The translations under genes were made by a program, and so were the position numbers. The notes under the pieces were generated by a model. It searched no databases. It was not told where the DNA came from and worked only from the letters and a program-made list of their open reading frames with translations. DNA of 64,000 nucleotides from Candidatus Woesebacteria bacterium. GTDB lineage: Bacteria; Patescibacteriota; Microgenomatia; UBA8517. Shown piece after piece: positions 1 through 64,000 of this stretch. How positions within the stretch are numbered: position 1 is the stretch's first letter; each line of letters begins with the position of its first letter. The stretch spans positions 145,700 through 209,699 of the forward strand of contig DMZH01000002.1 in NCBI GenBank assembly GCA_003484955.1, read 5' to 3'.

Positions 1-2
1 TT

Positions 3-1016
3 CTTAACAATAAAGCCCCAACAAAACTTCAAATCGGTGAAAAGTTGACCAAAGGTTTGGGAGTTGGTGGAAATCCTGAAGTTGGTCGTCAGGCAGCGGA
101 GGAGTCCGTTGAAAAAATCAAAGAACTCCTTATTGATACGGAAATGGTATTTGTTACTGCGGGAATGGGCGGGGGAACCGGAACCGGAGCAGCTTCGATC
201 GTAGCCCAGCTTGCCAAAGAAGCTGGAGCCTTGACCATAGGAGTTGTGACAAAGCCCTTCGCTTTTGAGGGAACAAGAAGAATGGTTGCGGCGGAGGACG
301 GCATAGAAAGATTAAAAGAGGCGACAGATACCCTGATAGTAATTCCAAATCAGAGGCTGATGGATGTAATTGACAGAAAAATGACTCTTCTTGAAGCTTT
401 TAAAGTTGTTGATTCGGTTTTGGGACAGGGTGTCGGAGGAATAGCCGATATTATTACAACTGCTGGGCTTGTTAACGTAGACTTTGCCGATGTTAAGGCA
501 ATTATGAAAGACGCCGGAAGCGCTCTTCTTGGAATTGGAACCGGAGTCGGAGAGAATAGGGCCCAGATGGCAGCGAGAGCAGCCGTTTCCTCACCGCTTC
601 TTGATCTTTCGATTGAGGGTGCACGCGGAGTTCTTTTCAATGTTGCCGGAGGTAATGACCTTACAATGTTTGAGGTAGATGAGGCAGCAAGAATTATTTC
701 CTCGGCAGCCGACCCGGATGCAAATGTAATTTTTGGGGCTGTTATAAAGTCCGAACTTTCGGATCAGGTAAAAATTACAGTTATTGCCACGGGGTTTGAT
801 GAAACGAGGTCTCATCTTGCCCAAATGAGTCAGACGGCAGTTCAAAGGCCAATTGTTTCAGGTGTCATTAGCGAGCCGGCTGGGTCAATGACTGAAAAAC
901 GGGAAGACGAAGACGAAAGTGATGAACCACCGGAAAATGGCGGAAATTCGGGAAAAGACGAAGATGTTTTTGGAGAAAAGTTCGAAATTCCGGCGTTCCT
1001 CAGGAAAATCCGCTAA
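3..1016 (+). CDS. ftsZ: Cell division protein FtsZ (5' end outside window)
   Basis: GGGTGTG tubulin signature, NVDFADV, C-terminal EIPAFLRK peptide; frame is open back to the window start. Confidence 0.98.
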
Positions 1017-1399
1017 TGCCCGAAAGAAATCCTTGTTTAAAATCCGGTTGTCCGGGTTTTTGCTGTCAGGACATTGACATTGAGATCACAAAATCGGAAA
1101 GAACCAGAGTTTTCCCCACCGCAATTCACGTTGATTCGATGAAGGAACTTGCACAAATTAAGAAAGATAACCTGCAGGGATTGTATTATACAGAATATTC
1201 CAGAAAAGGCCTTGAGGGAGGGGATTTTTACGTAATTGTAATAAACGGCCCCTGTCCGAATAGACTTTCTGATGGATCCTGTCTAAAGCATGACGAGCGC
1301 GAATATGCCGCGCGCAATTTTGCAATCGGATGTTCCGACTGCAATGTTATCAGGAAAGAGAATGGATTATCTCCGATTTTTATTGAACCGGTCGAGTAA
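1016..1399 (+). CDS. Cys-cluster protein (YkgJ/CxxCxxCC-like)
   Basis: CLKSGCPGFCC N-terminus, CPNRLSDGSC and CSDC; start overlaps the ftsZ stop. Confidence 0.6.
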   Translation: MPERNPCLKSGCPGFCCQDIDIEITKSERTRVFPTAIHVDSMKELAQIKKDNLQGLYYTEYSRKGLEGGDFYVIVINGPCPNRLSDGSCLKHDEREYAARNFAIGCSDCNVIRKENGLSPIFIEPVE

Positions 1400-1413
1400 G
1401 GTATAATGTATTA

Positions 1414-1716
1414 ATGCCATTTAATAGGCGAGGTTTTTTGCAGGCTTTGGAAGTTTTTCTTTACTGCGCTCTTGTTGGACTTATATTTTGGAAAGGAAAT
1501 GATATTTTCGGTGAAGTAAAGTCGTATTTTGGTCCGGTTCTTGTTCTTCTTCTTTTTTCCACATCGGTACTCGTCTGCGCGGCAATAGTTTTATACAAAC
1601 CCTACAAGCTTTTTATAGCTGACAAGAAAAAAGAAGCGTTGGATACGGTAATTTCAACCGCCATTTGGCTTTTTGTTTTTCTCCTGGCATTTTTTGGAGC
1701 AATGATTATTTTTTAA
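1414..1716 (+). CDS. Small membrane protein (3 TM)
   Basis: Three hydrophobic segments; TATAAT 6 nt before ATG. Confidence 0.7.
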   Translation: MPFNRRGFLQALEVFLYCALVGLIFWKGNDIFGEVKSYFGPVLVLLLFSTSVLVCAAIVLYKPYKLFIADKKKEALDTVISTAIWLFVFLLAFFGAMIIF

Positions 1717-1719
1717 GGG

Positions 1720-2217
1720 TCAGAATTTTGACTTCAATTCCAGGGCCCTCTCTACTATTCTTTCACCAACCTCTCCCCAGTCAAAATATTTTTTGTAATC
1801 TTCGGGATTGATAAGTTTTATTTCGGTAACGCTTCCCGCGGGGTCTTTTACAAAAGGTCCCAGAGGATTAACTTTACAGGCATATCTGAGCTGAATTTTG
1901 TAATCTTTTCCGTGAGATACCTCCTGATAGCCTATCGGTAGAAATTCCAGAACTTCCATATTGGATTCTTCGATAATCTCCCTCTTCAATGTATTTTCAA
2001 AAGTTTCCCCGTCCTCAATTGTTCCGCCGACAAGTCCCCAATTTTTCTTTTTTCCCCCGTGGGCGATCACCATTTTATCCCCATAAAAACAAACTCCGTA
2101 AGCCTGAGTGGTTTTTGCAGGATCAACTTCGTCAAAACTATCCGCGTCATGGTAAATTATTTTTGAGGTCCTCCCCGCAACTGTCATTGAAGAGTTTATA
2201 GTTTTAAGCATACGCAA
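1720..2217 (-). CDS. NUDIX hydrolase
   Basis: Nudix box GGTIEDGETFENTLKREIIEES. Confidence 0.9.
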   Translation of the reverse strand: MRMLKTINSSMTVAGRTSKIIYHDADSFDEVDPAKTTQAYGVCFYGDKMVIAHGGKKKNWGLVGGTIEDGETFENTLKREIIEESNMEVLEFLPIGYQEVSHGKDYKIQLRYACKVNPLGPFVKDPAGSVTEIKLINPEDYKKYFDWGEVGERIVERALELKSKF

Positions 2218-2246
2218 ATTATATACGATTGGTGTAGAATCTGAAA

Positions 2247-2705
2247 ATGAGACAAAAACTTTTGGATTTATTGGAAAAAGTCAAAAAAATTGAAAAAACT
2301 TCCAGAGAGGCAGCCGTAAAATCCCATCACGCCGCAAATGAAGCAAGCGGCGGACTTGTTGCTTCCTACTCGGCTGCGGGGGATGTTGAACATGCCAGGA
2401 ATTCAGCCAACTTAAGTATAGGAAAAGCGGAGAAAATAAAGAAGCTGATGGAGGAGATTGAAAATTCGATCGGAGACGATGTGCCGGAGACTGCCAAACC
2501 CGTCTGTTTCCTCTCGGTTGAGTACGGGGAGGGAGATAAAAAAGATTTATATCTTGTTGAAAATCCTGTTCTTGTTGCGGGATTCAATTTAATTTCATCA
2601 AATTCTCCGCTGGGAAAGTCTTTGTGGGGTAAAGCTGTGGGGGACTCTTTCCTCTACACTTTTGGAGAACAAAGCTTCAGCGGCAAAATTTTGGAGATTG
2701 GATAG
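2247..2705 (+). CDS. GreA/GreB-like protein
   Basis: N-terminal coiled coil; C-terminal ISSNSPLGKSLWGKAVGD resembles the Gre-factor C-domain. Confidence 0.7.
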   Translation: MRQKLLDLLEKVKKIEKTSREAAVKSHHAANEASGGLVASYSAAGDVEHARNSANLSIGKAEKIKKLMEEIENSIGDDVPETAKPVCFLSVEYGEGDKKDLYLVENPVLVAGFNLISSNSPLGKSLWGKAVGDSFLYTFGEQSFSGKILEIG

Positions 2706-2717
2706 GGAATGTTTGGA

Positions 2718-3041
2718 TTACCGTAGAAACACCTGGCCTGTAATATCCAGCCTGTAAATGCCTGGCTGGAACAGTATCCAGTTTTTAGAAGAACCTTTAA
2801 GAAATCCTCTCTCAAATTTATTTGAACTAAAATCCTCGACTTGTATGAAGACACTTTTTTCTTCCCTGACAAGGCGGATAAAATAATCTCCGAAAGGTTG
2901 TTCGAAGCCGGGAACTTCTAAATAAACTGGCAGCACTTTTCCTGGGTGTTTGGTTAGTTTTTTAGTAACATTGTTCCAAAAATCTGGCCACGCCATATTT
3001 ATCGGTTCAAGCTCGTTTTTCAATTCTTTTCTCATTGGCAA
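2718..3041 (-). CDS. Hypothetical protein
   Basis: 107-aa ORF filling the gap between genes; no motif recognised. Confidence 0.55.
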   Translation of the reverse strand: MPMRKELKNELEPINMAWPDFWNNVTKKLTKHPGKVLPVYLEVPGFEQPFGDYFIRLVREEKSVFIQVEDFSSNKFERGFLKGSSKNWILFQPGIYRLDITGQVFLR

Positions 3042-3094
3042 CGGTATTTTAAGCCTGGGGGATATCTAAAGTCAAAATAGGTATAATATACTTA

Positions 3095-4048
3095 ATGGAG
3101 AATTTTTGGACAAAACTTCCCAAACCGTTTACAGTTTTGGCTCCAATGGACGATGTTACTGATAATGTATTCAGACAGGTAGTACTTTCAGCAGGGCGTC
3201 CAGATGTGTTTTTTACTGAATTCTCCAATGCTGACGGCCTCGTACATGGCGCCAACGGAATTCCATTGCGGAAACTCAACTTTACGCCTGATCAGCACCC
3301 TATTGTTGCCCAAATTTGGGGGACCGACCCTGTGAATATGGAAAAGGCGGCAAGAATAGCGGCGAAGCTCGGATTTGACGGAATTGATATCAATATGGGC
3401 TGCCCCGTAAAGGAAGTGGTCAAAAAGGGTGCTGGGGCGGGACTTATTGGGAGTTATAGCCTTTCAGAAAAGCTGATAGATGCTGTCAAAAAAGGTGCCG
3501 GGGGGCTTCCTGTCAGCATAAAAACAAGGCTTGGCAGGAATGAGAATATAGCGCAGGAATGGGTCACGTTTTTACTTAAAAAGAATATCGTAGCATTGAC
3601 TGTTCACGGCCGGATTGCCAAACAAATGTCAAAAGGTGAGGCTAGTTGGGAGGAAATCGGAAAAATTGTAAAAATCAGGGATAGAATCGCTCCGGAAACC
3701 CTGATTATCGGGAATGGCGATATTAAAAGCTATGCGGAAGTTTTAAAAATGCAGAAAAAACACGGAGTCGACGGGGTGATGATAGGACGCGGCATTTTCG
3801 GCAACCCATGGGTATTTGTTAAAGATTTGAAGCCAGTGGAACACCCCAAAAAAGATTATATTAACTTACTTCTCAGGCATATTGATCTTTTCAAGAATAC
3901 TTGGGGAGAAAGTAAAAATTTTGCCATACTCAAAAAGTTTTTCAAAATGTACGTTAAGGATTTTAAGGGAGCAAATAGCCTGCGGATAAAACTGATGGAG
4001 GCAGAGAATTTTGAGGAAGTAAGGAGGATTTTATGGAGCTTGGACTGA
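3095..4048 (+). CDS. dus: tRNA-dihydrouridine synthase
   Basis: LAPM, DINMGCP, TVHGR, GNGDI and GVMIGRG motifs. Confidence 0.95.
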   Translation: MENFWTKLPKPFTVLAPMDDVTDNVFRQVVLSAGRPDVFFTEFSNADGLVHGANGIPLRKLNFTPDQHPIVAQIWGTDPVNMEKAARIAAKLGFDGIDINMGCPVKEVVKKGAGAGLIGSYSLSEKLIDAVKKGAGGLPVSIKTRLGRNENIAQEWVTFLLKKNIVALTVHGRIAKQMSKGEASWEEIGKIVKIRDRIAPETLIIGNGDIKSYAEVLKMQKKHGVDGVMIGRGIFGNPWVFVKDLKPVEHPKKDYINLLLRHIDLFKNTWGESKNFAILKKFFKMYVKDFKGANSLRIKLMEAENFEEVRRILWSLD

Positions 4049-4076
4049 TTTCTCAAAGATGCTAGAATAGCTTCAT

Positions 4077-7000
4077 ATGGCAAAGAAACCTTTTTTTGAT
4101 CCGGTAGACCAGCAAGTAAACTTTCCCGAGCTTGAAAAGGTACTTTTGGAGAAGTGGTATAAGAATGGGATTGTCAAAAAATACCTGGCGCGCAATAAAA
4201 ACTCCAAGAAGTATTTTAGCTTCATGGATGGTCCTATCACGGCCAATAATCCCATGGGAATACACCACGCCTGGGGAAGAACCTATAAAGATCTTTGGCA
4301 GAGATTTAAGAATATGCAGGGCTACAGAGAGCGCTTCCAGAACGGCTTTGATTGTCAGGGACTGTGGGTGGAGGTTGAGGTTGAAAAAGAGCTTGGCTTT
4401 AAGACTAAAAAAGATATTGAAGTTTTTGGCATCGACAAATTTGTTCAGCTTTGTAAAGACCGGGTCAAAAAGTACTCCGGGATACAAACGGAGCAAAGCA
4501 AACGCCTTGGATATTTCATGGATTGGGATCATTCGTACTATACCTTGAGCGATGATAACAACTACATGATTTGGCATTTCCTGAAGGTTTGCAATGAAGC
4601 CGGATGGATCTACAAAGGACAGGACGCTGTAGCCTGGTGCCCGAGGTGCGAAACCGCCATCTCCCAGCACGAAATGCTGACGGAAGATTATAAAGAACTT
4701 ACCCACGAGTCCGTATTTTTGGCGTTTCCTGTTACGGGACAGTCGGAGGAATACCTTGTTGTCTGGACAACAACCCCATGGACGGTGCCGGCCAATGTTG
4801 CCGTAGCGGTTGATCCTGATTTGGATTATTCACTGGTCGGGATTAACGGTAAAAAGTATTGGGTTGCTAAAGGAGCTAAAGATAGAATTTTTACGGGGGT
4901 TAAGGCAAAAGAAATTAAGACTGCTAAAGGGTCAAAGCTGGTGGGCCTTAGATATAAAGGTGCTTTTGATCACTTGCCGAAGGTAATTGAGGCTTCCAGA
5001 AATGACAAATTTCACACGGTTGTGGCAACCGACGATTTAATTCTTCCCATAAACACAGAAGAAGGAACGGGAATGGTGCATGTTGCGACATCATCCGGAT
5101 CGGAAGATTTCAGGCTTGGAAAGAAACTGAGTTTGCCTGTAATTGAGATTATCAAGGACGATGCTTCGTATATGGAGAACCTAGGATTTTTGTCCGGAGA
5201 AAACGCCAAAAAACATCCGGAACTGATCTTGGACTTTCTGAGAAAGCTTGACGAAGCGGGAAAACACTTTTTCTATAAAACCGAAAAATATACCCATAGG
5301 TATCCAGCTTGCTGGAGATGTAAAACCGAGCTTGTTTGGAAAGTGGCCGATGAATGGTATATAGCAATGGATAAGTCATCGCAGATCTCGAGCCGTAAAT
5401 CTCAGACCGTAAAAATAGAGAAGTGGAAAGACGACGAGGATGAAATTAAGACCCCTCCTGATACAAGAACCCTTAGGGAAAGAATGAAAACAGTAGCGGC
5501 AAAAATTAACTGGATTCCGGGTTTCGGCCTTGACCGCGAAATGGATTGGCTGACCAACATGCACGACTGGCTCATCAGTAAGAAAAACAGATATTGGGGT
5601 CTGGCTCTTCCCATATGGGAATGCAAAAAATGTCACAATTTTGAGATAATCGGATCAAAAGAGGAATTAAAGCAGCGTGCGGTTTCGGGTTGGAAGGATT
5701 TTGAAGGCAAGAGTCCTCATAAGCCCCAAATAGACTTAATTAAGGTCAGGTGCGCCAACTGCGGCGCGGTAATGGATAGAATTGAACCGGTGGGCAATCC
5801 ATGGCTTGATGCCGGAATTGTACCTTTCTCCACAATCAGCGAGAAAAACGAAGCCTGCGGTTTTGATGTGACTAAAACCAAACCCATGTACGTCGAAGAT
5901 AGAGATGAATGGCAAAAATGGTTCCCGATTGATTTTATTACGGAAAGTTTTCCAGGACAATTCAAGAACTGGTTTTATGCAATGATTGCCATGAGTACGG
6001 TTCTTACGGACGTAAACCCATATAAAACCGTTTTGGGATACGGAACTCTCCTGGCCGAGGATGGACGGGCCATGCACAAAAGCTGGGGTAATTCAATTGA
6101 GTTTAACGAAGGGGCGGACAAAATCGGAGCTGATGTTATGAGGTGGATGTTTGCTAAGGCAAATCCGGCTGAAAATGCACTTTTTGGATATAAGGTTGCC
6201 GATGAGGTCAGGCGAAGATTCCATCTTAAGCTTTGGAATGTCTACAATTTTTTTGTAACATATGCCAATCTAGATGATTGGCACCCGGGAGTTCACAAAA
6301 AACCCGGCAGAAATTCGAATATTTTAGACAGATGGATACTTGTCAGGCTGGGTCAGACGACAGAACTTGTGGGGAACGCCCTGGAAAAATTTGACGCGGC
6401 AAGCGGGGCTTACGAAATTGAAAAATTTGTTGATGACCTGTCTCTTTGGTATATCAGGCGTTCCCGCGATAGGGTGGGTCCTGCCAAAGAGTCCGAAAAA
6501 GATGCAAACGCGTTTTATTCAACAACTTATTATGTCCTTTATATTTTAGGTAAACTGATGGCTCCTTTTACGCCGTTCCTTTCGGATTTTATTTACACAA
6601 ATCTTACAAAAGAGATTTCGGTGCACCTTTCCGACTGGCCGGAGGCGCCTTCCGAGCCAAGCGCCGATGAATATGAACTCATAAAGGAGATGCAGGCTAT
6701 GCGCGATATTGTTGAAAAGGTACACGCAAAAAGAAAAGAGTTGGCAATTCCGGTGAGACAACCACTGTCTAAAGTTAAAGTGTATGGTCAGGAGAAAAAA
6801 AGCATCAGCCCCGAGGTTTTAAAGATTGCAGAGAGCGAGTTGAATATAAAAACGGTTGACCTTCTCGGTGGAACAGACAAGATTGAGCTTGATATAGTGA
6901 TTACACCTGAGTTGAAGGAGGAAGCTGGTATTAGGGATATTGTTAGGAAAATTCAGGAAGAAAGGAAGAAATTGGGATTAAATCTTACTCAAAAAATTGA

Positions 7001-7112
7001 TGTTAAGATCGAAAAGTTACCCATGAGTAAAAAACTTATTCAGTGGATGTTGAAGAAGGCGCAGATTTCTCATCTCGGGGAAGGAAAATTTGAAGTAAAA
7101 AGATCCTCCTAA
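4077..7112 (+). CDS. ileS: Isoleucine--tRNA ligase (type 2-like)
   Basis: DGP..AN, GFDCQGL, WTTTPWT, GTGMVH, DWLIS; HIGH variant GIHH and KMSKS variant AMHKS. Confidence 0.95.
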   Translation: MAKKPFFDPVDQQVNFPELEKVLLEKWYKNGIVKKYLARNKNSKKYFSFMDGPITANNPMGIHHAWGRTYKDLWQRFKNMQGYRERFQNGFDCQGLWVEVEVEKELGFKTKKDIEVFGIDKFVQLCKDRVKKYSGIQTEQSKRLGYFMDWDHSYYTLSDDNNYMIWHFLKVCNEAGWIYKGQDAVAWCPRCETAISQHEMLTEDYKELTHESVFLAFPVTGQSEEYLVVWTTTPWTVPANVAVAVDPDLDYSLVGINGKKYWVAKGAKDRIFTGVKAKEIKTAKGSKLVGLRYKGAFDHLPKVIEASRNDKFHTVVATDDLILPINTEEGTGMVHVATSSGSEDFRLGKKLSLPVIEIIKDDASYMENLGFLSGENAKKHPELILDFLRKLDEAGKHFFYKTEKYTHRYPACWRCKTELVWKVADEWYIAMDKSSQISSRKSQTVKIEKWKDDEDEIKTPPDTRTLRERMKTVAAKINWIPGFGLDREMDWLTNMHDWLISKKNRYWGLALPIWECKKCHNFEIIGSKEELKQRAVSGWKDFEGKSPHKPQIDLIKVRCANCGAVMDRIEPVGNPWLDAGIVPFSTISEKNEACGFDVTKTKPMYVEDRDEWQKWFPIDFITESFPGQFKNWFYAMIAMSTVLTDVNPYKTVLGYGTLLAEDGRAMHKSWGNSIEFNEGADKIGADVMRWMFAKANPAENALFGYKVADEVRRRFHLKLWNVYNFFVTYANLDDWHPGVHKKPGRNSNILDRWILVRLGQTTELVGNALEKFDAASGAYEIEKFVDDLSLWYIRRSRDRVGPAKESEKDANAFYSTTYYVLYILGKLMAPFTPFLSDFIYTNLTKEISVHLSDWPEAPSEPSADEYELIKEMQAMRDIVEKVHAKRKELAIPVRQPLSKVKVYGQEKKSISPEVLKIAESELNIKTVDLLGGTDKIELDIVITPELKEEAGIRDIVRKIQEERKKLGLNLTQKIDVKIEKLPMSKKLIQWMLKKAQISHLGEGKFEVKRSS

Positions 7113-7113
7113 T

Positions 7114-8166
7114 ATGCGTTCCGTTACTAATTTTTTGTTTAAAGATATTACCCTAAGCCTGTCAATGCTATTTTTACTGGCTTTTAGCGTCGTGATCTTA
7201 AACTCTTTGGAAAAAAATCTTTTTCCTCTTTATTTTGTTTATATTTTTACAGCGCTTCTGGTTTTTTGGATTTTTTCCATGACTGACTTCGAAATTATTT
7301 CTTTATTTTCCAAGTATTTGTATATTATAAGCATCGCGCTTCTTCTTTTAACTTTCATAATAGGAAGCGTTACCAGAAATACCGTCAGGTGGATTCAGCT
7401 GGGGCCAACAAGTCTTCAACCAGCTGAAATTATCAGACCGTTTCTTTTGGTATTTTTTGCGAATTACTTGGGTAGGGGAGAAGTAACCTTAAAAAAGATT
7501 GGTAAGGCTCTCCTCCTTCTCCTTCTTCCTGTGGTGCTTATCCTGGCGCAACCTTCCTTGGGAGTTTCTATTTTAACCATCGTCGGATTTGTCGGTGTGT
7601 TAATGGCTTCTAAATTTAATAAAAAACATCTGATTGTCGGGCTCTTAATTGGTGTAGCGATTCTACCGATTGCCTGGCGTGCAATGGCTCCTTATCAAAG
7701 ACAAAGAATTACCTCTTTTTTGGAACCGGCTAAGGATCCGAGAGGGGCAGGTTACAATAGTATCCAGGCAACAATTGCGGCGGGATCAGGAAAAATTTTC
7801 GGAACAGGGCTCGGAAAAGGGGTTCAAACACAGTTGGCATTTCTACCTGAAAAACAAACAGACTTTGTCTTTGCGGCAACCGCGGAAGAGCTTGGTTTGG
7901 TCGGAGCGGGATTTGTTCTTCTTGCCAGTTTTTTAATACTCATAAGGCTTACCTTTTTTATGGAACACGCTGTTTCTCCTCAGGCGCGGGCATACCTTTC
8001 CGGGTTTTTCCTGACCTATCTGATACAACTTTTTGTCCATGTTGGCATGAATATGGGTATGCTTCCGGTGACAGGGCTGCCCTTTCCACTTCTTTCGGCG
8101 GGAGGATCATCCCTTCTTGCCACCACAATGGGGCTGGGAATTGCGCTGGGAGCCTATCGCAAATAA
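7114..8166 (+). CDS. rodA: SEDS protein RodA/FtsW
   Basis: RWIQLG, QPAE, LPEKQTDF, GLPFPLLSAGGSS motifs. Confidence 0.88.
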   Translation: MRSVTNFLFKDITLSLSMLFLLAFSVVILNSLEKNLFPLYFVYIFTALLVFWIFSMTDFEIISLFSKYLYIISIALLLLTFIIGSVTRNTVRWIQLGPTSLQPAEIIRPFLLVFFANYLGRGEVTLKKIGKALLLLLLPVVLILAQPSLGVSILTIVGFVGVLMASKFNKKHLIVGLLIGVAILPIAWRAMAPYQRQRITSFLEPAKDPRGAGYNSIQATIAAGSGKIFGTGLGKGVQTQLAFLPEKQTDFVFAATAEELGLVGAGFVLLASFLILIRLTFFMEHAVSPQARAYLSGFFLTYLIQLFVHVGMNMGMLPVTGLPFPLLSAGGSSLLATTMGLGIALGAYRK

Positions 8167-8235
8167 CAAACAGGTTCAATTCATCCGCAAGTTTTCACTT
8201 GCTGTTTTCTTGAATCTGCTATAAAATACACGGGT

Positions 8236-8541
8236 ATGTCAAAGTATGCGGTTGTCAGAATTACCGGAAAACAATACAAAGTAGAAGAGGGGCAGGAGAT
8301 CCTTGTAGACAAACTTATTGACCCTAAGAAAATTTCGGCCGAGGTTTTACTTGTTGCCGACGGAGAAAAAGTAAGCGTAGGGAAACCTGTTCTTAAAAAC
8401 GAAGTTAAACTTAAAGTTGTAACGGACCTGGAAAAAGGAGAGAAGCTAGAAATCTATAAATTCAAGGCTAAAAGCAGATATAAAAGACATACCGGGTTTA
8501 GAGCACAATATACAAGACTTCTGGTTGAGAAGATCAGTTAA
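8236..8541 (+). CDS. rplU: 50S ribosomal protein L21
   Basis: YAVVRITGKQYKV...GFRAQYT; upstream of rpmA. Confidence 0.96.
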   Translation: MSKYAVVRITGKQYKVEEGQEILVDKLIDPKKISAEVLLVADGEKVSVGKPVLKNEVKLKVVTDLEKGEKLEIYKFKAKSRYKRHTGFRAQYTRLLVEKIS

Positions 8542-8568
8542 TATATCAAACTATAACTTTCTGTCCTC

Positions 8569-8597
8569 TTGACAACTGTGAAAACATCGATTATATT
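8569..8597 (+). promoter_or_regulatory. Sigma70-type promoter upstream of rpmA
   Basis: TTGACA-17 nt-TATATT. Confidence 0.6.
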
Positions 8598-8618
8598 GTT
8601 GCTTAAGTTCAAAATAAT

Positions 8619-8870
8619 ATGTCAACACATAAAGCAGGAGGAAAAGCTTCACAACATGTAAGTCCGGCAGGAAAACGATTGGGCGCTAAGGTTTCCGATG
8701 GGGAAAAAGTGGTAAAAGGACAGATTCTAATTAGACAGAGAGGAACAAAATTTTCAAAAGGAGCGGGTGTAAAAGAAGGCCGCGACCATACCCTTTATTC
8801 AATTTTAGACGGAAACGTAAAAGTAAGCAGAAAAATAGGTAAACAGATAATGTCTGTTATTTCTAAATAA
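8619..8870 (+). CDS. rpmA: 50S ribosomal protein L27
   Basis: MSTHKAGG, KRLGAK, GQILIRQRGTK, GRDHTLYS. Confidence 0.97.
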   Translation: MSTHKAGGKASQHVSPAGKRLGAKVSDGEKVVKGQILIRQRGTKFSKGAGVKEGRDHTLYSILDGNVKVSRKIGKQIMSVISK

Positions 8871-8871
8871 T

Positions 8872-9720
8872 ATGGCGGAAGAAATAATACAGCTCGATAT
8901 AAATCAACTTCAACCAAACCCCCTTCAACCCCGCGGTGCCATTACCCCTGAAAGTCTGGTAGACCTTGTAGATTCAATTCGTGAACACGGAATTTTAGAG
9001 CCTTTGGTTGTTGCCAAAACTCCGGCAGGATTTCAAATTATTGCAGGTGAGAGGCGCTGGAGAGCATCTAAGCTTGCAGGGCTTACCCATGTTCCCGTTA
9101 TTGTGAGAGAAACTTCACCCAAAGGAATGCTTGAGATGGCCCTTGTGGAGAATGTCCAGAGAGTCGACCTTAACCCGCTTGATAGGGCAAAAGGATTTGA
9201 AAGGTTGATGAATGAGTTTGGCCTTACCACCAGTGAAATCGCAGTCAGAATAGGAAAAAGTGTAGCCTATGTCAGTAACTCGCTGAGGCTTTTATCTCTT
9301 CCCGACGCCCTTAAAGACGGACTTCTCTCGGGGCTTATCAGTGAAGGGCATGCTAGGGCTCTAGCAGCGATTGACGATAGTGGTCTCATGATTGAGGCCT
9401 ATAAGATCGTTTTGAAGGAAAGCGGATCAGTGAGGCGCGCGGAAGAGCTTGCAAGGCGAATGAAAGTTAAGTCGAACCAAGAAGTAAAAAGAACGGACGA
9501 ACACGTAAGAATAGTGTCCGAAGAGATTGACAAAATGCAGAGCGACATGGAGAAGGCATTGGTTGCCAGAAACAATGACGGTGTAGAAAGTATACGTAAA
9601 AATTCGGTAAAATTGATAAGGTCAAGACGCGAAACAAGAGTTGTCTTTATTCTCAAAGGGGGACTAGACGAGACGGAGAACACACTTCAAAGGATATACA
9701 AGTCAGTAACTTCAGAATAA
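8872..9720 (+). CDS. parB: ParB/Spo0J partition protein
   Basis: PNPLQPR, IIAGERRWRA, ENVQRVDLNP, HTH, GHARAL. Confidence 0.95.
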   Translation: MAEEIIQLDINQLQPNPLQPRGAITPESLVDLVDSIREHGILEPLVVAKTPAGFQIIAGERRWRASKLAGLTHVPVIVRETSPKGMLEMALVENVQRVDLNPLDRAKGFERLMNEFGLTTSEIAVRIGKSVAYVSNSLRLLSLPDALKDGLLSGLISEGHARALAAIDDSGLMIEAYKIVLKESGSVRRAEELARRMKVKSNQEVKRTDEHVRIVSEEIDKMQSDMEKALVARNNDGVESIRKNSVKLIRSRRETRVVFILKGGLDETENTLQRIYKSVTSE

Positions 9721-10281
9721 TTATTCGAAAGAATAAGCGGGTGCGGGGACTACTCCTGCAAGTTTCAGAGGCAAATAAATAACCCAAGCACGGCCGCTGA
9801 TGGTACTTTTGGTGATCGGGCCCCAATATCTTGAATCTGAAGAATTTGGTCGGTTATCTCCCATTACAAAATATTCTCCCTCGGGAACTTTATATTCTTC
9901 ACCTTCCGCAAGGAAAGTTCCGGCCTGTGTCGGAGCGGAGTCGTCAATATAGGGCTCATTTAAAAGTTTGCCATTGATGTAAACACGCCCACCTTTGACC
10001 ATTACGGTCTCACCCGGTACCGCAATTATCCTTTTGATATATTCGTCCAAATTCGTAACGGGCGGGGTAAAGATGACGACATCGCCCCTTTCTGGATTTC
10101 TTAGATAATATGTAACCCTTTCCGTCAGAAGATATTCATTATTTGGAAAATTCGGCATCATTGATAGACCATCTATTTTGTGCGGCCGCATAACCAGAAG
10201 ATAGATAAAGAAAAAAATGCCTACGGCAAAAACTATAACTTCGAAAACATCCCAAAAAAAGGCGCCCAAACGCTTGATCAT
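9721..10281 (-). CDS. lepB: Signal peptidase I
   Basis: SMMPN (catalytic Ser), YIKRII (catalytic Lys), GDNRPNSSDSR. Confidence 0.96.
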   Translation of the reverse strand: MIKRLGAFFWDVFEVIVFAVGIFFFIYLLVMRPHKIDGLSMMPNFPNNEYLLTERVTYYLRNPERGDVVIFTPPVTNLDEYIKRIIAVPGETVMVKGGRVYINGKLLNEPYIDDSAPTQAGTFLAEGEEYKVPEGEYFVMGDNRPNSSDSRYWGPITKSTISGRAWVIYLPLKLAGVVPAPAYSFE

Positions 10282-10329
10282 AATTCATTATAGAGAGGTA
10301 TAGGGGACTGATTCAAGGGGAGATAAACC

Positions 10330-11394
10330 TTATTTAAATTCGGTTATTATATCGTGAGCCTTACTTTCCCTTTGTCCCATTTCCGTGATTTGAATAAATT
10401 CGGCTTTTTTCCAGAGATCTTTTATAGTCGCCGCTCCCGCATAGGAAAACCCGGATCTTATATTAGCTTCCATTTTTTCAACAATTTTAGTAACCTCACC
10501 TTTGTAGGGAACGATTCCTTCTATTCCCTCTATGTGCTTGGAATAGTTTTTATCAAGCTCACTTTTGTTCCTTTTGATATGGTTTTCTTTTTCCATGAAA
10601 GACGTTGATCCAAAATACTGCTTATAGAGAAGTCCTTTTATTTTTACTTTCTTGCCGGGGGCTTCATCCGTTCCCGCAAATACATTTCCCGCCATAATGG
10701 CAGATGCGCCGGCCGCCAGAGCTTTTACGATGTCTCCCGAGTTTTTAATACCCCCGTCGGCAATGATAGTTTTTTTGAAGTATCTCGCGGCACGCGCGGC
10801 ATTGATTACAGCGGTAAGCTGGGGGACACCAAAGCCCGTTTCAACCCGTGTGGTGCAAATAGAACCGGGTCCGATGCCGACCTTGACACTGTCCGCACCT
10901 GCTTTAAACAGGTCAAAAGCGGCTTCATAGGTGGCAACATTTCCTGAGATTATGTCGACACTGTTTCCAAATTTTTGTTTAAGACTTTGCGTTGCCTCGA
11001 CTGTTTGCAGCATGTGGCCGTGTGCAACATCCAGAAAAAGGGCATCCGCACCTGCTTTTACTAAAGCTTCCGCGCGGTCAAACATTCCATTTCTTAAACC
11101 AACTGCAGCAGCGGCCAAAAGACCTTTCTTTTTGACGGCAAGAATCATATTTGCTTCTTCACCGGCCGTCATGAAGCGCGGTAAAACACCAAGCCCTCCG
11201 AGTTGACCCAATTTTATGGCCATTTCAACTCCGGTAACATCACTCATGTTGGCGCTGATTAATGGAATGTTAAGTTTTAGACGAGAGGTGATTGTTGTGA
11301 CCAAACTAACATCCTGCCTGCTTTTTATTTCAGAGTGCTGGGGGACTAAAAGGACATCGTCGTAGGATAGGGCCAGTTCTATTTTGGATTTCAT
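10330..11394 (-). CDS. IMP dehydrogenase / GMP reductase family protein lacking CBS domains
   Basis: LSYDDVLLVP, KVGIGPGSICTTR, IADGGI; IMPDH versus GMPR not resolved. Confidence 0.9.
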   Translation of the reverse strand: MKSKIELALSYDDVLLVPQHSEIKSRQDVSLVTTITSRLKLNIPLISANMSDVTGVEMAIKLGQLGGLGVLPRFMTAGEEANMILAVKKKGLLAAAAVGLRNGMFDRAEALVKAGADALFLDVAHGHMLQTVEATQSLKQKFGNSVDIISGNVATYEAAFDLFKAGADSVKVGIGPGSICTTRVETGFGVPQLTAVINAARAARYFKKTIIADGGIKNSGDIVKALAAGASAIMAGNVFAGTDEAPGKKVKIKGLLYKQYFGSTSFMEKENHIKRNKSELDKNYSKHIEGIEGIVPYKGEVTKIVEKMEANIRSGFSYAGAATIKDLWKKAEFIQITEMGQRESKAHDIITEFK

Positions 11395-11499
11395 AATTTT
11401 CGGACAACATGAACCACTTTATGTTTAAAAGAGGGGCGTGTCAATATTTTTAAGTTAACTGTTGGGTGGTATAATCTAAAGTTTAAGGAGTAATCACCA

Positions 11500-11573
11500 G
11501 GTCGCGTAGCTCAGTTGGTTAGAGCGTTGCATTCACATTGCAAAGGTCCCTGGTTCGAGTCCAGGCGCGACCA
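11500..11573 (+). tRNA. tRNA-Val(CAC)
   Basis: Acceptor GGTCGCG/CGCGACC, anticodon arm TTGCA-TTCACAT-TGCAA, TTCGAGT T-loop. Confidence 0.96.
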
Positions 11574-11574
11574 C

Positions 11575-12240
11575 TTGAAGAAAATAATATTTTTTACAAT
11601 CTGGTTTGCACTTTTTCCATTAGCGTTTTTAACGCTAACCGGAGTTACTCCGTTATCTTTCGCATTGGGCAGTTCCGCAAGATTGGCAAATTTTATTCAA
11701 AGGGGACTTGGGCTTTTTGCTTTTAGTATGCTTTTTGTCCAAATAATTCTCGGTGCTTTCATGAGCAAGATTTCGGAAAAACTGGGAAACTGGGTTTTTA
11801 ATTTCCATGTTTTCGAAGGCATACTTGCTTATATTTTGGTGTTCTTACACCCGATATTCTTTTTACTTTTAAGCTACTTTTCGGGAGCCAAATTTGATCC
11901 GTACGTTGCCTTTGTTAATATCTGCTTAATTTGCAAAACCCCAACAGACTATTACTATACGATCGGGAGAGTTTCCTTTTGGCTTTTGACGGTTACTGTT
12001 TTTGCCGCTCTTTTCAGAAAAACAACCCCATGGCTTAAAGCCAATTGGAGAAAATTCCATGTTTTAAATTATCTGGTCTTCTTACTGGTAGGTGCTCACG
12101 GATTTTTACTTGGAAGCGATTTTAGATCCCAACCATTTTTCACTTTTGCAATTTTGGCCTATGTAACCATTTTGGGAATTGTGATTTTTATAGAGCTTCC
12201 CCGCCTTTTCAAAAACTTTAGGAATTGGACAAAAAGTTAG
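11575..12240 (+). CDS. Ferric reductase-like transmembrane protein (MsrQ/YedZ-like)
   Basis: Multiple TM segments with conserved His (FNFH..G, LHP, WRKFH, GAHG); probable TTG start at 11575 just after the tRNA. Confidence 0.75.
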   Translation: MKKIIFFTIWFALFPLAFLTLTGVTPLSFALGSSARLANFIQRGLGLFAFSMLFVQIILGAFMSKISEKLGNWVFNFHVFEGILAYILVFLHPIFFLLLSYFSGAKFDPYVAFVNICLICKTPTDYYYTIGRVSFWLLTVTVFAALFRKTTPWLKANWRKFHVLNYLVFLLVGAHGFLLGSDFRSQPFFTFAILAYVTILGIVIFIELPRLFKNFRNWTKS

Positions 12241-13952
12241 GGATTTAGAATGTCTTCCTGTGGGTTCTGGGGGTCAAATTTGAGAGTCTTAAATTTTGGA
12301 CCAAGACCCTTGAGATTGTATTCTTTGTATTTTACTTCCCCGTTTGGTAAAAATTGGGCTACGATTAAAAGTGAATTGTTCGATTTTGGTAAAAGTTTCA
12401 ACTTGTATGATCCCTGTTTTGGATTTGTAAAGGCTACCATGCCGTCTTTATCTTTCTTTGTGTTGCCATCTTGGTCTGTCACCAAGAGATTTGAAGGATA
12501 GCTAATAACAACCAATGCCGACTGTGGATCTGCCGAGGCGGAGCTACCGAAGTCTGGCAGTGGGGTTTCAAGAAACTTTAAAATTTCGGACATGCCATCA
12601 GCTGAATTTATGAGACCGGAATGTGTTTGTGCAATTGTTGTATTATGTTCGTCATCAAACTTGCTACTTTCAAGTAGTATAGTACCATCCCCTTCATTAG
12701 AATATATTTTTCCATCTGGTTTTCCGTCTGACCAATTTGCCAATAAATCTTTTTTGGTTTTACCCTTTGTTAATATTTCCGAAAGCGTATCTTGGCCATT
12801 TCCGGTAAGTGTTCCGAATTTTACTCCCCGAAAATTATCCACAAAATTTAACGGCAGCCATCTATTTTGTGACAGAAGTGAAGGCGTGGATTTAAGGACA
12901 CCTGTTTTTGAGTCTCTAAGGTAATCAAATGTTGGTAATAAATTTTGTATGGATGGAACGAATTGATGAATTGCTTCTCTGTTGCTTGATAAAAGGCCAC
13001 AATGTTTGAGGTAGAGTGTTGTTGCCACCTTGGAAATGAAGTTATCTTCCCAGATATCTCCCCCGGCCCACGCGGGATATGCCTGAACGGCACCTTTTAG
13101 AGGAGAACCAACTGTGAGAAGGCTGTTTGTTTTTATTCCCTGGTCGTGGTTGGCCAAGTAGTCCGATGCAAGAAGACCGCCCATGCTGTGACCAACTATA
13201 TTTACTTTTTCGTCAGATACAGTGGAACTAATTATTTTGTCTGATAAAGCAGTAGAGTTAGAGGGAATTTGTTGTCGCCAGTCATAGTAAAATGGTATAA
13301 CTTGCCAGTCTGATTCAGACAGGGTCGTGAGAATAGGGTTGTAAACATCTTCGGCGTAGGAAGCTAGTGACCAGTTTTCCGGACTGTTATCGAAAGAGCA
13401 GTTTGCAAATGCGTTTGCATTCCAGCTGGCCCCAAGACCGGGGATAAAAACAGTTTTGGTAACAGTGGGTGGGGTGGAGGTGGGAGTCGAAGTGGGCGCT
13501 GGAATGTCAGTTGTTAAAGAACAAACGGGGTTACTACTGTGATTATCAAGACCAGTGCCTATATAGACTCGGGTTATTGTGGAAACTCCTGTGTAGGTCC
13601 AGATTAGGTTTGGCATTGTTGCAGGCCAATTACTTGAATTACAACCCATATCGTAGCCAGTTTCGCTTCGTATTCCACACCATTTATCTTGCCAACTATT
13701 GTTGTAATCGGCCCATGTACCCAAATTCCATGAACTTTCATTATCATTACTAGCTGATGTTGGCTCGGTCGAAGTGGTATCAAAATAAATATGTGTGTAA
13801 TCCCATAGATCTGGGTATGTTACCATTTGAAAATACAGATTGCCGTTCGAGTTCCATGTTCGATAAGTACAGGAATAGTCTGCTTCAACGACAGAAGTTG
13901 AAAAAAAGAAGAGAAGAAACGTAATCACGATAAGAAAGAGAAACTTTCTCAT
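12237..13952 (-). CDS. Secreted alpha/beta hydrolase (lipase/LCAT-like) with N-terminal extracellular domain
   Basis: Signal peptide MRKFLFL..., PT-rich linker, FIPGLG, FYYDWR, GHSMGG nucleophile, GDGT. Confidence 0.85.
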   Translation of the reverse strand: MRKFLFLIVITFLLFFFSTSVVEADYSCTYRTWNSNGNLYFQMVTYPDLWDYTHIYFDTTSTEPTSASNDNESSWNLGTWADYNNSWQDKWCGIRSETGYDMGCNSSNWPATMPNLIWTYTGVSTITRVYIGTGLDNHSSNPVCSLTTDIPAPTSTPTSTPPTVTKTVFIPGLGASWNANAFANCSFDNSPENWSLASYAEDVYNPILTTLSESDWQVIPFYYDWRQQIPSNSTALSDKIISSTVSDEKVNIVGHSMGGLLASDYLANHDQGIKTNSLLTVGSPLKGAVQAYPAWAGGDIWEDNFISKVATTLYLKHCGLLSSNREAIHQFVPSIQNLLPTFDYLRDSKTGVLKSTPSLLSQNRWLPLNFVDNFRGVKFGTLTGNGQDTLSEILTKGKTKKDLLANWSDGKPDGKIYSNEGDGTILLESSKFDDEHNTTIAQTHSGLINSADGMSEILKFLETPLPDFGSSASADPQSALVVISYPSNLLVTDQDGNTKKDKDGMVAFTNPKQGSYKLKLLPKSNNSLLIVAQFLPNGEVKYKEYNLKGLGPKFKTLKFDPQNPQEDILNP

Positions 13953-14049
13953 ATAATTAGGTTTAAAACTTTTAAATTGTCTTGTCAACATACAAATTCG
14001 AAACATCGAATTAGTAAATAGTATGGCGTGTCTATGGTAAACTTAATTT

Positions 14050-14781
14050 ATGAATTTGATTTACGAGGTCTATCATGGTAGAAGAAGGACTCAGAAACAT
14101 ATTATTCGAGAAGATGATTTTACCTATCATTATATTTTGAGCCTTTTTAAGAAGTACGACGTTAAGAATGAGAAAGTTCTTGATATTGGCTGCGGTGTGG
14201 GAACAATAGATTTTTATATGGTAAAAAAGGGAGCGAGCGTGCTTGGAATCGATATTTCGAGAAATGGGATCAATACTGCAAAACGTAATGCTGCTAAATT
14301 AGGGATAAAGAAAAATTTAAGATTCGAAGTGCTAGATTTTACCAAATCGATGCCTAAAGGTAGATTTGATAAAATAATATGTTCAGAAGTACTTGAGTAT
14401 ATTAAGAGTGACAGATTGGCAGTGATAACAATGTTTAAACTTCTTAAAAAAGGCGGAATTGTGGTTGCGTCTTCACCTTCAAAAAATGCCCCGCTGTATA
14501 AAATGAGGGCGTTAAAGACTTTTGATCAAAAGGTTGGTCATTTAAGAAGATATTTTGAAGACGAGTTTGTAAATTTATTTAAGAGAGAGGGTTATATAGT
14601 TTTGGAAACCAGAAAAACTGAAGGATTTTTGCGAAACTTTCTTTTTACCAATTCGTTTGGAGGATTTCTATTGAGGATTTTGAATAAAAAACCTTTTTCA
14701 AAAATGGTAACATTTATTGACAACATGATGATTCCTCTTTTTGGTGAATCAGACATTTATTTGGTGGCACAGAAAAAATGA
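14050..14781 (+). CDS. Class I SAM-dependent methyltransferase
   Basis: VLDIGCGVG, FDKIICSEVLEY. Confidence 0.9.
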   Translation: MNLIYEVYHGRRRTQKHIIREDDFTYHYILSLFKKYDVKNEKVLDIGCGVGTIDFYMVKKGASVLGIDISRNGINTAKRNAAKLGIKKNLRFEVLDFTKSMPKGRFDKIICSEVLEYIKSDRLAVITMFKLLKKGGIVVASSPSKNAPLYKMRALKTFDQKVGHLRRYFEDEFVNLFKREGYIVLETRKTEGFLRNFLFTNSFGGFLLRILNKKPFSKMVTFIDNMMIPLFGESDIYLVAQKK

Positions 14782-14879
14782 AAGTACTTTTTTGACATAA
14801 ATAGTGTGATTGGGGTAAGGGAGCAGCCAACAACTTATAGATCTCCGTAATTATATTTTTTGAAGATTATATATTGGCA

Positions 14880-15347
14880 TTACCTGTGGGATTTTTTATA
14901 AACGCATAATTTATAACCCGATTTTAGCTTGGTTGCCTCAAGTGTGAAACCGCATTTTTTATGCAGCGCGATTGAAATTTTATTTGTTGTCCGAATCTCG
15001 GCAATTAAAGGAAGTTTCTCGTGCCTGGCAATATTTATCAGTTTTTTTAGGATCGTTCGGCCGTAACCCTGCCTGCGGAATACTCCCGCAACGCATTCAG
15101 TTACAAGAAGCTCTTTGTCGAGACGATGCAGCGCTCCATATCCCACCGGCTGGTTTTTGCCATCCCGGGCAATAAAAATACGGTATTTGTCGGCTCGCGT
15201 CGCCCTCTGGTAGTAAGTAAAATACCAGTAAATCTGCTTGGGGATGTTGATATAGCCCGTATAATTAGTCAGATATGTCCGGCATTCATTCCGAATACGC
15301 CGTACGATCAGCGCGTCGGAAAGGGAATTTAGGCGGTTGAAAGTCAT
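14880..15347 (-). CDS. GNAT acetyltransferase (PseH-like)
   Basis: FRRQGYG motif A, N..SIALHKKCGF. Confidence 0.85.
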   Translation of the reverse strand: MTFNRLNSLSDALIVRRIRNECRTYLTNYTGYINIPKQIYWYFTYYQRATRADKYRIFIARDGKNQPVGYGALHRLDKELLVTECVAGVFRRQGYGRTILKKLINIARHEKLPLIAEIRTTNKISIALHKKCGFTLEATKLKSGYKLCVYKKSHR

Positions 15348-15355
15348 ATTTTATA

Positions 15356-16492
15356 TCACCAGCCTGACTTTATAACTTTACAGACCCTATCGACATCCTC
15401 CAAAGTTACATACCAATGCATTGGTAAAAGCAAATACCTGTTTTCCAGGAAGTCCATATTTGGGCAATCGTAAACTCTACCTCCATAGATTGAATATCTG
15501 TCACACCTGAAATGAGTTTCATTTGATTCAATATTGTGTTCAACCAATTTCTTTTTTAAAGCCTCTTTGTTGTCAACTTCAATCGTGCAAAGCCAGTAAG
15601 TCGGATTTGTACCGTCTGTTTTTGTCAAAACATTTTTGTTCATTACTCTTATTCCGGGAATTCCCTCCAATCCCTTTACATAGGCTTCAAATAACTTTTT
15701 GCTATGATTAATAACATTGGATAAATCTTTAAGTCCACCCAGTCCCATCGCAGCTTCTATATCCGTCATCTGATACTTATAACCCACTTCAAAAATGTCT
15801 TTCTTCCATCTCTCCTCGAACTTAGCTTTTCTATCAATTCCAAACCAACGAATCCTTTTAGCCTTTTCTTCCAAAATAGGGTCTTCTATTGTTAACATAC
15901 CGCCGTCGCCCGTCGTCAGACTTTTAATAGCTTGAAACGAATAAGCAGTATATTGCGAAATCTCCCCAACATTTTTGCCTTTATAAGTAGCTCCTATTGC
16001 CTGAGCCGCATCTTCAATAACAGGGATGTTCCATTTCCTGGCAATAGTGTGGATTTTATCCATATCAACAAGGTACCCGCCATAATGAACAACCACGATG
16101 GCCTTAACTCTTTCCTTTCTCACTTTTAATAGTTTTTCTACGTGATCCGGATTTAAGTTCAAATTGTCCTTATTTATATCGGCAAAAACCACTCTCGCTC
16201 TTTGGTAAAGAAGTCCGGCGTATGAAGCTGAGCAGGAGAATACAGGACCAATTACTTCGTCTCCATCTTTAATACCGGCCAAAATGTAAGCTAAATGAAG
16301 TGCTGATGTACATGAGTTAACTGCGATAGCTTTATGGTTATGAGAAATTTGTTTTTCAAATTCCAGCTCAAATTTATCCACAAGCGGACCTTGCCCAATC
16401 CAGCGTGTGTCCATCTGCTTCCTGGCGGCATCTTTAGCGGCCTTTGATAAATGCGGATAGAAAAGCACTATTTTTTTATTTGTTATTTTCAT
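15356..16492 (-). CDS. DegT/DnrJ/EryC1/StrS sugar aminotransferase
   Basis: NSCTSALHLA, IEDAAQA, SFQAIKSLTTGDGG. Confidence 0.95.
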   Translation of the reverse strand: MKITNKKIVLFYPHLSKAAKDAARKQMDTRWIGQGPLVDKFELEFEKQISHNHKAIAVNSCTSALHLAYILAGIKDGDEVIGPVFSCSASYAGLLYQRARVVFADINKDNLNLNPDHVEKLLKVRKERVKAIVVVHYGGYLVDMDKIHTIARKWNIPVIEDAAQAIGATYKGKNVGEISQYTAYSFQAIKSLTTGDGGMLTIEDPILEEKAKRIRWFGIDRKAKFEERWKKDIFEVGYKYQMTDIEAAMGLGGLKDLSNVINHSKKLFEAYVKGLEGIPGIRVMNKNVLTKTDGTNPTYWLCTIEVDNKEALKKKLVEHNIESNETHFRCDRYSIYGGRVYDCPNMDFLENRYLLLPMHWYVTLEDVDRVCKVIKSGW

Positions 16493-16582
16493 TCACTCAA
16501 TAATAATATCATTCATAATGTAGTCAAGTTTATGGTTTCCGTTAATATATATAAAATCCAGACTTCCGAGAGAAAAATCTTT
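16493..16582 (-). pseudogene. Fragment of a class I methyltransferase (Methyltransf_24-like)
   Basis: Minus strand reads KDFSLGSLDFIYINGNHKLDYIMNDIIIE*, with an in-frame stop just upstream and no start codon. Confidence 0.5.
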
Positions 16583-16688
16583 AATTTCTCAATGGTCATT
16601 TAATACCATAAAATCGATCAATAGTCTATCCAAAAGTGTTGTAAAGTGCCGATTTGTTTGTCAAGTTATAAATTGATAAACTTCATGT

Positions 16689-17555
16689 ATGAAAATACTT
16701 TTTATATCGCATTACAAATGGCCGCACGTAGGGGGGGTGGAGAAGCACGTATATGAACTTAGTAAAAGGTTAAAGGTGAAAGGAAATGGTATAAAAGTAA
16801 TTTCGGAAGAAGATATCAAGCAACCCCACATTAAATTTTTGGGCTTAATATATGTTTGGTTTTGGATGTTTAGAAATAGGAAATTGATAGAAGATGCCGA
16901 TATCGTCCATTGTCACGATGTTTTTATTTGGTATCTGCCTTTTCGCTTTCTTTATCCCAAAAAACCCGTATATACAACATTCCATGGTTGGGAGGGAATT
17001 TGGCCTATTCCATGGAAAAATATTTTCTTAAAAAAACTTGCCGCAAAATTATCATGGGGTTCGATAGCGGTAGGAAAATATATAGAAAAATATTACGGAA
17101 TAAAAGTTAATAAAATTATCTACGGTGGCACTTTAATACTGCATAGTATTAAAGTGGAAATAGGAAAGACGTCAATAGTTTTTGTTGGGAGATTAGAAAA
17201 AGATACCGGGATTTTAGGGTTTTTAAAATGGCTGAATAAAAATCCAAAACATGTTGTAGATTTTGTCGGTGACGGGGTTTTGAGGGAAAAATGCGAAAAG
17301 TACGGAACGATTCACGGATTTACGGATCCGACACCCTTTTATAAACAGGCAAAATATTGTGTTCCGGGAGGATACCTGGCTGCGCTTGAGGCATCATCAT
17401 ATGGTTGTGAGTTAAAGTTATTTTGGAATAATAAAATAAAGAGAGATTATTGGAAGATGTCGCCGTTTATTGGGAAGGATGTTGTGGCCTGGGCGAAAAA
17501 ACAGACCTGGAACAAATTAGCCGATGAATATCTCAATTTGTATAACAGTATTTAA
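16689..17555 (+). CDS. Glycosyltransferase family 4
   Basis: P.VGGVEKHV, TFHG, FVGRLEKDTG. Confidence 0.85.
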   Translation: MKILFISHYKWPHVGGVEKHVYELSKRLKVKGNGIKVISEEDIKQPHIKFLGLIYVWFWMFRNRKLIEDADIVHCHDVFIWYLPFRFLYPKKPVYTTFHGWEGIWPIPWKNIFLKKLAAKLSWGSIAVGKYIEKYYGIKVNKIIYGGTLILHSIKVEIGKTSIVFVGRLEKDTGILGFLKWLNKNPKHVVDFVGDGVLREKCEKYGTIHGFTDPTPFYKQAKYCVPGGYLAALEASSYGCELKLFWNNKIKRDYWKMSPFIGKDVVAWAKKQTWNKLADEYLNLYNSI

Positions 17556-18468
17556 CGAAGAGGGGACGATATCAGCTTTACTTGATTCTTTGGTTAATCA
17601 AACTAAAAAACCTGATGAAATTGTTATTGTTGACGGCGGATCGACTGATAGAACTGTTGAAATAATTAATCATTATCAAAAGAGATTTGGAGATATTAAA
17701 CTTCTCAAAGAAAAGTGCACACGCGCAAAGGGTAGGAATCTTAGTGTTGAGTTGGCTAGAAATGAAATTATCGCAATAACTGATGCGGGGTGTGTTGCCG
17801 ATAAAAATTGGCTTAAAAATCTGGTAGGACCTTTTGCAAATGGTGGTATCGACGTTTCTGCAGGCTTTTACCGTATGACAGGATCGAATCCTTTCAGGCG
17901 GGCAATGAGTGTTTTTTTGGGGACTGCACCCCGTAATTTTAATATGACTTTTTTACCTTCCACAAGATCTGTTGCTTTCACAAGAAAAATATGGGTTGAT
18001 ATTGGCGGATTTCCGGAAGGAATGAAAGAGGCGGCTGAAGACACTGCTTTTAATTACAAATTAGTAAATTTCGGTGCAAAAATTTCACGCGTGAAATCTG
18101 CGATAGTAGAGTGGGGGATGCCTAAGACCTTAAAAGACTTTTTTTGGAAAACATTTGCCTATGCAAAAGGGGACGTAAAATTAAAAATTTGGATTTTTCC
18201 GGAAAAAGGTATTATGTCGCACAATATTAAAGTTTTATCTGTCTTTTTTAGATACCTTATTGGGATATTATTACTGGTTTTTTCATTCAGGACTCCCCTT
18301 TTTTTTGCTGTTTTTGCAATTTGTTTATTTGCTTATTTATTTTGGTCATTCAGAAAAGTTTTTCTGGAGTTCGGGGATTGGAAAGTTTCTCTTTGGGGAC
18401 CAATTCTTCAAATAACTTCAGATATGGCCGTGATTGGAGGGTTTACTTCAGGTATACTTAGCAGGTAA
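17524..18468 (+). CDS. Glycosyltransferase family 2
   Basis: ITVFNEE, IVDGGSTD, TDAG; C-terminal TM segments. Confidence 0.92.
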   Translation: MNISICITVFNEEGTISALLDSLVNQTKKPDEIVIVDGGSTDRTVEIINHYQKRFGDIKLLKEKCTRAKGRNLSVELARNEIIAITDAGCVADKNWLKNLVGPFANGGIDVSAGFYRMTGSNPFRRAMSVFLGTAPRNFNMTFLPSTRSVAFTRKIWVDIGGFPEGMKEAAEDTAFNYKLVNFGAKISRVKSAIVEWGMPKTLKDFFWKTFAYAKGDVKLKIWIFPEKGIMSHNIKVLSVFFRYLIGILLLVFSFRTPLFFAVFAICLFAYLFWSFRKVFLEFGDWKVSLWGPILQITSDMAVIGGFTSGILSR

Positions 18469-19694
18469 TGGGCTATTTTAAAGACACGGTAAGAGGTCTA
18501 AGTTGGATGACAGCTTTCAGGGTTTTATACCGTCTTATTGGTATTGCAAGGATTGCAATTGTTGCCCACATCCTAAACCCCTTCAGTTTGGGAGTTTTCG
18601 GGATAGTTACAATAGTTCTTGGTTTTTTGGAAATAATTACGGAAACCGGAATAAATATTTTTTTAATTCAGGAAAAGGATGGCGTTAACGGATACATTAA
18701 TACCGCTTGGGTGGTGTCGATTGTACGCGGACTTCTGATATCAATTCTTATTTTTGCTTCGGCGGGTGTCGTCTCCGAATTCTTTAACTCCCCTGCATCA
18801 AAAAATCTTCTTTACATGGCCGCATTAATTCCTTTAATCAGAGGGCTTATAAATCCGTCTATCGTAAAATTTCAAAAAGAGCTGCAGTTTAACAAAGAAT
18901 TTTTGTATCGGATCTCAGTTTTTACAGTTGAATCCACGATCTCTGTATTGGGAGTCATAATCCTCAAATCGGTTTACGGTATGGTTTGGGGATTGCTCGC
19001 TGGAGCTGTTTTTGAAGTTGTGTATACGTTTATTTTTGCCAGACCGTGGCCGAAATTTGAATTTAATTTAATTGAAACCAAAAGAGTAATTGATAGAGGT
19101 AAATGGGTTACACTTTTTGGTGTTTTCGATTATCTTTATACACAAAGTGACAATATTATTGTTGGAAGGATTTTGGGAATGACACCGCTTGGAATTTATC
19201 AAAACGCATATAAAATTTCAACGGCTCCTCTAACCGAGGTTGGTGATATTTTTTTCCGTGTGACTTTTCCGGTTTTTTCCAAGATTTCAAGTGATACAGA
19301 AAGACTCAAAGCAGCATTTACTAAAAACATTTTAGTAAATTTTGCATTAATGAGTTTGGCAGGAATATTTATTTTCATTTTTGCAGAACCAATAGTGCAA
19401 ATTCTTTTTGGAAAAGGCTGGGAATTAGCTATCCCTGTAGTTAAACTTCTTTCAGTTCTGGGAGTTGTTAGGGGTATGGTTGGTTCCACGGGTTCCCTGC
19501 TGGTTGCCAAGGAAAAGCAGAAATATGCAGCAATTGTTATGATGATCAGTACTTTAGGTCTTTGGATCACAATAATTCCACTTACTTATGCATATGGAAT
19601 AATTGGCACTGGGATGGCGGCAATTATCGGAACTTTAATTTCTGTTCCTTTTACAGCGTATTATGTCCATAAGACACTTGGGGCTCAAACATAA
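18468..19694 (+). CDS. Wzx-type polysaccharide flippase
   Basis: Many TM segments, DNIIVGRILG..LGIYQNAY; lies in a GT cluster. Confidence 0.88.
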   Translation: MGYFKDTVRGLSWMTAFRVLYRLIGIARIAIVAHILNPFSLGVFGIVTIVLGFLEIITETGINIFLIQEKDGVNGYINTAWVVSIVRGLLISILIFASAGVVSEFFNSPASKNLLYMAALIPLIRGLINPSIVKFQKELQFNKEFLYRISVFTVESTISVLGVIILKSVYGMVWGLLAGAVFEVVYTFIFARPWPKFEFNLIETKRVIDRGKWVTLFGVFDYLYTQSDNIIVGRILGMTPLGIYQNAYKISTAPLTEVGDIFFRVTFPVFSKISSDTERLKAAFTKNILVNFALMSLAGIFIFIFAEPIVQILFGKGWELAIPVVKLLSVLGVVRGMVGSTGSLLVAKEKQKYAAIVMMISTLGLWITIIPLTYAYGIIGTGMAAIIGTLISVPFTAYYVHKTLGAQT

Positions 19695-19726
19695 TATAAT
19701 ACAGCCGAGATACGCCTGGTAAATAT

Positions 19727-21985
19727 ATGCAAAAAAATAATAGAGTATCAGTTGTTGTTGTTCATTATGGACATGGAAGCGAACTTTTCAGATGTTTAGA
19801 TTCTCTTGCGAAAGTTAAGAGGAAATTTAGATTTACTGAGACTATTTTAGTAGATAACAATGAGGAAAAAATCGATAAAAACAAAATTCTTAAGAATTAC
19901 CCTTGGGTAAGATATATACCTGCCCCCAAAAATTTGGGATGGTGTGAAGGGCACAATTTAGGTTTTAAGTTGGCCAAAGGTGAATATATTTTTTCGCTTG
20001 ATTCAGATGTTCTAATTGATGTTAAATCCTTCAAGAGTATTTATGAAACAATAAGAAATAATCAAAAAATAGGAATCGTTTCCCCACGAGTTAGGAATAT
20101 ATCCGGCGAGCCTTTTTTGGGTGCGACCCTCGAACTGACTCCTTTACGGGGAGTGTTCTATTTGTCGTTTATTAAAAAATCATTTCTCGGCAATTCTATT
20201 GTTAAAGACCACCTAATAAGCGACTGGGATCGAAAGACATCCAGATATGTTGAAGTGGTTCAACTTGGGGCGTTTATTATGAGAAAAGACGCTTACGAAG
20301 ACATGGATGGTTTTGACAAAGATATTTTTTTGTATTTTCATGAAGATGATGTTTCAAAAAGATTGAGAGAAAAGGGATGGAAGCTTTTTTTTGATTCAAA
20401 ATCTGAAGCAATTCATTTGGAATCTAAATGGACGCCCAAAAATACAGCCAAGATAAGGAAAATTTGGGCAAAATGCCGATTCCATTATTTTAAAAAACAT
20501 TACGGTGTTTTATCTGCTCTTTTGGTAGAAACTTTTGCAAGGTTTTCTAAATACTCATTAATTCTAATGGGAATATTTTTTTTGGGTGCTTTCTTAAGAT
20601 TTTACAAAATCCAACCAAACTTAATTTTAAATGGTGAAATGGGGACTGATTATATGAACGTCTGGAACATTATTCACGGGACACGGACATTTCTGATAGG
20701 CCCCCGTACTTCTCACGAATGGTTTTTTATCCCCCCGATATCTTATTGGATCTATACGTTTCTTCTCTTTCTCGGAAAGTATAATCCGGTGATAGTTAAT
20801 ATTTTCTGGGCTTTTGTCGGATCTTCGGCAATTTTGGTTTGCTATTACTACGTTAAAAAGCTTTTTGATGAAAAAGTTGCACTAATTGCATCATTTTTAT
20901 TGGCCGTTTCCCCTACTTGGATCTATTACACAAGGGCGTCCCGATACAACGCCCCTGCAGGGATAATATTTTTCCCTTACCTTTACTACCTTGCAAAATC
21001 AATTAAAAATAACGGAAAAAGTTTGGGCATCCTCGGATTTATATTGGGGCTTTCCATGAGCTTCTTCCCAAGTCCGTTTTTGTTAATTCCGGCGGCAATT
21101 GTGTGTTTTGTTTTTTTTAAAGTTAAACCGCGCTTTAAATATGTTTTATATTCATTCGCAGGATTCCTGATTCCGAATATAACATTTGTCCTGTATGAGA
21201 TATCTGATAAATTCGCAATTACTACTCAAATTTTAAGTTGGATTCCATATAGGATCTTAGGTTTTTTTGGCTTATATCACAAAAATACCGTCAGCTCGCA
21301 GGTTCTATCGCAAAACGTTCTCTCGATTTATAAATTTTTTGAAGAAACATTTGTACCGAGTTCCGTACTCGTATCAGTAATAATATTTAGTTTTATTATA
21401 ATTGGGTCAATTGTTTGGTTTGCGAAATCGCTAAAGAATAAAAACAAAAAAATGGCTTTTATTTTAGTTTTTATAAATCTGGCTGTTTCTTATTTGGGGT
21501 TGTTTGTTCACGGGGATCCTCCTCCGCATTACTATTTGGTGATTTTTCCGGTCCCCTTGATCCTTGCCGGATACATCTTAGTCAAAACTTTTAAAAAGAC
21601 TTCTGTCTTGATTCTTTTTACTTTATTACTTGGTGGTTTAGGAATTTGGAATTTAGATGTCACCAATTGGTTTTATCAGGACAAACCCCTCAGTAGTTAT
21701 TCCGAAAGCCTACCCCCCTATATTGTTCAACTTGCGGCTGTAAATGAAATTCTATTAAATTCAAAGGATGCGGAGTTTTCGGTTGCCAGAATCGGGATGT
21801 ATGACCAGTTTGATAATAATTTTGCAAATAATTATATTTATCTTCTTACAATCCGCGGAGCAAAAGTTAAAAGCGGCGCGAAAGTACAATATACAATAGT
21901 GGAAGACGGTAATGCCGGGAAAACGGCGTTGGGAAGGGAAATTTGGACGGGGGGAGGGTTGCAGATATTTAAACTTACAAAATGA
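19727..21985 (+). CDS. GT2 fused to an ArnT/PMT (GT39-like) membrane glycosyltransferase
   Basis: N-terminal GT2 (NLGW, LDSD, GFD..FLY.HEDD); C-terminal multi-TM domain beginning FLRFY. Confidence 0.8.
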   Translation: MQKNNRVSVVVVHYGHGSELFRCLDSLAKVKRKFRFTETILVDNNEEKIDKNKILKNYPWVRYIPAPKNLGWCEGHNLGFKLAKGEYIFSLDSDVLIDVKSFKSIYETIRNNQKIGIVSPRVRNISGEPFLGATLELTPLRGVFYLSFIKKSFLGNSIVKDHLISDWDRKTSRYVEVVQLGAFIMRKDAYEDMDGFDKDIFLYFHEDDVSKRLREKGWKLFFDSKSEAIHLESKWTPKNTAKIRKIWAKCRFHYFKKHYGVLSALLVETFARFSKYSLILMGIFFLGAFLRFYKIQPNLILNGEMGTDYMNVWNIIHGTRTFLIGPRTSHEWFFIPPISYWIYTFLLFLGKYNPVIVNIFWAFVGSSAILVCYYYVKKLFDEKVALIASFLLAVSPTWIYYTRASRYNAPAGIIFFPYLYYLAKSIKNNGKSLGILGFILGLSMSFFPSPFLLIPAAIVCFVFFKVKPRFKYVLYSFAGFLIPNITFVLYEISDKFAITTQILSWIPYRILGFFGLYHKNTVSSQVLSQNVLSIYKFFEETFVPSSVLVSVIIFSFIIIGSIVWFAKSLKNKNKKMAFILVFINLAVSYLGLFVHGDPPPHYYLVIFPVPLILAGYILVKTFKKTSVLILFTLLLGGLGIWNLDVTNWFYQDKPLSSYSESLPPYIVQLAAVNEILLNSKDAEFSVARIGMYDQFDNNFANNYIYLLTIRGAKVKSGAKVQYTIVEDGNAGKTALGREIWTGGGLQIFKLTK

Positions 21986-22560
21986 TAAATTTTTCGTTAG
22001 TTACTTTAAATAGAAAGAACATTGCAGATTTTGCGAAAGAACGGAATATCCTTTTGGGAAAGTCGAAATTTGATTGGGTTTTATTTTTGGATTCGGATGA
22101 GAAATTATCAAAGGAACTGATAAAAGAAATATCGGATTTGGATGCATCAGGTTATTCCGGATTTTTTATAAAAAGGAAAATTATATTTTTGGGTAGAGAA
22201 ATCGGGGAAGATGTGGTTTTAAGATTGGGTAGGAGAAACTCGGGGAAATGGGTTCGGAAAGTTCACGAAACTTGGAATATAAAAGGTAAAACAGGTTGTC
22301 TTAAAAATTATATTATTCACCATACTGCCGATAATCTACATGAGTATATTGAAAAAATAAATCGGTATTCCGATATACACGCAAAAGAAAATATGCGCGA
22401 AGGCAAAAAATCCAATATTTCAAAAATAATTTTCTACCCTAAAGCAAAATTAATTCAAAATTTATTTCAAGGACGGGGCTTTGTTTTTAGTATGTTACAA
22501 TCTTTTCACTCGTTTTTGGGATGGGTAAAACAATGGGAATTACAAAGAAAATCAAATTAG
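21982..22560 (+). CDS. Short glycosyltransferase family 2
   Basis: DFAKERN, WVLFLDSDE, VHE; N-terminal beta strand reduced. Confidence 0.75.
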   Translation: MINFSLVTLNRKNIADFAKERNILLGKSKFDWVLFLDSDEKLSKELIKEISDLDASGYSGFFIKRKIIFLGREIGEDVVLRLGRRNSGKWVRKVHETWNIKGKTGCLKNYIIHHTADNLHEYIEKINRYSDIHAKENMREGKKSNISKIIFYPKAKLIQNLFQGRGFVFSMLQSFHSFLGWVKQWELQRKSN

Positions 22561-23723
22561 ATAGTTTATTTTCGCTGCAAAGCGTATTTCTTTTTTTGTT
22601 TTTGGCCCTTTTTCCTTTCGGACAAATTATCAGGTTAAGTTTTAATATAGGCAGTTTAAATATACCTCTTCAGCCTATCGACGTTGTGGTTGGATTAGGG
22701 GCGCTTTATTCAATTTTATTTGAAAAAGAAAAACCAAAAGTTTACAAATACCTTAAATATTTTTTGGTAGCTGCGGGTTTCTCATTCATTTTGTCGGTAT
22801 TCATTTTTAAGTACGAAGTTCTTTATGGCCTATTTTATCTGGTCCGTATTGTCGCTTATACATTCTTTTTAAATTATGTTTGGAATTTTGCTAAAAAAAG
22901 CTCTACCAACGGCCATTTACTTTCAAGCAGTCTTTTGACGATTTCGGTTATCTCGGCAGTTTTTGGTTGGATTCAACTTTTTGTTTTTCCGGATATTAAG
23001 CCATTTTTTGTTTACGGTTGGGATATGCACTTGTTCCGCCTGGTGGGCACTTTCCTGGATCCCACATTTTTGGGCCTAATTATAGTTTTCGGATTGTTGC
23101 TATCGATCAATCGATTCATTGATAGTAGAGAAAAAAAGTATTTATTAATTACAGTATTCCTTTTGGTGTCTCTGGCATTTACCTATTCAAGAGCCAGCTA
23201 TCTGGCATTTTTGGGGGGTATCTTTGTCATCGCTTTTACGGAAAAGAAGTTTAGAAAAATGATGGTTTTGGCGATTGCCCTTTTGGTTTTTGCTTTACTC
23301 TTGCCGACGGCAAGAAACCACAGCATAGAGCTGACACGTTCATTTAGTATTATTGCCAGGTTGGACAATTATAAGGAGACAGTTGAGGTGTTTAAAAAAT
23401 TCCCCGTATTTGGAGTCGGGTTTAATAATCTTTGTATAGCCAGAAATAAATATATCGGAATGGAGTCTTTTACCTCTCATGCATGTTCGGGGTCCGACTC
23501 AAGTTTGCTTTTGATTCTTGCAACAACCGGCACAATAGGCCTGATGGTATTCGCGGGAAGCATCCTTGGAGTATTCAAATCTCTAACCGAAAATCGTGAA
23601 GCACAAACTGTAATTGCGGTATCTATGGCACTGTTTATTCATAGTCTGTTTTCCAATTCCTTGTTTTTCCCTTGGGTAATGGGGTATGTTGTAATTCTTC
23701 TTGCGGTCAGCGTTACGAAGTAA
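22521..23723 (+). CDS. O-antigen ligase/polymerase family protein
   Basis: RLVGTFLDP, TYSRAS, FGVGF, many TM segments. Confidence 0.85.
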   Translation: MGKTMGITKKIKLDSLFSLQSVFLFLFLALFPFGQIIRLSFNIGSLNIPLQPIDVVVGLGALYSILFEKEKPKVYKYLKYFLVAAGFSFILSVFIFKYEVLYGLFYLVRIVAYTFFLNYVWNFAKKSSTNGHLLSSSLLTISVISAVFGWIQLFVFPDIKPFFVYGWDMHLFRLVGTFLDPTFLGLIIVFGLLLSINRFIDSREKKYLLITVFLLVSLAFTYSRASYLAFLGGIFVIAFTEKKFRKMMVLAIALLVFALLLPTARNHSIELTRSFSIIARLDNYKETVEVFKKFPVFGVGFNNLCIARNKYIGMESFTSHACSGSDSSLLLILATTGTIGLMVFAGSILGVFKSLTENREAQTVIAVSMALFIHSLFSNSLFFPWVMGYVVILLAVSVTK

Positions 23724-24429
23724 AGTTGAGGCTTATATTTTTTTCAGTAGTATTTCCTGCTTGATCGGTTGACTTTACATTAAAGGTATTCGAGCCTTCA
23801 TTTAGGGTCGTAGTATATTGAAAAATTCCCGAATCGTCAACTGAAATAATTCTGTCATTAATTGTAACTTTGGCGTCAGTTTCGGTCTTTCCTGTGATTG
23901 TAATTTGTCTTTGATTGGATCCAAAATAGCTGGAACCGTCTGAGGGTGAAGTTATTTCCAAATCAGGTGTTTTCTTGTCAAAAGTTATTTGATGGTCATC
24001 TGATTTTTGGCTTTGGTTTCCCGATTGATCGGTGGCGGTTGCCGCAAAAGTATTTATTCCATCCTGCAAGGTTACGCCAAACGAAAATTGTCCATCGTTG
24101 TCAGCCAAGACCTCTTGAGGACTTCCATTAAAAGTAAGTTTTACTGAGGCTCCCGATTCCGTATTACCTGTCAATGTCAGGGTTTGTTGGTTAGTGAATT
24201 CCGGAAAATATTTAAATTTAGGGGGTGGGGGCGGTGTAAAATCGGAGTTGCTGATTTTATTGTTATTACCTCTAAGACTGGAGACAAGTGAGGCAAGTCT
24301 GCCAAGAGCCGGTATTCCGATAAAATAAAGTATCGCAATGGCGGCAATTGTCAGCAATATATAAAAAGTAGCGCTTCTTGTGTTTTTTCTCTCCTCGGAA
24401 TTTATAAACCTTCTTGTAAACTTTTTCAT
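23713..24429 (-). CDS. Membrane-anchored protein with two bacterial Ig-like domains
   Basis: N-terminal TM; repeated G.N.F...ATD.AGN motifs; the native start is probably 24429, because the ATG at 24444 comes from the island arm. Confidence 0.8.
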   Translation of the reverse strand: MKKFTRRFINSEERKNTRSATFYILLTIAAIAILYFIGIPALGRLASLVSSLRGNNNKISNSDFTPPPPPKFKYFPEFTNQQTLTLTGNTESGASVKLTFNGSPQEVLADNDGQFSFGVTLQDGINTFAATATDQSGNQSQKSDDHQITFDKKTPDLEITSPSDGSSYFGSNQRQITITGKTETDAKVTINDRIISVDDSGIFQYTTTLNEGSNTFNVKSTDQAGNTTEKNISLNFTS

Positions 24430-24438
24430 TTTATTTTT

Positions 24439-24625
24439 GAGCATGTTTATAATTTAGCTCGAACTCATTTTACAACAAAATACTAACAATTACATTTGCG
24501 TCAAGAAAAGGGGTTAAAGGGGAAATGAATTGACGCGAATGTCGTGTTGTCGCTCAGTCCCGCTTCGCGGGACTTCGCTAACTCTGTTCTCTTGCTCGCT
24601 CCTTTCAGTCGCTCGCAATACGCCA
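24439..24625 (+). repeat. 187-bp att arm (P), left copy of an inverted repeat
   Basis: Exact reverse complement of 34539-34725 by eye. Confidence 0.95.
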
Positions 24626-25100
24626 AATGGTAAAGGGGTTATTTGTACAACCTTTGGTTGCTCAACATTTTCTCCGTTGCAAAAGTTTTCTGTAATCCGA
24701 GTATTTGCCCACCCACCCTAGAAAGGAGTTGGCGCTGCCCCCTCTGCACTCGCTAGGGCCCCCTATGGGCGGCCTTGCCGATGTTTTACTTTTGTTTATC
24801 TAAGTGTTCAGTATCTTCCTCGCCTCGTGCAAAAAACATTTGCCCCTTCGGGGTTGCACTCGGCTTTTCTCAAACACTTTTAAGTAGCGTTGCTCGTTCC
24901 GGGGGGCGTTCCTTTTTTTCCGCCCCCGCGCTTTTATTTTTTCCCTTTTCGCGCGTGGTCGGCGGAAACCTGCTTCGCAGGATAGCGCCAATGCAGGGAA
25001 CAGAAAACCAATAGGCCAAAATGGTGGAAATTGGCCGATTCTAGCTTCAAATTGGACAAAATCTAAAACAAAGAAGCTTCCACAGTTTTACTTCACAAAC

Positions 25101-25126
25101 ACTTCGCTTTAGTACAAGAGCGAAGT
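25101..25126. repeat. Palindromic motif, copy 1
   Basis: ACTTCGCT-TTAGTACAAG-AGCGAAGT; related copy at 28000-28028. Confidence 0.7.
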
Positions 25127-25137
25127 ATACTAACTGT

Positions 25138-25776
25138 ATGGCAGACGACACACCACAAGACACTACAACAACTCAAGACACACCTGCAGATCAACCAGTA
25201 GTTCAACCCGAACCACCGAAAGTCGAGGAGACTCCTGACGAAATTCCACCAACTGAAACTTCAGCAGAAGAAAAACCAACACCAACAGAAGAACCCAAAC
25301 CAGAAAATCCTCCCGAAGTTCCTGAAATTCCCCGAACTCCCGAAACATCCAAGGAGGAAACTAAAACAGAAGAGAAACCAACAGAAACAAAAGCAGAAGA
25401 ACTAAAAACAGACGAGAAACCCAAAGACGTGTCCGCCGAAGTCTCGACGAAGGTGGAAGAAGTTAAACCAGAAGTACCCGCTCCCGAATCTCCCAAACAA
25501 CCCGAAAAACCTATACCCGCCGAAACTTCAGTGAAGGAGGGCCAACCAAACCTTGACGACTTAAGAGACAAAGCAAACAAAGAGAGACAAGACAGAAAAC
25601 AGGAACATTTATCAGAAGTTGAGAAGTTAGCTAAATCAAAACAAATTAACAATGATGATGTCCGTGAGCTTTTGCACGTTTCCCAAAGTACAGCAACAAA
25701 TTATCTGGAAGAATTGACCAAACAGGGGAAAATCAAGAAGTCTGGGAAGGCAAAAGCTACTTCGTACTCTTCTTAA
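25138..25776 (+). CDS. Pro/Glu/Thr/Lys-rich disordered protein with C-terminal winged HTH
   Basis: Low-complexity N-terminal ~135 aa; INNDDVRELLHVSQSTATNYLEELTKQGKI wHTH. Confidence 0.75.
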   Translation: MADDTPQDTTTTQDTPADQPVVQPEPPKVEETPDEIPPTETSAEEKPTPTEEPKPENPPEVPEIPRTPETSKEETKTEEKPTETKAEELKTDEKPKDVSAEVSTKVEEVKPEVPAPESPKQPEKPIPAETSVKEGQPNLDDLRDKANKERQDRKQEHLSEVEKLAKSKQINNDDVRELLHVSQSTATNYLEELTKQGKIKKSGKAKATSYSS

Positions 25777-26053
25777 CTTTAGTTGTGATTAGTTTAAATC
25801 CGCCTTTACCAAATTTAATAACTTGGCCTATTTTACTTATTGTGGAGGAGCTAACAGGAATTAACTTTTCAATTTCCTCATATGTTTTATCAGCTAGGAT
25901 ATAGTTTGCAATCTTGATTCGTTGGGCAAAATCCAAAGTTTCCTCATCTGTAAATAGATCTTGAATAAATAAGGCCAAATTATTTTTAGTCTTAACTTTG
26001 TAAAACGAATCAACCAGAAGTTCTTGGTCTTTACCCAGTGCCACTTTTGCCAT
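25757..26053 (-). CDS. TrpR-like (YerC/YecD family) protein
   Basis: FIQDLFT.EE...FAQR, TYEEI....VSSSTISKI...K.G.GGF. Confidence 0.85.
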   Translation of the reverse strand: MAKVALGKDQELLVDSFYKVKTKNNLALFIQDLFTDEETLDFAQRIKIANYILADKTYEEIEKLIPVSSSTISKIGQVIKFGKGGFKLITTKVKKSTK

Positions 26054-26109
26054 AATTAACTATATCACGTTAATCCAATCAATTAAATAATTTCTGTCAG
26101 TCATATTTC

Positions 26110-26138
26110 TTGACAAAGTAATTCTTTTCATTTAATAT
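26110..26138 (+). promoter_or_regulatory. Putative promoter of the retron operon
   Basis: TTGACA-17 nt-TAATAT. Confidence 0.55.
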
Positions 26139-26161
26139 GAATTGACCGTTTGATACGGCGC

Positions 26162-26495
26162 ACTTTTAAACAGATATTTATTTTCTTATTTGGAAATCGA
26201 CAGTTGTTTAATTACAACTAAGTACAGGGTAACTTGTACATTAAGGTATTTTTTTAATACCGCAGATGAAAATCTGCCGCTTTTTTCCGGGACATGCACA
26301 GCAAGATGTATATGCATTAAGTTATGTGTCATTGCCAGGATCACAGGCATAATGGGGCTAAGATATGACAGTAGAAATATCGTGGCACGTCAGAAATATT
26401 TAAGGAGGCTCAAGATCTTTCTTTTAGGATTTCCTTTTTAAGACGGGCACTTGGCATTTTTGCCAGGTTAGAAAGGATAAATATGCTGAAAAAGT
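26162..26495 (+). ncRNA. Putative retron msr-msd ncRNA overlapping the start of the small ORF
   Basis: Long-range complementarity 26162-26193/26463-26495 (a1/a2-like), four short hairpins at 26202-26277 (two with GNRA loops), long imperfect stem at 26382-26450; upstream of a retron RT. Confidence 0.7.
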
Positions 26496-26680
26496 ACAAC
26501 CAACTTATTAGTCTTATTGATGAGTTGGCCAAAGACGAAGATCTGAAGCCAGGTAAAAAGGATATACTTAAGAGGGCATTGAAGGAACTGTTCCACGCTC
26601 TTGATACTAAAAATATCAAAGGTGTGAGAAAAGCAATCGATCAGCTCTCAAAAGAACTGCTAATTGTTTACCATCCTTAA
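26483..26680 (+). CDS. Small helical protein, candidate retron effector
   Basis: 65 aa, amphipathic helices, SD-like AGAAAGGA; first gene of the HTH-RT operon. Confidence 0.7.
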   Translation: MLKKYNQLISLIDELAKDEDLKPGKKDILKRALKELFHALDTKNIKGVRKAIDQLSKELLIVYHP

Positions 26681-26713
26681 TTATTTCCATAAGGACCCGT
26701 TTGACGGATTTTT

Positions 26714-27043
26714 ATGGAAGTACCTATTATGAACTACGGAAAAGCACTCAAAATTGCACGCTCCGCGCGAAACATTTCTCAGAAAGATTTAAGTGATGCT
26801 ATTAGTTTGGATCCAAGCTATATTTCGCTTATAGAAAAAGGTAAAAGAATACCGACTATCGAAACTCTTGAGAAAATTGTAAAAAGTCTCAATATCCCAA
26901 TACATCTGTTTTTTCTATTGGCATCTGGCAAGAATCAAATGAAGAAAATGCCGTCTAGTAAAAAGGCGGGGGTAGCAGAGTTGTTGTTGGATCTTCTTCT
27001 TTCCACTGAAAAAAATGAGCACTCTCCAAAAAACAAAAATTAA
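26714..27043 (+). CDS. XRE-family HTH protein (retron-associated)
   Basis: GKALKIARSARNISQKDLS...SYISLIEKGKRIPT; overlaps the RT start; may start at 26729. Confidence 0.92.
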   Translation: MEVPIMNYGKALKIARSARNISQKDLSDAISLDPSYISLIEKGKRIPTIETLEKIVKSLNIPIHLFFLLASGKNQMKKMPSSKKAGVAELLLDLLLSTEKNEHSPKNKN

Positions 27044-27992
27044 ATCAGTTGCTGAACTTTCGCAAACTCTAAAGGTTGGTGTTAAGGAATTCGTCAAAAC
27101 CGCTAAAAATGCAAATTTGTTTTATAGACCATTTGATCTTAGCAAAAAAGGATCTGAAAAATGGAGACACATAGATAATCCAACAGGCAAACTCAAAATA
27201 ATCCAAAAGGCTATAAACAAACAAATTTTGCGCGACTTAATGTTTCAACTTCCACCTAATATCATGGGTGGTATCGAGAACAAATCTATTCTTGAAAATG
27301 CCAAAGTACACGTTGGACAAGAAATGGTTGTCACGATAGATATCAAAAATTGCTTTCCTAAAACAAAAAATGAGGTCATCTTTACCATCTGGAAAAATTT
27401 ATTGGGATTCGAGCCGAATAGTGCAAGGTTATTAACCCAATTAACTACAACAAAGGGACACCTACCTCAAGGTTCCCCTGCGAGTCCATCTTTATCAAAT
27501 CTTGCCCTACTTCCGATTTCAAAAGAAATTTTGAATTATTCAAAAAAACATCATTTGAACTTTACTATATATGTTGACGATATTACATTATCCGGAAAGA
27601 AAAGTTCAGCATTAGATTCAATTAGCCCAGTTGTTAAAATCATTCAAAAATATGGCTATGCAATAAGAAATAAGAAAGTTAAAAAAATGCCTTCATATAA
27701 AACTCAAACGACAACAGGAATCCAACTAAACTCTGAAATTTCCATTGGAAAGCAGAAGATTGATGAAATTAGGAAGGAAATAATTAATCTTGCCAAACTA
27801 CAAAAGCCGTATATCACTAAAAAATCAATTTTTAGCAAAATTGATTATGTAAAAAAAATTTCGCCAGAAAAAGGACAAAAACTACTAGAGTTTGCCAATA
27901 TGATATTGGAGGAAGATATTGATTATATTGCTGTTGATCCAGAAAAAGACGAAAAAAGAGATTGCAATGGAAAGGCCTGCCTAGCTAAATAG
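27015..27992 (+). CDS. Retron-type reverse transcriptase
   Basis: NAKVH (NAxxH region X), IDIKNCFP, LPQGSPASP, YVDD, TTG (VTG-like region Y); no maturase or endonuclease domain. Confidence 0.92.
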   Translation: MSTLQKTKIKSVAELSQTLKVGVKEFVKTAKNANLFYRPFDLSKKGSEKWRHIDNPTGKLKIIQKAINKQILRDLMFQLPPNIMGGIENKSILENAKVHVGQEMVVTIDIKNCFPKTKNEVIFTIWKNLLGFEPNSARLLTQLTTTKGHLPQGSPASPSLSNLALLPISKEILNYSKKHHLNFTIYVDDITLSGKKSSALDSISPVVKIIQKYGYAIRNKKVKKMPSYKTQTTTGIQLNSEISIGKQKIDEIRKEIINLAKLQKPYITKKSIFSKIDYVKKISPEKGQKLLEFANMILEEDIDYIAVDPEKDEKRDCNGKACLAK

Positions 27993-27999
27993 GTCAATT

Positions 28000-28028
28000 A
28001 CTTCGCTTTAGTACATTCGTACAAGAGC
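28000..28028. repeat. Palindromic motif, copy 2 (with internal duplication)
   Basis: ACTTCGCTTTAGTACA-TTCGTACA-AGAGC. Confidence 0.65.
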
Positions 28029-28052
28029 AAAAAGTGCTAAAATACACACATA

Positions 28053-30320
28053 ATGGCTAATTCATTAAATCTTTCTGACAACGAAAAGCGAGATATTATT
28101 AAATTTTTACAAGAAGGCAAATCTCTTCCTGAAAAATATAGATTTCTTCTTTTTAATGACGATCGTGAAGTTGAGCTTTTGTGGAATGGTAAAACAAATG
28201 AAGTTACTAATGTAGTATTGCCCTTTCAGGTAATAGAGCAAATTGACGAGCCAAGAAGTGATGCCAAATTCGGAATGCAAAACACACTTTTTGATACTAC
28301 TGGTCGACAAATTACAGGGTGGACAAATAAACTTATTTGGGGCGACAACAAATTAATACTTTCTTCACTCAAAAATGGTCCACTTCGAAAAGGAATTGAA
28401 GCACAAGGCGGTATAAAGTTGATTTACATTGACCCGCCCTTTGACGTTGGTGCTGACTTTTCAATGAATATAGAAGTTGGAGAAGATAGTTTTACCAAAA
28501 AACCCTCTGTAATTGAGGAAATTGCATATAGGGATACTTGGGGCAAAGGTGCAGATAGTTTTATTGCAATGATTTATCAAAGATTAAAATTGATGCACGA
28601 TTTATTGGCTAACGATGGAAGTATCTATGTCCATTGCGATTGGAGATTAAATAGCTATATGCGTTTAATCCTTGATGAAATTTTCGGTAAAGAAAATTAT
28701 AGAAATGAAATTGTTTGGAAACGCACATATTCTACAAAAGCACAGAGTATTAGCTTTGGTAAAACTCATGAACTTATTTTGTTTTACGCAAAAAGTGAAA
28801 GTACTAAATTAAAACAACTTTATCAAAAGCCAGATGAAGGGTATGTAGATAAATATTTTAATAAAACGGACGAAAATGGCAAAAAGTATCAATCTTTAAG
28901 CTTAACCCAACAAGGACAAGGACCAGCTAGATATTTTGGAGACAAACTAATAGAACCGACTAAGGGAATGCATTGGATTTGGTCGCAGGATAGAATCACT
29001 AAAGCTTTTCAAGAAGGTAGAATAGTTTTTACTAAAAATGATTTTCCAAGACTTAAAAAATACCTTGAGGATTGGAATGAACAAGGTCGTCCAATTGATG
29101 GTCTTTGGGTGGATGATGAAGTCGGGCCTCTAAACTCGTGGCACAGTGAATCACTCGATTATCCAACTCAAAAACCTGAATCGATGCTCACTCGCATAAT
29201 TCAATCCAGCAGTAATGAGGGAGATTTGGTTGCAGATTTTTTCTGTGGATCGGGAACAACACTTGCAGTTGCTGAAAAATTGAATAGAAAGTGGATAGGG
29301 TCTGATCTGGGAAAATTTGGAATACATACAACAAGAAAAAGAATGATAGGAGTGCAAAGAGAACTTAAGAAAGATGGCAAAGATTTTAGAGCTTTTGAAA
29401 TATTAAATGTTGGTAAGTATGAAAGAGATAGTTATCTAACAACAAATGATGATTTGAGAGCTGAAGAAAGAATAAAGCAAGCAGAAAGGAAAGAAAAAGA
29501 ATTCGTAAAACTTATTGTTACTGCCTATAAAGCAGAACTCATTGAATCATTTGTAAATATTGTAGGTAAAAAACGAGATAGACTAATTGCGGTTGGTCCA
29601 ATAAATACTCCTGTATCCTCTAAGTTTATTCAACAAGTAGTAAATGAATGCAAAGATAAAAATTTAACTAAAGTAGATATTTTAGGTTTTGACTATGAAA
29701 TGGGTATGAACATTGAGGAATATAGAAGTCAAAGTATTGATATTGTTTTTAAGGTAATTCCGAGAGAAGTTTTTGATAAACAAGCTGTAGAAAAAGGACA
29801 AGTTAAGTTTTACGATGTCGCATATATTGACGCAAAACCAGTTGTAAAGGGTGGAGCTAAAAGCAAGGAGTTGTCCATCGAGCTTACTGACTTTTCAGTT
29901 TTTTATAACCAAGATGCGAGTGATGATGTTTCTGAAAGTTTAAGACCTGGTGGAACAAAAGTTGTTGTTGAAAATGGACAAGTTGTTAAATTAACAAAAG
30001 ATAAAGAGTCTGATGTTGTATCAAAAGAAGTTTTAACTAAAAAATGGAGTGACTGGATTGATTATTGGGCAGTTGATTATAATTTTTCTGATAGAAAAGA
30101 AGTAATAATTGACCAAGACGATAAAGGTGAATATGTTGAGGCTTGGACAGGGGACTATATTTTTGATAACGAATGGCAAAGTTTTAGAACAAATAAAAAT
30201 AGAAATCTTGAATTAACTTCAACTCCAAGAGAAATGATAAAAGGAAATTATAAAGTTGCTGTTAAAGTTGTTGATATTTTTGGCAATGATACAACTAAAA
30301 TTATTGAGGTAAATATTTAA
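28053..30320 (+). CDS. mod: Type III R-M DNA methyltransferase (Mod)
   Basis: IYIDPPF, YPTQKPE, DFFCGSGTT; C-terminal AVKVVDIFGN; adjacent to res. Confidence 0.92.
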   Translation: MANSLNLSDNEKRDIIKFLQEGKSLPEKYRFLLFNDDREVELLWNGKTNEVTNVVLPFQVIEQIDEPRSDAKFGMQNTLFDTTGRQITGWTNKLIWGDNKLILSSLKNGPLRKGIEAQGGIKLIYIDPPFDVGADFSMNIEVGEDSFTKKPSVIEEIAYRDTWGKGADSFIAMIYQRLKLMHDLLANDGSIYVHCDWRLNSYMRLILDEIFGKENYRNEIVWKRTYSTKAQSISFGKTHELILFYAKSESTKLKQLYQKPDEGYVDKYFNKTDENGKKYQSLSLTQQGQGPARYFGDKLIEPTKGMHWIWSQDRITKAFQEGRIVFTKNDFPRLKKYLEDWNEQGRPIDGLWVDDEVGPLNSWHSESLDYPTQKPESMLTRIIQSSSNEGDLVADFFCGSGTTLAVAEKLNRKWIGSDLGKFGIHTTRKRMIGVQRELKKDGKDFRAFEILNVGKYERDSYLTTNDDLRAEERIKQAERKEKEFVKLIVTAYKAELIESFVNIVGKKRDRLIAVGPINTPVSSKFIQQVVNECKDKNLTKVDILGFDYEMGMNIEEYRSQSIDIVFKVIPREVFDKQAVEKGQVKFYDVAYIDAKPVVKGGAKSKELSIELTDFSVFYNQDASDDVSESLRPGGTKVVVENGQVVKLTKDKESDVVSKEVLTKKWSDWIDYWAVDYNFSDRKEVIIDQDDKGEYVEAWTGDYIFDNEWQSFRTNKNRNLELTSTPREMIKGNYKVAVKVVDIFGNDTTKIIEVNI

Positions 30321-33011
30321 ATGGCATTACATAAAGATTTTCCAAAAGATCCGTACGCAATACTTGACCCTTCGATCAGGTGGTTTCCTGCTGACGAAGT
30401 CTTAAGAGAAAAAGGATATGATAAATTACTTCCACCACTCGTTGCTGATCTCCGAAAAAAAGTAAAAGAATGGAGAGATAAAAATTATGAAGGTGCGAGT
30501 GAAACTTCACAATCACTTTTGAATTGGTGGTTTAAGGAAGATCATGTTGTATACGATCAACATGGTGTTTCTTCAAATTTTAGATATTACTTTGCGCAAA
30601 GAGAAGCTTTAGAAACTGTCATATGGCTTTATGAAGTTGCCAAGGTAAAAGATAAATACGATCTAATTAGATACAACTCAACTCAAGTATTAAGTGCGGG
30701 TATGTTTACTGAGGATTGGTTAAGATTTGTAATCAAAATGGCAACAGGAGCAGGAAAGACAAAAGTTATGAGTTTAATTATTGCTTGGGCATATTTTCAT
30801 AGAAAATATGAGTTAGATTCTAATCTTTCAAAAAACTTTCTATTAATTACTCCAAATGTAATAGTATTTGAAAGAATCAAAAATGACTTTGAAGGTCTAA
30901 AGATATTTTTTACAGATCCGGTTTTACCTGATAATGGATATAATGGTCAAAATTGGCAAGATGATTTTCAATTAACATTACACTTACAAGATCAGTTAAG
31001 TACCATTTCAGATACCGGAAATATATTTTTAACTAACATACACAGAGTTTTTGAAGGAAATATTAAAGAAGCGAGTTTAGATGACGAAGATGTTTCTTCG
31101 TACTTCTTAGGTCGTAAACCAGTTACAAAAACTAACGATTCGACAGTTGACCTTGGTATGATTGTTCGAGATATTGATGAACTGATTGTTATAAATGATG
31201 AAGCCCACCATATACACGATGAAAATATGGTTTGGTATAAATCTATACTTGATATTGACAACAAGTTAAAACAAAAAGGATCAGGTCTCGCACTTCAATT
31301 AGATCTAACAGCCACTCCAAAAAAGAATGATGGCTCGATATTCGTGCAGGTAATATCTGACTATCCTTTAGTCGAAGCAATTCATCAAAGAATTGTCAAA
31401 AATCCAGTAATACCTGATGGGGCAAGTCAGGGGAAATTAAAGGAAAACCAAAGTATTTTGTTTAGTGAAAAATATAGAGACTATATTAATCTTGGAGTTG
31501 AAGAATGGAGGAAAACATATAAAACCTTAGAACCGATGGGTAAAAAATCAATTTTATTTATAATGACGGATGATACAAAAAACTGTGATGAAGTAGCTGA
31601 ATATATTAAAACAAGTTTTTCTGATCTTCGCGATGCAGTTTTAACAATCCACACTAATAAAAGCGGAGAGATTTCAGAAAGCGTTGGTGGTAAAAACGAA
31701 GAAGATTTAATACTTCTCCGAAAACAAGCTAATGAAATTGATAGTTGGGAAAGTCCTTTCAAAGTAATAGTTTCTGTAATGATGCTTAAAGAAGGCTGGG
31801 ATGTAAAAAACGTAACTACTATTGTAGGTCTTAGACCTTACGCAGCGGATTCAAAGATTCTTCCAGAACAAACGCTTGGTAGAGGTTTAAGGAGAATGTT
31901 TTTTGGCAGAGATGATGTTGAAGAATATGTAAGTGTAATTGGTACCACCGCTTTTATGGAATTTGTTGAATCAATTCAAGGGGAGGGTGTAATGCTTGAG
32001 CGAAAAGCTATGGGTGCAGGATCAAAGCCAATTACACCTGCAGTTATTGAAGTTGATAAGGAAAATCCAAATAAAAATATTGAAAAACTTGATATAGAAA
32101 TACCTGTAATGACTCCAAGAATCCAAAGGGAATATAAAAATCTTGCCAATTTAGATGTTTCTCAATTTGGAAATAAGAAAGTAAGTGTAAAGACTTTCTC
32201 AGAACAAGAAAAAAGAGAAATTATTTTCAAAGATGTTGTTGACGAAAAAATACATCATACAACTGTACTAACTGGCGATATTGAACCAGATTATAGAAGT
32301 GTAATTGGTTTTTTTGCCCAAGCTGTAATGAGAGAACTTAGGCTTTTTGGTTGTTATGACATTTTGTTTGAAAAAGTAAAGGAATTTATCGAGAAATATT
32401 TATTTGATATTACAGTTGATTTATCAGATCTCAATATATTAAGAAACTTGTCAGAAGTAGAATATATAAAATTTATTAAAGACACATTCAAAGATGCCAT
32501 TAATAACTTAACAATTCAAGATACTGGAGACACTGAAATCAAAAATTATATTAAAATTAGTGAAGCAAGACCATTTGTTGTTAATGATAAATCATATTTA
32601 ATTCCAAAAAAATCAGTATTTAATAAAATTGTAGGAGATAGTAATTTTGAACTTACTTTTGCTGATTTTCTTGAAAACTGTGAAGATGTAATTTCATTTT
32701 CCAAAAATTATCAAAACAAAGAAGCGAGTGCATTAAGAATTGAATATAAAAATTCAGAAGGGTTAATCGCAAACTATTATCCAGACTTTTTCGCAAAATT
32801 GGATGATAAAACTGTTTACATAATTGAAACAAAAGGCCGAGAGGAAGATGATGATAAACTAAAATTTGAAAGATTACAAAAATGGTGCATCGATGTAAAC
32901 AGTCGTCAAACAAAAGTGGAATATAAATCTCTATATATTAAGCAAGAAGAATGGGAAAATAATAAATTAAAAAATTTTGACGAGGTTGTTAGGTTATTTA
33001 CATCTATTTAA
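30321..33011 (+). CDS. res: Type III R-M restriction subunit (Res)
   Basis: MATGAGKT, DEAHH, LTATP, EGWDV, QTLGRGLR; C-terminal PDF...IETKG nuclease. Confidence 0.92.
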   Translation: MALHKDFPKDPYAILDPSIRWFPADEVLREKGYDKLLPPLVADLRKKVKEWRDKNYEGASETSQSLLNWWFKEDHVVYDQHGVSSNFRYYFAQREALETVIWLYEVAKVKDKYDLIRYNSTQVLSAGMFTEDWLRFVIKMATGAGKTKVMSLIIAWAYFHRKYELDSNLSKNFLLITPNVIVFERIKNDFEGLKIFFTDPVLPDNGYNGQNWQDDFQLTLHLQDQLSTISDTGNIFLTNIHRVFEGNIKEASLDDEDVSSYFLGRKPVTKTNDSTVDLGMIVRDIDELIVINDEAHHIHDENMVWYKSILDIDNKLKQKGSGLALQLDLTATPKKNDGSIFVQVISDYPLVEAIHQRIVKNPVIPDGASQGKLKENQSILFSEKYRDYINLGVEEWRKTYKTLEPMGKKSILFIMTDDTKNCDEVAEYIKTSFSDLRDAVLTIHTNKSGEISESVGGKNEEDLILLRKQANEIDSWESPFKVIVSVMMLKEGWDVKNVTTIVGLRPYAADSKILPEQTLGRGLRRMFFGRDDVEEYVSVIGTTAFMEFVESIQGEGVMLERKAMGAGSKPITPAVIEVDKENPNKNIEKLDIEIPVMTPRIQREYKNLANLDVSQFGNKKVSVKTFSEQEKREIIFKDVVDEKIHHTTVLTGDIEPDYRSVIGFFAQAVMRELRLFGCYDILFEKVKEFIEKYLFDITVDLSDLNILRNLSEVEYIKFIKDTFKDAINNLTIQDTGDTEIKNYIKISEARPFVVNDKSYLIPKKSVFNKIVGDSNFELTFADFLENCEDVISFSKNYQNKEASALRIEYKNSEGLIANYYPDFFAKLDDKTVYIIETKGREEDDDKLKFERLQKWCIDVNSRQTKVEYKSLYIKQEEWENNKLKNFDEVVRLFTSI

Positions 33012-33698
33012 ATGTATAAACTTTCACCATCAGATTTTGCATATTTATACGAGGAATGTAAGCTTTGCTATTACTTAAAGATTAAACATGGAATATACCA
33101 ACCAAGCATGCCAATGCCTGGAGTTTTTTCTGCAATAAATACTCGACTTCAAGGAAATTTGGTTGGTAAAAATCTTCACACGCTTTCAGAAAAGTTGCCA
33201 GATGGGATCGTTGAAAATCAAGAAGGTTGGGTTGAATCAAAACCAGTTCCTGATACGGAAGTATTTATAAAAGGCAAATACGATTTATTAGTTAAACTTC
33301 CTGATGACACGCACCTATTGGTTGATCTAAAAATTAGCACACCGGGGGATGATAAAATTGAAAAATATAAAACTCAACTTAATGCCTACAAATTTGCTCT
33401 TGAAAATCCAGCTAACGGAAACCCTATAAAATTAACAAGGCTTGGACTTTTGATTTTTTATCCAGACCAAGTTAGTTTTGAGAAAGGAAGTGCTACCCTA
33501 ACTTTTCCTCCAAGCTGGTTAGAGGTTCCTGCTGATCAAACAGGATTTTTAGCTTTTGCAAAAAGAATAGATAAATTACTTTCGGGTCCAACACCAGAGG
33601 AGGGAAAAGAATGTAAATGGTGCAAATATAGACATTTGGGAGATACCCTTTCTCATACTGATACTGGAAGTGTGAAGGATGACACAATTCCATTTTAA
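33012..33698 (+). CDS. PD-(D/E)XK nuclease family protein
   Basis: LSPS, C..C, KGKYDLL, VDLK, QL..Y, C..C.Y. Confidence 0.85.
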   Translation: MYKLSPSDFAYLYEECKLCYYLKIKHGIYQPSMPMPGVFSAINTRLQGNLVGKNLHTLSEKLPDGIVENQEGWVESKPVPDTEVFIKGKYDLLVKLPDDTHLLVDLKISTPGDDKIEKYKTQLNAYKFALENPANGNPIKLTRLGLLIFYPDQVSFEKGSATLTFPPSWLEVPADQTGFLAFAKRIDKLLSGPTPEEGKECKWCKYRHLGDTLSHTDTGSVKDDTIPF

Positions 33699-33734
33699 GG
33701 AGTTAACTTTGGTGTTGTACAACAGTGAAGTATA

Positions 33735-33763
33735 TTGACAATTTGCCACCAAATGGTAACAAT
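33735..33763 (+). promoter_or_regulatory. Putative sigma70 promoter
   Basis: TTGACA-17 nt-AACAAT. Confidence 0.45.
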
Positions 33764-33780
33764 GGTATTATACTTCTCCA

Positions 33781-33939
33781 ATGACTAAAACTAACAAATC
33801 TCAACCAACTAAAAAAGCAGTTTATTTTATTGCTACAAAATATAAAAATAGGCAGACTCGTGTCAGTCTATATACAAAAGACTGGAAAAGTGTCGCTAAA
33901 AGCGATGCTACGGATAAACTCGGATATTCATTAGAATAA
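33781..33939 (+). CDS. Small basic hypothetical protein (52 aa, absent from the ORF track)
   Basis: MTKTNKSQPTKKAVYFIATKYKNRQTRVSLYTKDWKSVAKSDATDKLGYSLE*, between a promoter and the RusA-like gene. Confidence 0.55.
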   Translation: MTKTNKSQPTKKAVYFIATKYKNRQTRVSLYTKDWKSVAKSDATDKLGYSLE

Positions 33940-33946
33940 CTTCTCC

Positions 33947-34459
33947 ATGGGTAAGAAAAATAAATCTCCGTTAACCCCAATGGATTTTCAGTTGGGTTCT
34001 GGAGGCGTCATTCCCTCCACCCAGGAAGCTTTTGGACCAAACAAAGAATTCTCTGGAAATATACGAAAAGAAGAAAGCGGCGCGACTGCAGAATTTAAAA
34101 AAGCTCTTGGTACCCAGATAGATGTCGAAATTGGTGAGTTGAAACAGTTCCCTTCGGATAAGGAGTTTTTTGTGTTTATAATTCAATACTTTGTTTCAGA
34201 CAAAGAATATAAGGCCAGAGACCTGGACAATATGGCTAAAACCATGCTGGACTTATTGAAAGGAAGATTTTATAAAGACGATGGACAAGTTAAGACACTC
34301 TTAGTTGGTAAGAAGATGGAAAAACGTGTTCCTAAAAATTTTATATATTTTGCATTAAAAGAAATGAAGGATGACAGAGATATTGATGCCCTGAAGATTT
34401 CCGGGCTAGAAAGATCAGTCACTCTTTTCAATGAACAAGTGGCAAAAGGACTTTGCTGA
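33947..34459 (+). CDS. RusA-family endonuclease
   Basis: DLDNMAKTMLDLL...DDGQV matches the RusA DxDNxxK...D...DD.QV pattern. Confidence 0.8.
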   Translation: MGKKNKSPLTPMDFQLGSGGVIPSTQEAFGPNKEFSGNIRKEESGATAEFKKALGTQIDVEIGELKQFPSDKEFFVFIIQYFVSDKEYKARDLDNMAKTMLDLLKGRFYKDDGQVKTLLVGKKMEKRVPKNFIYFALKEMKDDRDIDALKISGLERSVTLFNEQVAKGLC

Positions 34460-34538
34460 TACTAAAAATTGGCTTCAATTGTATAAAATAGTTATTCGAT
34501 TTTTTAATTGAGTATTTTATATTATCAATAGGCACGAG

Positions 34539-34787
34539 TGGCGTATTGCGAGCGACTGAAAGGAGCGAGCAAGAGAACAGAGTTAGCGAAGTCCCGCGAA
34601 GCGGGACTGAGCGACAACACGACATTCGCGTCAATTCATTTCCCCTTTAACCCCTTTTCTTGACGCAAATGTAATTGTTAGTATTTTGTTGTAAAATGAG
34701 TTCGAGCTAAATTATAAACATGCTCCCAAGATAAATTTTTTGAAGAGGCGCGAAGCGCCGACCAAGCGAATTGACACTCCACGGACT
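34539..34787 (-). repeat. Internal complete attP-like junction (P arm + core + P' arm), inverted
   Basis: 34539-34725 is the reverse complement of 24439-24625; 34722-34787 approximates the reverse complement of 36260-36327 with a small indel; shared GCTC core. Confidence 0.9.
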
Positions 34788-34838
34788 GATATTATTTGAG
34801 CTATTGCTTCGGGATAATTGCAAAGATATAAATAAGTA

Positions 34839-36386
34839 ATGGTAAATAAATTCTTCCTCTACGCCAGAAAGTCCACAGATGTAGAAGATATGCAGGTTCT
34901 TTCAATTGAAGCTCAAATTAATGAACTCCGTGAGTTAGCCAAGAAAGAAGGTTTAGAGATAGTAGATGAGCTAATTGAAAAGAAATCTGCAAAAAATCCC
35001 GGAAGGGTAATTTTTAATTCCATGCTTGATAGAATTGAAAAAGAAGAAGCTAATGGAATTATATCTTGGCACCCAGATAGACTTGCCAGGAATAGTGTGG
35101 ACGGAGGAAGAATTATTTACCTCTTAGATAGAAATAAATTATCTGCCCTCAAATTTAATACCTTTTGGTTTGAATCTACTCCTCAAGGAAAGTTCATGCT
35201 TAGTATTGCATTTTCTCAAAGTAAATATTATGTAGATTCCTTGTCAGAAAACACCAAAAGAGGACTTCGCCAAAAAGCTAAAAATGGATATTGCCCCAGT
35301 GTTGCCCCAATTGGTTATTTAAATGATTCAAGAAACAAAACTATTGTTTTAAATAAAAAAGTTGGTCCAATTATCAAAGAAACTTTTGAACATTATAGTA
35401 ACGGCAATATCCTAATGCGTGAAGTAAGTAGCTTTTTGGCTGAACGTGGAATACTTCTTCCTAGTGGTAGACCCTTCGGTCTTTCAAGAATTAGAAAAAT
35501 CTTAACAAATCCATATTATTATGGTCATTTTATATATGCGGGAGAAGTATATGAGGGCAGACACGACCCAATAATTTCAAAGCTACTTTTTGACAAAGTC
35601 CAAGAAATTATTAATAGAAAAAATAAACAGTGGAGTAAGGCTAGAGTAGAAAGAGTTCACAAGCCTTACGTTGGACTTTTGACGTGTGGTGAGTGCGGAA
35701 TGGGCATTACAGCTGATTTTAAAGATAGACATTATAAAAACGGCAATTGTAGCCATTTTAATTATTACAGGTGTACTAAAAAGGATAAAACTACAAAATG
35801 TCTACAATCCCATATCCGCGAGGAGGACTTGGATAGTCAGCTCACCACACTTCTCAAAAAGTACACTTTGAAAAATGCTTGGGCAATAAAAATGAATAAG
35901 AAACTAGATATTGAATCAAGAGATATTGCCCAATCATCCCTTTCTGTCATTTCTCTCAAGAGAAAAGAAATTGATAATTTGAATTCTAAACTCCAGCTTC
36001 TTTTAGACAGTTATTTAGATCAAATAACTGATAAAGAAATGTACAAAAAAAAGAAGCTTGAGTTATTCTCTCAAAAGAAAACTTTTGAGGAACAAATTAT
36101 CAATTTGCAAAACCAGAAAGGGAATTGGATCGAACCTATGAGAAAGTGGATATCCGAAGCAAGTGAAGTGGATCAAATAATATCAACAAACAATAAAGAC
36201 GATAAAAAGGTTCTCGCTTCAAAAATCTTCGGCTCGAACCTCTTTTTGGAAGACAAAAAAGTCCGTGGAGTAGGCCAATTCGCTTGGTCGGCGCTTCGCG
36301 CCTCTTCAAAAAATTTATCTTGGGAGCCGAGAGTGGGGATCGAACCCACGACCTGCGGTTTACGATACCGCCGCTCTGCCAACTGA
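34839..36386 (+). CDS. Large serine recombinase (integrase)
   Basis: YARKS catalytic Ser, DRLARN, recombinase domain, CGECG..YYRC..C zinc ribbon, coiled coil; reads through the att site into antisense tRNA-Thr. Confidence 0.95.
   Translation: MVNKFFLYARKSTDVEDMQVLSIEAQINELRELAKKEGLEIVDELIEKKSAKNPGRVIFNSMLDRIEKEEANGIISWHPDRLARNSVDGGRIIYLLDRNKLSALKFNTFWFESTPQGKFMLSIAFSQSKYYVDSLSENTKRGLRQKAKNGYCPSVAPIGYLNDSRNKTIVLNKKVGPIIKETFEHYSNGNILMREVSSFLAERGILLPSGRPFGLSRIRKILTNPYYYGHFIYAGEVYEGRHDPIISKLLFDKVQEIINRKNKQWSKARVERVHKPYVGLLTCGECGMGITADFKDRHYKNGNCSHFNYYRCTKKDKTTKCLQSHIREEDLDSQLTTLLKKYTLKNAWAIKMNKKLDIESRDIAQSSLSVISLKRKEIDNLNSKLQLLLDSYLDQITDKEMYKKKKLELFSQKKTFEEQIINLQNQKGNWIEPMRKWISEASEVDQIISTNNKDDKKVLASKIFGSNLFLEDKKVRGVGQFAWSALRASSKNLSWEPRVGIEPTTCGLRYRRSAN
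36260..36327 (+). repeat. att arm (P') at the right island end
   Basis: Inverted copy of 34722-34787; ends in the GAGC core at the tRNA-Thr 3' end. Confidence 0.9.
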
Positions 36387-36397
36387 GCTACCTCGGC
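36325..36397 (-). tRNA. tRNA-Thr(CGT)
   Basis: Acceptor GCCGAGG/TCTCGGC, anticodon arm GCGGT-ATCGTAA-ACCGC, TTCGATC T-loop. Confidence 0.95.
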
Positions 36398-36429
36398 TTA
36401 TGTGCTCAATTATAGCATTTCTGGGCGTG

Positions 36430-36500
36430 AGCGGGTGAGCGGAGTCGAACCGCCCTTTCCACCTTGGGAAGGTGGCGTTGAGCCGATCAACTACACCCGC
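36430..36500 (-). tRNA. tRNA-Gly(CCC)
   Basis: Acceptor GCGGGTG/CACCCGC, anticodon arm CCACC-TTCCCAA-GGTGG, TTCGACT T-loop. Confidence 0.93.
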
Positions 36501-36567
36501 ATCAGCACAACAAAGACACACGAATTATATCATTGATTCAAATGTATGTCCGCCTTCCAAGGTTTTA

Positions 36568-37134
36568 TTATCTGGGTAAAATTAGAATGTTTCCCGTATG
36601 AATTATATTAGGGTTATCTAATTCGTTTACCTCTGCAATTTCAGTCCATCTGAAACCATCTCCATAGGCTCTGACTGCTATATTCCACAGGCTGTCTCCT
36701 TTAACTACTGTGTAGGTCTCGCTTGTTATCGGCGATTCTTGTAAAACAGTTTGAGATTCAGATTCCTCTGTTGTTGTAGGTTCGTTTGGTGTGACATCAT
36801 CAGGTAAGATTAACTTTTGTCCAATCTCAATATTATCTGTCTCTAAATTATTGGCACTTTTTATGTCTACCCAGTTATATCCGGAACCATACGAATTTTC
36901 TGCAATCGACCATAGTGTTTCACCTTCTACTACAGTGTGTTCGTTAATAGCTGATGTCTGGGTTGAGTCTACCGTAATACTGCCGTTTCCCTTGTCTTTA
37001 AAGTAATTTACAACCAAGACTCCAACTATAACAAGAACAATTGCCCCTAAGATCATGCTAATATTTTCCTCGTTAAGTTTTATTTGTTTGAGAAGTTTTT
37101 TTAGTTGAAAACTGTTATTTTGATCAAATTTCAA
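36568..37134 (-). CDS. Membrane-anchored protein with two LysM domains
   Basis: TM segment, then HTVVEGETLWSIA and YTVVKGDSLWNIA LysM repeats. Confidence 0.93.
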   Translation of the reverse strand: MKFDQNNSFQLKKLLKQIKLNEENISMILGAIVLVIVGVLVVNYFKDKGNGSITVDSTQTSAINEHTVVEGETLWSIAENSYGSGYNWVDIKSANNLETDNIEIGQKLILPDDVTPNEPTTTEESESQTVLQESPITSETYTVVKGDSLWNIAVRAYGDGFRWTEIAEVNELDNPNIIHTGNILILPR

Positions 37135-37225
37135 ATTTATTCACCTTCTTTCCGAAGGGCAGAGTTAGGCTGAATGTAGAGGAAGAAACGAATGAAGTCA
37201 ATAGGAAAATAATAATATTATTGGG

Positions 37226-37489
37226 CGGGATCGACGAGATTCGGACTCGCAACCTCTTCCGTGCACCTTTTTGTTTCCAAAAAGTTTGGACTATCTCATC
37301 ATCCTAAAAATAGGAGCCAGGTATATAGTCTCTACACATTTACTACGTTCACATAAACTGAACGCAGCTTTAGCTCGGGATTGCCATCTTAAAGGTTTCC
37401 CCGAATTAGCCTGGTTTTACATTCCAGATCACTCTGGAACGCTGCCACAATCGACAGGGAAGCGCTCTAGCCAGTTGAGCTACGACCCC
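37226..37489 (-). tRNA. tRNA-Asp(GTC) split by a group I intron (exons 37489-37454 and 37263-37226)
   Basis: Spliced product has acceptor GGGGTCG/CGATCCC and anticodon arm CTTCC-CTGTCAC-GGAAG. Confidence 0.9.
37264..37453 (-). ncRNA. Group I self-splicing intron (190 nt)
   Basis: 5' exon ends in U; P1 CTGT|CG-ATTG-TGGCAG with U.G wobble; P7 GACTA/TAGTC; terminal G. Confidence 0.88.
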
Positions 37490-37501
37490 AATACACGTAT
37501 T

Positions 37502-37912
37502 TTACCAGTAATAGTCTTTAGCCGCAATTACACCTTTTTCTTGGTTATTTTTTGATTTTTCTATTCTTATACTTAGTTTCTTTTTACCAACAAAAATAGC
37601 TTTTGGGAAAAAGCATAATTTATCAATTTTTGGAATATACACGATCAGGGCGTCAACCTCATTTTTCTTGTATGTATAAGTATTTTTTCTTCTGTCAACA
37701 TACTCAAGTTTTACAACAACAGATCCATGCGTATTTGAAGGTTTTCCGTTGGCATATTTTACTTGTAAGCGGGAGAGACGAAGACCATCATCAATAATTA
37801 AATCATATCGGGCATCAAACAAAGGTCTGCTGGGCAAATATCCCAATTCAAATGCTCTTAACTCGGCCTTACTTACGGCCAATTGTCCTTTTGTGTTGGT
37901 GGTTGTCTTCAT
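37502..37912 (-). CDS. Group I intron-associated PD-(D/E)XK endonuclease (PDDEXK_5-like), free-standing
   Basis: KG..AV, S.P....RYDLI.D....RLQVKY, Y...EVD pattern. Confidence 0.8.
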   Translation of the reverse strand: MKTTTNTKGQLAVSKAELRAFELGYLPSRPLFDARYDLIIDDGLRLSRLQVKYANGKPSNTHGSVVVKLEYVDRRKNTYTYKKNEVDALIVYIPKIDKLCFFPKAIFVGKKKLSIRIEKSKNNQEKGVIAAKDYYW

Positions 37913-37976
37913 ATATAAACTTTAATATAAATTATGACTATGTGCAAGCTAGGTACATTCTATTTACTCTATTTGT

Positions 37977-39716
37977 GTGTTAGGATTTTTGCATACGGAA
38001 GTGCAAAACAATTTAACCAACCTCCAAATCGCTGAGCTTCTTAGAGATGTAGCCGCATCATATCAGTTGAGAGATAAAGATAAGTATAAATTTCAGATAA
38101 TTGCCTACGAACGAGCGGCCGACGCAGTCGAACACGCCAGTTCCGAGCTTAAAGACCTTTGGGATGATGGGAAACTTGAAGATGTTCCCGGCATTGGGCC
38201 GAGTATAGCTGAGCATTTGGGTGAACTCTTCAAAACAGGACACTCCAAACATTTTGATAGTCTTATGAAAGATATTCCCGCCGATGCCTTTAAACTTATG
38301 GAACTGCCCGGAATCGGAATCAAAACAGCCATGAAAATGATTAAAGCAGGAAACCCTAAAGAAGTTAGGGAAAAATTAAAAGAAGTCGCCGAAAAGGAGA
38401 AAAAGGGAAAACGCCACCTTTTGCCCTACGCTGCCACGGTGGCCCATGAAGTAATGGAGTATTTATCAGAAAACCCTGCCACCATGCGTGTGGACCCTCT
38501 AGGAAGCCTCAGACGTCAGGCATCTACCATCGGTGACATTGATATTGCCGTAGCCACGAATGATCCTGTAGCGGTGATTGATTATTTTACTAAATATCCA
38601 AAATCTCAAAAAATGATAGAAAAAGGCGAGCACACAGCTTCAATTCTCCTTCCGGGAGGGATCCAGGTTGATTTAATGACCCAACCAATTGAATCTTACG
38701 GCTCACTATTACAGCATTTTACAGGATCAAAACATCACAACATAGCTCTACGTGAGCTGGCTCTCAAAAAAGGATTGAGCCTTTCCGAATACGGTATACG
38801 CAAATCACAAGAGCCAAATTCAAAGATCCAAAAGTTTAAAACCGAGGAAGAGTTCTATAAATATTTAAGGCTTGACTATATAGAACCGGAACTAAGGGAA
38901 GATACAGGAGAAATTGAATCGGCCAAGGAGCATAAATTACCAAACTTGGTTGAATTAGGTGAAGTCAAAAGCGATCTTCAAATTCATTCTAGCTTTGATA
39001 TAGAAACAAGCCATGATCTGGGCGAAAGCAGCATAGAGGAAATTACCAAGAAGGCTAGTGAGTTAAGGTACGAATACATTGCTTTTACGGAACACAATCC
39101 CAGCCAGAAAGGACATAATGATTCCCAGATCGTGGAAATACTCAAAAGAAAGCGTGAAAACATTGATAAAATTAATTACTCATTAAAGAATAGGCATGTA
39201 AGTAGTATACAAAAAGTATTCAATAGCCTTGAAATTGATATTCTGTCAGACGGTAGCCTACCTGTTCCCGAACAAGGGTTGGAACTTTTAGATTTTGCTC
39301 TTGTCTCCATTCACTCAAGTTTCAATTTGGAAAAAGATCTAATGACCAAGCGGGTTTTAACTGCTTTGACTCACCCTAAAGTACGCATATTTGCCCATCC
39401 AACAGCCAGAAAACTTAATGAAAGGGAGGGGGTTGAGCTTAATTGGCCCGAAATTTTTGACTTTTGCCTCAAAAATAATAAATGGATAGAAATAAACTGC
39501 GATCCGATGAGACTGGATCTGCCGGATAATCTAGTTCGTGAGGCTGTGAAACTTGGTGTGAAAATGACTTTTGGTACCGATGCTCACCATAAAGACGGAA
39601 TGGATAACATGACTTTTGGAGTTTCTGTTGCAAGACGGGGTTGGTGTGAAGCCCGTGATATAATAAATACTCGAAGTTTAGTTGAGTTTGAGAAATTATT
39701 GAAAGAAGGTGAATAA
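37977..39716 (+). CDS. polX: DNA polymerase X / PHP-domain protein
   Basis: GSLRR, GDIDI, HFTGSK.HN, LSEYG, PELRE, C-terminal PHP (TEH, AHP, TDAH); start codon uncertain. Confidence 0.92.
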   Translation: MLGFLHTEVQNNLTNLQIAELLRDVAASYQLRDKDKYKFQIIAYERAADAVEHASSELKDLWDDGKLEDVPGIGPSIAEHLGELFKTGHSKHFDSLMKDIPADAFKLMELPGIGIKTAMKMIKAGNPKEVREKLKEVAEKEKKGKRHLLPYAATVAHEVMEYLSENPATMRVDPLGSLRRQASTIGDIDIAVATNDPVAVIDYFTKYPKSQKMIEKGEHTASILLPGGIQVDLMTQPIESYGSLLQHFTGSKHHNIALRELALKKGLSLSEYGIRKSQEPNSKIQKFKTEEEFYKYLRLDYIEPELREDTGEIESAKEHKLPNLVELGEVKSDLQIHSSFDIETSHDLGESSIEEITKKASELRYEYIAFTEHNPSQKGHNDSQIVEILKRKRENIDKINYSLKNRHVSSIQKVFNSLEIDILSDGSLPVPEQGLELLDFALVSIHSSFNLEKDLMTKRVLTALTHPKVRIFAHPTARKLNEREGVELNWPEIFDFCLKNNKWIEINCDPMRLDLPDNLVREAVKLGVKMTFGTDAHHKDGMDNMTFGVSVARRGWCEARDIINTRSLVEFEKLLKEGE

Positions 39717-39719
39717 ACG

Positions 39720-40301
39720 ATGATATATATACTTGTGGCAATTTTAATAATATTAGTTTTTTGGATAATCTCTGTTTACAACTTTTTTGTTAGCACCAAG
39801 ACCAGGGTGGGCGCGGCAATTCAGGAAATTGGCAATCAACTTAAAAGACAATTTGAACTTATTCCGAATTTGGAATCTTCCGCTAAAGGATATTTGATCC
39901 ACGAAAAAGGTATTTTTGACGAGTTGACAAACGCGAGAAAAGCAATTTCTTCTGCGATGAACTCGGGGGACTTGAAAAAAATGACTGATGCCGGAAAGAT
40001 GCTTTCCGACCTCTTACCTAAAATTCAGGTGGTTGTTGAAGACAATCCTGAGATAAAGGCCAGCGAGGTGGTCAAAAACTTAATGGATGAGCTAAGGGAC
40101 ACGTCGGACAAAGTCATGTATGCAAGGCGCCTTCTTATAGATCTGACGGCAGATTATAATGTCAAAATGGTTTCATTTCCAAGTAACGTAATTGCAGGTA
40201 TTTTCCGCTTTGAAAAATTAAAAGGGTTGGAAACACCTGTTGACGGAGACGAGTTAAAAGTTGGAAAAGAGGAAATGGAAACCCCAAAAATTAATCTCTG
40301 A
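39720..40301 (+). CDS. lemA: LemA family protein
   Basis: N-terminal TM, YN, QLKR..LIPNL, YN....FPSN; precedes htpX. Confidence 0.9.
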   Translation: MIYILVAILIILVFWIISVYNFFVSTKTRVGAAIQEIGNQLKRQFELIPNLESSAKGYLIHEKGIFDELTNARKAISSAMNSGDLKKMTDAGKMLSDLLPKIQVVVEDNPEIKASEVVKNLMDELRDTSDKVMYARRLLIDLTADYNVKMVSFPSNVIAGIFRFEKLKGLETPVDGDELKVGKEEMETPKINL

Positions 40302-40326
40302 TTAATTTTGAAATTCTAATTGATCT

Positions 40327-41256
40327 GTGAGAAATATTTACGAAGTTCAAAAGTCCAATAAGATCAAGAGTGCGGTTGTTGTCGCTCTTTTTGTTGTGTT
40401 TGTTGCTTTAGCCACCTACGTTTTGGCCAAAGCTATGAGTATTTATTTTGGATATGAACCGGGCCAGCTGGGATTTGTGGGCGTTGCCTTGATTGTTTCG
40501 GGAATTTCCAGTTTTGTCGGTTATTATTTTTCCGACCAGATTGTTTTGGGAATTTCAGGAGCAAGACCCGCAGACAGGAAAAAGGATTTTCTTTTTTATA
40601 CAGTTGCCGAGAACCTATCCATAGGAGTTGGGATTCCGGTTCCTAAGCTTTACGTAATAGCTGATTCTGCACCGAATGCTTTTGCGACAGGTAGAGACCC
40701 GGTTCACGCTGCGGTTTGCGCAACATCCGGGCTTTTGGAAAAATTAAACCGAACTGAGCTGGAAGGGGTGGTTGCCCATGAAATAACCCATGTCAGAAAT
40801 TATGACACAAGGCTGATGTCTGTTGTTTCTGTAATGGTCGGTCTTATAGCACTTTTGGGCGACTGGCTTTTAAGGGCAACCTGGTTTGGTGGAAGAAGAA
40901 ACAATAACGACAGAGACAGCGGAAGCTCAATTTTTCTGGTTTTAGGAATAATTTTTGCCATTCTGTCCCCGATTATCGGACAACTCATTCAGTTGGCAAT
41001 TTCCAGACGTCGTGAATTTTTTGCAGATGCGGGATCGGTTGAGCTGACAAGGCAACCCAGCGGTTTAATCTCTGCATTAACTAAAATCTCAGCCGACAGC
41101 GAACCTTTGGAAGTTGCAAATAAAGCCACAGCACATCTTTATATTTGCAGTCCCTTTAAGGCCAAAGGTCGCGGAAGCGCCAGTTGGTTTGCAAATCTTT
41201 TTAACACACACCCGCCGATTGCAGAACGCATAAAAATCTTGAAAGGGATGGCTTAA
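40327..41256 (+). CDS. htpX: Zn metalloprotease HtpX (M48)
   Basis: PNAFATG, AHEITH, SRRREFFAD, THPP...RI. Confidence 0.95.
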   Translation: MRNIYEVQKSNKIKSAVVVALFVVFVALATYVLAKAMSIYFGYEPGQLGFVGVALIVSGISSFVGYYFSDQIVLGISGARPADRKKDFLFYTVAENLSIGVGIPVPKLYVIADSAPNAFATGRDPVHAAVCATSGLLEKLNRTELEGVVAHEITHVRNYDTRLMSVVSVMVGLIALLGDWLLRATWFGGRRNNNDRDSGSSIFLVLGIIFAILSPIIGQLIQLAISRRREFFADAGSVELTRQPSGLISALTKISADSEPLEVANKATAHLYICSPFKAKGRGSASWFANLFNTHPPIAERIKILKGMA

Positions 41257-41299
41257 ACTTCTTGTTAAAAATTCTATTTGGCGATATTATTACGAGAGT

Positions 41300-41611
41300 A
41301 TGGTAAAGCTCACAAAAGAGGACGTTTTGCATGTTGCCAAACTCGCAAAGTTAGACTTGGTAGAAGCAGAAATTGAAAGATTTACGCCACAACTTTCTAA
41401 CGTAATTAATCACTTCAGTGAACTTTTGGAAGTTGACACAGGAGACACCGAACCGACAAGCCAGACAACAAGACTTGAGAATGTTTACCGTGAGGATAAA
41501 GTAGCTGTTGAAGGGTCCTTAAGCGCTGAGGAAGCAATTTCAGGATCCGACAAAATTCACAACGGTTATTTTAAAGTCAAGGCTATTTTGGAAGGAAGAA
41601 CGGATAAATAG
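41300..41611 (+). CDS. gatC: Asp/Glu-tRNA amidotransferase subunit C
   Basis: VLHVAKLAKL, RED, GYFKV. Confidence 0.93.
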   Translation: MVKLTKEDVLHVAKLAKLDLVEAEIERFTPQLSNVINHFSELLEVDTGDTEPTSQTTRLENVYREDKVAVEGSLSAEEAISGSDKIHNGYFKVKAILEGRTDK

Positions 41612-41620
41612 ATTTTATTT

Positions 41621-43033
41621 ATGAAAAACACGAAAGACATCCCGCTGACAATTAAGGAAACACAGGAAGGCCTTTTAAAGAAAAAGTTCTCGGCAATGGA
41701 GCTGGTCGATGCCTATCTTGGAAAAATAGACGAAGAGAAAGACCTAAACGCGTATATAACAATTTGCGATGATGAGGCTTATAAAAAAGCCGGAGAGGTA
41801 GATAAACTTATTGCGAATAACTCTTTAGATTTTTCGGAAAACTTTCCTCTTTTGGGTGCGACGATAGGCCATAAAGATTTATTTTTGACCAAGGGTATAA
41901 GAACAACAGCAGCCTCCAAAGTACTTAATGGCTATGTTCCTGCCTATTCCGCAACCGCCGTTGCCAGAATGGAAAAAGCAGGAGGAATAATTTTGGGAAA
42001 AACAAATTGTGATGCTTGGGCGCATGGGGCAAGCGGAGAAAATTCCGATTTCGGACCAACCAAGAACCCGTGGAATAAAAAGTTTGTTCCGGGAGGATCC
42101 AGCAGTGGCTCCGCAGTCTCCGTTGCAGCAGGTCTTTCCCTGATTGCCACAGGAACGGATACGGGAGGTTCCATCAGACAGCCTGCCAATTTTTGCGGAG
42201 TGGTTGGCCTTAAACCTACTTACGGAGCTGTTTCAAGGTACGGAATAATTGCCATGGCTTCGTCTCTTGACTCGGTCGGGAATTTCGGAAAGAGTGTGGC
42301 CGATGTTGAGACGGTTTTTAACGTAACTAAAGGTGAGGATGGACGGGACAGCACCGTCAAGAATGCAGAGTTTATTAAGCCAAAAGGCAAAATAAAAATA
42401 GGTATCCCTAAAGAATATTTTGTAGAAGGAGTGGATAAAGAGGTTGCCGAAAGCGTGATTAAAGTATCCAAGGTTTTTGAGAAGGCAGGAATTGAACTTA
42501 GAGAAATCAGCCTTCCCCACACCAAATATGCCATATCTGTTTATTACATCGTTCAGCCCGCAGAGGTTTCCTCGAATCTCGGAAGATATGACGGAATAAG
42601 ATATGGAAATCCCCGCGCGGATTTCGGAGCCGAGGCAAAAAGAAGAATTATGCTTGGAACCTATGTTTTATCTGCAGGCTATTACGACGCCTTTTATCTT
42701 AAGGCTCAGAAAGTCAGGTCTAAGCTGATCGGGGATTTTGAAGCCGCTTTTGAAACAGTTGATGCAATTTTGGCGCCTGTTTCGCCCACCCCGGCATTTA
42801 AACTCGGAGAAAAGGCCTCGGATCCTCTTAAAATGTATTTGGCCGATATTTTTACGGCACCGGCAAACCTTGCCGGAATTCCGGGGCTTTCCATTCCCTC
42901 GGGTTTTAATGAAGGGGGACTTCCTTTAGGATTTCAGCTTTTGGGTCCCAGATTTTCAGAGCCTGTTCTATTCGAGTTGGGAAAACTATACGAGAAGGAA
43001 ACCGATTATAAAGCGATATTGCCAAACCTTTAA
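41621..43033 (+). CDS. gatA: Amidotransferase subunit A
   Basis: PGGSSSGS, GTDTGGSIRQPA, RRIMLGTY. Confidence 0.97.
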   Translation: MKNTKDIPLTIKETQEGLLKKKFSAMELVDAYLGKIDEEKDLNAYITICDDEAYKKAGEVDKLIANNSLDFSENFPLLGATIGHKDLFLTKGIRTTAASKVLNGYVPAYSATAVARMEKAGGIILGKTNCDAWAHGASGENSDFGPTKNPWNKKFVPGGSSSGSAVSVAAGLSLIATGTDTGGSIRQPANFCGVVGLKPTYGAVSRYGIIAMASSLDSVGNFGKSVADVETVFNVTKGEDGRDSTVKNAEFIKPKGKIKIGIPKEYFVEGVDKEVAESVIKVSKVFEKAGIELREISLPHTKYAISVYYIVQPAEVSSNLGRYDGIRYGNPRADFGAEAKRRIMLGTYVLSAGYYDAFYLKAQKVRSKLIGDFEAAFETVDAILAPVSPTPAFKLGEKASDPLKMYLADIFTAPANLAGIPGLSIPSGFNEGGLPLGFQLLGPRFSEPVLFELGKLYEKETDYKAILPNL

Positions 43034-43035
43034 AT

Positions 43036-44280
43036 ATGCTACGCGACTACAAATCTGTAATTAAAAATAAAAAATTCAAATATATCTGGATTTCTCAGAT
43101 ATTTTCTCAGCTGACAATAAACATTATGAACTTTGTGCTTTTGATCCGGCTTTTTGAAGTTACGGGTTCGGCAATCTCAACGTCGCTTTTATGGGTAGCC
43201 TATGCACTTCCCGCAATTTTAGTAGGGCCTTTTGCGTCAGCAGTGGTTGACCTTGTTGATAAAAGAAAAATGCTCATTTTTACAAATCTTTTTCAGGCTC
43301 TGGTAATACTGATTTTTGGCTTTGCCGCAAATTCCAGCATTTTCTTTCTATATGAAGTAGTTTTCCTTTATTCTTTATTAAACCAATTCTATGTCCCGTC
43401 CGAAACTTCCACTCTGGCATTTGTTTTGAAAAAGGATAAATTAGTTCATGGCAACAGCCTTTTTTTCATAACTCAGCAGGGCTCTTTGGTTGTGGGCTTT
43501 GCTTTGGCTGGCCTTCTTAACGCATTTCTAGGATTTAATAACACAATATTTTTGTGCTCAGCATTCCTTTTCATTGCTTTTCTTAGCACACTATTTTTAC
43601 CGAGCTTAAAATCCGAAAATGAAATCCCCAAGGGATTTGAAACTGCCGTTTTTGGTTTCTTTAAACATATAAGCAACGGCTACGCCTTTATAAAAAGTGA
43701 AAGAAAAGTGCTGACTCCCGTACTTCTTCTCATCGGATTTCAGGTTGCACTGCAGGTTGTAATTGTTCAATTCCCAACCTTGGCAAAAAATATTTTAAAC
43801 ATTCCTCTAAACAGCGCCGGAATATACATGCTGGTGCCCGCAGGGATTGGGGCGGTTTTTGGGGCTCTTTTTATACCCAAAATTTTGAAAAGAGATGTAA
43901 GAAAGAAAACACTCATCGATATCGCTCTGTTGGCAATGGCCATATCGCTGATATTTTTGACTTTTGTCATTCCGCTTTTTAGCTACATTGTCAGATTTAT
44001 ACTCTCATTCCTTTCGGTAGTGGTTATAGGGTTCAGCTTTGTTGCAATTCTGGTTCCCTCACAGACATTTCTACAGGAATCAACCCCGTCGGAACTCAGA
44101 GGCAGGGTTTTCGGTAATTTCTCTTTTCTGGTAATAACGGTATCTGTGCTGCCGGTTGTATTTTCCGGATCGATAGTTGAAATATTCGGTATCAAGTCTC
44201 TGTTGCTTTTACTGTCCGTTTTTATTTTTGTAGTTTATGGATTTTCCAAAAAGTTTGGTGATAGATTTTTGGCAGGATAA
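43036..44280 (+). CDS. MFS transporter
   Basis: About 12 TM segments, D..DKRK, LRGRV. Confidence 0.88.
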   Translation: MLRDYKSVIKNKKFKYIWISQIFSQLTINIMNFVLLIRLFEVTGSAISTSLLWVAYALPAILVGPFASAVVDLVDKRKMLIFTNLFQALVILIFGFAANSSIFFLYEVVFLYSLLNQFYVPSETSTLAFVLKKDKLVHGNSLFFITQQGSLVVGFALAGLLNAFLGFNNTIFLCSAFLFIAFLSTLFLPSLKSENEIPKGFETAVFGFFKHISNGYAFIKSERKVLTPVLLLIGFQVALQVVIVQFPTLAKNILNIPLNSAGIYMLVPAGIGAVFGALFIPKILKRDVRKKTLIDIALLAMAISLIFLTFVIPLFSYIVRFILSFLSVVVIGFSFVAILVPSQTFLQESTPSELRGRVFGNFSFLVITVSVLPVVFSGSIVEIFGIKSLLLLLSVFIFVVYGFSKKFGDRFLAG

Positions 44281-44300
44281 ATTATGATTTTAATAAGATT

Positions 44301-45623
44301 ATGAATAAATTTACACCCATAATCGGCCTTGAGGTACACATTGAGCTTTCAACAAAAAGCAAAATGTTTTGCGGATGTTCCTCCGACCATTTTGGAAAAG
44401 CCCCAAATACGCAGGTTTGTCCAGTATGCCTGGGACTACCTGGAGCGCTTCCCTTTGCCAATAAAGAGGCTGTTACCGCTACCGTCAAATTTGGTCAGGC
44501 TTTTGGATCCCGAATAAACAGTTTCAGCAAATTTGACAGAAAACACTATTTCTACCCAGATTTACCCAAAAGCTACCAGATTTCACAATACGACATGCCG
44601 CTTTGCGTCGGCGGAGCCTTTGAGGACAAAAGGATAAGACGGGTCCATCTTGAGGAGGATACCGGCAAGTTGGTTCACGAAACCATAAATGGAGAAAAAT
44701 CGACACTGATTGACTTTAACAGAAGTTCGGTTCCTCTAATGGAAATGGTAACCGAGCCTGATTTCCACGACACGGTTTCAATTATAAGATTTCTGAAGGA
44801 GGCTCAAATGGTGGCGAGGTACTTGGGGATCAGTAATGCCGATATGGAAAAAGGTTCCATGAGACTTGAAGCAAACATATCTTTAAGCACAGAAGAGGGT
44901 ATTAAAAAAGGAGAGCTTCCCAATTACAAAGTGGAGCTGAAAAATATTAATTCATTCAAGTTCTTGGAAAAAGCAATAAACGCCGAGATTAAAAGACAGG
45001 AAGAAATTTTAACTGCCGGGGGGACTATACATTCGGAAACCCGTGGCTATGACGAAGTGAAGCAAACCACATACTCGCAAAGAAGCAAAGAGGAGGCTAA
45101 AGATTATAGATATTTCCCGGAGCCGGACCTTCCCCCAATGAGATTTACCGATGGGGAAATAGAGGAAATAAAAAACTCTCTTCCGGAACTTCCCAAGGAT
45201 AAAAGGAAAAGGTTTGCTGACAAATATTCGCTGTCCAACGACTACATTGAGATCCTTATTTCCAACCCTGGAAGGTCTTCCTATTTCGAAGAGGCGGTTA
45301 GCCTTGGACAAAATTGGAACCTGTCGGCAAAGTTGATTGCGGATCTGATGATAAATAAAAAGCTTGATTTACAGCACCCCGAACCTGCGGGACTCATTAA
45401 AAAAGTTGTAGAAATTATCAAAGTGGAATATTCCGACGGCAGTGATGTCGAGACAGCCGTAAACGAAGTGGTGGCAGAGGAATCAAAAGCAGTGAAAGAC
45501 TATAATAATGGCAAGGGTGAAGTTGTCGGATTTTTAATGGGCATGGTTCAGAAAAAACTAAAAGGTAAAGGAAATCCGTCCATGGTACGCGAAAAACTCT
45601 TAAATAAATTAAATGAGCGATAA
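44301..45623 (+). CDS. gatB: Amidotransferase subunit B
   Basis: IGLEVH, FDRKHYFYPDLPK, YRYFPEPDLPP. Confidence 0.97.
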   Translation: MNKFTPIIGLEVHIELSTKSKMFCGCSSDHFGKAPNTQVCPVCLGLPGALPFANKEAVTATVKFGQAFGSRINSFSKFDRKHYFYPDLPKSYQISQYDMPLCVGGAFEDKRIRRVHLEEDTGKLVHETINGEKSTLIDFNRSSVPLMEMVTEPDFHDTVSIIRFLKEAQMVARYLGISNADMEKGSMRLEANISLSTEEGIKKGELPNYKVELKNINSFKFLEKAINAEIKRQEEILTAGGTIHSETRGYDEVKQTTYSQRSKEEAKDYRYFPEPDLPPMRFTDGEIEEIKNSLPELPKDKRKRFADKYSLSNDYIEILISNPGRSSYFEEAVSLGQNWNLSAKLIADLMINKKLDLQHPEPAGLIKKVVEIIKVEYSDGSDVETAVNEVVAEESKAVKDYNNGKGEVVGFLMGMVQKKLKGKGNPSMVREKLLNKLNER

Positions 45624-46317
45624 AATAACTGAGATTCCAATTCAGGTAGAGAAGCCTTTCCAGCGGGAAGCGGCTAAGGAAGCCAATGAAACAATAGCGA
45701 GTATCCCCGGCGGCTCTACTGTTTTGTCAAACCCGGACTTGGGTGCCGAGATTCTTACAAAGTACGAAAAAGCAGAAGAATTGCAGGCGGAAGCGGAAGA
45801 ATTAAAAGCGGAAAACGTTAGAGACCCCCTCACAGGTGCCTTTAACAGGCGCTTCCTTGACCAACAGCTGGAGCATAAACTTCAAAGCGGACAAAAGATT
45901 TCTTTGATCATGGTGGATGTAGACCATTTTAAAGAATTTAACGATACCTACGGCCATAAAAACGGCGACAGGCTTCTCATCGAACTGGTAAGAACCCTAT
46001 CCGCCCGCCTAAGGCTTACCCGCCTGAACGGAGAAAAGGATTTTATAGCCCGCTATGGGGGAGAGGAATTTGCAATAATACTTTCTAATGTAAATGATTC
46101 GGACACAGCCAAAAATGTAGCCGAAAATCTTAGACAAATGGTTGCCGGTTTGAAATTTAGTATCGATGAAAAACCAACAGCCAAAAAAACAGTAAGCATG
46201 GGGGTGGCGGTCAGCAGAGATAACGATACCCCTGAAAATCTAGTAGTCAGGGCAGATAAGGCTTTATACAAAGCAAAAGACAATGGACGTAATTGTGTCG
46301 AGGCAGAGCCAGCTTAA
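45613..46317 (+). CDS. GGDEF diguanylate cyclase
   Basis: DPLTGAFNRR, DVDHFK.FND.YGH..GD, RYGGEEF. Confidence 0.92.
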   Translation: MSDKITEIPIQVEKPFQREAAKEANETIASIPGGSTVLSNPDLGAEILTKYEKAEELQAEAEELKAENVRDPLTGAFNRRFLDQQLEHKLQSGQKISLIMVDVDHFKEFNDTYGHKNGDRLLIELVRTLSARLRLTRLNGEKDFIARYGGEEFAIILSNVNDSDTAKNVAENLRQMVAGLKFSIDEKPTAKKTVSMGVAVSRDNDTPENLVVRADKALYKAKDNGRNCVEAEPA

Positions 46318-46323
46318 TTATGT

Positions 46324-49300
46324 ATGTCTAAATTTGCCCATCTCCATGTTCACACAGAATATTCTCTCCTTGATGGCTTAAGCAACATTCCCAAACTCTT
46401 GACCTATGTAAAGGAAAACGAGATGGACTCTGTGGCAATTACCGATCATGGAGTAATGTACGGCGAAATTGAGTTTTACAAAGAGGCACAGAAACAGGGC
46501 GTCAAGCCGATAATTGGAATGGAAGGCTATATTACATCGGGAGACTTGAAGGATAGACCCGCAAGAGGACGGGTTAAAAATTATCACGTCATACTTTTAG
46601 CAAAAGACCATGAAGGATATCAAAATTTAATGAAAATTTCTTCGGTTGCCCACATCGACGGTTATTACTACCGACCACGAATGGACAGAAATACCCTTAA
46701 AAAATACTCTAAAGGGATAATCTGTTCTTCGGCGTGTCCCATGGGAGAGGTCGGGCAAGCTCTTTTGGAGGATAATTTTGATGAAGCTAAGAAAATCGTT
46801 TCCTGGTATTCAGATGTTTTCAAAGATGATTATTATTTGGAAATTCAAAGGCATGAATATGAAAAATGGATTGATAAGGCGGGAAACCAGGAAATTAAAA
46901 CGTATCTTACCGAAATGAGGGATAGTGAGAAAAAATGGAACAATGGAATTATCAAATTGAGCAGAGACCTGGGGATACCGCTTATGGCTACAAACGATGC
47001 TCATTATATAAAACCGGAAGATGCTACCGCACAAGATGCTCTTGTTTGTATTTCTACAGGCAAAACAATGGGTGACACAAAAAGAATGAGGTATATAGAT
47101 GCTCCCACTTTTTATCTAAGAACTCCCGATGAAATGAAAAATCTTTTTCCTGATGTTCCTGATGCATTGGAAAATACGGTAAAAATAGCTGAAAAATGTA
47201 ATTTGGAGATTACGCTTGGTAAATGGTATTTTCCAAAATTTGAGCTTCCCCAAGGAGTGACCGCCGATGAGGAATTAAGAAAGATGGCCAGAAATCTTTT
47301 GTCCGAAAAAGCCCCGGATACGGGCAAAGAAGGGAAAGAAAGACTGGAATATGAACTGGATATCATTTGCAAAAAGGGATATGCCCCGTATTTTTTGATA
47401 GTTCGCGACATTGTTCATTGGGCAAACAGCAAAGGAATTATTACCAATACAAGAGGATCTGCCGCCGGGAGTTTGGTTTCTTACGTTTTGGGTATTACTA
47501 CGGTTGATCCTCTTAAATACTACTTGCCTTTTGAAAGATTTTTGAATCCTTTCAGGCCATCTCCGCCGGATATTGACTTTGATGTGGCTGACGACCGCAG
47601 AAGCGACATTATTGGATATATAACAGATAAATATGGTAAAGAAAAAGTTGCCCAAATTTGCACTTTCGGAAGAATGTTAAGCCGCGCTGCCGTAAGAGAT
47701 GTCTCGAGGGTTTTGGGTTATCCATATTCCGTGGGAGATAAGATATCAAAAATGATTCCTCCGCCCAAGCAAGGTTTCCCGATAACAATAGATAAGGCAC
47801 TCGAGGAAGTTCCCGAATTGCGGACAATGTATGACACAGACACTGATACTAAAAAGGTTCTGGATTTGGCAATACAGATTGAGGGCAATGCCAGGCATGT
47901 TTCGGTTCACGCTGCGGGAGTTGTCGTTTCACCGAGTGAAATTACCGATTTTTCTCCGGTGCAAAAAGAACCTTCGGGAGACAAGATAATTACTCAGTAC
48001 GAAATGCATGCCTGTGAAGATGTTGGTTTAATTAAGTTTGACATTCTGGGAATAAGAAATTTATCCATACTTGGTGCAGCCGTAGATATTGTTAAAAAAG
48101 AGGTCGGAGTCAGTGTTGATCTGCATAGTATTCCTCTTGATGATAAAAAAACCTTCGACATGCTCGCAAGCGGCCAGACAATGGGTGTTTTCCAATTTGC
48201 CAGCGGTGGAATGACCAAGTACTTGGTTGAGCTTAAACCCACAAGAATAGAGGATCTCATGGCTATGGTTGCGCTTTATAGACCGGGTCCGATTTCTCAA
48301 ATTCCCGAATACATCAAAAGAAAACATAATTCCAAATTGGTTAAATATTTGGATCCCAGAATGGAAAAATTCCTTGGAATGTCTTATGGACTTATTGTCT
48401 ATCAGGATGATTTGCTTTTCTGCGCCCTTGATTTAGCCGGATATACCTGGGAAGAGGCTGACAAATTCAGAAAAGCAGTCGGTAAAAAAATTCCTGAAGA
48501 AATGGCCGCACAAAAGGAGAAATTTATTAAAGGTATTATTTCCAATGGCCAAACGGAGAGTTTTGCGGAAAACCTTTGGAAACTTTTTGAGCCTTTCCAA
48601 TCGTATGGTTTTAATAAAGCTCATGCAGCTTCATATGGAATGATTGCCTACCAAACCGCATATATGAAAGCAAACTATCCTGTTGAGTACATGGCAGCCC
48701 TTCTTACCGCAGAATCGGACGACAAAGAAAAAGTTTCGGCTGCAATTAACGAATGTAGGCGCATGAAGGTAAAGGTGCTTCCGCCGGACATAAACGAATC
48801 CGATATAGGATTTACCATTACGAACGATAAAGATTCATTGAACGGAAAAGCCATAAGGTTCGGACTTTCCGCGATCAAAAATGTGGGCCAAGCTGCAATT
48901 TCTTCAATTCTTTCTGCCAGAGCTGAAGGAAGGTTCGAATCTTTTGCCGGTTTTCTGGCAAGAGTTGATGGTAGAAAAATTAACAAAAGAGTATTGGAAA
49001 GTTTGATCAAGGTCGGCGCAATGTCCGCTTTCGGCGGCAGGGCAGCACTTCTTTCGGCAATGGACTCAATTCGTGATAAAGTCAGCGTACCTAAAAACGA
49101 TGACTTACAGCAAGGTCTTTTTGCAACAGGGGAACTTAAAAAAACCGAGGCCTCGACAGTTATAACAATTGCTAATATTCAGGAATTTCCGGATGAGGAG
49201 CTTGAGGCTCTTGAAAGACAACTACTGGGTTTTTCCCTAAGCGCTAAGCCGATTAGTGAGATTATCGGTCCCTTAGAGTTCCAATCTACCCATAAAATAA

Positions 49301-49800
49301 TTGAAATCATGGGTACCGAGATGCACGTGGATACTGTTCGGGTTGCCGCCGTTGTCGCAGGCGTTAGAGTTATTACGACTAAAAAAACAGGTGCTGAAAT
49401 GGCTTTTGCAAAGCTGGATGACGGAACCGGAACCATTGAGGTTGTTATTTTCCCTAAAACTTTTAAAGAAACAAGAGATTTTTGGAATGAGGGGCAGCCG
49501 CTTTTGGTAACCGGTAAAATTGACGTTCGTGACGAAACCCCGGGAATTATAGTTGATGCAATTGAAACGATAGGTAGCATCGGCGAGAAAAAATTCAGGG
49601 AAGTATATATGAATATTCCCAAGGACACCGATATAAATAGTCTCAAAAGGTTAAAGTTGCTACTCACTGAAAATATTGGGGATAAAGACGCTTACCTCGT
49701 TTTTGACGGAGGGCGAAATGTTAAGTTACCTTTCAAAATAAACTGGAATGAATCTCTTGCTCAAAAAATTAGCGACATCCTTGAAAACAAGTCTTCTTGA
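46324..49800 (+). CDS. dnaE: DNA polymerase III alpha subunit
   Basis: HLHVHTEYSLLDG, RGSAAGS, PDIDFD, FNKAHA, OB fold. Confidence 0.98.
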   Translation: MSKFAHLHVHTEYSLLDGLSNIPKLLTYVKENEMDSVAITDHGVMYGEIEFYKEAQKQGVKPIIGMEGYITSGDLKDRPARGRVKNYHVILLAKDHEGYQNLMKISSVAHIDGYYYRPRMDRNTLKKYSKGIICSSACPMGEVGQALLEDNFDEAKKIVSWYSDVFKDDYYLEIQRHEYEKWIDKAGNQEIKTYLTEMRDSEKKWNNGIIKLSRDLGIPLMATNDAHYIKPEDATAQDALVCISTGKTMGDTKRMRYIDAPTFYLRTPDEMKNLFPDVPDALENTVKIAEKCNLEITLGKWYFPKFELPQGVTADEELRKMARNLLSEKAPDTGKEGKERLEYELDIICKKGYAPYFLIVRDIVHWANSKGIITNTRGSAAGSLVSYVLGITTVDPLKYYLPFERFLNPFRPSPPDIDFDVADDRRSDIIGYITDKYGKEKVAQICTFGRMLSRAAVRDVSRVLGYPYSVGDKISKMIPPPKQGFPITIDKALEEVPELRTMYDTDTDTKKVLDLAIQIEGNARHVSVHAAGVVVSPSEITDFSPVQKEPSGDKIITQYEMHACEDVGLIKFDILGIRNLSILGAAVDIVKKEVGVSVDLHSIPLDDKKTFDMLASGQTMGVFQFASGGMTKYLVELKPTRIEDLMAMVALYRPGPISQIPEYIKRKHNSKLVKYLDPRMEKFLGMSYGLIVYQDDLLFCALDLAGYTWEEADKFRKAVGKKIPEEMAAQKEKFIKGIISNGQTESFAENLWKLFEPFQSYGFNKAHAASYGMIAYQTAYMKANYPVEYMAALLTAESDDKEKVSAAINECRRMKVKVLPPDINESDIGFTITNDKDSLNGKAIRFGLSAIKNVGQAAISSILSARAEGRFESFAGFLARVDGRKINKRVLESLIKVGAMSAFGGRAALLSAMDSIRDKVSVPKNDDLQQGLFATGELKKTEASTVITIANIQEFPDEELEALERQLLGFSLSAKPISEIIGPLEFQSTHKIIEIMGTEMHVDTVRVAAVVAGVRVITTKKTGAEMAFAKLDDGTGTIEVVIFPKTFKETRDFWNEGQPLLVTGKIDVRDETPGIIVDAIETIGSIGEKKFREVYMNIPKDTDINSLKRLKLLLTENIGDKDAYLVFDGGRNVKLPFKINWNESLAQKISDILENKSS

Positions 49801-49832
49801 AGATAAAGCCGATTTCTTGTACAATAACGGTC

Positions 49833-50201
49833 ATGGCATTAAAAATTTCGATTAAAGAAACAGAGTTTGGTGTCGGAGACAGAATCCGTGTTGTCCAAAA
49901 AGTAAAAGACGGAGACAAATCCCGTGAATCTATTTTTGAAGGAATGGTTATTTCTATAAAAGGCCGAGAACCCGGAAAGACTTTTTTGGTCAGAAGAATT
50001 GGTGAGGCCGGAATCGGAATTGAACGTATCTTTCCTGTTAACCTTCCTTCCATAGATAAAATCATTGTAGTTAAAAGAGGAACGGAAGGGGTCAAAAGAT
50101 CCAAGCTTTATTACACCAGACTTAAAGCCCCGACAGAGATAGAAATGATTTACAAGAAAGCCGGTAGTAGGATTAAGAGTGGCTCCAAAGGTAATAAGTA
50201 A
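49833..50201 (+). CDS. rplS: 50S ribosomal protein L19
   Basis: GDRIRV, FEG.VI, GIERIFP, SKLYY.R; ATG at 49833 preferred. Confidence 0.95.
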   Translation: MALKISIKETEFGVGDRIRVVQKVKDGDKSRESIFEGMVISIKGREPGKTFLVRRIGEAGIGIERIFPVNLPSIDKIIVVKRGTEGVKRSKLYYTRLKAPTEIEMIYKKAGSRIKSGSKGNK

Positions 50202-50292
50202 GGGAGAAAACCCCCGTCAATCTTCTTGCACACATGTTCCAGATCGTCTACATTGGATATATGAAGCTTTTAAAAGGGGGTGACACTAGACA

Positions 50293-50556
50293 ATGAATTC
50301 ATACTGGAATGGATATACAGGTGCTTTTGTTCCCGGGGTTTTGGCAGGCTGGCTGAGTATGTTTGTAATTCCAATTGCAATCTGGAGTCTATTTTGGATG
50401 GGTATGGCTCTTTGGAAAGCTGCCAGAAACGGAAGTAAAGCTTGGTTCATAGTTTTACTCTTGGTACACACATTGGGAATTTTGGATATTCTTTATATTT
50501 TTGTATTTTCCAAAATGGGTGAGGCTAAACCAAAGCTTAGTAAAAAATCAAAATAA
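50293..50556 (+). CDS. Small membrane protein (DUF5652-like)
   Basis: WSLFW.G.ALWKAARN..K.WF...L...TLGIL.I.Y. Confidence 0.75.
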   Translation: MNSYWNGYTGAFVPGVLAGWLSMFVIPIAIWSLFWMGMALWKAARNGSKAWFIVLLLVHTLGILDILYIFVFSKMGEAKPKLSKKSK

Positions 50557-50673
50557 CTCTTAATTGGATACTTTTTTGATTGGCAGTTTACTGTCACCAT
50601 AAACTTGTTCTTAGTTTAATTGTGATAAATGCCTGCCCGTTCTATTTCTTCCAATCCTGTTATAATGTAGCTA

Positions 50674-51189
50674 ATGTTAATCTTAGGAATTGATCCAGGA
50701 ACGGCCACGACTGGGTTTGGGCTTGTCAGACTTAACGGAAATGGAAATGAAGTGGTTGAGTGGGGACTCATCGAAACGGACAAAAGCCTTCTCAAAGAAA
50801 GACGCCTCGACTTTATTTTTGAAGAAACAGTAAGCCTCATTAACAGACACAAACCCGATGTTTTTGTCTTTGAAAAAATCTTTTTCTCCAATAATGCCAA
50901 AACTGCAATTGCCGTGGGACAAGCTCAGGGAGTAATGCTTTTGGCAGCCTCAAAAACCAAGGTTAGAGTTGAAGAATATGCACCTGGTACAATTAAAAAA
51001 ATGATTACGGGAAACGGTCGTGCAAACAAAAAGGATGTCCAAGCTTCAATTAGAAAGATTTTGGGAAATCGTGTAAAAAGCGCCAAGCATAAAAAGACTC
51101 ATTTTGACGATGCCGCCGATGCACTAGCCATTGCCCTAACTCATGCATTTAAAATTGGTGAAGGAAAGGGGGTGAGTGAAGCTGTTTAA
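50674..51189 (+). CDS. ruvC: Holliday junction resolvase RuvC
   Basis: ILGIDPG, G.G.A.K..V, DAADALAIA. Confidence 0.96.
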   Translation: MLILGIDPGTATTGFGLVRLNGNGNEVVEWGLIETDKSLLKERRLDFIFEETVSLINRHKPDVFVFEKIFFSNNAKTAIAVGQAQGVMLLAASKTKVRVEEYAPGTIKKMITGNGRANKKDVQASIRKILGNRVKSAKHKKTHFDDAADALAIALTHAFKIGEGKGVSEAV

Positions 51190-51427
51190 AATCGGTCACG
51201 TAGTCCATTTTTACGATAAAATCGGTGTAGCCATAGTTGAGCTTGATGGCACTCTTGCTGTAGGAGACAAAATTAAATTTAGCCGAGGAGGGGAAGACTT
51301 ATTTGAGCAAAATGTCGATTCGATCCAGATTGAACATGAAAAAAAGGATTCCGCAGGGAAAGGAGATGTGGTAGGATTGAAGACTAATGAGGAGGTTAAA
51401 GAAGGGGTCGAAGTTTTCAAAATTTAA
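51176..51427 (+). CDS. Small beta-barrel protein (EF-Tu domain 2 / U32 C-terminal-like)
   Basis: IG.V.HFYDKIGVA, L.VGD.I, Q.V.S.QIEH. Confidence 0.7.
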   Translation: MKLFKIGHVVHFYDKIGVAIVELDGTLAVGDKIKFSRGGEDLFEQNVDSIQIEHEKKDSAGKGDVVGLKTNEEVKEGVEVFKI

Positions 51428-51803
51428 TTGGCAGGAAGCTCCTGATATTAAAACGCGTGTTTTAACCTTAATGGAGGGGCTTCGGCTTGATTATCTTCTC
51501 GGAGAGAGACTGTTTTTTTACCGTTCTCAAGGATCAAAAGCCAGAGCCTATGCCAGGACTTGGGGTTTGCCTAAAATCTGGCAGCATGCGTTAGGAACAG
51601 AACCTGCTTATATAATTGAGGTCATTTCGGGGTATTTTGATAAACTTTCCCCAAAAGAACAGGACAAAGTACTTCTTCACGAAATAAGCCATATCCCAAA
51701 AAATTTTTCAGGGGCTTTGGTTCCTCACACCAGACACGGGAAAGGAAGTTTCAAAGGTAAACTTGAAATTTTAATTGATAAATATTTTGAAAGTTATGAC
51801 TAA
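51387..51803 (+). CDS. Putative metallopeptidase
   Basis: LLHEISHIP HExxH motif; exact start uncertain. Confidence 0.7.
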   Translation: MRRLKKGSKFSKFNWQEAPDIKTRVLTLMEGLRLDYLLGERLFFYRSQGSKARAYARTWGLPKIWQHALGTEPAYIIEVISGYFDKLSPKEQDKVLLHEISHIPKNFSGALVPHTRHGKGSFKGKLEILIDKYFESYD

Positions 51804-52478
51804 ATGAAAATAATTATTTTACATGGTGATGATATCGGAAAAAGTTATCTGCGCCTTAAAAAGTTTATTGATGTGGCAAGAGAGAGATCCTGGGAGGTCT
51901 CCTACATTGATGAATCCAATCAAAACTTTGAAGAGGTTTTATCGGCCTCATCGCTTTTTGGAACTGAACAGTTTTTTATTTTGAAAGACATAAAAAAACT
52001 TGGTAAAAAAGAATTTGTTTGGCTAAACAAAAAATATAAAGAACTTCCGGGAAATTTAATAATTTATTTTGAGGGCACGCTAAATGCCACCATACTTAAA
52101 AGTTTTCCGGATGATTCAAAAATTGAGGAGTTTAAACTTCCGGTACTTCTTTGGAATTTTCTTGACAACCTCATTCCAGGAAGGTCGGAATACTCAGTTA
52201 AAACTCTACACAAAATTCTGGAAAAAGAACCGGTTGAATTTGTTTTTTCCCTAATTGCGAGGCATTTTAAAGATCTTTACTGGGTCAAGGTAGATGCTGC
52301 CTCAACCGGATTTCCTTTTTGGAAAATGAATAAACTAAAATCTCAAACATCAAAATTTACCTCGGAAAAGTTACGACAGTTCATTGACCTTTTGAGTAAA
52401 ATGGATATCGAGGTAAAAACTTCAAAGGCAAATCTTGAAGATGAACTTGACCTTCTTATCATTAAACAATTAGAATGA
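51804..52478 (+). CDS. DNA polymerase III delta (HolA)-like protein
   Basis: IILHGDD, SLFG, C-terminal D.EVKT pattern. Confidence 0.65.
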   Translation: MKIIILHGDDIGKSYLRLKKFIDVARERSWEVSYIDESNQNFEEVLSASSLFGTEQFFILKDIKKLGKKEFVWLNKKYKELPGNLIIYFEGTLNATILKSFPDDSKIEEFKLPVLLWNFLDNLIPGRSEYSVKTLHKILEKEPVEFVFSLIARHFKDLYWVKVDAASTGFPFWKMNKLKSQTSKFTSEKLRQFIDLLSKMDIEVKTSKANLEDELDLLIIKQLE

Positions 52479-53842
52479 TAGCATCTGAAATGACAATCGA
52501 TTCTTCAATTTTTAAAGCATACGATATCAGAGGAATTTATCCCGGTTCCATTAACGAAGACATTGCTTACGCCATTGGTCAGGGCTACGCCGATTTTGCC
52601 AAACCTGAAGGGGAAGTGATGATAGGTATGGATATAAGACTTCATTCCAAGGCTCTCAAAGATAGCGTCATCAAGGGGCTTACAGATGCCGGCATCGATG
52701 TGGTGGATGTGGGCTTTATGTCAACCGATATGCTTTATTTCGGTGTCGGGAACTATAAATTCGGAGGGGGACTTCAATCTACCGCTTCACACAATCCTCC
52801 CGAGTGGCACGGCTTAAAAATGGTTGAAAAAGGCCCTACACCAATGACACTGGAGCACGGAATCGGACAAGTCCGCGATTTTGTACTTAGTGGTAAAACA
52901 GTTAACGCCGATAAAAAAGGCAGTGTCAGAAAAATGGACATCTGGGAAGACTACTGTAAGCACATTTTAAGTTGGATCGATGTCACCAAGATAAAACCCA
53001 TGAAAGTTGTATTAAATCCCAATTTTGGATTGGGAGGAAAAATATTTGAAAAAATTGTTGAAATGGGAAAACTTCCTCTAGAACTAATCAAATTAAACTT
53101 TGAACCAGATGGCAATTTCCCTAAAGGACGCCCTGATCCTTTCATCCCTGAAAACAGAGTGGAATTTTCAGAACTTGTCAAAACTAGCGGTGCTGATTTG
53201 GGAATCACTTGGGATGCCGATTCCGACCGGGTCTTCTTCTGTGCCGATGGCGGCCTTTTCGTTGAGCCGTATTTTTTGAACACAATACTTATCAAACAAA
53301 TGTTGAAAAAGCATCCCAATGAAAAGATTGTCTATGATCCCAGATATACATGGGCACTTCTGGATGCAATCAAAGAAAATGGAGGTACACCCACCATTAG
53401 TAGGGTTGGCCATTCCTACATTAAGGAGATTTTAAAGGGACAAAATGCACTTTTTGGGGCAGAAAGTAGCGGGCATACATACTATCGTGATTATTGGTAT
53501 TCGGATTGCGGCATGATCCCTCCGATGCAGGTTTTGGAGTATTTAAGTGAAACAGGAGAAAAACTGTCGAATATTATGGCGCCGGTACTTTCCAAATATT
53601 TTATATCCGGTGAAATTAACAGTGACGTATCCGATAAAGAGGGAAAAATGAACGAAATAGCCCAGAAGTATTCAGATGCCGAAGTCTCCAGACTCGACGG
53701 AGTGGCAGTTGAATATCCGGATTATCGTTTTTGCGTCAGGCCAAGCAATACAGAATCTCTTTTACGTCTGACTTTGGAAGCCAAATCAAAAGAGTTAATG
53801 GAACAAAAAAGAGACGAAGTTTTAGCAATAATCAGAAGTTAA
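52475..53842 (+). CDS. Phosphomannomutase/phosphoglucomutase
   Basis: FKAYDIRG, TASHNP, DADSDR, ESSGH, RPSNTE. Confidence 0.95.
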   Translation: MIASEMTIDSSIFKAYDIRGIYPGSINEDIAYAIGQGYADFAKPEGEVMIGMDIRLHSKALKDSVIKGLTDAGIDVVDVGFMSTDMLYFGVGNYKFGGGLQSTASHNPPEWHGLKMVEKGPTPMTLEHGIGQVRDFVLSGKTVNADKKGSVRKMDIWEDYCKHILSWIDVTKIKPMKVVLNPNFGLGGKIFEKIVEMGKLPLELIKLNFEPDGNFPKGRPDPFIPENRVEFSELVKTSGADLGITWDADSDRVFFCADGGLFVEPYFLNTILIKQMLKKHPNEKIVYDPRYTWALLDAIKENGGTPTISRVGHSYIKEILKGQNALFGAESSGHTYYRDYWYSDCGMIPPMQVLEYLSETGEKLSNIMAPVLSKYFISGEINSDVSDKEGKMNEIAQKYSDAEVSRLDGVAVEYPDYRFCVRPSNTESLLRLTLEAKSKELMEQKRDEVLAIIRS

Positions 53843-53843
53843 T

Positions 53844-54857
53844 ATGAAAGACTCTCTTGGAATTGAAAAAGCGTTGACACTTTTTCCCGATCAGCTTAAG
53901 GAAGCCTGGGGTCAGGCGACCTCAAATGATCTGCTAAAAATTACTTCCCAAAAGATAATAATTAGTGGAATGGGCGGCTCTTCACTCGCTGGAAGGATCA
54001 TTTCTTCCATTAATGAAAGTGGGGGTAATACCGAAATAGTTGTTTTTAATGATTACGGACTTCCCGGTTATGTTGATTCTTCCTGGACACTTATCGCTAA
54101 TAGTTATTCGGGTAATACCGAAGAGACTCTCTCGGCAATTGATGTAGCCAAATCCCGCGGGGTAAAAATTTACGCTGTATCAACCGGTGGCAAAATCGGA
54201 GAGATGATCAAATCCGGTGAAATTTACGGAGTAATTTTGACTCCTACCACAAATCCGTCTAATTACCCCAAATCAGCATTGGGAATTTCACTGGGCGGTC
54301 TTCTTGGCCTCATGTCCAAGGCGGGTGTGATTGGTTTAAGTGATGAAGAATTTCAAAAATCGATCGAGGAACTGATAGAGATCAGGAAAAATTGGGATGT
54401 AAAGTCAATGGCTCAAAAAATGAACCAGAAAATCCCTGCGCTTATTGCCGCGCGACCCTTACTAGGTTCTCTTCATGCGGGAAGAAATGTAATAAATGAA
54501 ATAGGCCGTACGTTTGCATCTTTCTTTGATCTACCGGAACTTGATCATCATTTGGTTGAAGCGACAATGTTCCCCAAAAATTTATTCAAAGATATTTATT
54601 ATTTATTTTTTGTAAGCGATTTATATTCTGAAAGAATTAAAACCAGAATCAAAATTACCAAAGATTTATTTGCGGAACAGGAACTAAATTTCGGTGAAAT
54701 AAAACTTACCGGTTCGAATTCTTTAACCCAGGCTTTTGAGATACCCCATTATTGCGCCTGGCTGGCATTTTACATTTCCGAACTGAACGGGGAGGATCCG
54801 GGACCAGAACCCTGGATTTTAAAACTTAAGAGTGAACTTTCCCAGCCTGTACACTAA
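53844..54857 (+). CDS. Bifunctional phosphoglucose/phosphomannose isomerase (SIS)
   Basis: GMGGS, SYSGNTEET, STGG, NE, PELDHH. Confidence 0.88.
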   Translation: MKDSLGIEKALTLFPDQLKEAWGQATSNDLLKITSQKIIISGMGGSSLAGRIISSINESGGNTEIVVFNDYGLPGYVDSSWTLIANSYSGNTEETLSAIDVAKSRGVKIYAVSTGGKIGEMIKSGEIYGVILTPTTNPSNYPKSALGISLGGLLGLMSKAGVIGLSDEEFQKSIEELIEIRKNWDVKSMAQKMNQKIPALIAARPLLGSLHAGRNVINEIGRTFASFFDLPELDHHLVEATMFPKNLFKDIYYLFFVSDLYSERIKTRIKITKDLFAEQELNFGEIKLTGSNSLTQAFEIPHYCAWLAFYISELNGEDPGPEPWILKLKSELSQPVH

Positions 54858-54902
54858 GCACCTCTTTACCTTTTAGCGTTTACCTTTTACCATGTATGTA
54901 GT

Positions 54903-57170
54903 ATGTCCAAGCTGCCCATTGTTGTAAACTTCCGCGATATTGGTAAATCCGATACCCCTCTTGTCGGTGGAAAAGGCGCCAATTTGGGAGAAATTTATAA
55001 TGCAGGTTTTCCTGTTCCACCCGGGTTTGCCATTACAGTCGTCGGGTACGACCTGTTTTTGAAAGAAAACGACTTAATCAACAAAATCTACAGCACTCTG
55101 AAGCCTCTTGATGTCAACGATCCGGCACAGCTAGAGCAAGCCGCCGGGAAAATTCGCAAACTAATTCTTAACGGCAAAATTCCGGATGAAGTTGCCCAAA
55201 AAACAATATCCGCTTACAAAAAACTATCCGGTTTTATGAAAAACGCCTTGGTTGCAGTCAGATCATCGGCAACAGCTGAAGACATGGCCGGCACAAGCTT
55301 TGCGGGTCAGCAGGAAACTTTCCTTGATATCAAAGGAGAAGCAAATTTGCTCAATGCGGTTAGAGGGTGTTGGGCATCTCTATTTTTAGGCCGTTCCATA
55401 TACTATCGCGTCGAAAATAAAATTCCACACGAAAAGGTTAAAATCTCCGTGGTTATCCAGAAAATGGTTCAAAGTGAAGTTTCCGGTGTTATGTTTTCTA
55501 TAGATCCTGTTAAAAACGATAAAGATAGAATAATTATCGAGTCGGTTTGGGGACTTGGCGAAATGATAGTACAGGGCTCGGTCGTACCTGACACATACGT
55601 GGTTCAAAAAGATACTTTTGCAATCCTTTCCAAAGAAATTTCAGATCAATCCATTCAGCTCGTCAAACTTAAAAATAAAACCAAAGAGGTTGAAGTGCCA
55701 AAACGTCTAAGAGATAAACAAAAAATTACGGATAAAGAAATAGTTGCTTTGGCAAAGTTTTCCGATAAACTTCAAAAGCATTATTATTTTCCACAGGATA
55801 CCGAGTGGGCGTTGGAAAATGGAAAGCTTTACATAGTTCAAACCAGACCGGTAACTACAGTTGCGCAAACTGCCAAGTCTGTAAAATTAAATAAGGGAAA
55901 TATTAAGATAGCAGAGGCCCCAATCTTAAGCGGAAGCCCGGCCTCTCCGGGTACGGGAACGGGTCCCGTGAGGATTCTCAAATCTCCCAAAGAAATCGAT
56001 AAAATTAAAAAGGGTGACGTATTGGTAGCCCCCATGACCTCTCCGGATTATGTTCCTGCAATGAAAAAGTCTGCCGCGATTGTAACCGACCAGGGCGGGC
56101 AAACATCACACGCTGCAATTGTTTCAAGAGAACTGGGGATTCCTTGCGTGGTAGGAACCGAAAACGCAACCAAAACTTTAAAAGATGGCCAAATAGTAAC
56201 GGTTGACGGAGAGCTGGGTAAAATCTTTTTAGGAGCAGGTATAAAGAAAACAGAAGAGGAAAAAGCCGAGGCGGTAAAGCCAAAATTCTCAAAAGTTAAA
56301 ACAGCAACAAAAGTCTATGTAAATTTGGCTCAACCCGAAAGGGCGGGGGAAATAGCTAAAATGAATGTCGACGGAGTCGGACTTCTCAGGGCCGAATTTA
56401 TGATTGCCAACATCGGAATTCATCCTAAAGAGGCAATTAAGAGAAAGGAACAAGGTAAATTTATTACAAAATTATCAAATGACCTTTTGGCATTTTGTAA
56501 AGCTTTCTACCCCAGACCCATTATTTATAGAGCGACGGACTTCAAAACCAATGAATATAGAAGTCTTGCGGGTGGAAAGTTTTGGGAACCTGTGGAACCC
56601 AATCCAATGCTTGGTTTTAGAGGAGCCTTCAGATATGTTGCAAACCCTGAAGTTTTTAACCTTGAACTTCAGGCTATTAAAAATGTCAGGGAAAAATATG
56701 AAAATTTACATTTAATGATTCCTTTTGTCAGGTCTCCCGAAGAGCTGTCGCGCGTAAGGCGCTTGGTTGCAAGCGGCGGACTTTTCGAAAAGCCTACTTT
56801 TAAGTTTTGGATGATGGTCGAAATTCCTGTGAACGTTATTCAAATTGAGGATTTTATAAAAGTCGGGATTGACGGAGTTTCTATTGGAAGCAATGATTTG
56901 ACAATGCTTATTGAAGGAACGGATAGAGATAACTCTGAAGTTGCCAGTGAATTTAACGAAATGACTCCGGCCGTTTTGTGGGCTTTAAAGCGGGTAATTA
57001 CAAAGTGCGATGAAGCGGGTGTTACGTCTTCGATTTGCGGTCAAGCACCCAGTGAATATGAAGATTTAGTTAAAAAGTTGGTCCGTTGGGGAATAACCAG
57101 TGTTTCGATTAACCCTGACTCTGTCGATAGAGTTCGTGGTATTGTCGCTGAAGCGGAAAAAGAAATATAA
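54903..57170 (+). CDS. ppsA: Phosphoenolpyruvate synthase
   Basis: GGKGANLGE, VRSSATAED, TSHAAIVSRE, NPMLGFRG. Confidence 0.96.
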   Translation: MSKLPIVVNFRDIGKSDTPLVGGKGANLGEIYNAGFPVPPGFAITVVGYDLFLKENDLINKIYSTLKPLDVNDPAQLEQAAGKIRKLILNGKIPDEVAQKTISAYKKLSGFMKNALVAVRSSATAEDMAGTSFAGQQETFLDIKGEANLLNAVRGCWASLFLGRSIYYRVENKIPHEKVKISVVIQKMVQSEVSGVMFSIDPVKNDKDRIIIESVWGLGEMIVQGSVVPDTYVVQKDTFAILSKEISDQSIQLVKLKNKTKEVEVPKRLRDKQKITDKEIVALAKFSDKLQKHYYFPQDTEWALENGKLYIVQTRPVTTVAQTAKSVKLNKGNIKIAEAPILSGSPASPGTGTGPVRILKSPKEIDKIKKGDVLVAPMTSPDYVPAMKKSAAIVTDQGGQTSHAAIVSRELGIPCVVGTENATKTLKDGQIVTVDGELGKIFLGAGIKKTEEEKAEAVKPKFSKVKTATKVYVNLAQPERAGEIAKMNVDGVGLLRAEFMIANIGIHPKEAIKRKEQGKFITKLSNDLLAFCKAFYPRPIIYRATDFKTNEYRSLAGGKFWEPVEPNPMLGFRGAFRYVANPEVFNLELQAIKNVREKYENLHLMIPFVRSPEELSRVRRLVASGGLFEKPTFKFWMMVEIPVNVIQIEDFIKVGIDGVSIGSNDLTMLIEGTDRDNSEVASEFNEMTPAVLWALKRVITKCDEAGVTSSICGQAPSEYEDLVKKLVRWGITSVSINPDSVDRVRGIVAEAEKEI

Positions 57171-57177
57171 TAATTTT

Positions 57178-58446
57178 ATGAGCAAGATTAAACATATTTG
57201 GGCAAGAGAAATTTTGGATTCCAGGGGTATACCGACGGTGGAGGCAGCATGTTTGCTTGAATCCGGTGAAGTTTCCGTATCCTCAGTTCCCGCAGGTGCC
57301 TCAACCGGAACCCATGAAGCACTGGAACTCCGAGATACACAAAATCCAAGGTATTTGGGTTTGGGCGTACTTCAGGCCGTAAACAATGTAAATACAATTC
57401 TTGGACCGGCACTTGTAGGGATGGATCCGACCGATCAGGAATCTATAGATAAAAAGTTAATAGAACTCGATGGGACGGAAAACAAAACCAAATATGGTGC
57501 GAACGCTGTTCTTTCTGTCTCTGAGGCAGTTGTAAAATGCGGTGCAATGGCCACACACCAGCCTTTATATTCCTGGATTTTCGCATTGGCCACAAAATAC
57601 AATATTTGCCAAAGCGTAAAAATTCCGACACCGCTTTTTAACATGATTAACGGAGGTAGACACGGCGCGGGTAATCTTGATTTTCAGGAATTTTGGGTAA
57701 TCCCCACCAGCTCAAAGAATTTTTCTGAGGGTCTTCAGATTGGGGTTGAAATATACCAAACCATAGGAAAAAATTTAAAACATCGTGGTGCGATTCATTC
57801 TGTCGGAGATGAGGGTGGCTATGCGCCGGATCTTTTTACCAATGCAGATGCTCTGGAGGTTTTTGTGGAATCTATACATCAAACCAACTACTCGCTTGGC
57901 CGTGACGCTCTTTTGGGACTGGATCTTGCCTCAAACAGTTTTTATAAGGACGGGGAATATTTCATCAAGGACCATTCCTCGGCCATGAACGATTTACAGC
58001 TTTCGGATTATTATAAATCGCTTATTGAACAATACAAACTGGCTATAATGGAGGATCCTTTTCATGAAGACGCCTGGGAGACTTGGACAGCTTTTACCGG
58101 ACAGGTTTCTCAATCGACTCTTGTTGTCGGCGACGACCTTTTGGCCACCAATCCGAAGCGTGTAGAGAGGGCCATCAAAGAAAAGTCCTGTAACTCAATT
58201 CTTATTAAACCAAATCAAATTGGTACCATTACGGAGACTTTGCAGGTTATCAAGATGGCCAGAGAAGTAAATTGGAAGATAGTTGTTTCTCACAGGTCAG
58301 GAGAGACAAACGACAGCTTTATTGCAGATTTTGGAGTTGGTGTTTCTGCTGATTATGTTAAGTTTGGCGCTCCCGCAAGAGGTGAGAGAGTAGCCAAATA
58401 TAACCGCCTCTCTACTATTGAAATAGAATTAGGTAGAATTAAATAA
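57178..58446 (+). CDS. eno: Enolase
   Basis: REILDSRG.PTVE, VGDEGG, SHRSGET, RGERVAKYN; ATG at 57178. Confidence 0.97.
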   Translation: MSKIKHIWAREILDSRGIPTVEAACLLESGEVSVSSVPAGASTGTHEALELRDTQNPRYLGLGVLQAVNNVNTILGPALVGMDPTDQESIDKKLIELDGTENKTKYGANAVLSVSEAVVKCGAMATHQPLYSWIFALATKYNICQSVKIPTPLFNMINGGRHGAGNLDFQEFWVIPTSSKNFSEGLQIGVEIYQTIGKNLKHRGAIHSVGDEGGYAPDLFTNADALEVFVESIHQTNYSLGRDALLGLDLASNSFYKDGEYFIKDHSSAMNDLQLSDYYKSLIEQYKLAIMEDPFHEDAWETWTAFTGQVSQSTLVVGDDLLATNPKRVERAIKEKSCNSILIKPNQIGTITETLQVIKMAREVNWKIVVSHRSGETNDSFIADFGVGVSADYVKFGAPARGERVAKYNRLSTIEIELGRIK

Positions 58447-60113
58447 TGCAAGATGAATCTTCAAAGACTGTGCTCTTAGTTGTTTTGGACGGCTGGGGAC
58501 TTGCGGCTCCCGGGCCAGGGAACCCTATTTCTCAAGCGGATTTACCCAATATAAGAAAGTTTATGACAGCATTTCCCCACACACAGCTTCAAGCATCGGG
58601 TGAGGCGGTCGGACTACCCAGAGGAGAGGTCGGAAATACGGAAACGGGACACCTTAACCTGGGTGCCGGCAGGATCGTCTATCAAGACCTTTTAAGAATT
58701 AACATGAGCATTGCTGACGGAAGCTTTTACGATAACCCGATACTAATTGGTGCGGTGGATCATGCCAAAACTTTTAACGGAAATCTCCATTTAATGGGGC
58801 TTATCGGTGCAGGGGGGGTTCACAGCAATATTGAACACCTTTATTCCCTGATTGAACTTGCCAAAAAGCACCAATTTAACCGGATTTTTCTGCACTTGTT
58901 CACTGACGGCAGAGATTCTCCTCCAACCGCAGCCAAAACTTACATAAGCCAACTGAGAGGGGTTCTTGACAAGCGTGGCGTTGGTCAAATTGCCTCAATT
59001 ATGGGCAGATATTGGGCGATGGACAGAGATATGCGTTGGGACAGGACCGCCAAAGCATATTTTGCCTTGACCAAAGGAGAGGGACATCTTTTCAAAACTC
59101 CCGAAGAAGCAATTGATGCATCCTATGCCGAGGGAAAAACGGATGAATTTATTGAGCCCTGCATAATAACTACCCAGGAAGGTAAACCTATAGGAACCAT
59201 AAAACCCAACGATGCTGTAATATTTTTTAATTTTAGAATTGACCGGCCCAGACAACTTTCCAGGGCCTTTACTTTTCAGGATTTTTCTAAAGCAAATTTA
59301 CCCGTCGGATTTGACCCTTACCTGGTTAAATATCAAAAGTCCCATCTTGCAACTCAAATCACCGGTTCCACAGAACCTTTTATCAGAGGTCCGAAACTTG
59401 ACAATCTTTATTTTGCGACAATGACGCAGTATGAAAAATCCATTGAAGAATCCGGTGCTAAAGTTGTATTTCCACCCGAAGCTGTAAAATTGCCTCTTGG
59501 CGCAGTTATTTCCGGCGCAGGCTACAAACAACTTCGCGTATCCGAAAGCGAAAAGGAAAGATTTGTAACGTTTTATTTTAACGGTCAGCAGGAAGTGGCA
59601 TTCGACGGTGAAGAACGTTTAATTATTCCTTCTCCGAAAGTAAACACTTACGATCTTAAGCCTGAAATGAGTGCCAGAGAAATTACAGAGAATGTTTTGG
59701 AAAAACTAAAAATTCAGGGTCAATATAGATTTGTTCTTATAAATTTCGCTAATCCGGATATGGTAGGACACACCGGTAATATTGGAGCTGCAGTTAAAGC
59801 ATGTGAGGTTGTAGATGAATGTATAGGTAAACTGGGGGATTGGGCGATGGCTTATGGAGGATATATGATTATAACAGCCGACCACGGAAACGTGGAGGAA
59901 ATGATTGATCAGGCAACGGGGACCATAGAAACCGAACATAGCGCCAGCCCTGTTCCTTTCATAATTGTTTCGCAAAAACTGATGGGAAAGCCCGTCACTC
60001 TTACTTCGGGAATTCTTGCAGACATAGCGCCAACTATTCTAAATATCCTGGGAATTACCGTTCCCTCCAATATGACGGGTCATAATTTACTGGATTCACA
60101 ATTCAAATTGTAA
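58446..60113 (+). CDS. gpmI: 2,3-BPG-independent phosphoglycerate mutase
   Basis: LDGWG, GRYWAMDRD, NPDMVGHTG, TADHGN. Confidence 0.96.
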   Translation: MQDESSKTVLLVVLDGWGLAAPGPGNPISQADLPNIRKFMTAFPHTQLQASGEAVGLPRGEVGNTETGHLNLGAGRIVYQDLLRINMSIADGSFYDNPILIGAVDHAKTFNGNLHLMGLIGAGGVHSNIEHLYSLIELAKKHQFNRIFLHLFTDGRDSPPTAAKTYISQLRGVLDKRGVGQIASIMGRYWAMDRDMRWDRTAKAYFALTKGEGHLFKTPEEAIDASYAEGKTDEFIEPCIITTQEGKPIGTIKPNDAVIFFNFRIDRPRQLSRAFTFQDFSKANLPVGFDPYLVKYQKSHLATQITGSTEPFIRGPKLDNLYFATMTQYEKSIEESGAKVVFPPEAVKLPLGAVISGAGYKQLRVSESEKERFVTFYFNGQQEVAFDGEERLIIPSPKVNTYDLKPEMSAREITENVLEKLKIQGQYRFVLINFANPDMVGHTGNIGAAVKACEVVDECIGKLGDWAMAYGGYMIITADHGNVEEMIDQATGTIETEHSASPVPFIIVSQKLMGKPVTLTSGILADIAPTILNILGITVPSNMTGHNLLDSQFKL

Positions 60114-60132
60114 CCTGTATACTTTTTAAATC

Positions 60133-60762
60133 ATGGATAACATTATGCGAATACTCGCAGATTTTTTGACATCCTTTATCTCCTCTTATGGGTATTTTGC
60201 CGTCTTTATTTTTATGACCGCAGAGAGCGCCCTAATCCCCATCCCGTCTGAGGTAACAATGACCTTTGCGGGGTTTTTGAGCGGAATCGGAATAATGAAT
60301 ATCTGGGTTGTAATACTAATCGGCGCCTTCGGAAATCTTGTCGGTTCCCTTCTCGCTTTTTGGCTGGGAAGAAAAATGGGTGAGGAATGGATAAGAGTAG
60401 CCATCAGAAAATGGGGAAAGTGGGTTCTCATTCATGAGAAAGACTTTGATAAAGCACTCGTTTGGTTTGGTAAATATGGTCAGGGTATAACTTTCGGGTC
60501 ACGCCTCCTTCCAATCGTCAGAACTTTCATTTCACTTCCCGCAGGAATTGCCAACATGGACATTAAGCTCTTCAGTCTGCTTACTTTTATCGGTTCTTTT
60601 ATTTGGTCGGCAGTTTTAGCCTTTATTGGTCTTAAACTCGGCCAAAACTGGAATGCAATTGAACCGATCTTTCGAAAATTCCAGTACTTAATAGTTGGAG
60701 TCTTTTTTGCCTTAGCAGTTCTTTACGTCTGGAACCACTTCAGAAAGAATAAAAAGGAGTAG
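60133..60762 (+). CDS. DedA family membrane protein
   Basis: ESALIPIPSE, RLLPIVRTFISLPAG. Confidence 0.93.
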   Translation: MDNIMRILADFLTSFISSYGYFAVFIFMTAESALIPIPSEVTMTFAGFLSGIGIMNIWVVILIGAFGNLVGSLLAFWLGRKMGEEWIRVAIRKWGKWVLIHEKDFDKALVWFGKYGQGITFGSRLLPIVRTFISLPAGIANMDIKLFSLLTFIGSFIWSAVLAFIGLKLGQNWNAIEPIFRKFQYLIVGVFFALAVLYVWNHFRKNKKE

Positions 60763-60793
60763 TTAGTTAGTTCTTTGGATATATGCAAAAACT

Positions 60794-61417
60794 TCAGTTT
60801 TTATATCTCCGTATCAACCCGACGACCCGCCCCTGAATGCGAACATTTTTAACAAAAATCGGCTGCATTGTAGAATTGGCCGGCTGAAGTCTGATGCGTG
60901 TTGCCTCTTTATAAAATCTCTTCAGAGTTGCCATACCATTATCAAGAAGGGCTACGACGACATCTCCATCTTTGGCATGTTCAGTTTGTTCGACGATAAC
61001 ATTATCTCCGTCCCTAATTCCGTCCTCTATCATACTTTCACCCCTTACTTGCAACACATAGGTTCTTTTGCTTCCGCTTACAAACGATGCCGGAATATTC
61101 ATTGAAGCATTGGGGTCGGTATAGGCTTCGATGGGTAAACCGGCTGCAATATAACCTAAAATAGGAACATTAAAGTTTTCACTCTTTTCAAGACTAGTAT
61201 CTCCCTCAGTCAGTTCAATTGAACGGACTTTTCCCTGTTTTCTTTTAATAAGTCCTTTTGCCTCAAGTGACTGCAGGTGTTCGTGAACCGTGGCTAGTGA
61301 AGAAACACCGATAGCCTCCGCAATTTGTTTGAGAGTGGGGGCTGACCCATTTAATTCAATATACTGTTTTATAAAACCTAAAATTTGCCTTTGTTTTCTG
61401 TAAACTATTAGTGCCAT
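60794..61417 (-). CDS. lexA: LexA repressor
   Basis: wHTH, IAAG.P cleavage site, GESM (Ser), ATLKR (Lys). Confidence 0.96.
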   Translation of the reverse strand: MALIVYRKQRQILGFIKQYIELNGSAPTLKQIAEAIGVSSLATVHEHLQSLEAKGLIKRKQGKVRSIELTEGDTSLEKSENFNVPILGYIAAGLPIEAYTDPNASMNIPASFVSGSKRTYVLQVRGESMIEDGIRDGDNVIVEQTEHAKDGDVVVALLDNGMATLKRFYKEATRIRLQPANSTMQPIFVKNVRIQGRVVGLIRRYKN

Positions 61418-61432
61418 ACCTTAGATTAATTT

Positions 61433-61496
61433 ACAAACATTACCCGAACATTGCAACTGGATCTTTCTTGTTCAAACCCAAACATATCCCAAACGT
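61433..61496. promoter_or_regulatory. Two candidate direct-repeat LexA boxes in the lexA/uvrB divergent promoter
   Basis: ACAAAC-ATTAC-CCGAAC (61433-49) and CCAAAC-ATATC-CCAAAC (61478-94), both with an 11-bp period. Confidence 0.6.
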
Positions 61497-61512
61497 ATGT
61501 TAAAATAACTAA

Positions 61513-63531
61513 ATGAAATTCAAGCTTAATTCAAATTATAAACCGATTCCTGATCAAGAAACTGCTGTTAACTCTCTTAGCGAGGGAATTCTCTCCGGCG
61601 AAAAATATCAAACATTGCTTGGGGTAACAGGAAGTGGAAAAACTTTTACAATGGCCAACGTTATTGAAAAAGTTCAAAGGCCGACTCTCATTATTTCGCA
61701 CAACAAAACCCTGGCAGCCCAACTCTATCAGGAAATGCGTGACCTCTTTTCGAAAAATGCAGTTTCATACTTCGTTTCGTACTATGACTATTATCAGCCG
61801 GAGGCATACATTCCCTCAACAGATACCTACATTGAAAAGGACGCCGATATAAACGAAACAATAGACAAGCTTCGTCTTGCCGCAACAACAAACTTACTGA
61901 CCAGGTCCGATACAATAGTGGTTGCTTCCGTATCCTGCATTTACAACATTGGTTCTCCCCGTGAATACGGTCATTTTGTTCTTGAAATTACTGAGGGTAT
62001 GAAAGTAGGAAGAGAACAAATTATCGACAGGATCGTCGATTTACAATACGAAAGAAGTGATTTTGGATTCAACCGCGGAACTTTCAGAGTCAGGGGGAAT
62101 GTAATTGATATTTACCCTGCTTATCTGGACGAGGGAATTCATATTGAATTCGATGAAGATAAAATTCAGAAAATAGAAATGATTAACCCTGTTACCGGAA
62201 CTGTAACCAAAAGTAAAAACGGATTCGACCCAACAACCTTTGTTCTTTATCCTGCTAAGCATTTTATGACCAATCCGGATAATTATGGAGAGGTTTTCGC
62301 AAAAATAATGTTCGACCTTGATAAAAGAGTAAAAGAACTAAAATCCGAGGGAAAAGAACTGGAAGCGCACAGAATTGCCCAAAAAGTTACATATGACATG
62401 GAGATGATTAAGGAAGTGGGCTACGTTAAAGGTATCGAGAATTACTCAAGATATTTTGATGGTAGGAGCCCTGGAGACCCTCCTTTTTCTCTCCTCGACT
62501 ATTTCAATGAACCATACAAAGATAAATGGCTGCTTCTTGTCGACGAGTCTCACATGACTTTCCCGCAAATAAGGGGAATGTTTAACGGAGACCTGGCAAG
62601 AAAACAAACTTTGATTGATTATGGTTTCAGGCTTCCCTCTGCCTTGGACAACAGACCCCTGAAATTTGAAGAATTTATGAGAAGAATTCCTAATTTTATA
62701 GCCAGTTCGGCAACACCCAAGGATTGGGAAGTAAGTATGAGTGGCGGCAAAACCACGGAGATTTTGGTTAGACCCACCGGGATTCCGGATCCGTTAGTTG
62801 AAATAAAACCCGTAAAAAATCAGGTAGCCGACGTTATCGAAGAGATCAAGAAAGTTACTTCAAAAAAACAGCGTACTTTGGTTACAACTTTAACCAAAAA
62901 GACCGCGGAGGACTTGACTACATATCTGAACGAACAGGGATTAAAGGTTCAATACCTGCATTCGGATGTGGCTACACTTGACAGAACCGACATTCTGGAT
63001 GATCTTAGGAACGGAAAATATGATGTCCTGGTGGGAATAAACCTTCTCAGAGAAGGCCTGGACCTCCCCGAAGTGAGCCTGGTAGCCATACTTGATGCGG
63101 ACAAAGAAGGATTCCTTCGAAGTGACGTGACCCTTATTCAAACGATGGGTAGGGCCGCCAGACACGTTGAGGGCCGCGTTTTTATGTATGCCGATAAGGT
63201 AACAGGATCAATGGAAAGGGCTCTCTCCGAAGTTAAAAGAAGGCGTGCCTATCAGCTTGAATACAACAAAAAACACAACATTACACCCGTGAGCATTAGT
63301 AAACCAATTCGGGAGCGCATAATTGAGAACCAACAAGGCGAACGGGGTTCCTGGGTATTTGGATCAAAAGAACCGGTTTATGATAGTCTTCCTAATTTGG
63401 AAGTTGACGCAATGACACCTATGGAAAAGAAACGTTTGATTAAAAATTTAACAACCGAAATGCGCATGGCAGCTCAAGATCTGAATTTTGAACTTGCGGC
63501 AGAGATTAGAGATAAGATTAAGGAAATATAA
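61513..63531 (+). CDS. uvrB: Excinuclease ABC subunit B
   Basis: GVTGSGKT, YYDYYQPEAY, DESH, GINLLREGLD, C-terminal UVR domain. Confidence 0.98.
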   Translation: MKFKLNSNYKPIPDQETAVNSLSEGILSGEKYQTLLGVTGSGKTFTMANVIEKVQRPTLIISHNKTLAAQLYQEMRDLFSKNAVSYFVSYYDYYQPEAYIPSTDTYIEKDADINETIDKLRLAATTNLLTRSDTIVVASVSCIYNIGSPREYGHFVLEITEGMKVGREQIIDRIVDLQYERSDFGFNRGTFRVRGNVIDIYPAYLDEGIHIEFDEDKIQKIEMINPVTGTVTKSKNGFDPTTFVLYPAKHFMTNPDNYGEVFAKIMFDLDKRVKELKSEGKELEAHRIAQKVTYDMEMIKEVGYVKGIENYSRYFDGRSPGDPPFSLLDYFNEPYKDKWLLLVDESHMTFPQIRGMFNGDLARKQTLIDYGFRLPSALDNRPLKFEEFMRRIPNFIASSATPKDWEVSMSGGKTTEILVRPTGIPDPLVEIKPVKNQVADVIEEIKKVTSKKQRTLVTTLTKKTAEDLTTYLNEQGLKVQYLHSDVATLDRTDILDDLRNGKYDVLVGINLLREGLDLPEVSLVAILDADKEGFLRSDVTLIQTMGRAARHVEGRVFMYADKVTGSMERALSEVKRRRAYQLEYNKKHNITPVSISKPIRERIIENQQGERGSWVFGSKEPVYDSLPNLEVDAMTPMEKKRLIKNLTTEMRMAAQDLNFELAAEIRDKIKEI

Positions 63532-63559
63532 TTGTTTAAAATTATGTTATCATTGACGT

Positions 63560-63760
63560 ATGGAGAATCTAAAAATTAAATTTATAAAGAAATATGCCAA
63601 TTTACCATGGGGAGCTCGAGAAGAAATAATTGCCATTGTTGATGATCAAAATTTCACTTGGAATTCTGCTAATATAGAGATAGATAGGGGTATGAATCCT
63701 CCTACTGAAATAGGTGAAAAAATCCTAAAGCAATTGCAAGAATTGGGGATTCTAGTATGA
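63560..63760 (+). CDS. Small hypothetical protein
   Basis: 66 aa, YANLP...R.EII...TW...EIG.KIL..L. Confidence 0.7.
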   Translation: MENLKIKFIKKYANLPWGAREEIIAIVDDQNFTWNSANIEIDRGMNPPTEIGEKILKQLQELGILV

Positions 63761-64000
63761 AAAACCGAGCAAAGAAAGATATATTAAGTAATAAGAAGAC
63801 TAGAGAACAAGTTCAAAAACTTGTTGTAGCAAGGCTTTCTACGATACCTAGAGATCTTGAGATAGCAATTGGGAATGAGCAATATACAATAAGCGATCTC
63901 CAAAGATTTGTGATGGAAAATAACGATATTGGTAAACAAGTTATGGAATTGCAAATGGAGTATCTTAAGAGAATGGCTTCAGGGGAGATTTATAAAATGT
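63757..64000 (+). CDS. Small hypothetical protein (runs off the window)
   Basis: ATGA overlap with the previous stop; MKNRAKK...KLVVARLSTIP...DIGKQVMELQMEYLKRM. Confidence 0.65.
   Translation, partial: MKNRAKKDILSNKKTREQVQKLVVARLSTIPRDLEIAIGNEQYTISDLQRFVMENNDIGKQVMELQMEYLKRMASGEIYKM

Follow-up and report, generated by a model that had tools for sequence, protein, structure and literature searches.

An 11.9-kb island inserted at the end of a tRNA-Thr gene in Candidatus Woesebacteria carries, between its terminal attachment sites, an intact, inverted attP of a large serine recombinase island that is not an assembly copy. The att site lies within the recombinase gene: integration detaches the last 14 codons, which are encoded in the P arm, and the internal attP copy therefore also holds the gene's missing 3′ end. 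We propose, tentatively and with some doubt, that this inverted copy splints one DNA strand, so that host enzymes could seal a circle with an intact integrase gene.

Layout of the island and its support from reads

Within the window (the whole 64,000-nucleotide stretch of DNA analysed), positions 24439–24625 are the exact reverse complement of 34539–34725 (187/187 bases); when the window is shuffled in codon blocks (20 times), exact inverted repeats reach 15–18 bp at most. The P′ arm at 36276–36327 matches 34722–34773 exactly over 52 bp, and the repeat extends to 66–68 bp at 95.6%, including a GACACTCC/GGCCTACTCC difference between the internal and terminal copies. The P and P′ arms have the 4-bp core GAGC in common, and no further copies of either arm were found elsewhere in the 750-kb genome. 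The first-pass annotation had described a complete inverted P-core-P′ junction, a cargo bounded by perfect 187-bp inverted repeats, a recombinase gene bounded by repeats of ~66 bp and a slightly divergent internal P′, all of which were recovered here, the junction at 34539–34725 and 34722–34787. The dyad symmetry it attributed to the junction does not hold as a family feature: a relative of 91% identity (L057) has other sequence in place of the right half, and the left half is protein-coding. The P arm is not host sequence, as it is missing from the empty sites retrieved from relatives, and a palindromic GC crossover was ruled out, the core corresponding to tRNA positions 72–74 and occurring in seven types.

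Coordinates of the island features in the window
Feature	Position	Strand	Remark
Host Ig-like membrane protein gene, left flank (B)	23713..24444	-	match in 40/41 genomes
attL core GAGC	24439..24442	+	family-wide shared core = tRNA positions 72-74 (24439-24441)
Left P (L) arm, terminal copy, 187 bp	24439..24625	+	
Detached last 14 recombinase codons + stop, HVYNLARTHFTTKY, terminal copy	24442..24486	+	
Conserved non-coding hairpin-rich region, chromosome-proximal side of cargo	24626..25060	.	86% identical in L057, z -2.2
Cargo, 9,913 bp, low GC	24626..34538	.	
Pro/Glu-rich protein, probable C-terminal HTH	25138..25776	+	without Pfam match
YerC/YecD TrpR-related protein	25757..26053	-	
Type VI-like retron genes	26714..27992	+	HTH 26714-27043, best model HTH_VI 8.6e-22; reverse transcriptase 27015-27992, RT_VI 4e-69
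Type III restriction-modification	28053..33011	+	Mod 28053-30320; Res 30321-33011
PD-(D/E)XK / Cas4-like nuclease	33012..33698	+	
RusA-like nuclease	33947..34459	+	
Internal inverted P (L) arm, identical to left arm	34539..34725	-	
Spare copy of last 14 recombinase codons + stop	34678..34722	-	in frame with P′-encoded residues
Core of internal attP	34722..34725	-	
Internal inverted P′ (R) arm	34722..34787	-	exact to 34773; GC-rich hairpin, GAA loop
Large serine recombinase	34839..36386	+	resolvase, recombinase, zinc-ribbon domains
Terminal P′ (R) arm within recombinase 3′ end	36260..36327	+	attR core 36324-36327
tRNA-Thr(CGT), target gene (B′), intact	36325..36397	-	

The empty site in a congener (G001, locus L002) is identical, letter for letter, to the predicted tRNA-Thr/host-gene join, which also occurs in runs X2 and X7 with shorter sides of 26 and 30 letters. 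The host gene starts at an ATG at 24429 in the empty site, and a further ATG in the same frame, at 24444, comes with the island. As regards the suggested recombination with a second attB, the host gene–tRNA order is undisturbed, though six other tRNA genes of the genome have the same core.

An assembly artefact or one-off rearrangement is very improbable. Assemblers can collapse perfect repeats, and short-word contigs cannot orient modules; the layout nevertheless recurs in single-contig genomes (G106, G066, G068, G082) as well as in 84/102 testable relatives, and sequencing depth argues against collapse. In run X1, an independent assembly and possibly the source sample, the cargo forms a contig of 9,973 bp (depth 17.3) with P at both ends, and against flank depths of 19.1 and 18.7, those of P (38.9) and of the P-P′ junction (19.9) place the repeat at twice and the junction at once chromosomal depth. 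The junction is thus not derived from circles, the misassembly that the first-pass annotation had wished to see checked. Short contigs cross it in runs X7 and X12 at depths of 8.6 and 12.4, one side having only 26 letters, which is below the bridging threshold; X7 and X8 are apparently one data set. No free circles were found in viral contigs, plasmids or phages, and viral contigs also yielded no relative. That neither circle, dumbbell nor transcript was seen, and that the junction has chromosomal depth, counts against the single-strand proposal.

The split recombinase gene and its family

The resolvase, recombinase and zinc-ribbon domains, the catalytic serine, the short-core attL and attR and the empty attB in relatives place the enzyme among the large serine integrases, although a second intact attP is kept in the integrated island rather than a single attP being consumed. 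Across 59 sequences, Y8, R10, S12 and four cysteines vary hardly or not at all. Phage and plasmid enzymes are at most about 31% identical, scores fall far below the NCBIfam cut-offs, and the best structural matches are 9y66 (Z 15.8, rmsd 21.6, 380 aligned), 9dxh and 9iu2.

Residues 1–496 reach the core, and the last 19 residues come from antisense tRNA. Joining the 3′ end to the P arm restores a conserved tail, whereas integrated tails are unrelated antisense-tRNA sequence, which we count in favour of the single-strand proposal. The tail motif occurs in 64 of the 81 elements with an arm pair, and its codons vary synonymously (Arg as CGA 44, CGG 11, AGA 7 and CGT 2 times; Thr with all four codons). 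The strict motif is found in only 14/42 testable distant relatives, which counts against the proposal; a relaxed one is found in 74/99 overall. In P0016, a natural protein with an intact tail, residues 519–533 are predicted as a confident helix (pLDDT about 90); a first structure model, with junk tails in its alignment, left the tail unfolded (pLDDT <50), an adverse point. Searching with a junction-peptide profile gave 92 matches, mostly short ORFs and one full-length recombinase. The conserved tail is missing from 72 of the 76 database proteins, so that a screen based on annotated sequences would examine a probably incomplete form.

The recombinase is present in 76/401 sampled genomes of the phylum and 54/139 of the order, often as several elements per genome (up to seven matches), and its targets span 40 tRNA anticodons. 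The internal attP copies sought in related CPR islands do exist, an inverted arm surrounding the recombinase in the 84 of 102 testable elements mentioned above; a detectable P′ pair is missing in the other 18, which counts against the splint. With two mis-anchored rows left out, 51/52 elements, with seven core types, have an internal core that agrees with positions 72–74 of the target tRNA, in the proposal's favour, and this agreement persists although the core class has changed at least 29 times on the tree. Position 74 carries no information, since every one of the genome's 40 tRNA rows has C there. The distance between a GTTCG motif and the core is 23–24 nt in attP and 19 nt in the tRNA T-loop; the offset of 4–5 nt concerns the P/T-loop side only, where the motif doubles as coding sequence, and in P′ no mirror counterpart was established. 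The same genome encodes a distant tRNA-facing recombinase without any repeats, so the spare attP is not required by every such element.

Recombination directionality factors are small and diverse. A comparison of cargo ORFs of at least 60 aa revealed no gene common to all cargos, and no shared directionality-factor gene, which we again count for the splint; ten elements with cargos of 0.6–1.5 kb have one or two ORFs each, none of them with homologues among the remaining cargos. The Pfam matches of the window's cargo include no replication, relaxase, transfer or virion genes, though an oriT acting in trans may exist. Judged from sequence, the hairpin-rich region beside the left P arm is a candidate single-strand origin or oriT. 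It is conserved in 12 relatives with weak covariation (-0.96 kcal/mol; double changes in 8/44 pairs), its Rfam matches are all sub-threshold, and its restriction to some subclades counts against the splint.

Other ideas were discarded. An RNA guide was set aside because Rfam gave no match in 24000–37000 except tRNAs, the folding of the junction does not surpass that of shuffles (z -0.68) and target class follows the protein tree (64 amino-acid-class changes against at least 90 in shuffles). A recombinase promoter in the upstream spacer is not enriched (13/114 against 14.2 expected). An apparent excess of antisense promoters for a tail peptide (13/99 against 3.6) comes mostly from a single homologous motif in one subclade, a motif that this island lacks, and no start is conserved.

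Possible roles of the inverted copy

In the proposed sequence of events, the integrated, tail-less enzyme would be inactive or crippled, which would trap the island and protect about 40 potential tRNA targets. The island would become single-stranded, most simply by natural competence uptake; P would then pair with P and P′ with P′ to form a dumbbell with a duplex attP as its stem and two flaps of host DNA protruding at the core. Once the flaps were trimmed, the gaps filled in along the continuous internal strand and the ends ligated, the result would be a closed circle, made without recombinase or directionality factor and with both arms copied to identity. After second-strand synthesis, the intact enzyme would recognise the T-loop and insert the circle at the 3′ end of a tRNA gene, with the crossover at about positions 72–73, and integration would be stable only through the attP copy within the gene.

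Consistent with this scheme, ComEC and DprA are encoded in the same genome, arm pairs within elements are often perfect (39/98 for P′, 20/46 for P), the computed stems (-254 and -87 kcal/mol) far exceed local folds (about -25 and -8), and C-GNA-G mini-hairpins at the junction favour one strand (61 vs 17 in 97 elements). P′ differences cluster away from the core (104/220 in the last quarter), P-arm mismatches have no per-element bias (15/26), and longer cargos go with longer P arms (Spearman 0.66, n=46; r=0.50, p=5e-4 in phylogenetic contrasts, with a weak sign test, 28/43, p=0.07); the length correlation and distal mismatches are also compatible with homologous recombination between the repeats, and alignment edge effects contribute. 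One difficulty is that half of the integrations of a double-stranded circle, whose two attP sites are equivalent, should place an intact gene behind the tRNA, yet such cases are rare (one locus, L086, and 4/76 proteins). Such integrations would have to be purged by some further process, which runs counter to the usual directionality of serine integrases as far as it is outlined in the available part of PMC3783163.

The conserved arrangement of the modules bears on this scheme and its rivals alike. The recombinase faces a tRNA in 138/166 elements and lies behind one in 0/166, cargo flanks form 117 same-side pairs and one cross-side pair, and a nuclease gene adjoins the recombinase in 16/16. The suggestion that the recombinase flips either module is thus unsupported as a routine process, and both orientations are not common, as they are in invertase switches; sealing one strand, by comparison, predicts that orientation is kept. 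A flipped recombinase gene stands behind tRNA-Met in L086, which fell under the length filter of the 166 set, and L080 is one flipped partial element; intact-type joins at L259 and L090 lie in degraded or mixed loci and were left out of the clean flips. A rare switch, in which P′ × P′ recombination flips the recombinase gene onto the spare tail behind the tRNA promoter, would yield an intact gene in one step, and the intact enzyme would excise the island, making the ON state short-lived. L086 and the few intact-tailed proteins fit this reading, as does the proposal, in the accessible text of PMC7253208, that archaeal suicidal integrases excise once the gene is rebuilt. Each cycle of flipping, excision and reintegration would, however, reverse cargo relative to recombinase, contrary to the pair counts and with L080 as the other flipped case, and the 100–300 bp length of the cargo-flanking arm is unexplained; we consider such a switch unlikely.

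It is also improbable that the internal attP serves as recombinase operator, promoter or decoy, its identity kept by gene conversion and excision being left to intact enzyme from an incoming circle or another element. Its location 52 bp upstream of the start codon, the frequency of multiple elements per genome and a modest enrichment of promoter-like sites in the P arm (10/92 against 3.4 expected; 9 of 12 matches) would suit a regulatory role. Yet local promoter matches are at chance (8 against 6.9 expected), the conserved TAAAAT is protein-coding, and an operator needs about 50 bp, whereas near-identity spans about 250 bp and its length scales with cargo. More doubtful still is a tail that acts as directionality switch, the intact enzyme integrating and a tail-less or tail-peptide-complemented one excising, perhaps with the internal attP as accessory site. 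Orientation would then stay the same, no catalytic or zinc-binding residue is lost from integrated genes, reading frames are mostly open, and no directionality factor is shared; random tails of widely differing length would nevertheless have to be tolerated, the internal reading frame has no conserved start codon or promoter (upstream open lengths -7 to 51 codons), and database ORFs over it have unrelated N-termini.

The single-strand proposal can be extended, with greater doubt, to a phylum-wide class of self-splinting islands that would spread by natural transformation and need neither excision nor a directionality factor, relaxase or replicon: DNA released from dead cells would enter as one strand, fold on the inverted attP, be sealed into an integrase-restoring circle, insert at almost any tRNA gene via the universal T-loop and silence itself, possibly as a main carrier of CPR defence genes. 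CPR mobile elements are poorly known, and the enzyme's frequency in phylum and order suggests that genes in general, and the turnover of defence genes in particular, may depend on these islands as a major route. Since ComEC-dependent transformation has been demonstrated in Saccharibacteria (PMC10633639, in its available portion), the splint is testable, and it offers a testable answer to how self-splitting elements leave again. For tool building, one integrase family covers 40 tRNA anticodons.

Relation to known systems

The searchable literature (non-subscription main texts; supplements and island databases may list att sites) yielded no description of the split-integrase, inverted-attP layout, and the accessible parts of PMC9580842, PMC12884075 and PMC12455944 do not mention it. 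The closest known systems are the archaeal 'suicidal' tyrosine integrases of SSV, pTN3 and pT26-2, in which, according to the available text of PMC7253208, attP lies inside the integrase gene and splits it on tRNA-gene integration, no directionality factor is used and target switching is frequent. The gene-splitting att site is found in our island too, extending the self-splitting idea from archaeal tyrosine to bacterial serine enzymes. As far as that text goes, the archaeal elements are viruses or plasmids with one att site, whereas here a serine enzyme loses only its terminal helix and an extra inverted attP is present.

Large serine integrases (SPbeta SprA, Bxb1, phiC31, A118/LI; CcrB, XisF) have the same domain order and a 3-bp shared core, and the GTTCG offset, in a motif that is also coding here, resembles the 5-bp zinc-domain shift described for them in the accessible part of PMC3783163. 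They use one attP and a separate directionality factor; our family has two attP, a split gene, no shared factor gene and 40 anticodons.

The comparison with other systems concerns geometry. In integron attC, CTX-phi attP and IS200/IS605 one strand folds to make the recombination site, a likeness to the proposed mechanism only: those systems use tyrosine or HUH enzymes, one-strand exchange and short hairpins, whereas the stem here would close kilobase loops and be sealed by the host before the serine enzyme acts. The yeast 2-micron plasmid and the Hin/Gin switches likewise have two inverted sites and two modules, but their isoforms interconvert freely, unlike the nearly fixed orientation of our islands, which have no replication gene in common. 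TnpX of Tn4451 provides a serine recombinase controlled through its junction without a directionality factor, as here, and tandem SGI1 arrays reportedly contain an internal attP within the integrated array; the internal junctions of both are direct-orientation circle or tandem products, whereas the island described here holds a fixed inverted copy.

Layout of the island and its empty site

The P arm at the left end of the island is the exact reverse complement of the P arm in the inverted internal attP copy (the spare copy), as the first-pass annotation had described. The P' repeat that it placed around the recombinase gene is likewise an inverted pair, but is exact only over 52 bp and about 96% identical over 68 bp. 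Shuffled sequences gave inverted repeats of at most 18 bp. The reading frame of the large serine recombinase runs via P' into tRNA-Thr(CGT) sequence on the antisense strand. The island limits, with a 4-bp overlap, follow from the adjacency of this tRNA gene to an Ig-like host gene in relatives and from an exact empty site in a congener (G001).

In contigs of X1, an independently assembled run possibly from the source sample, the depth of P is double that of the chromosome and the depth of the P-P' junction equals it. The modules cannot be oriented from these contigs; two further runs give the junction partial backing. It is very improbable that the arrangement is an artefact, and relatives' single-contig genomes keep the same layout. 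The X1 contig of the recombinase is deeper (24.4) than the cargo (17.3) and the flanks (about 19), possibly reflecting a related element in the sample. At its left end the island parts the Ig-like gene from the tRNA transcript, which in the empty site is directly upstream, and an island-supplied in-frame ATG would give the Ig-like protein five extra residues.

The cargo includes a Type VI-like retron with HTH and RT genes, here in a CPR island. Its 65-aa ORF, which has no PADLOC match, is enclosed by imperfect inverted repeats that may mark the retron ncRNA. A 21-nt direct repeat (90%), ahead of the first cargo gene and of the Mod gene, brackets the HTH/TrpR/retron block; it might represent an operator or the scar of an insertion.

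Coordinates of the features discussed (window positions unless another sequence is named)
Feature	Sequence	Coordinates
Island	window	24439-36327
P arm, left end	window	24439-24625
P arm, spare copy	window	34539-34725
P' exact repeat, spare copy	window	34722-34773
P' exact repeat, right end	window	36276-36327
Large serine recombinase gene	window	34839-36386
Recombinase contig of X1	window	34744-36305
Ig-like gene/island boundary	window	24429-24444
Retron	window	26390-27992
65-aa ORF	window	26483-26680
Imperfect inverted repeats	window	26393-26413/26667-26687
21-nt direct repeat	window	25096-25130 and 27995-28030
Second serine recombinase	G000:C1 (outside window)	220020-221600
Region searched around it	G000:C1	217001-232000
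Nested element	L037	6024-9138
Conserved non-coding region	L169	7083-7522

Distribution and orientation among relatives

Relatives were drawn from genome and metagenome collections, from the order and from the phylum. Recombinase matches were present in 54 of 139 genomes of the order and 76 of 401 of the phylum; the 80 regions taken are a subset of these matches. Once duplicates and all matches below 40% identity or shorter than 350 residues had been discarded, 166 elements were left. The titles of the relatives' records include Woesebacteria, Microgenomates and other Patescibacteria. Six records with elements (L032-L035, L041, L044) are titled Gammaproteobacteria; they appear to be contigs that genome search placed in the window's own family, and their labels look wrong.

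Internal attP copies, which the first-pass annotation had suggested looking for in related CPR islands, are common: an inverted arm surrounds the recombinase gene in 84 of the 102 elements with sufficient flank, and a long inverted arm surrounds the cargo in 47. Cargos range from 0.5 to 10.6 kb, and no gene is universal among them. Arm length scales with cargo length, and arms are identical or nearly so within elements. The host genome (G000) itself provides a control for the spare copy: a second, distant serine recombinase (23%) facing tRNA-His has neither repeats nor an inverted copy in the region searched.

The recombinase faces the tRNA 3' end in 138 elements and lies behind a tRNA in none, the remaining 28 having no tRNA called nearby; free flipping of the modules is not seen. 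A single recombinase behind its tRNA (L086) was dropped by the length filter, and two others with intact-type joins both lie in mixed loci. Cargo polarity is also nearly fixed: in a comparison of 46 complete elements, of which 16 gave no match, cargo flanks matched same-side in 117 cases and cross-side in 1, with one flipped partial element besides, and a nuclease gene adjoins the recombinase in 16 of 16 cases. This 170-aa gene, which 16 cargos (L047, L152, L169 and 13 others) carry at the end nearest the recombinase, looks like a staphylococcal-nuclease-fold protein from motifs assigned by eye.

Other variants were also observed. In L037, L112, L117 and L146, the recombinase gene of one element is interrupted, at a non-tRNA site, by a related element that shares the double-repeat layout. 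L075, L050 and L079 are decayed elements in which the cargo, the P arms and some of P' are gone and the recombinase immediately follows host genes. Alignment A2 covers L169 and 11 more loci, where a conserved non-coding, multi-hairpin stretch of about 400 nt, matching no Rfam family, always lies just inside the chromosome-proximal arm and is a candidate single-strand origin, oriT or ncRNA.

The recombinase tail and target recognition

Integrated recombinase genes end in unrelated antisense-tRNA peptides, while the P arm carries the frame onward into a conserved tail, here HVYNLARTHFTTKY. The intact enzyme would have 510 residues, against 515 for the integrated form. The tail motif is present in 64 of the 81 elements that have an arm pair; among distant relatives the strict motif occurs in only 14 of 42, and a relaxed motif in 74 of 99 overall. 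Because three positions are prescribed by the search pattern, invariance there proves nothing; synonymous spread at these positions argues for selection on the tail as protein. Among 76 database homologues, the tail forms the C terminus of four (three found by script, one by eye). In one of them the tail is predicted to be disordered when junk tails are aligned and a confident helix once they are left out, an outcome that short tail-only alignment rows may favour. Structural matches of the recombinase are the SPbeta, Bxb1, phiC31 and LI integrases.

The 138 tRNA-facing elements target 40 anticodons and 17 amino acids. At tRNA positions 72-74 the tRNA, spare copy and left end share their sequence in 23, 22 and 23 of 23 three-way rows, and the spare copy equals the target tRNA in 51 of 52 rows (two mis-anchored rows dropped). 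Serine recombinases leave a 2-nt 3' overhang. In L047, the one row that does not match, base 73 is that of the tRNA at the right end but that of the element at both remaining sites, as would be expected of a mismatched overhang, in one case whose left arm is only 91% identical. Enzymes 89-93% identical have different tRNA targets. A tree of 128 enzymes requires at least 64 amino-acid-class changes (shuffled minimum 90) and at least 29 core-class changes (shuffled minimum 50; core class assigned by amino acid), so target choice tracks the enzyme tree only partly. The distance of a GTTCG motif from the core is 23-24 nt in P but 19 nt in the tRNA T-loop, a difference close to the 5-bp motif shift of serine integrases in an excerpt of PMC3783163.

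Possible roles of the spare copy and comparison with known systems

A rare inversion switch would use the inverted sites, yet each flip-then-excise cycle would reverse the cargo, whose polarity is nearly fixed; such a cycle therefore cannot be the usual pathway unless its effect is masked by selection, and we consider the switch unlikely. It is equally doubtful that the spare copy is an operator maintained by gene conversion. A directionality switch based on the tail seems slightly less likely again.

Our preferred reading, held tentatively, is that the spare copy is a splint on which a single strand folds into a circle. P would pair with P and P' with P', giving a duplex attP carrying two host flaps; flap trimming and ligation would then yield a circle with an intact recombinase gene and unchanged cargo polarity. 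The splint would explain why arms far exceed an att site in length, are identical or nearly so within an element and scale with cargo, why the core follows the target, and why helper genes are absent. ComEC and DprA are present in the host genome, as in most control genomes, and are permissive rather than specific; transformation has been demonstrated in Saccharibacteria, according to an extract of PMC10633639. These lines of evidence are all indirect. Like any model with a double-stranded circle, the splint chiefly fails to explain why integration via the second attP is so seldom seen.

A literature search, with supplements, island databases and subscription papers outside its scope, returned no description of this layout. 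Integron/CTX, 2-micron and TnpX systems offer analogies. Ordinary serine islands have a single attP, unlike the window element. In its working the element resembles the archaeal suicidal integrases, as portrayed in an excerpt of PMC7253208, but those are tyrosine recombinases whereas it is built on a large serine recombinase. The present analysis contributes the splint model, the helix prediction and, as a control, the sister element without repeats; it also brings out the orientation lock, the tracking of the target by the core and the scaling of arm length with cargo.
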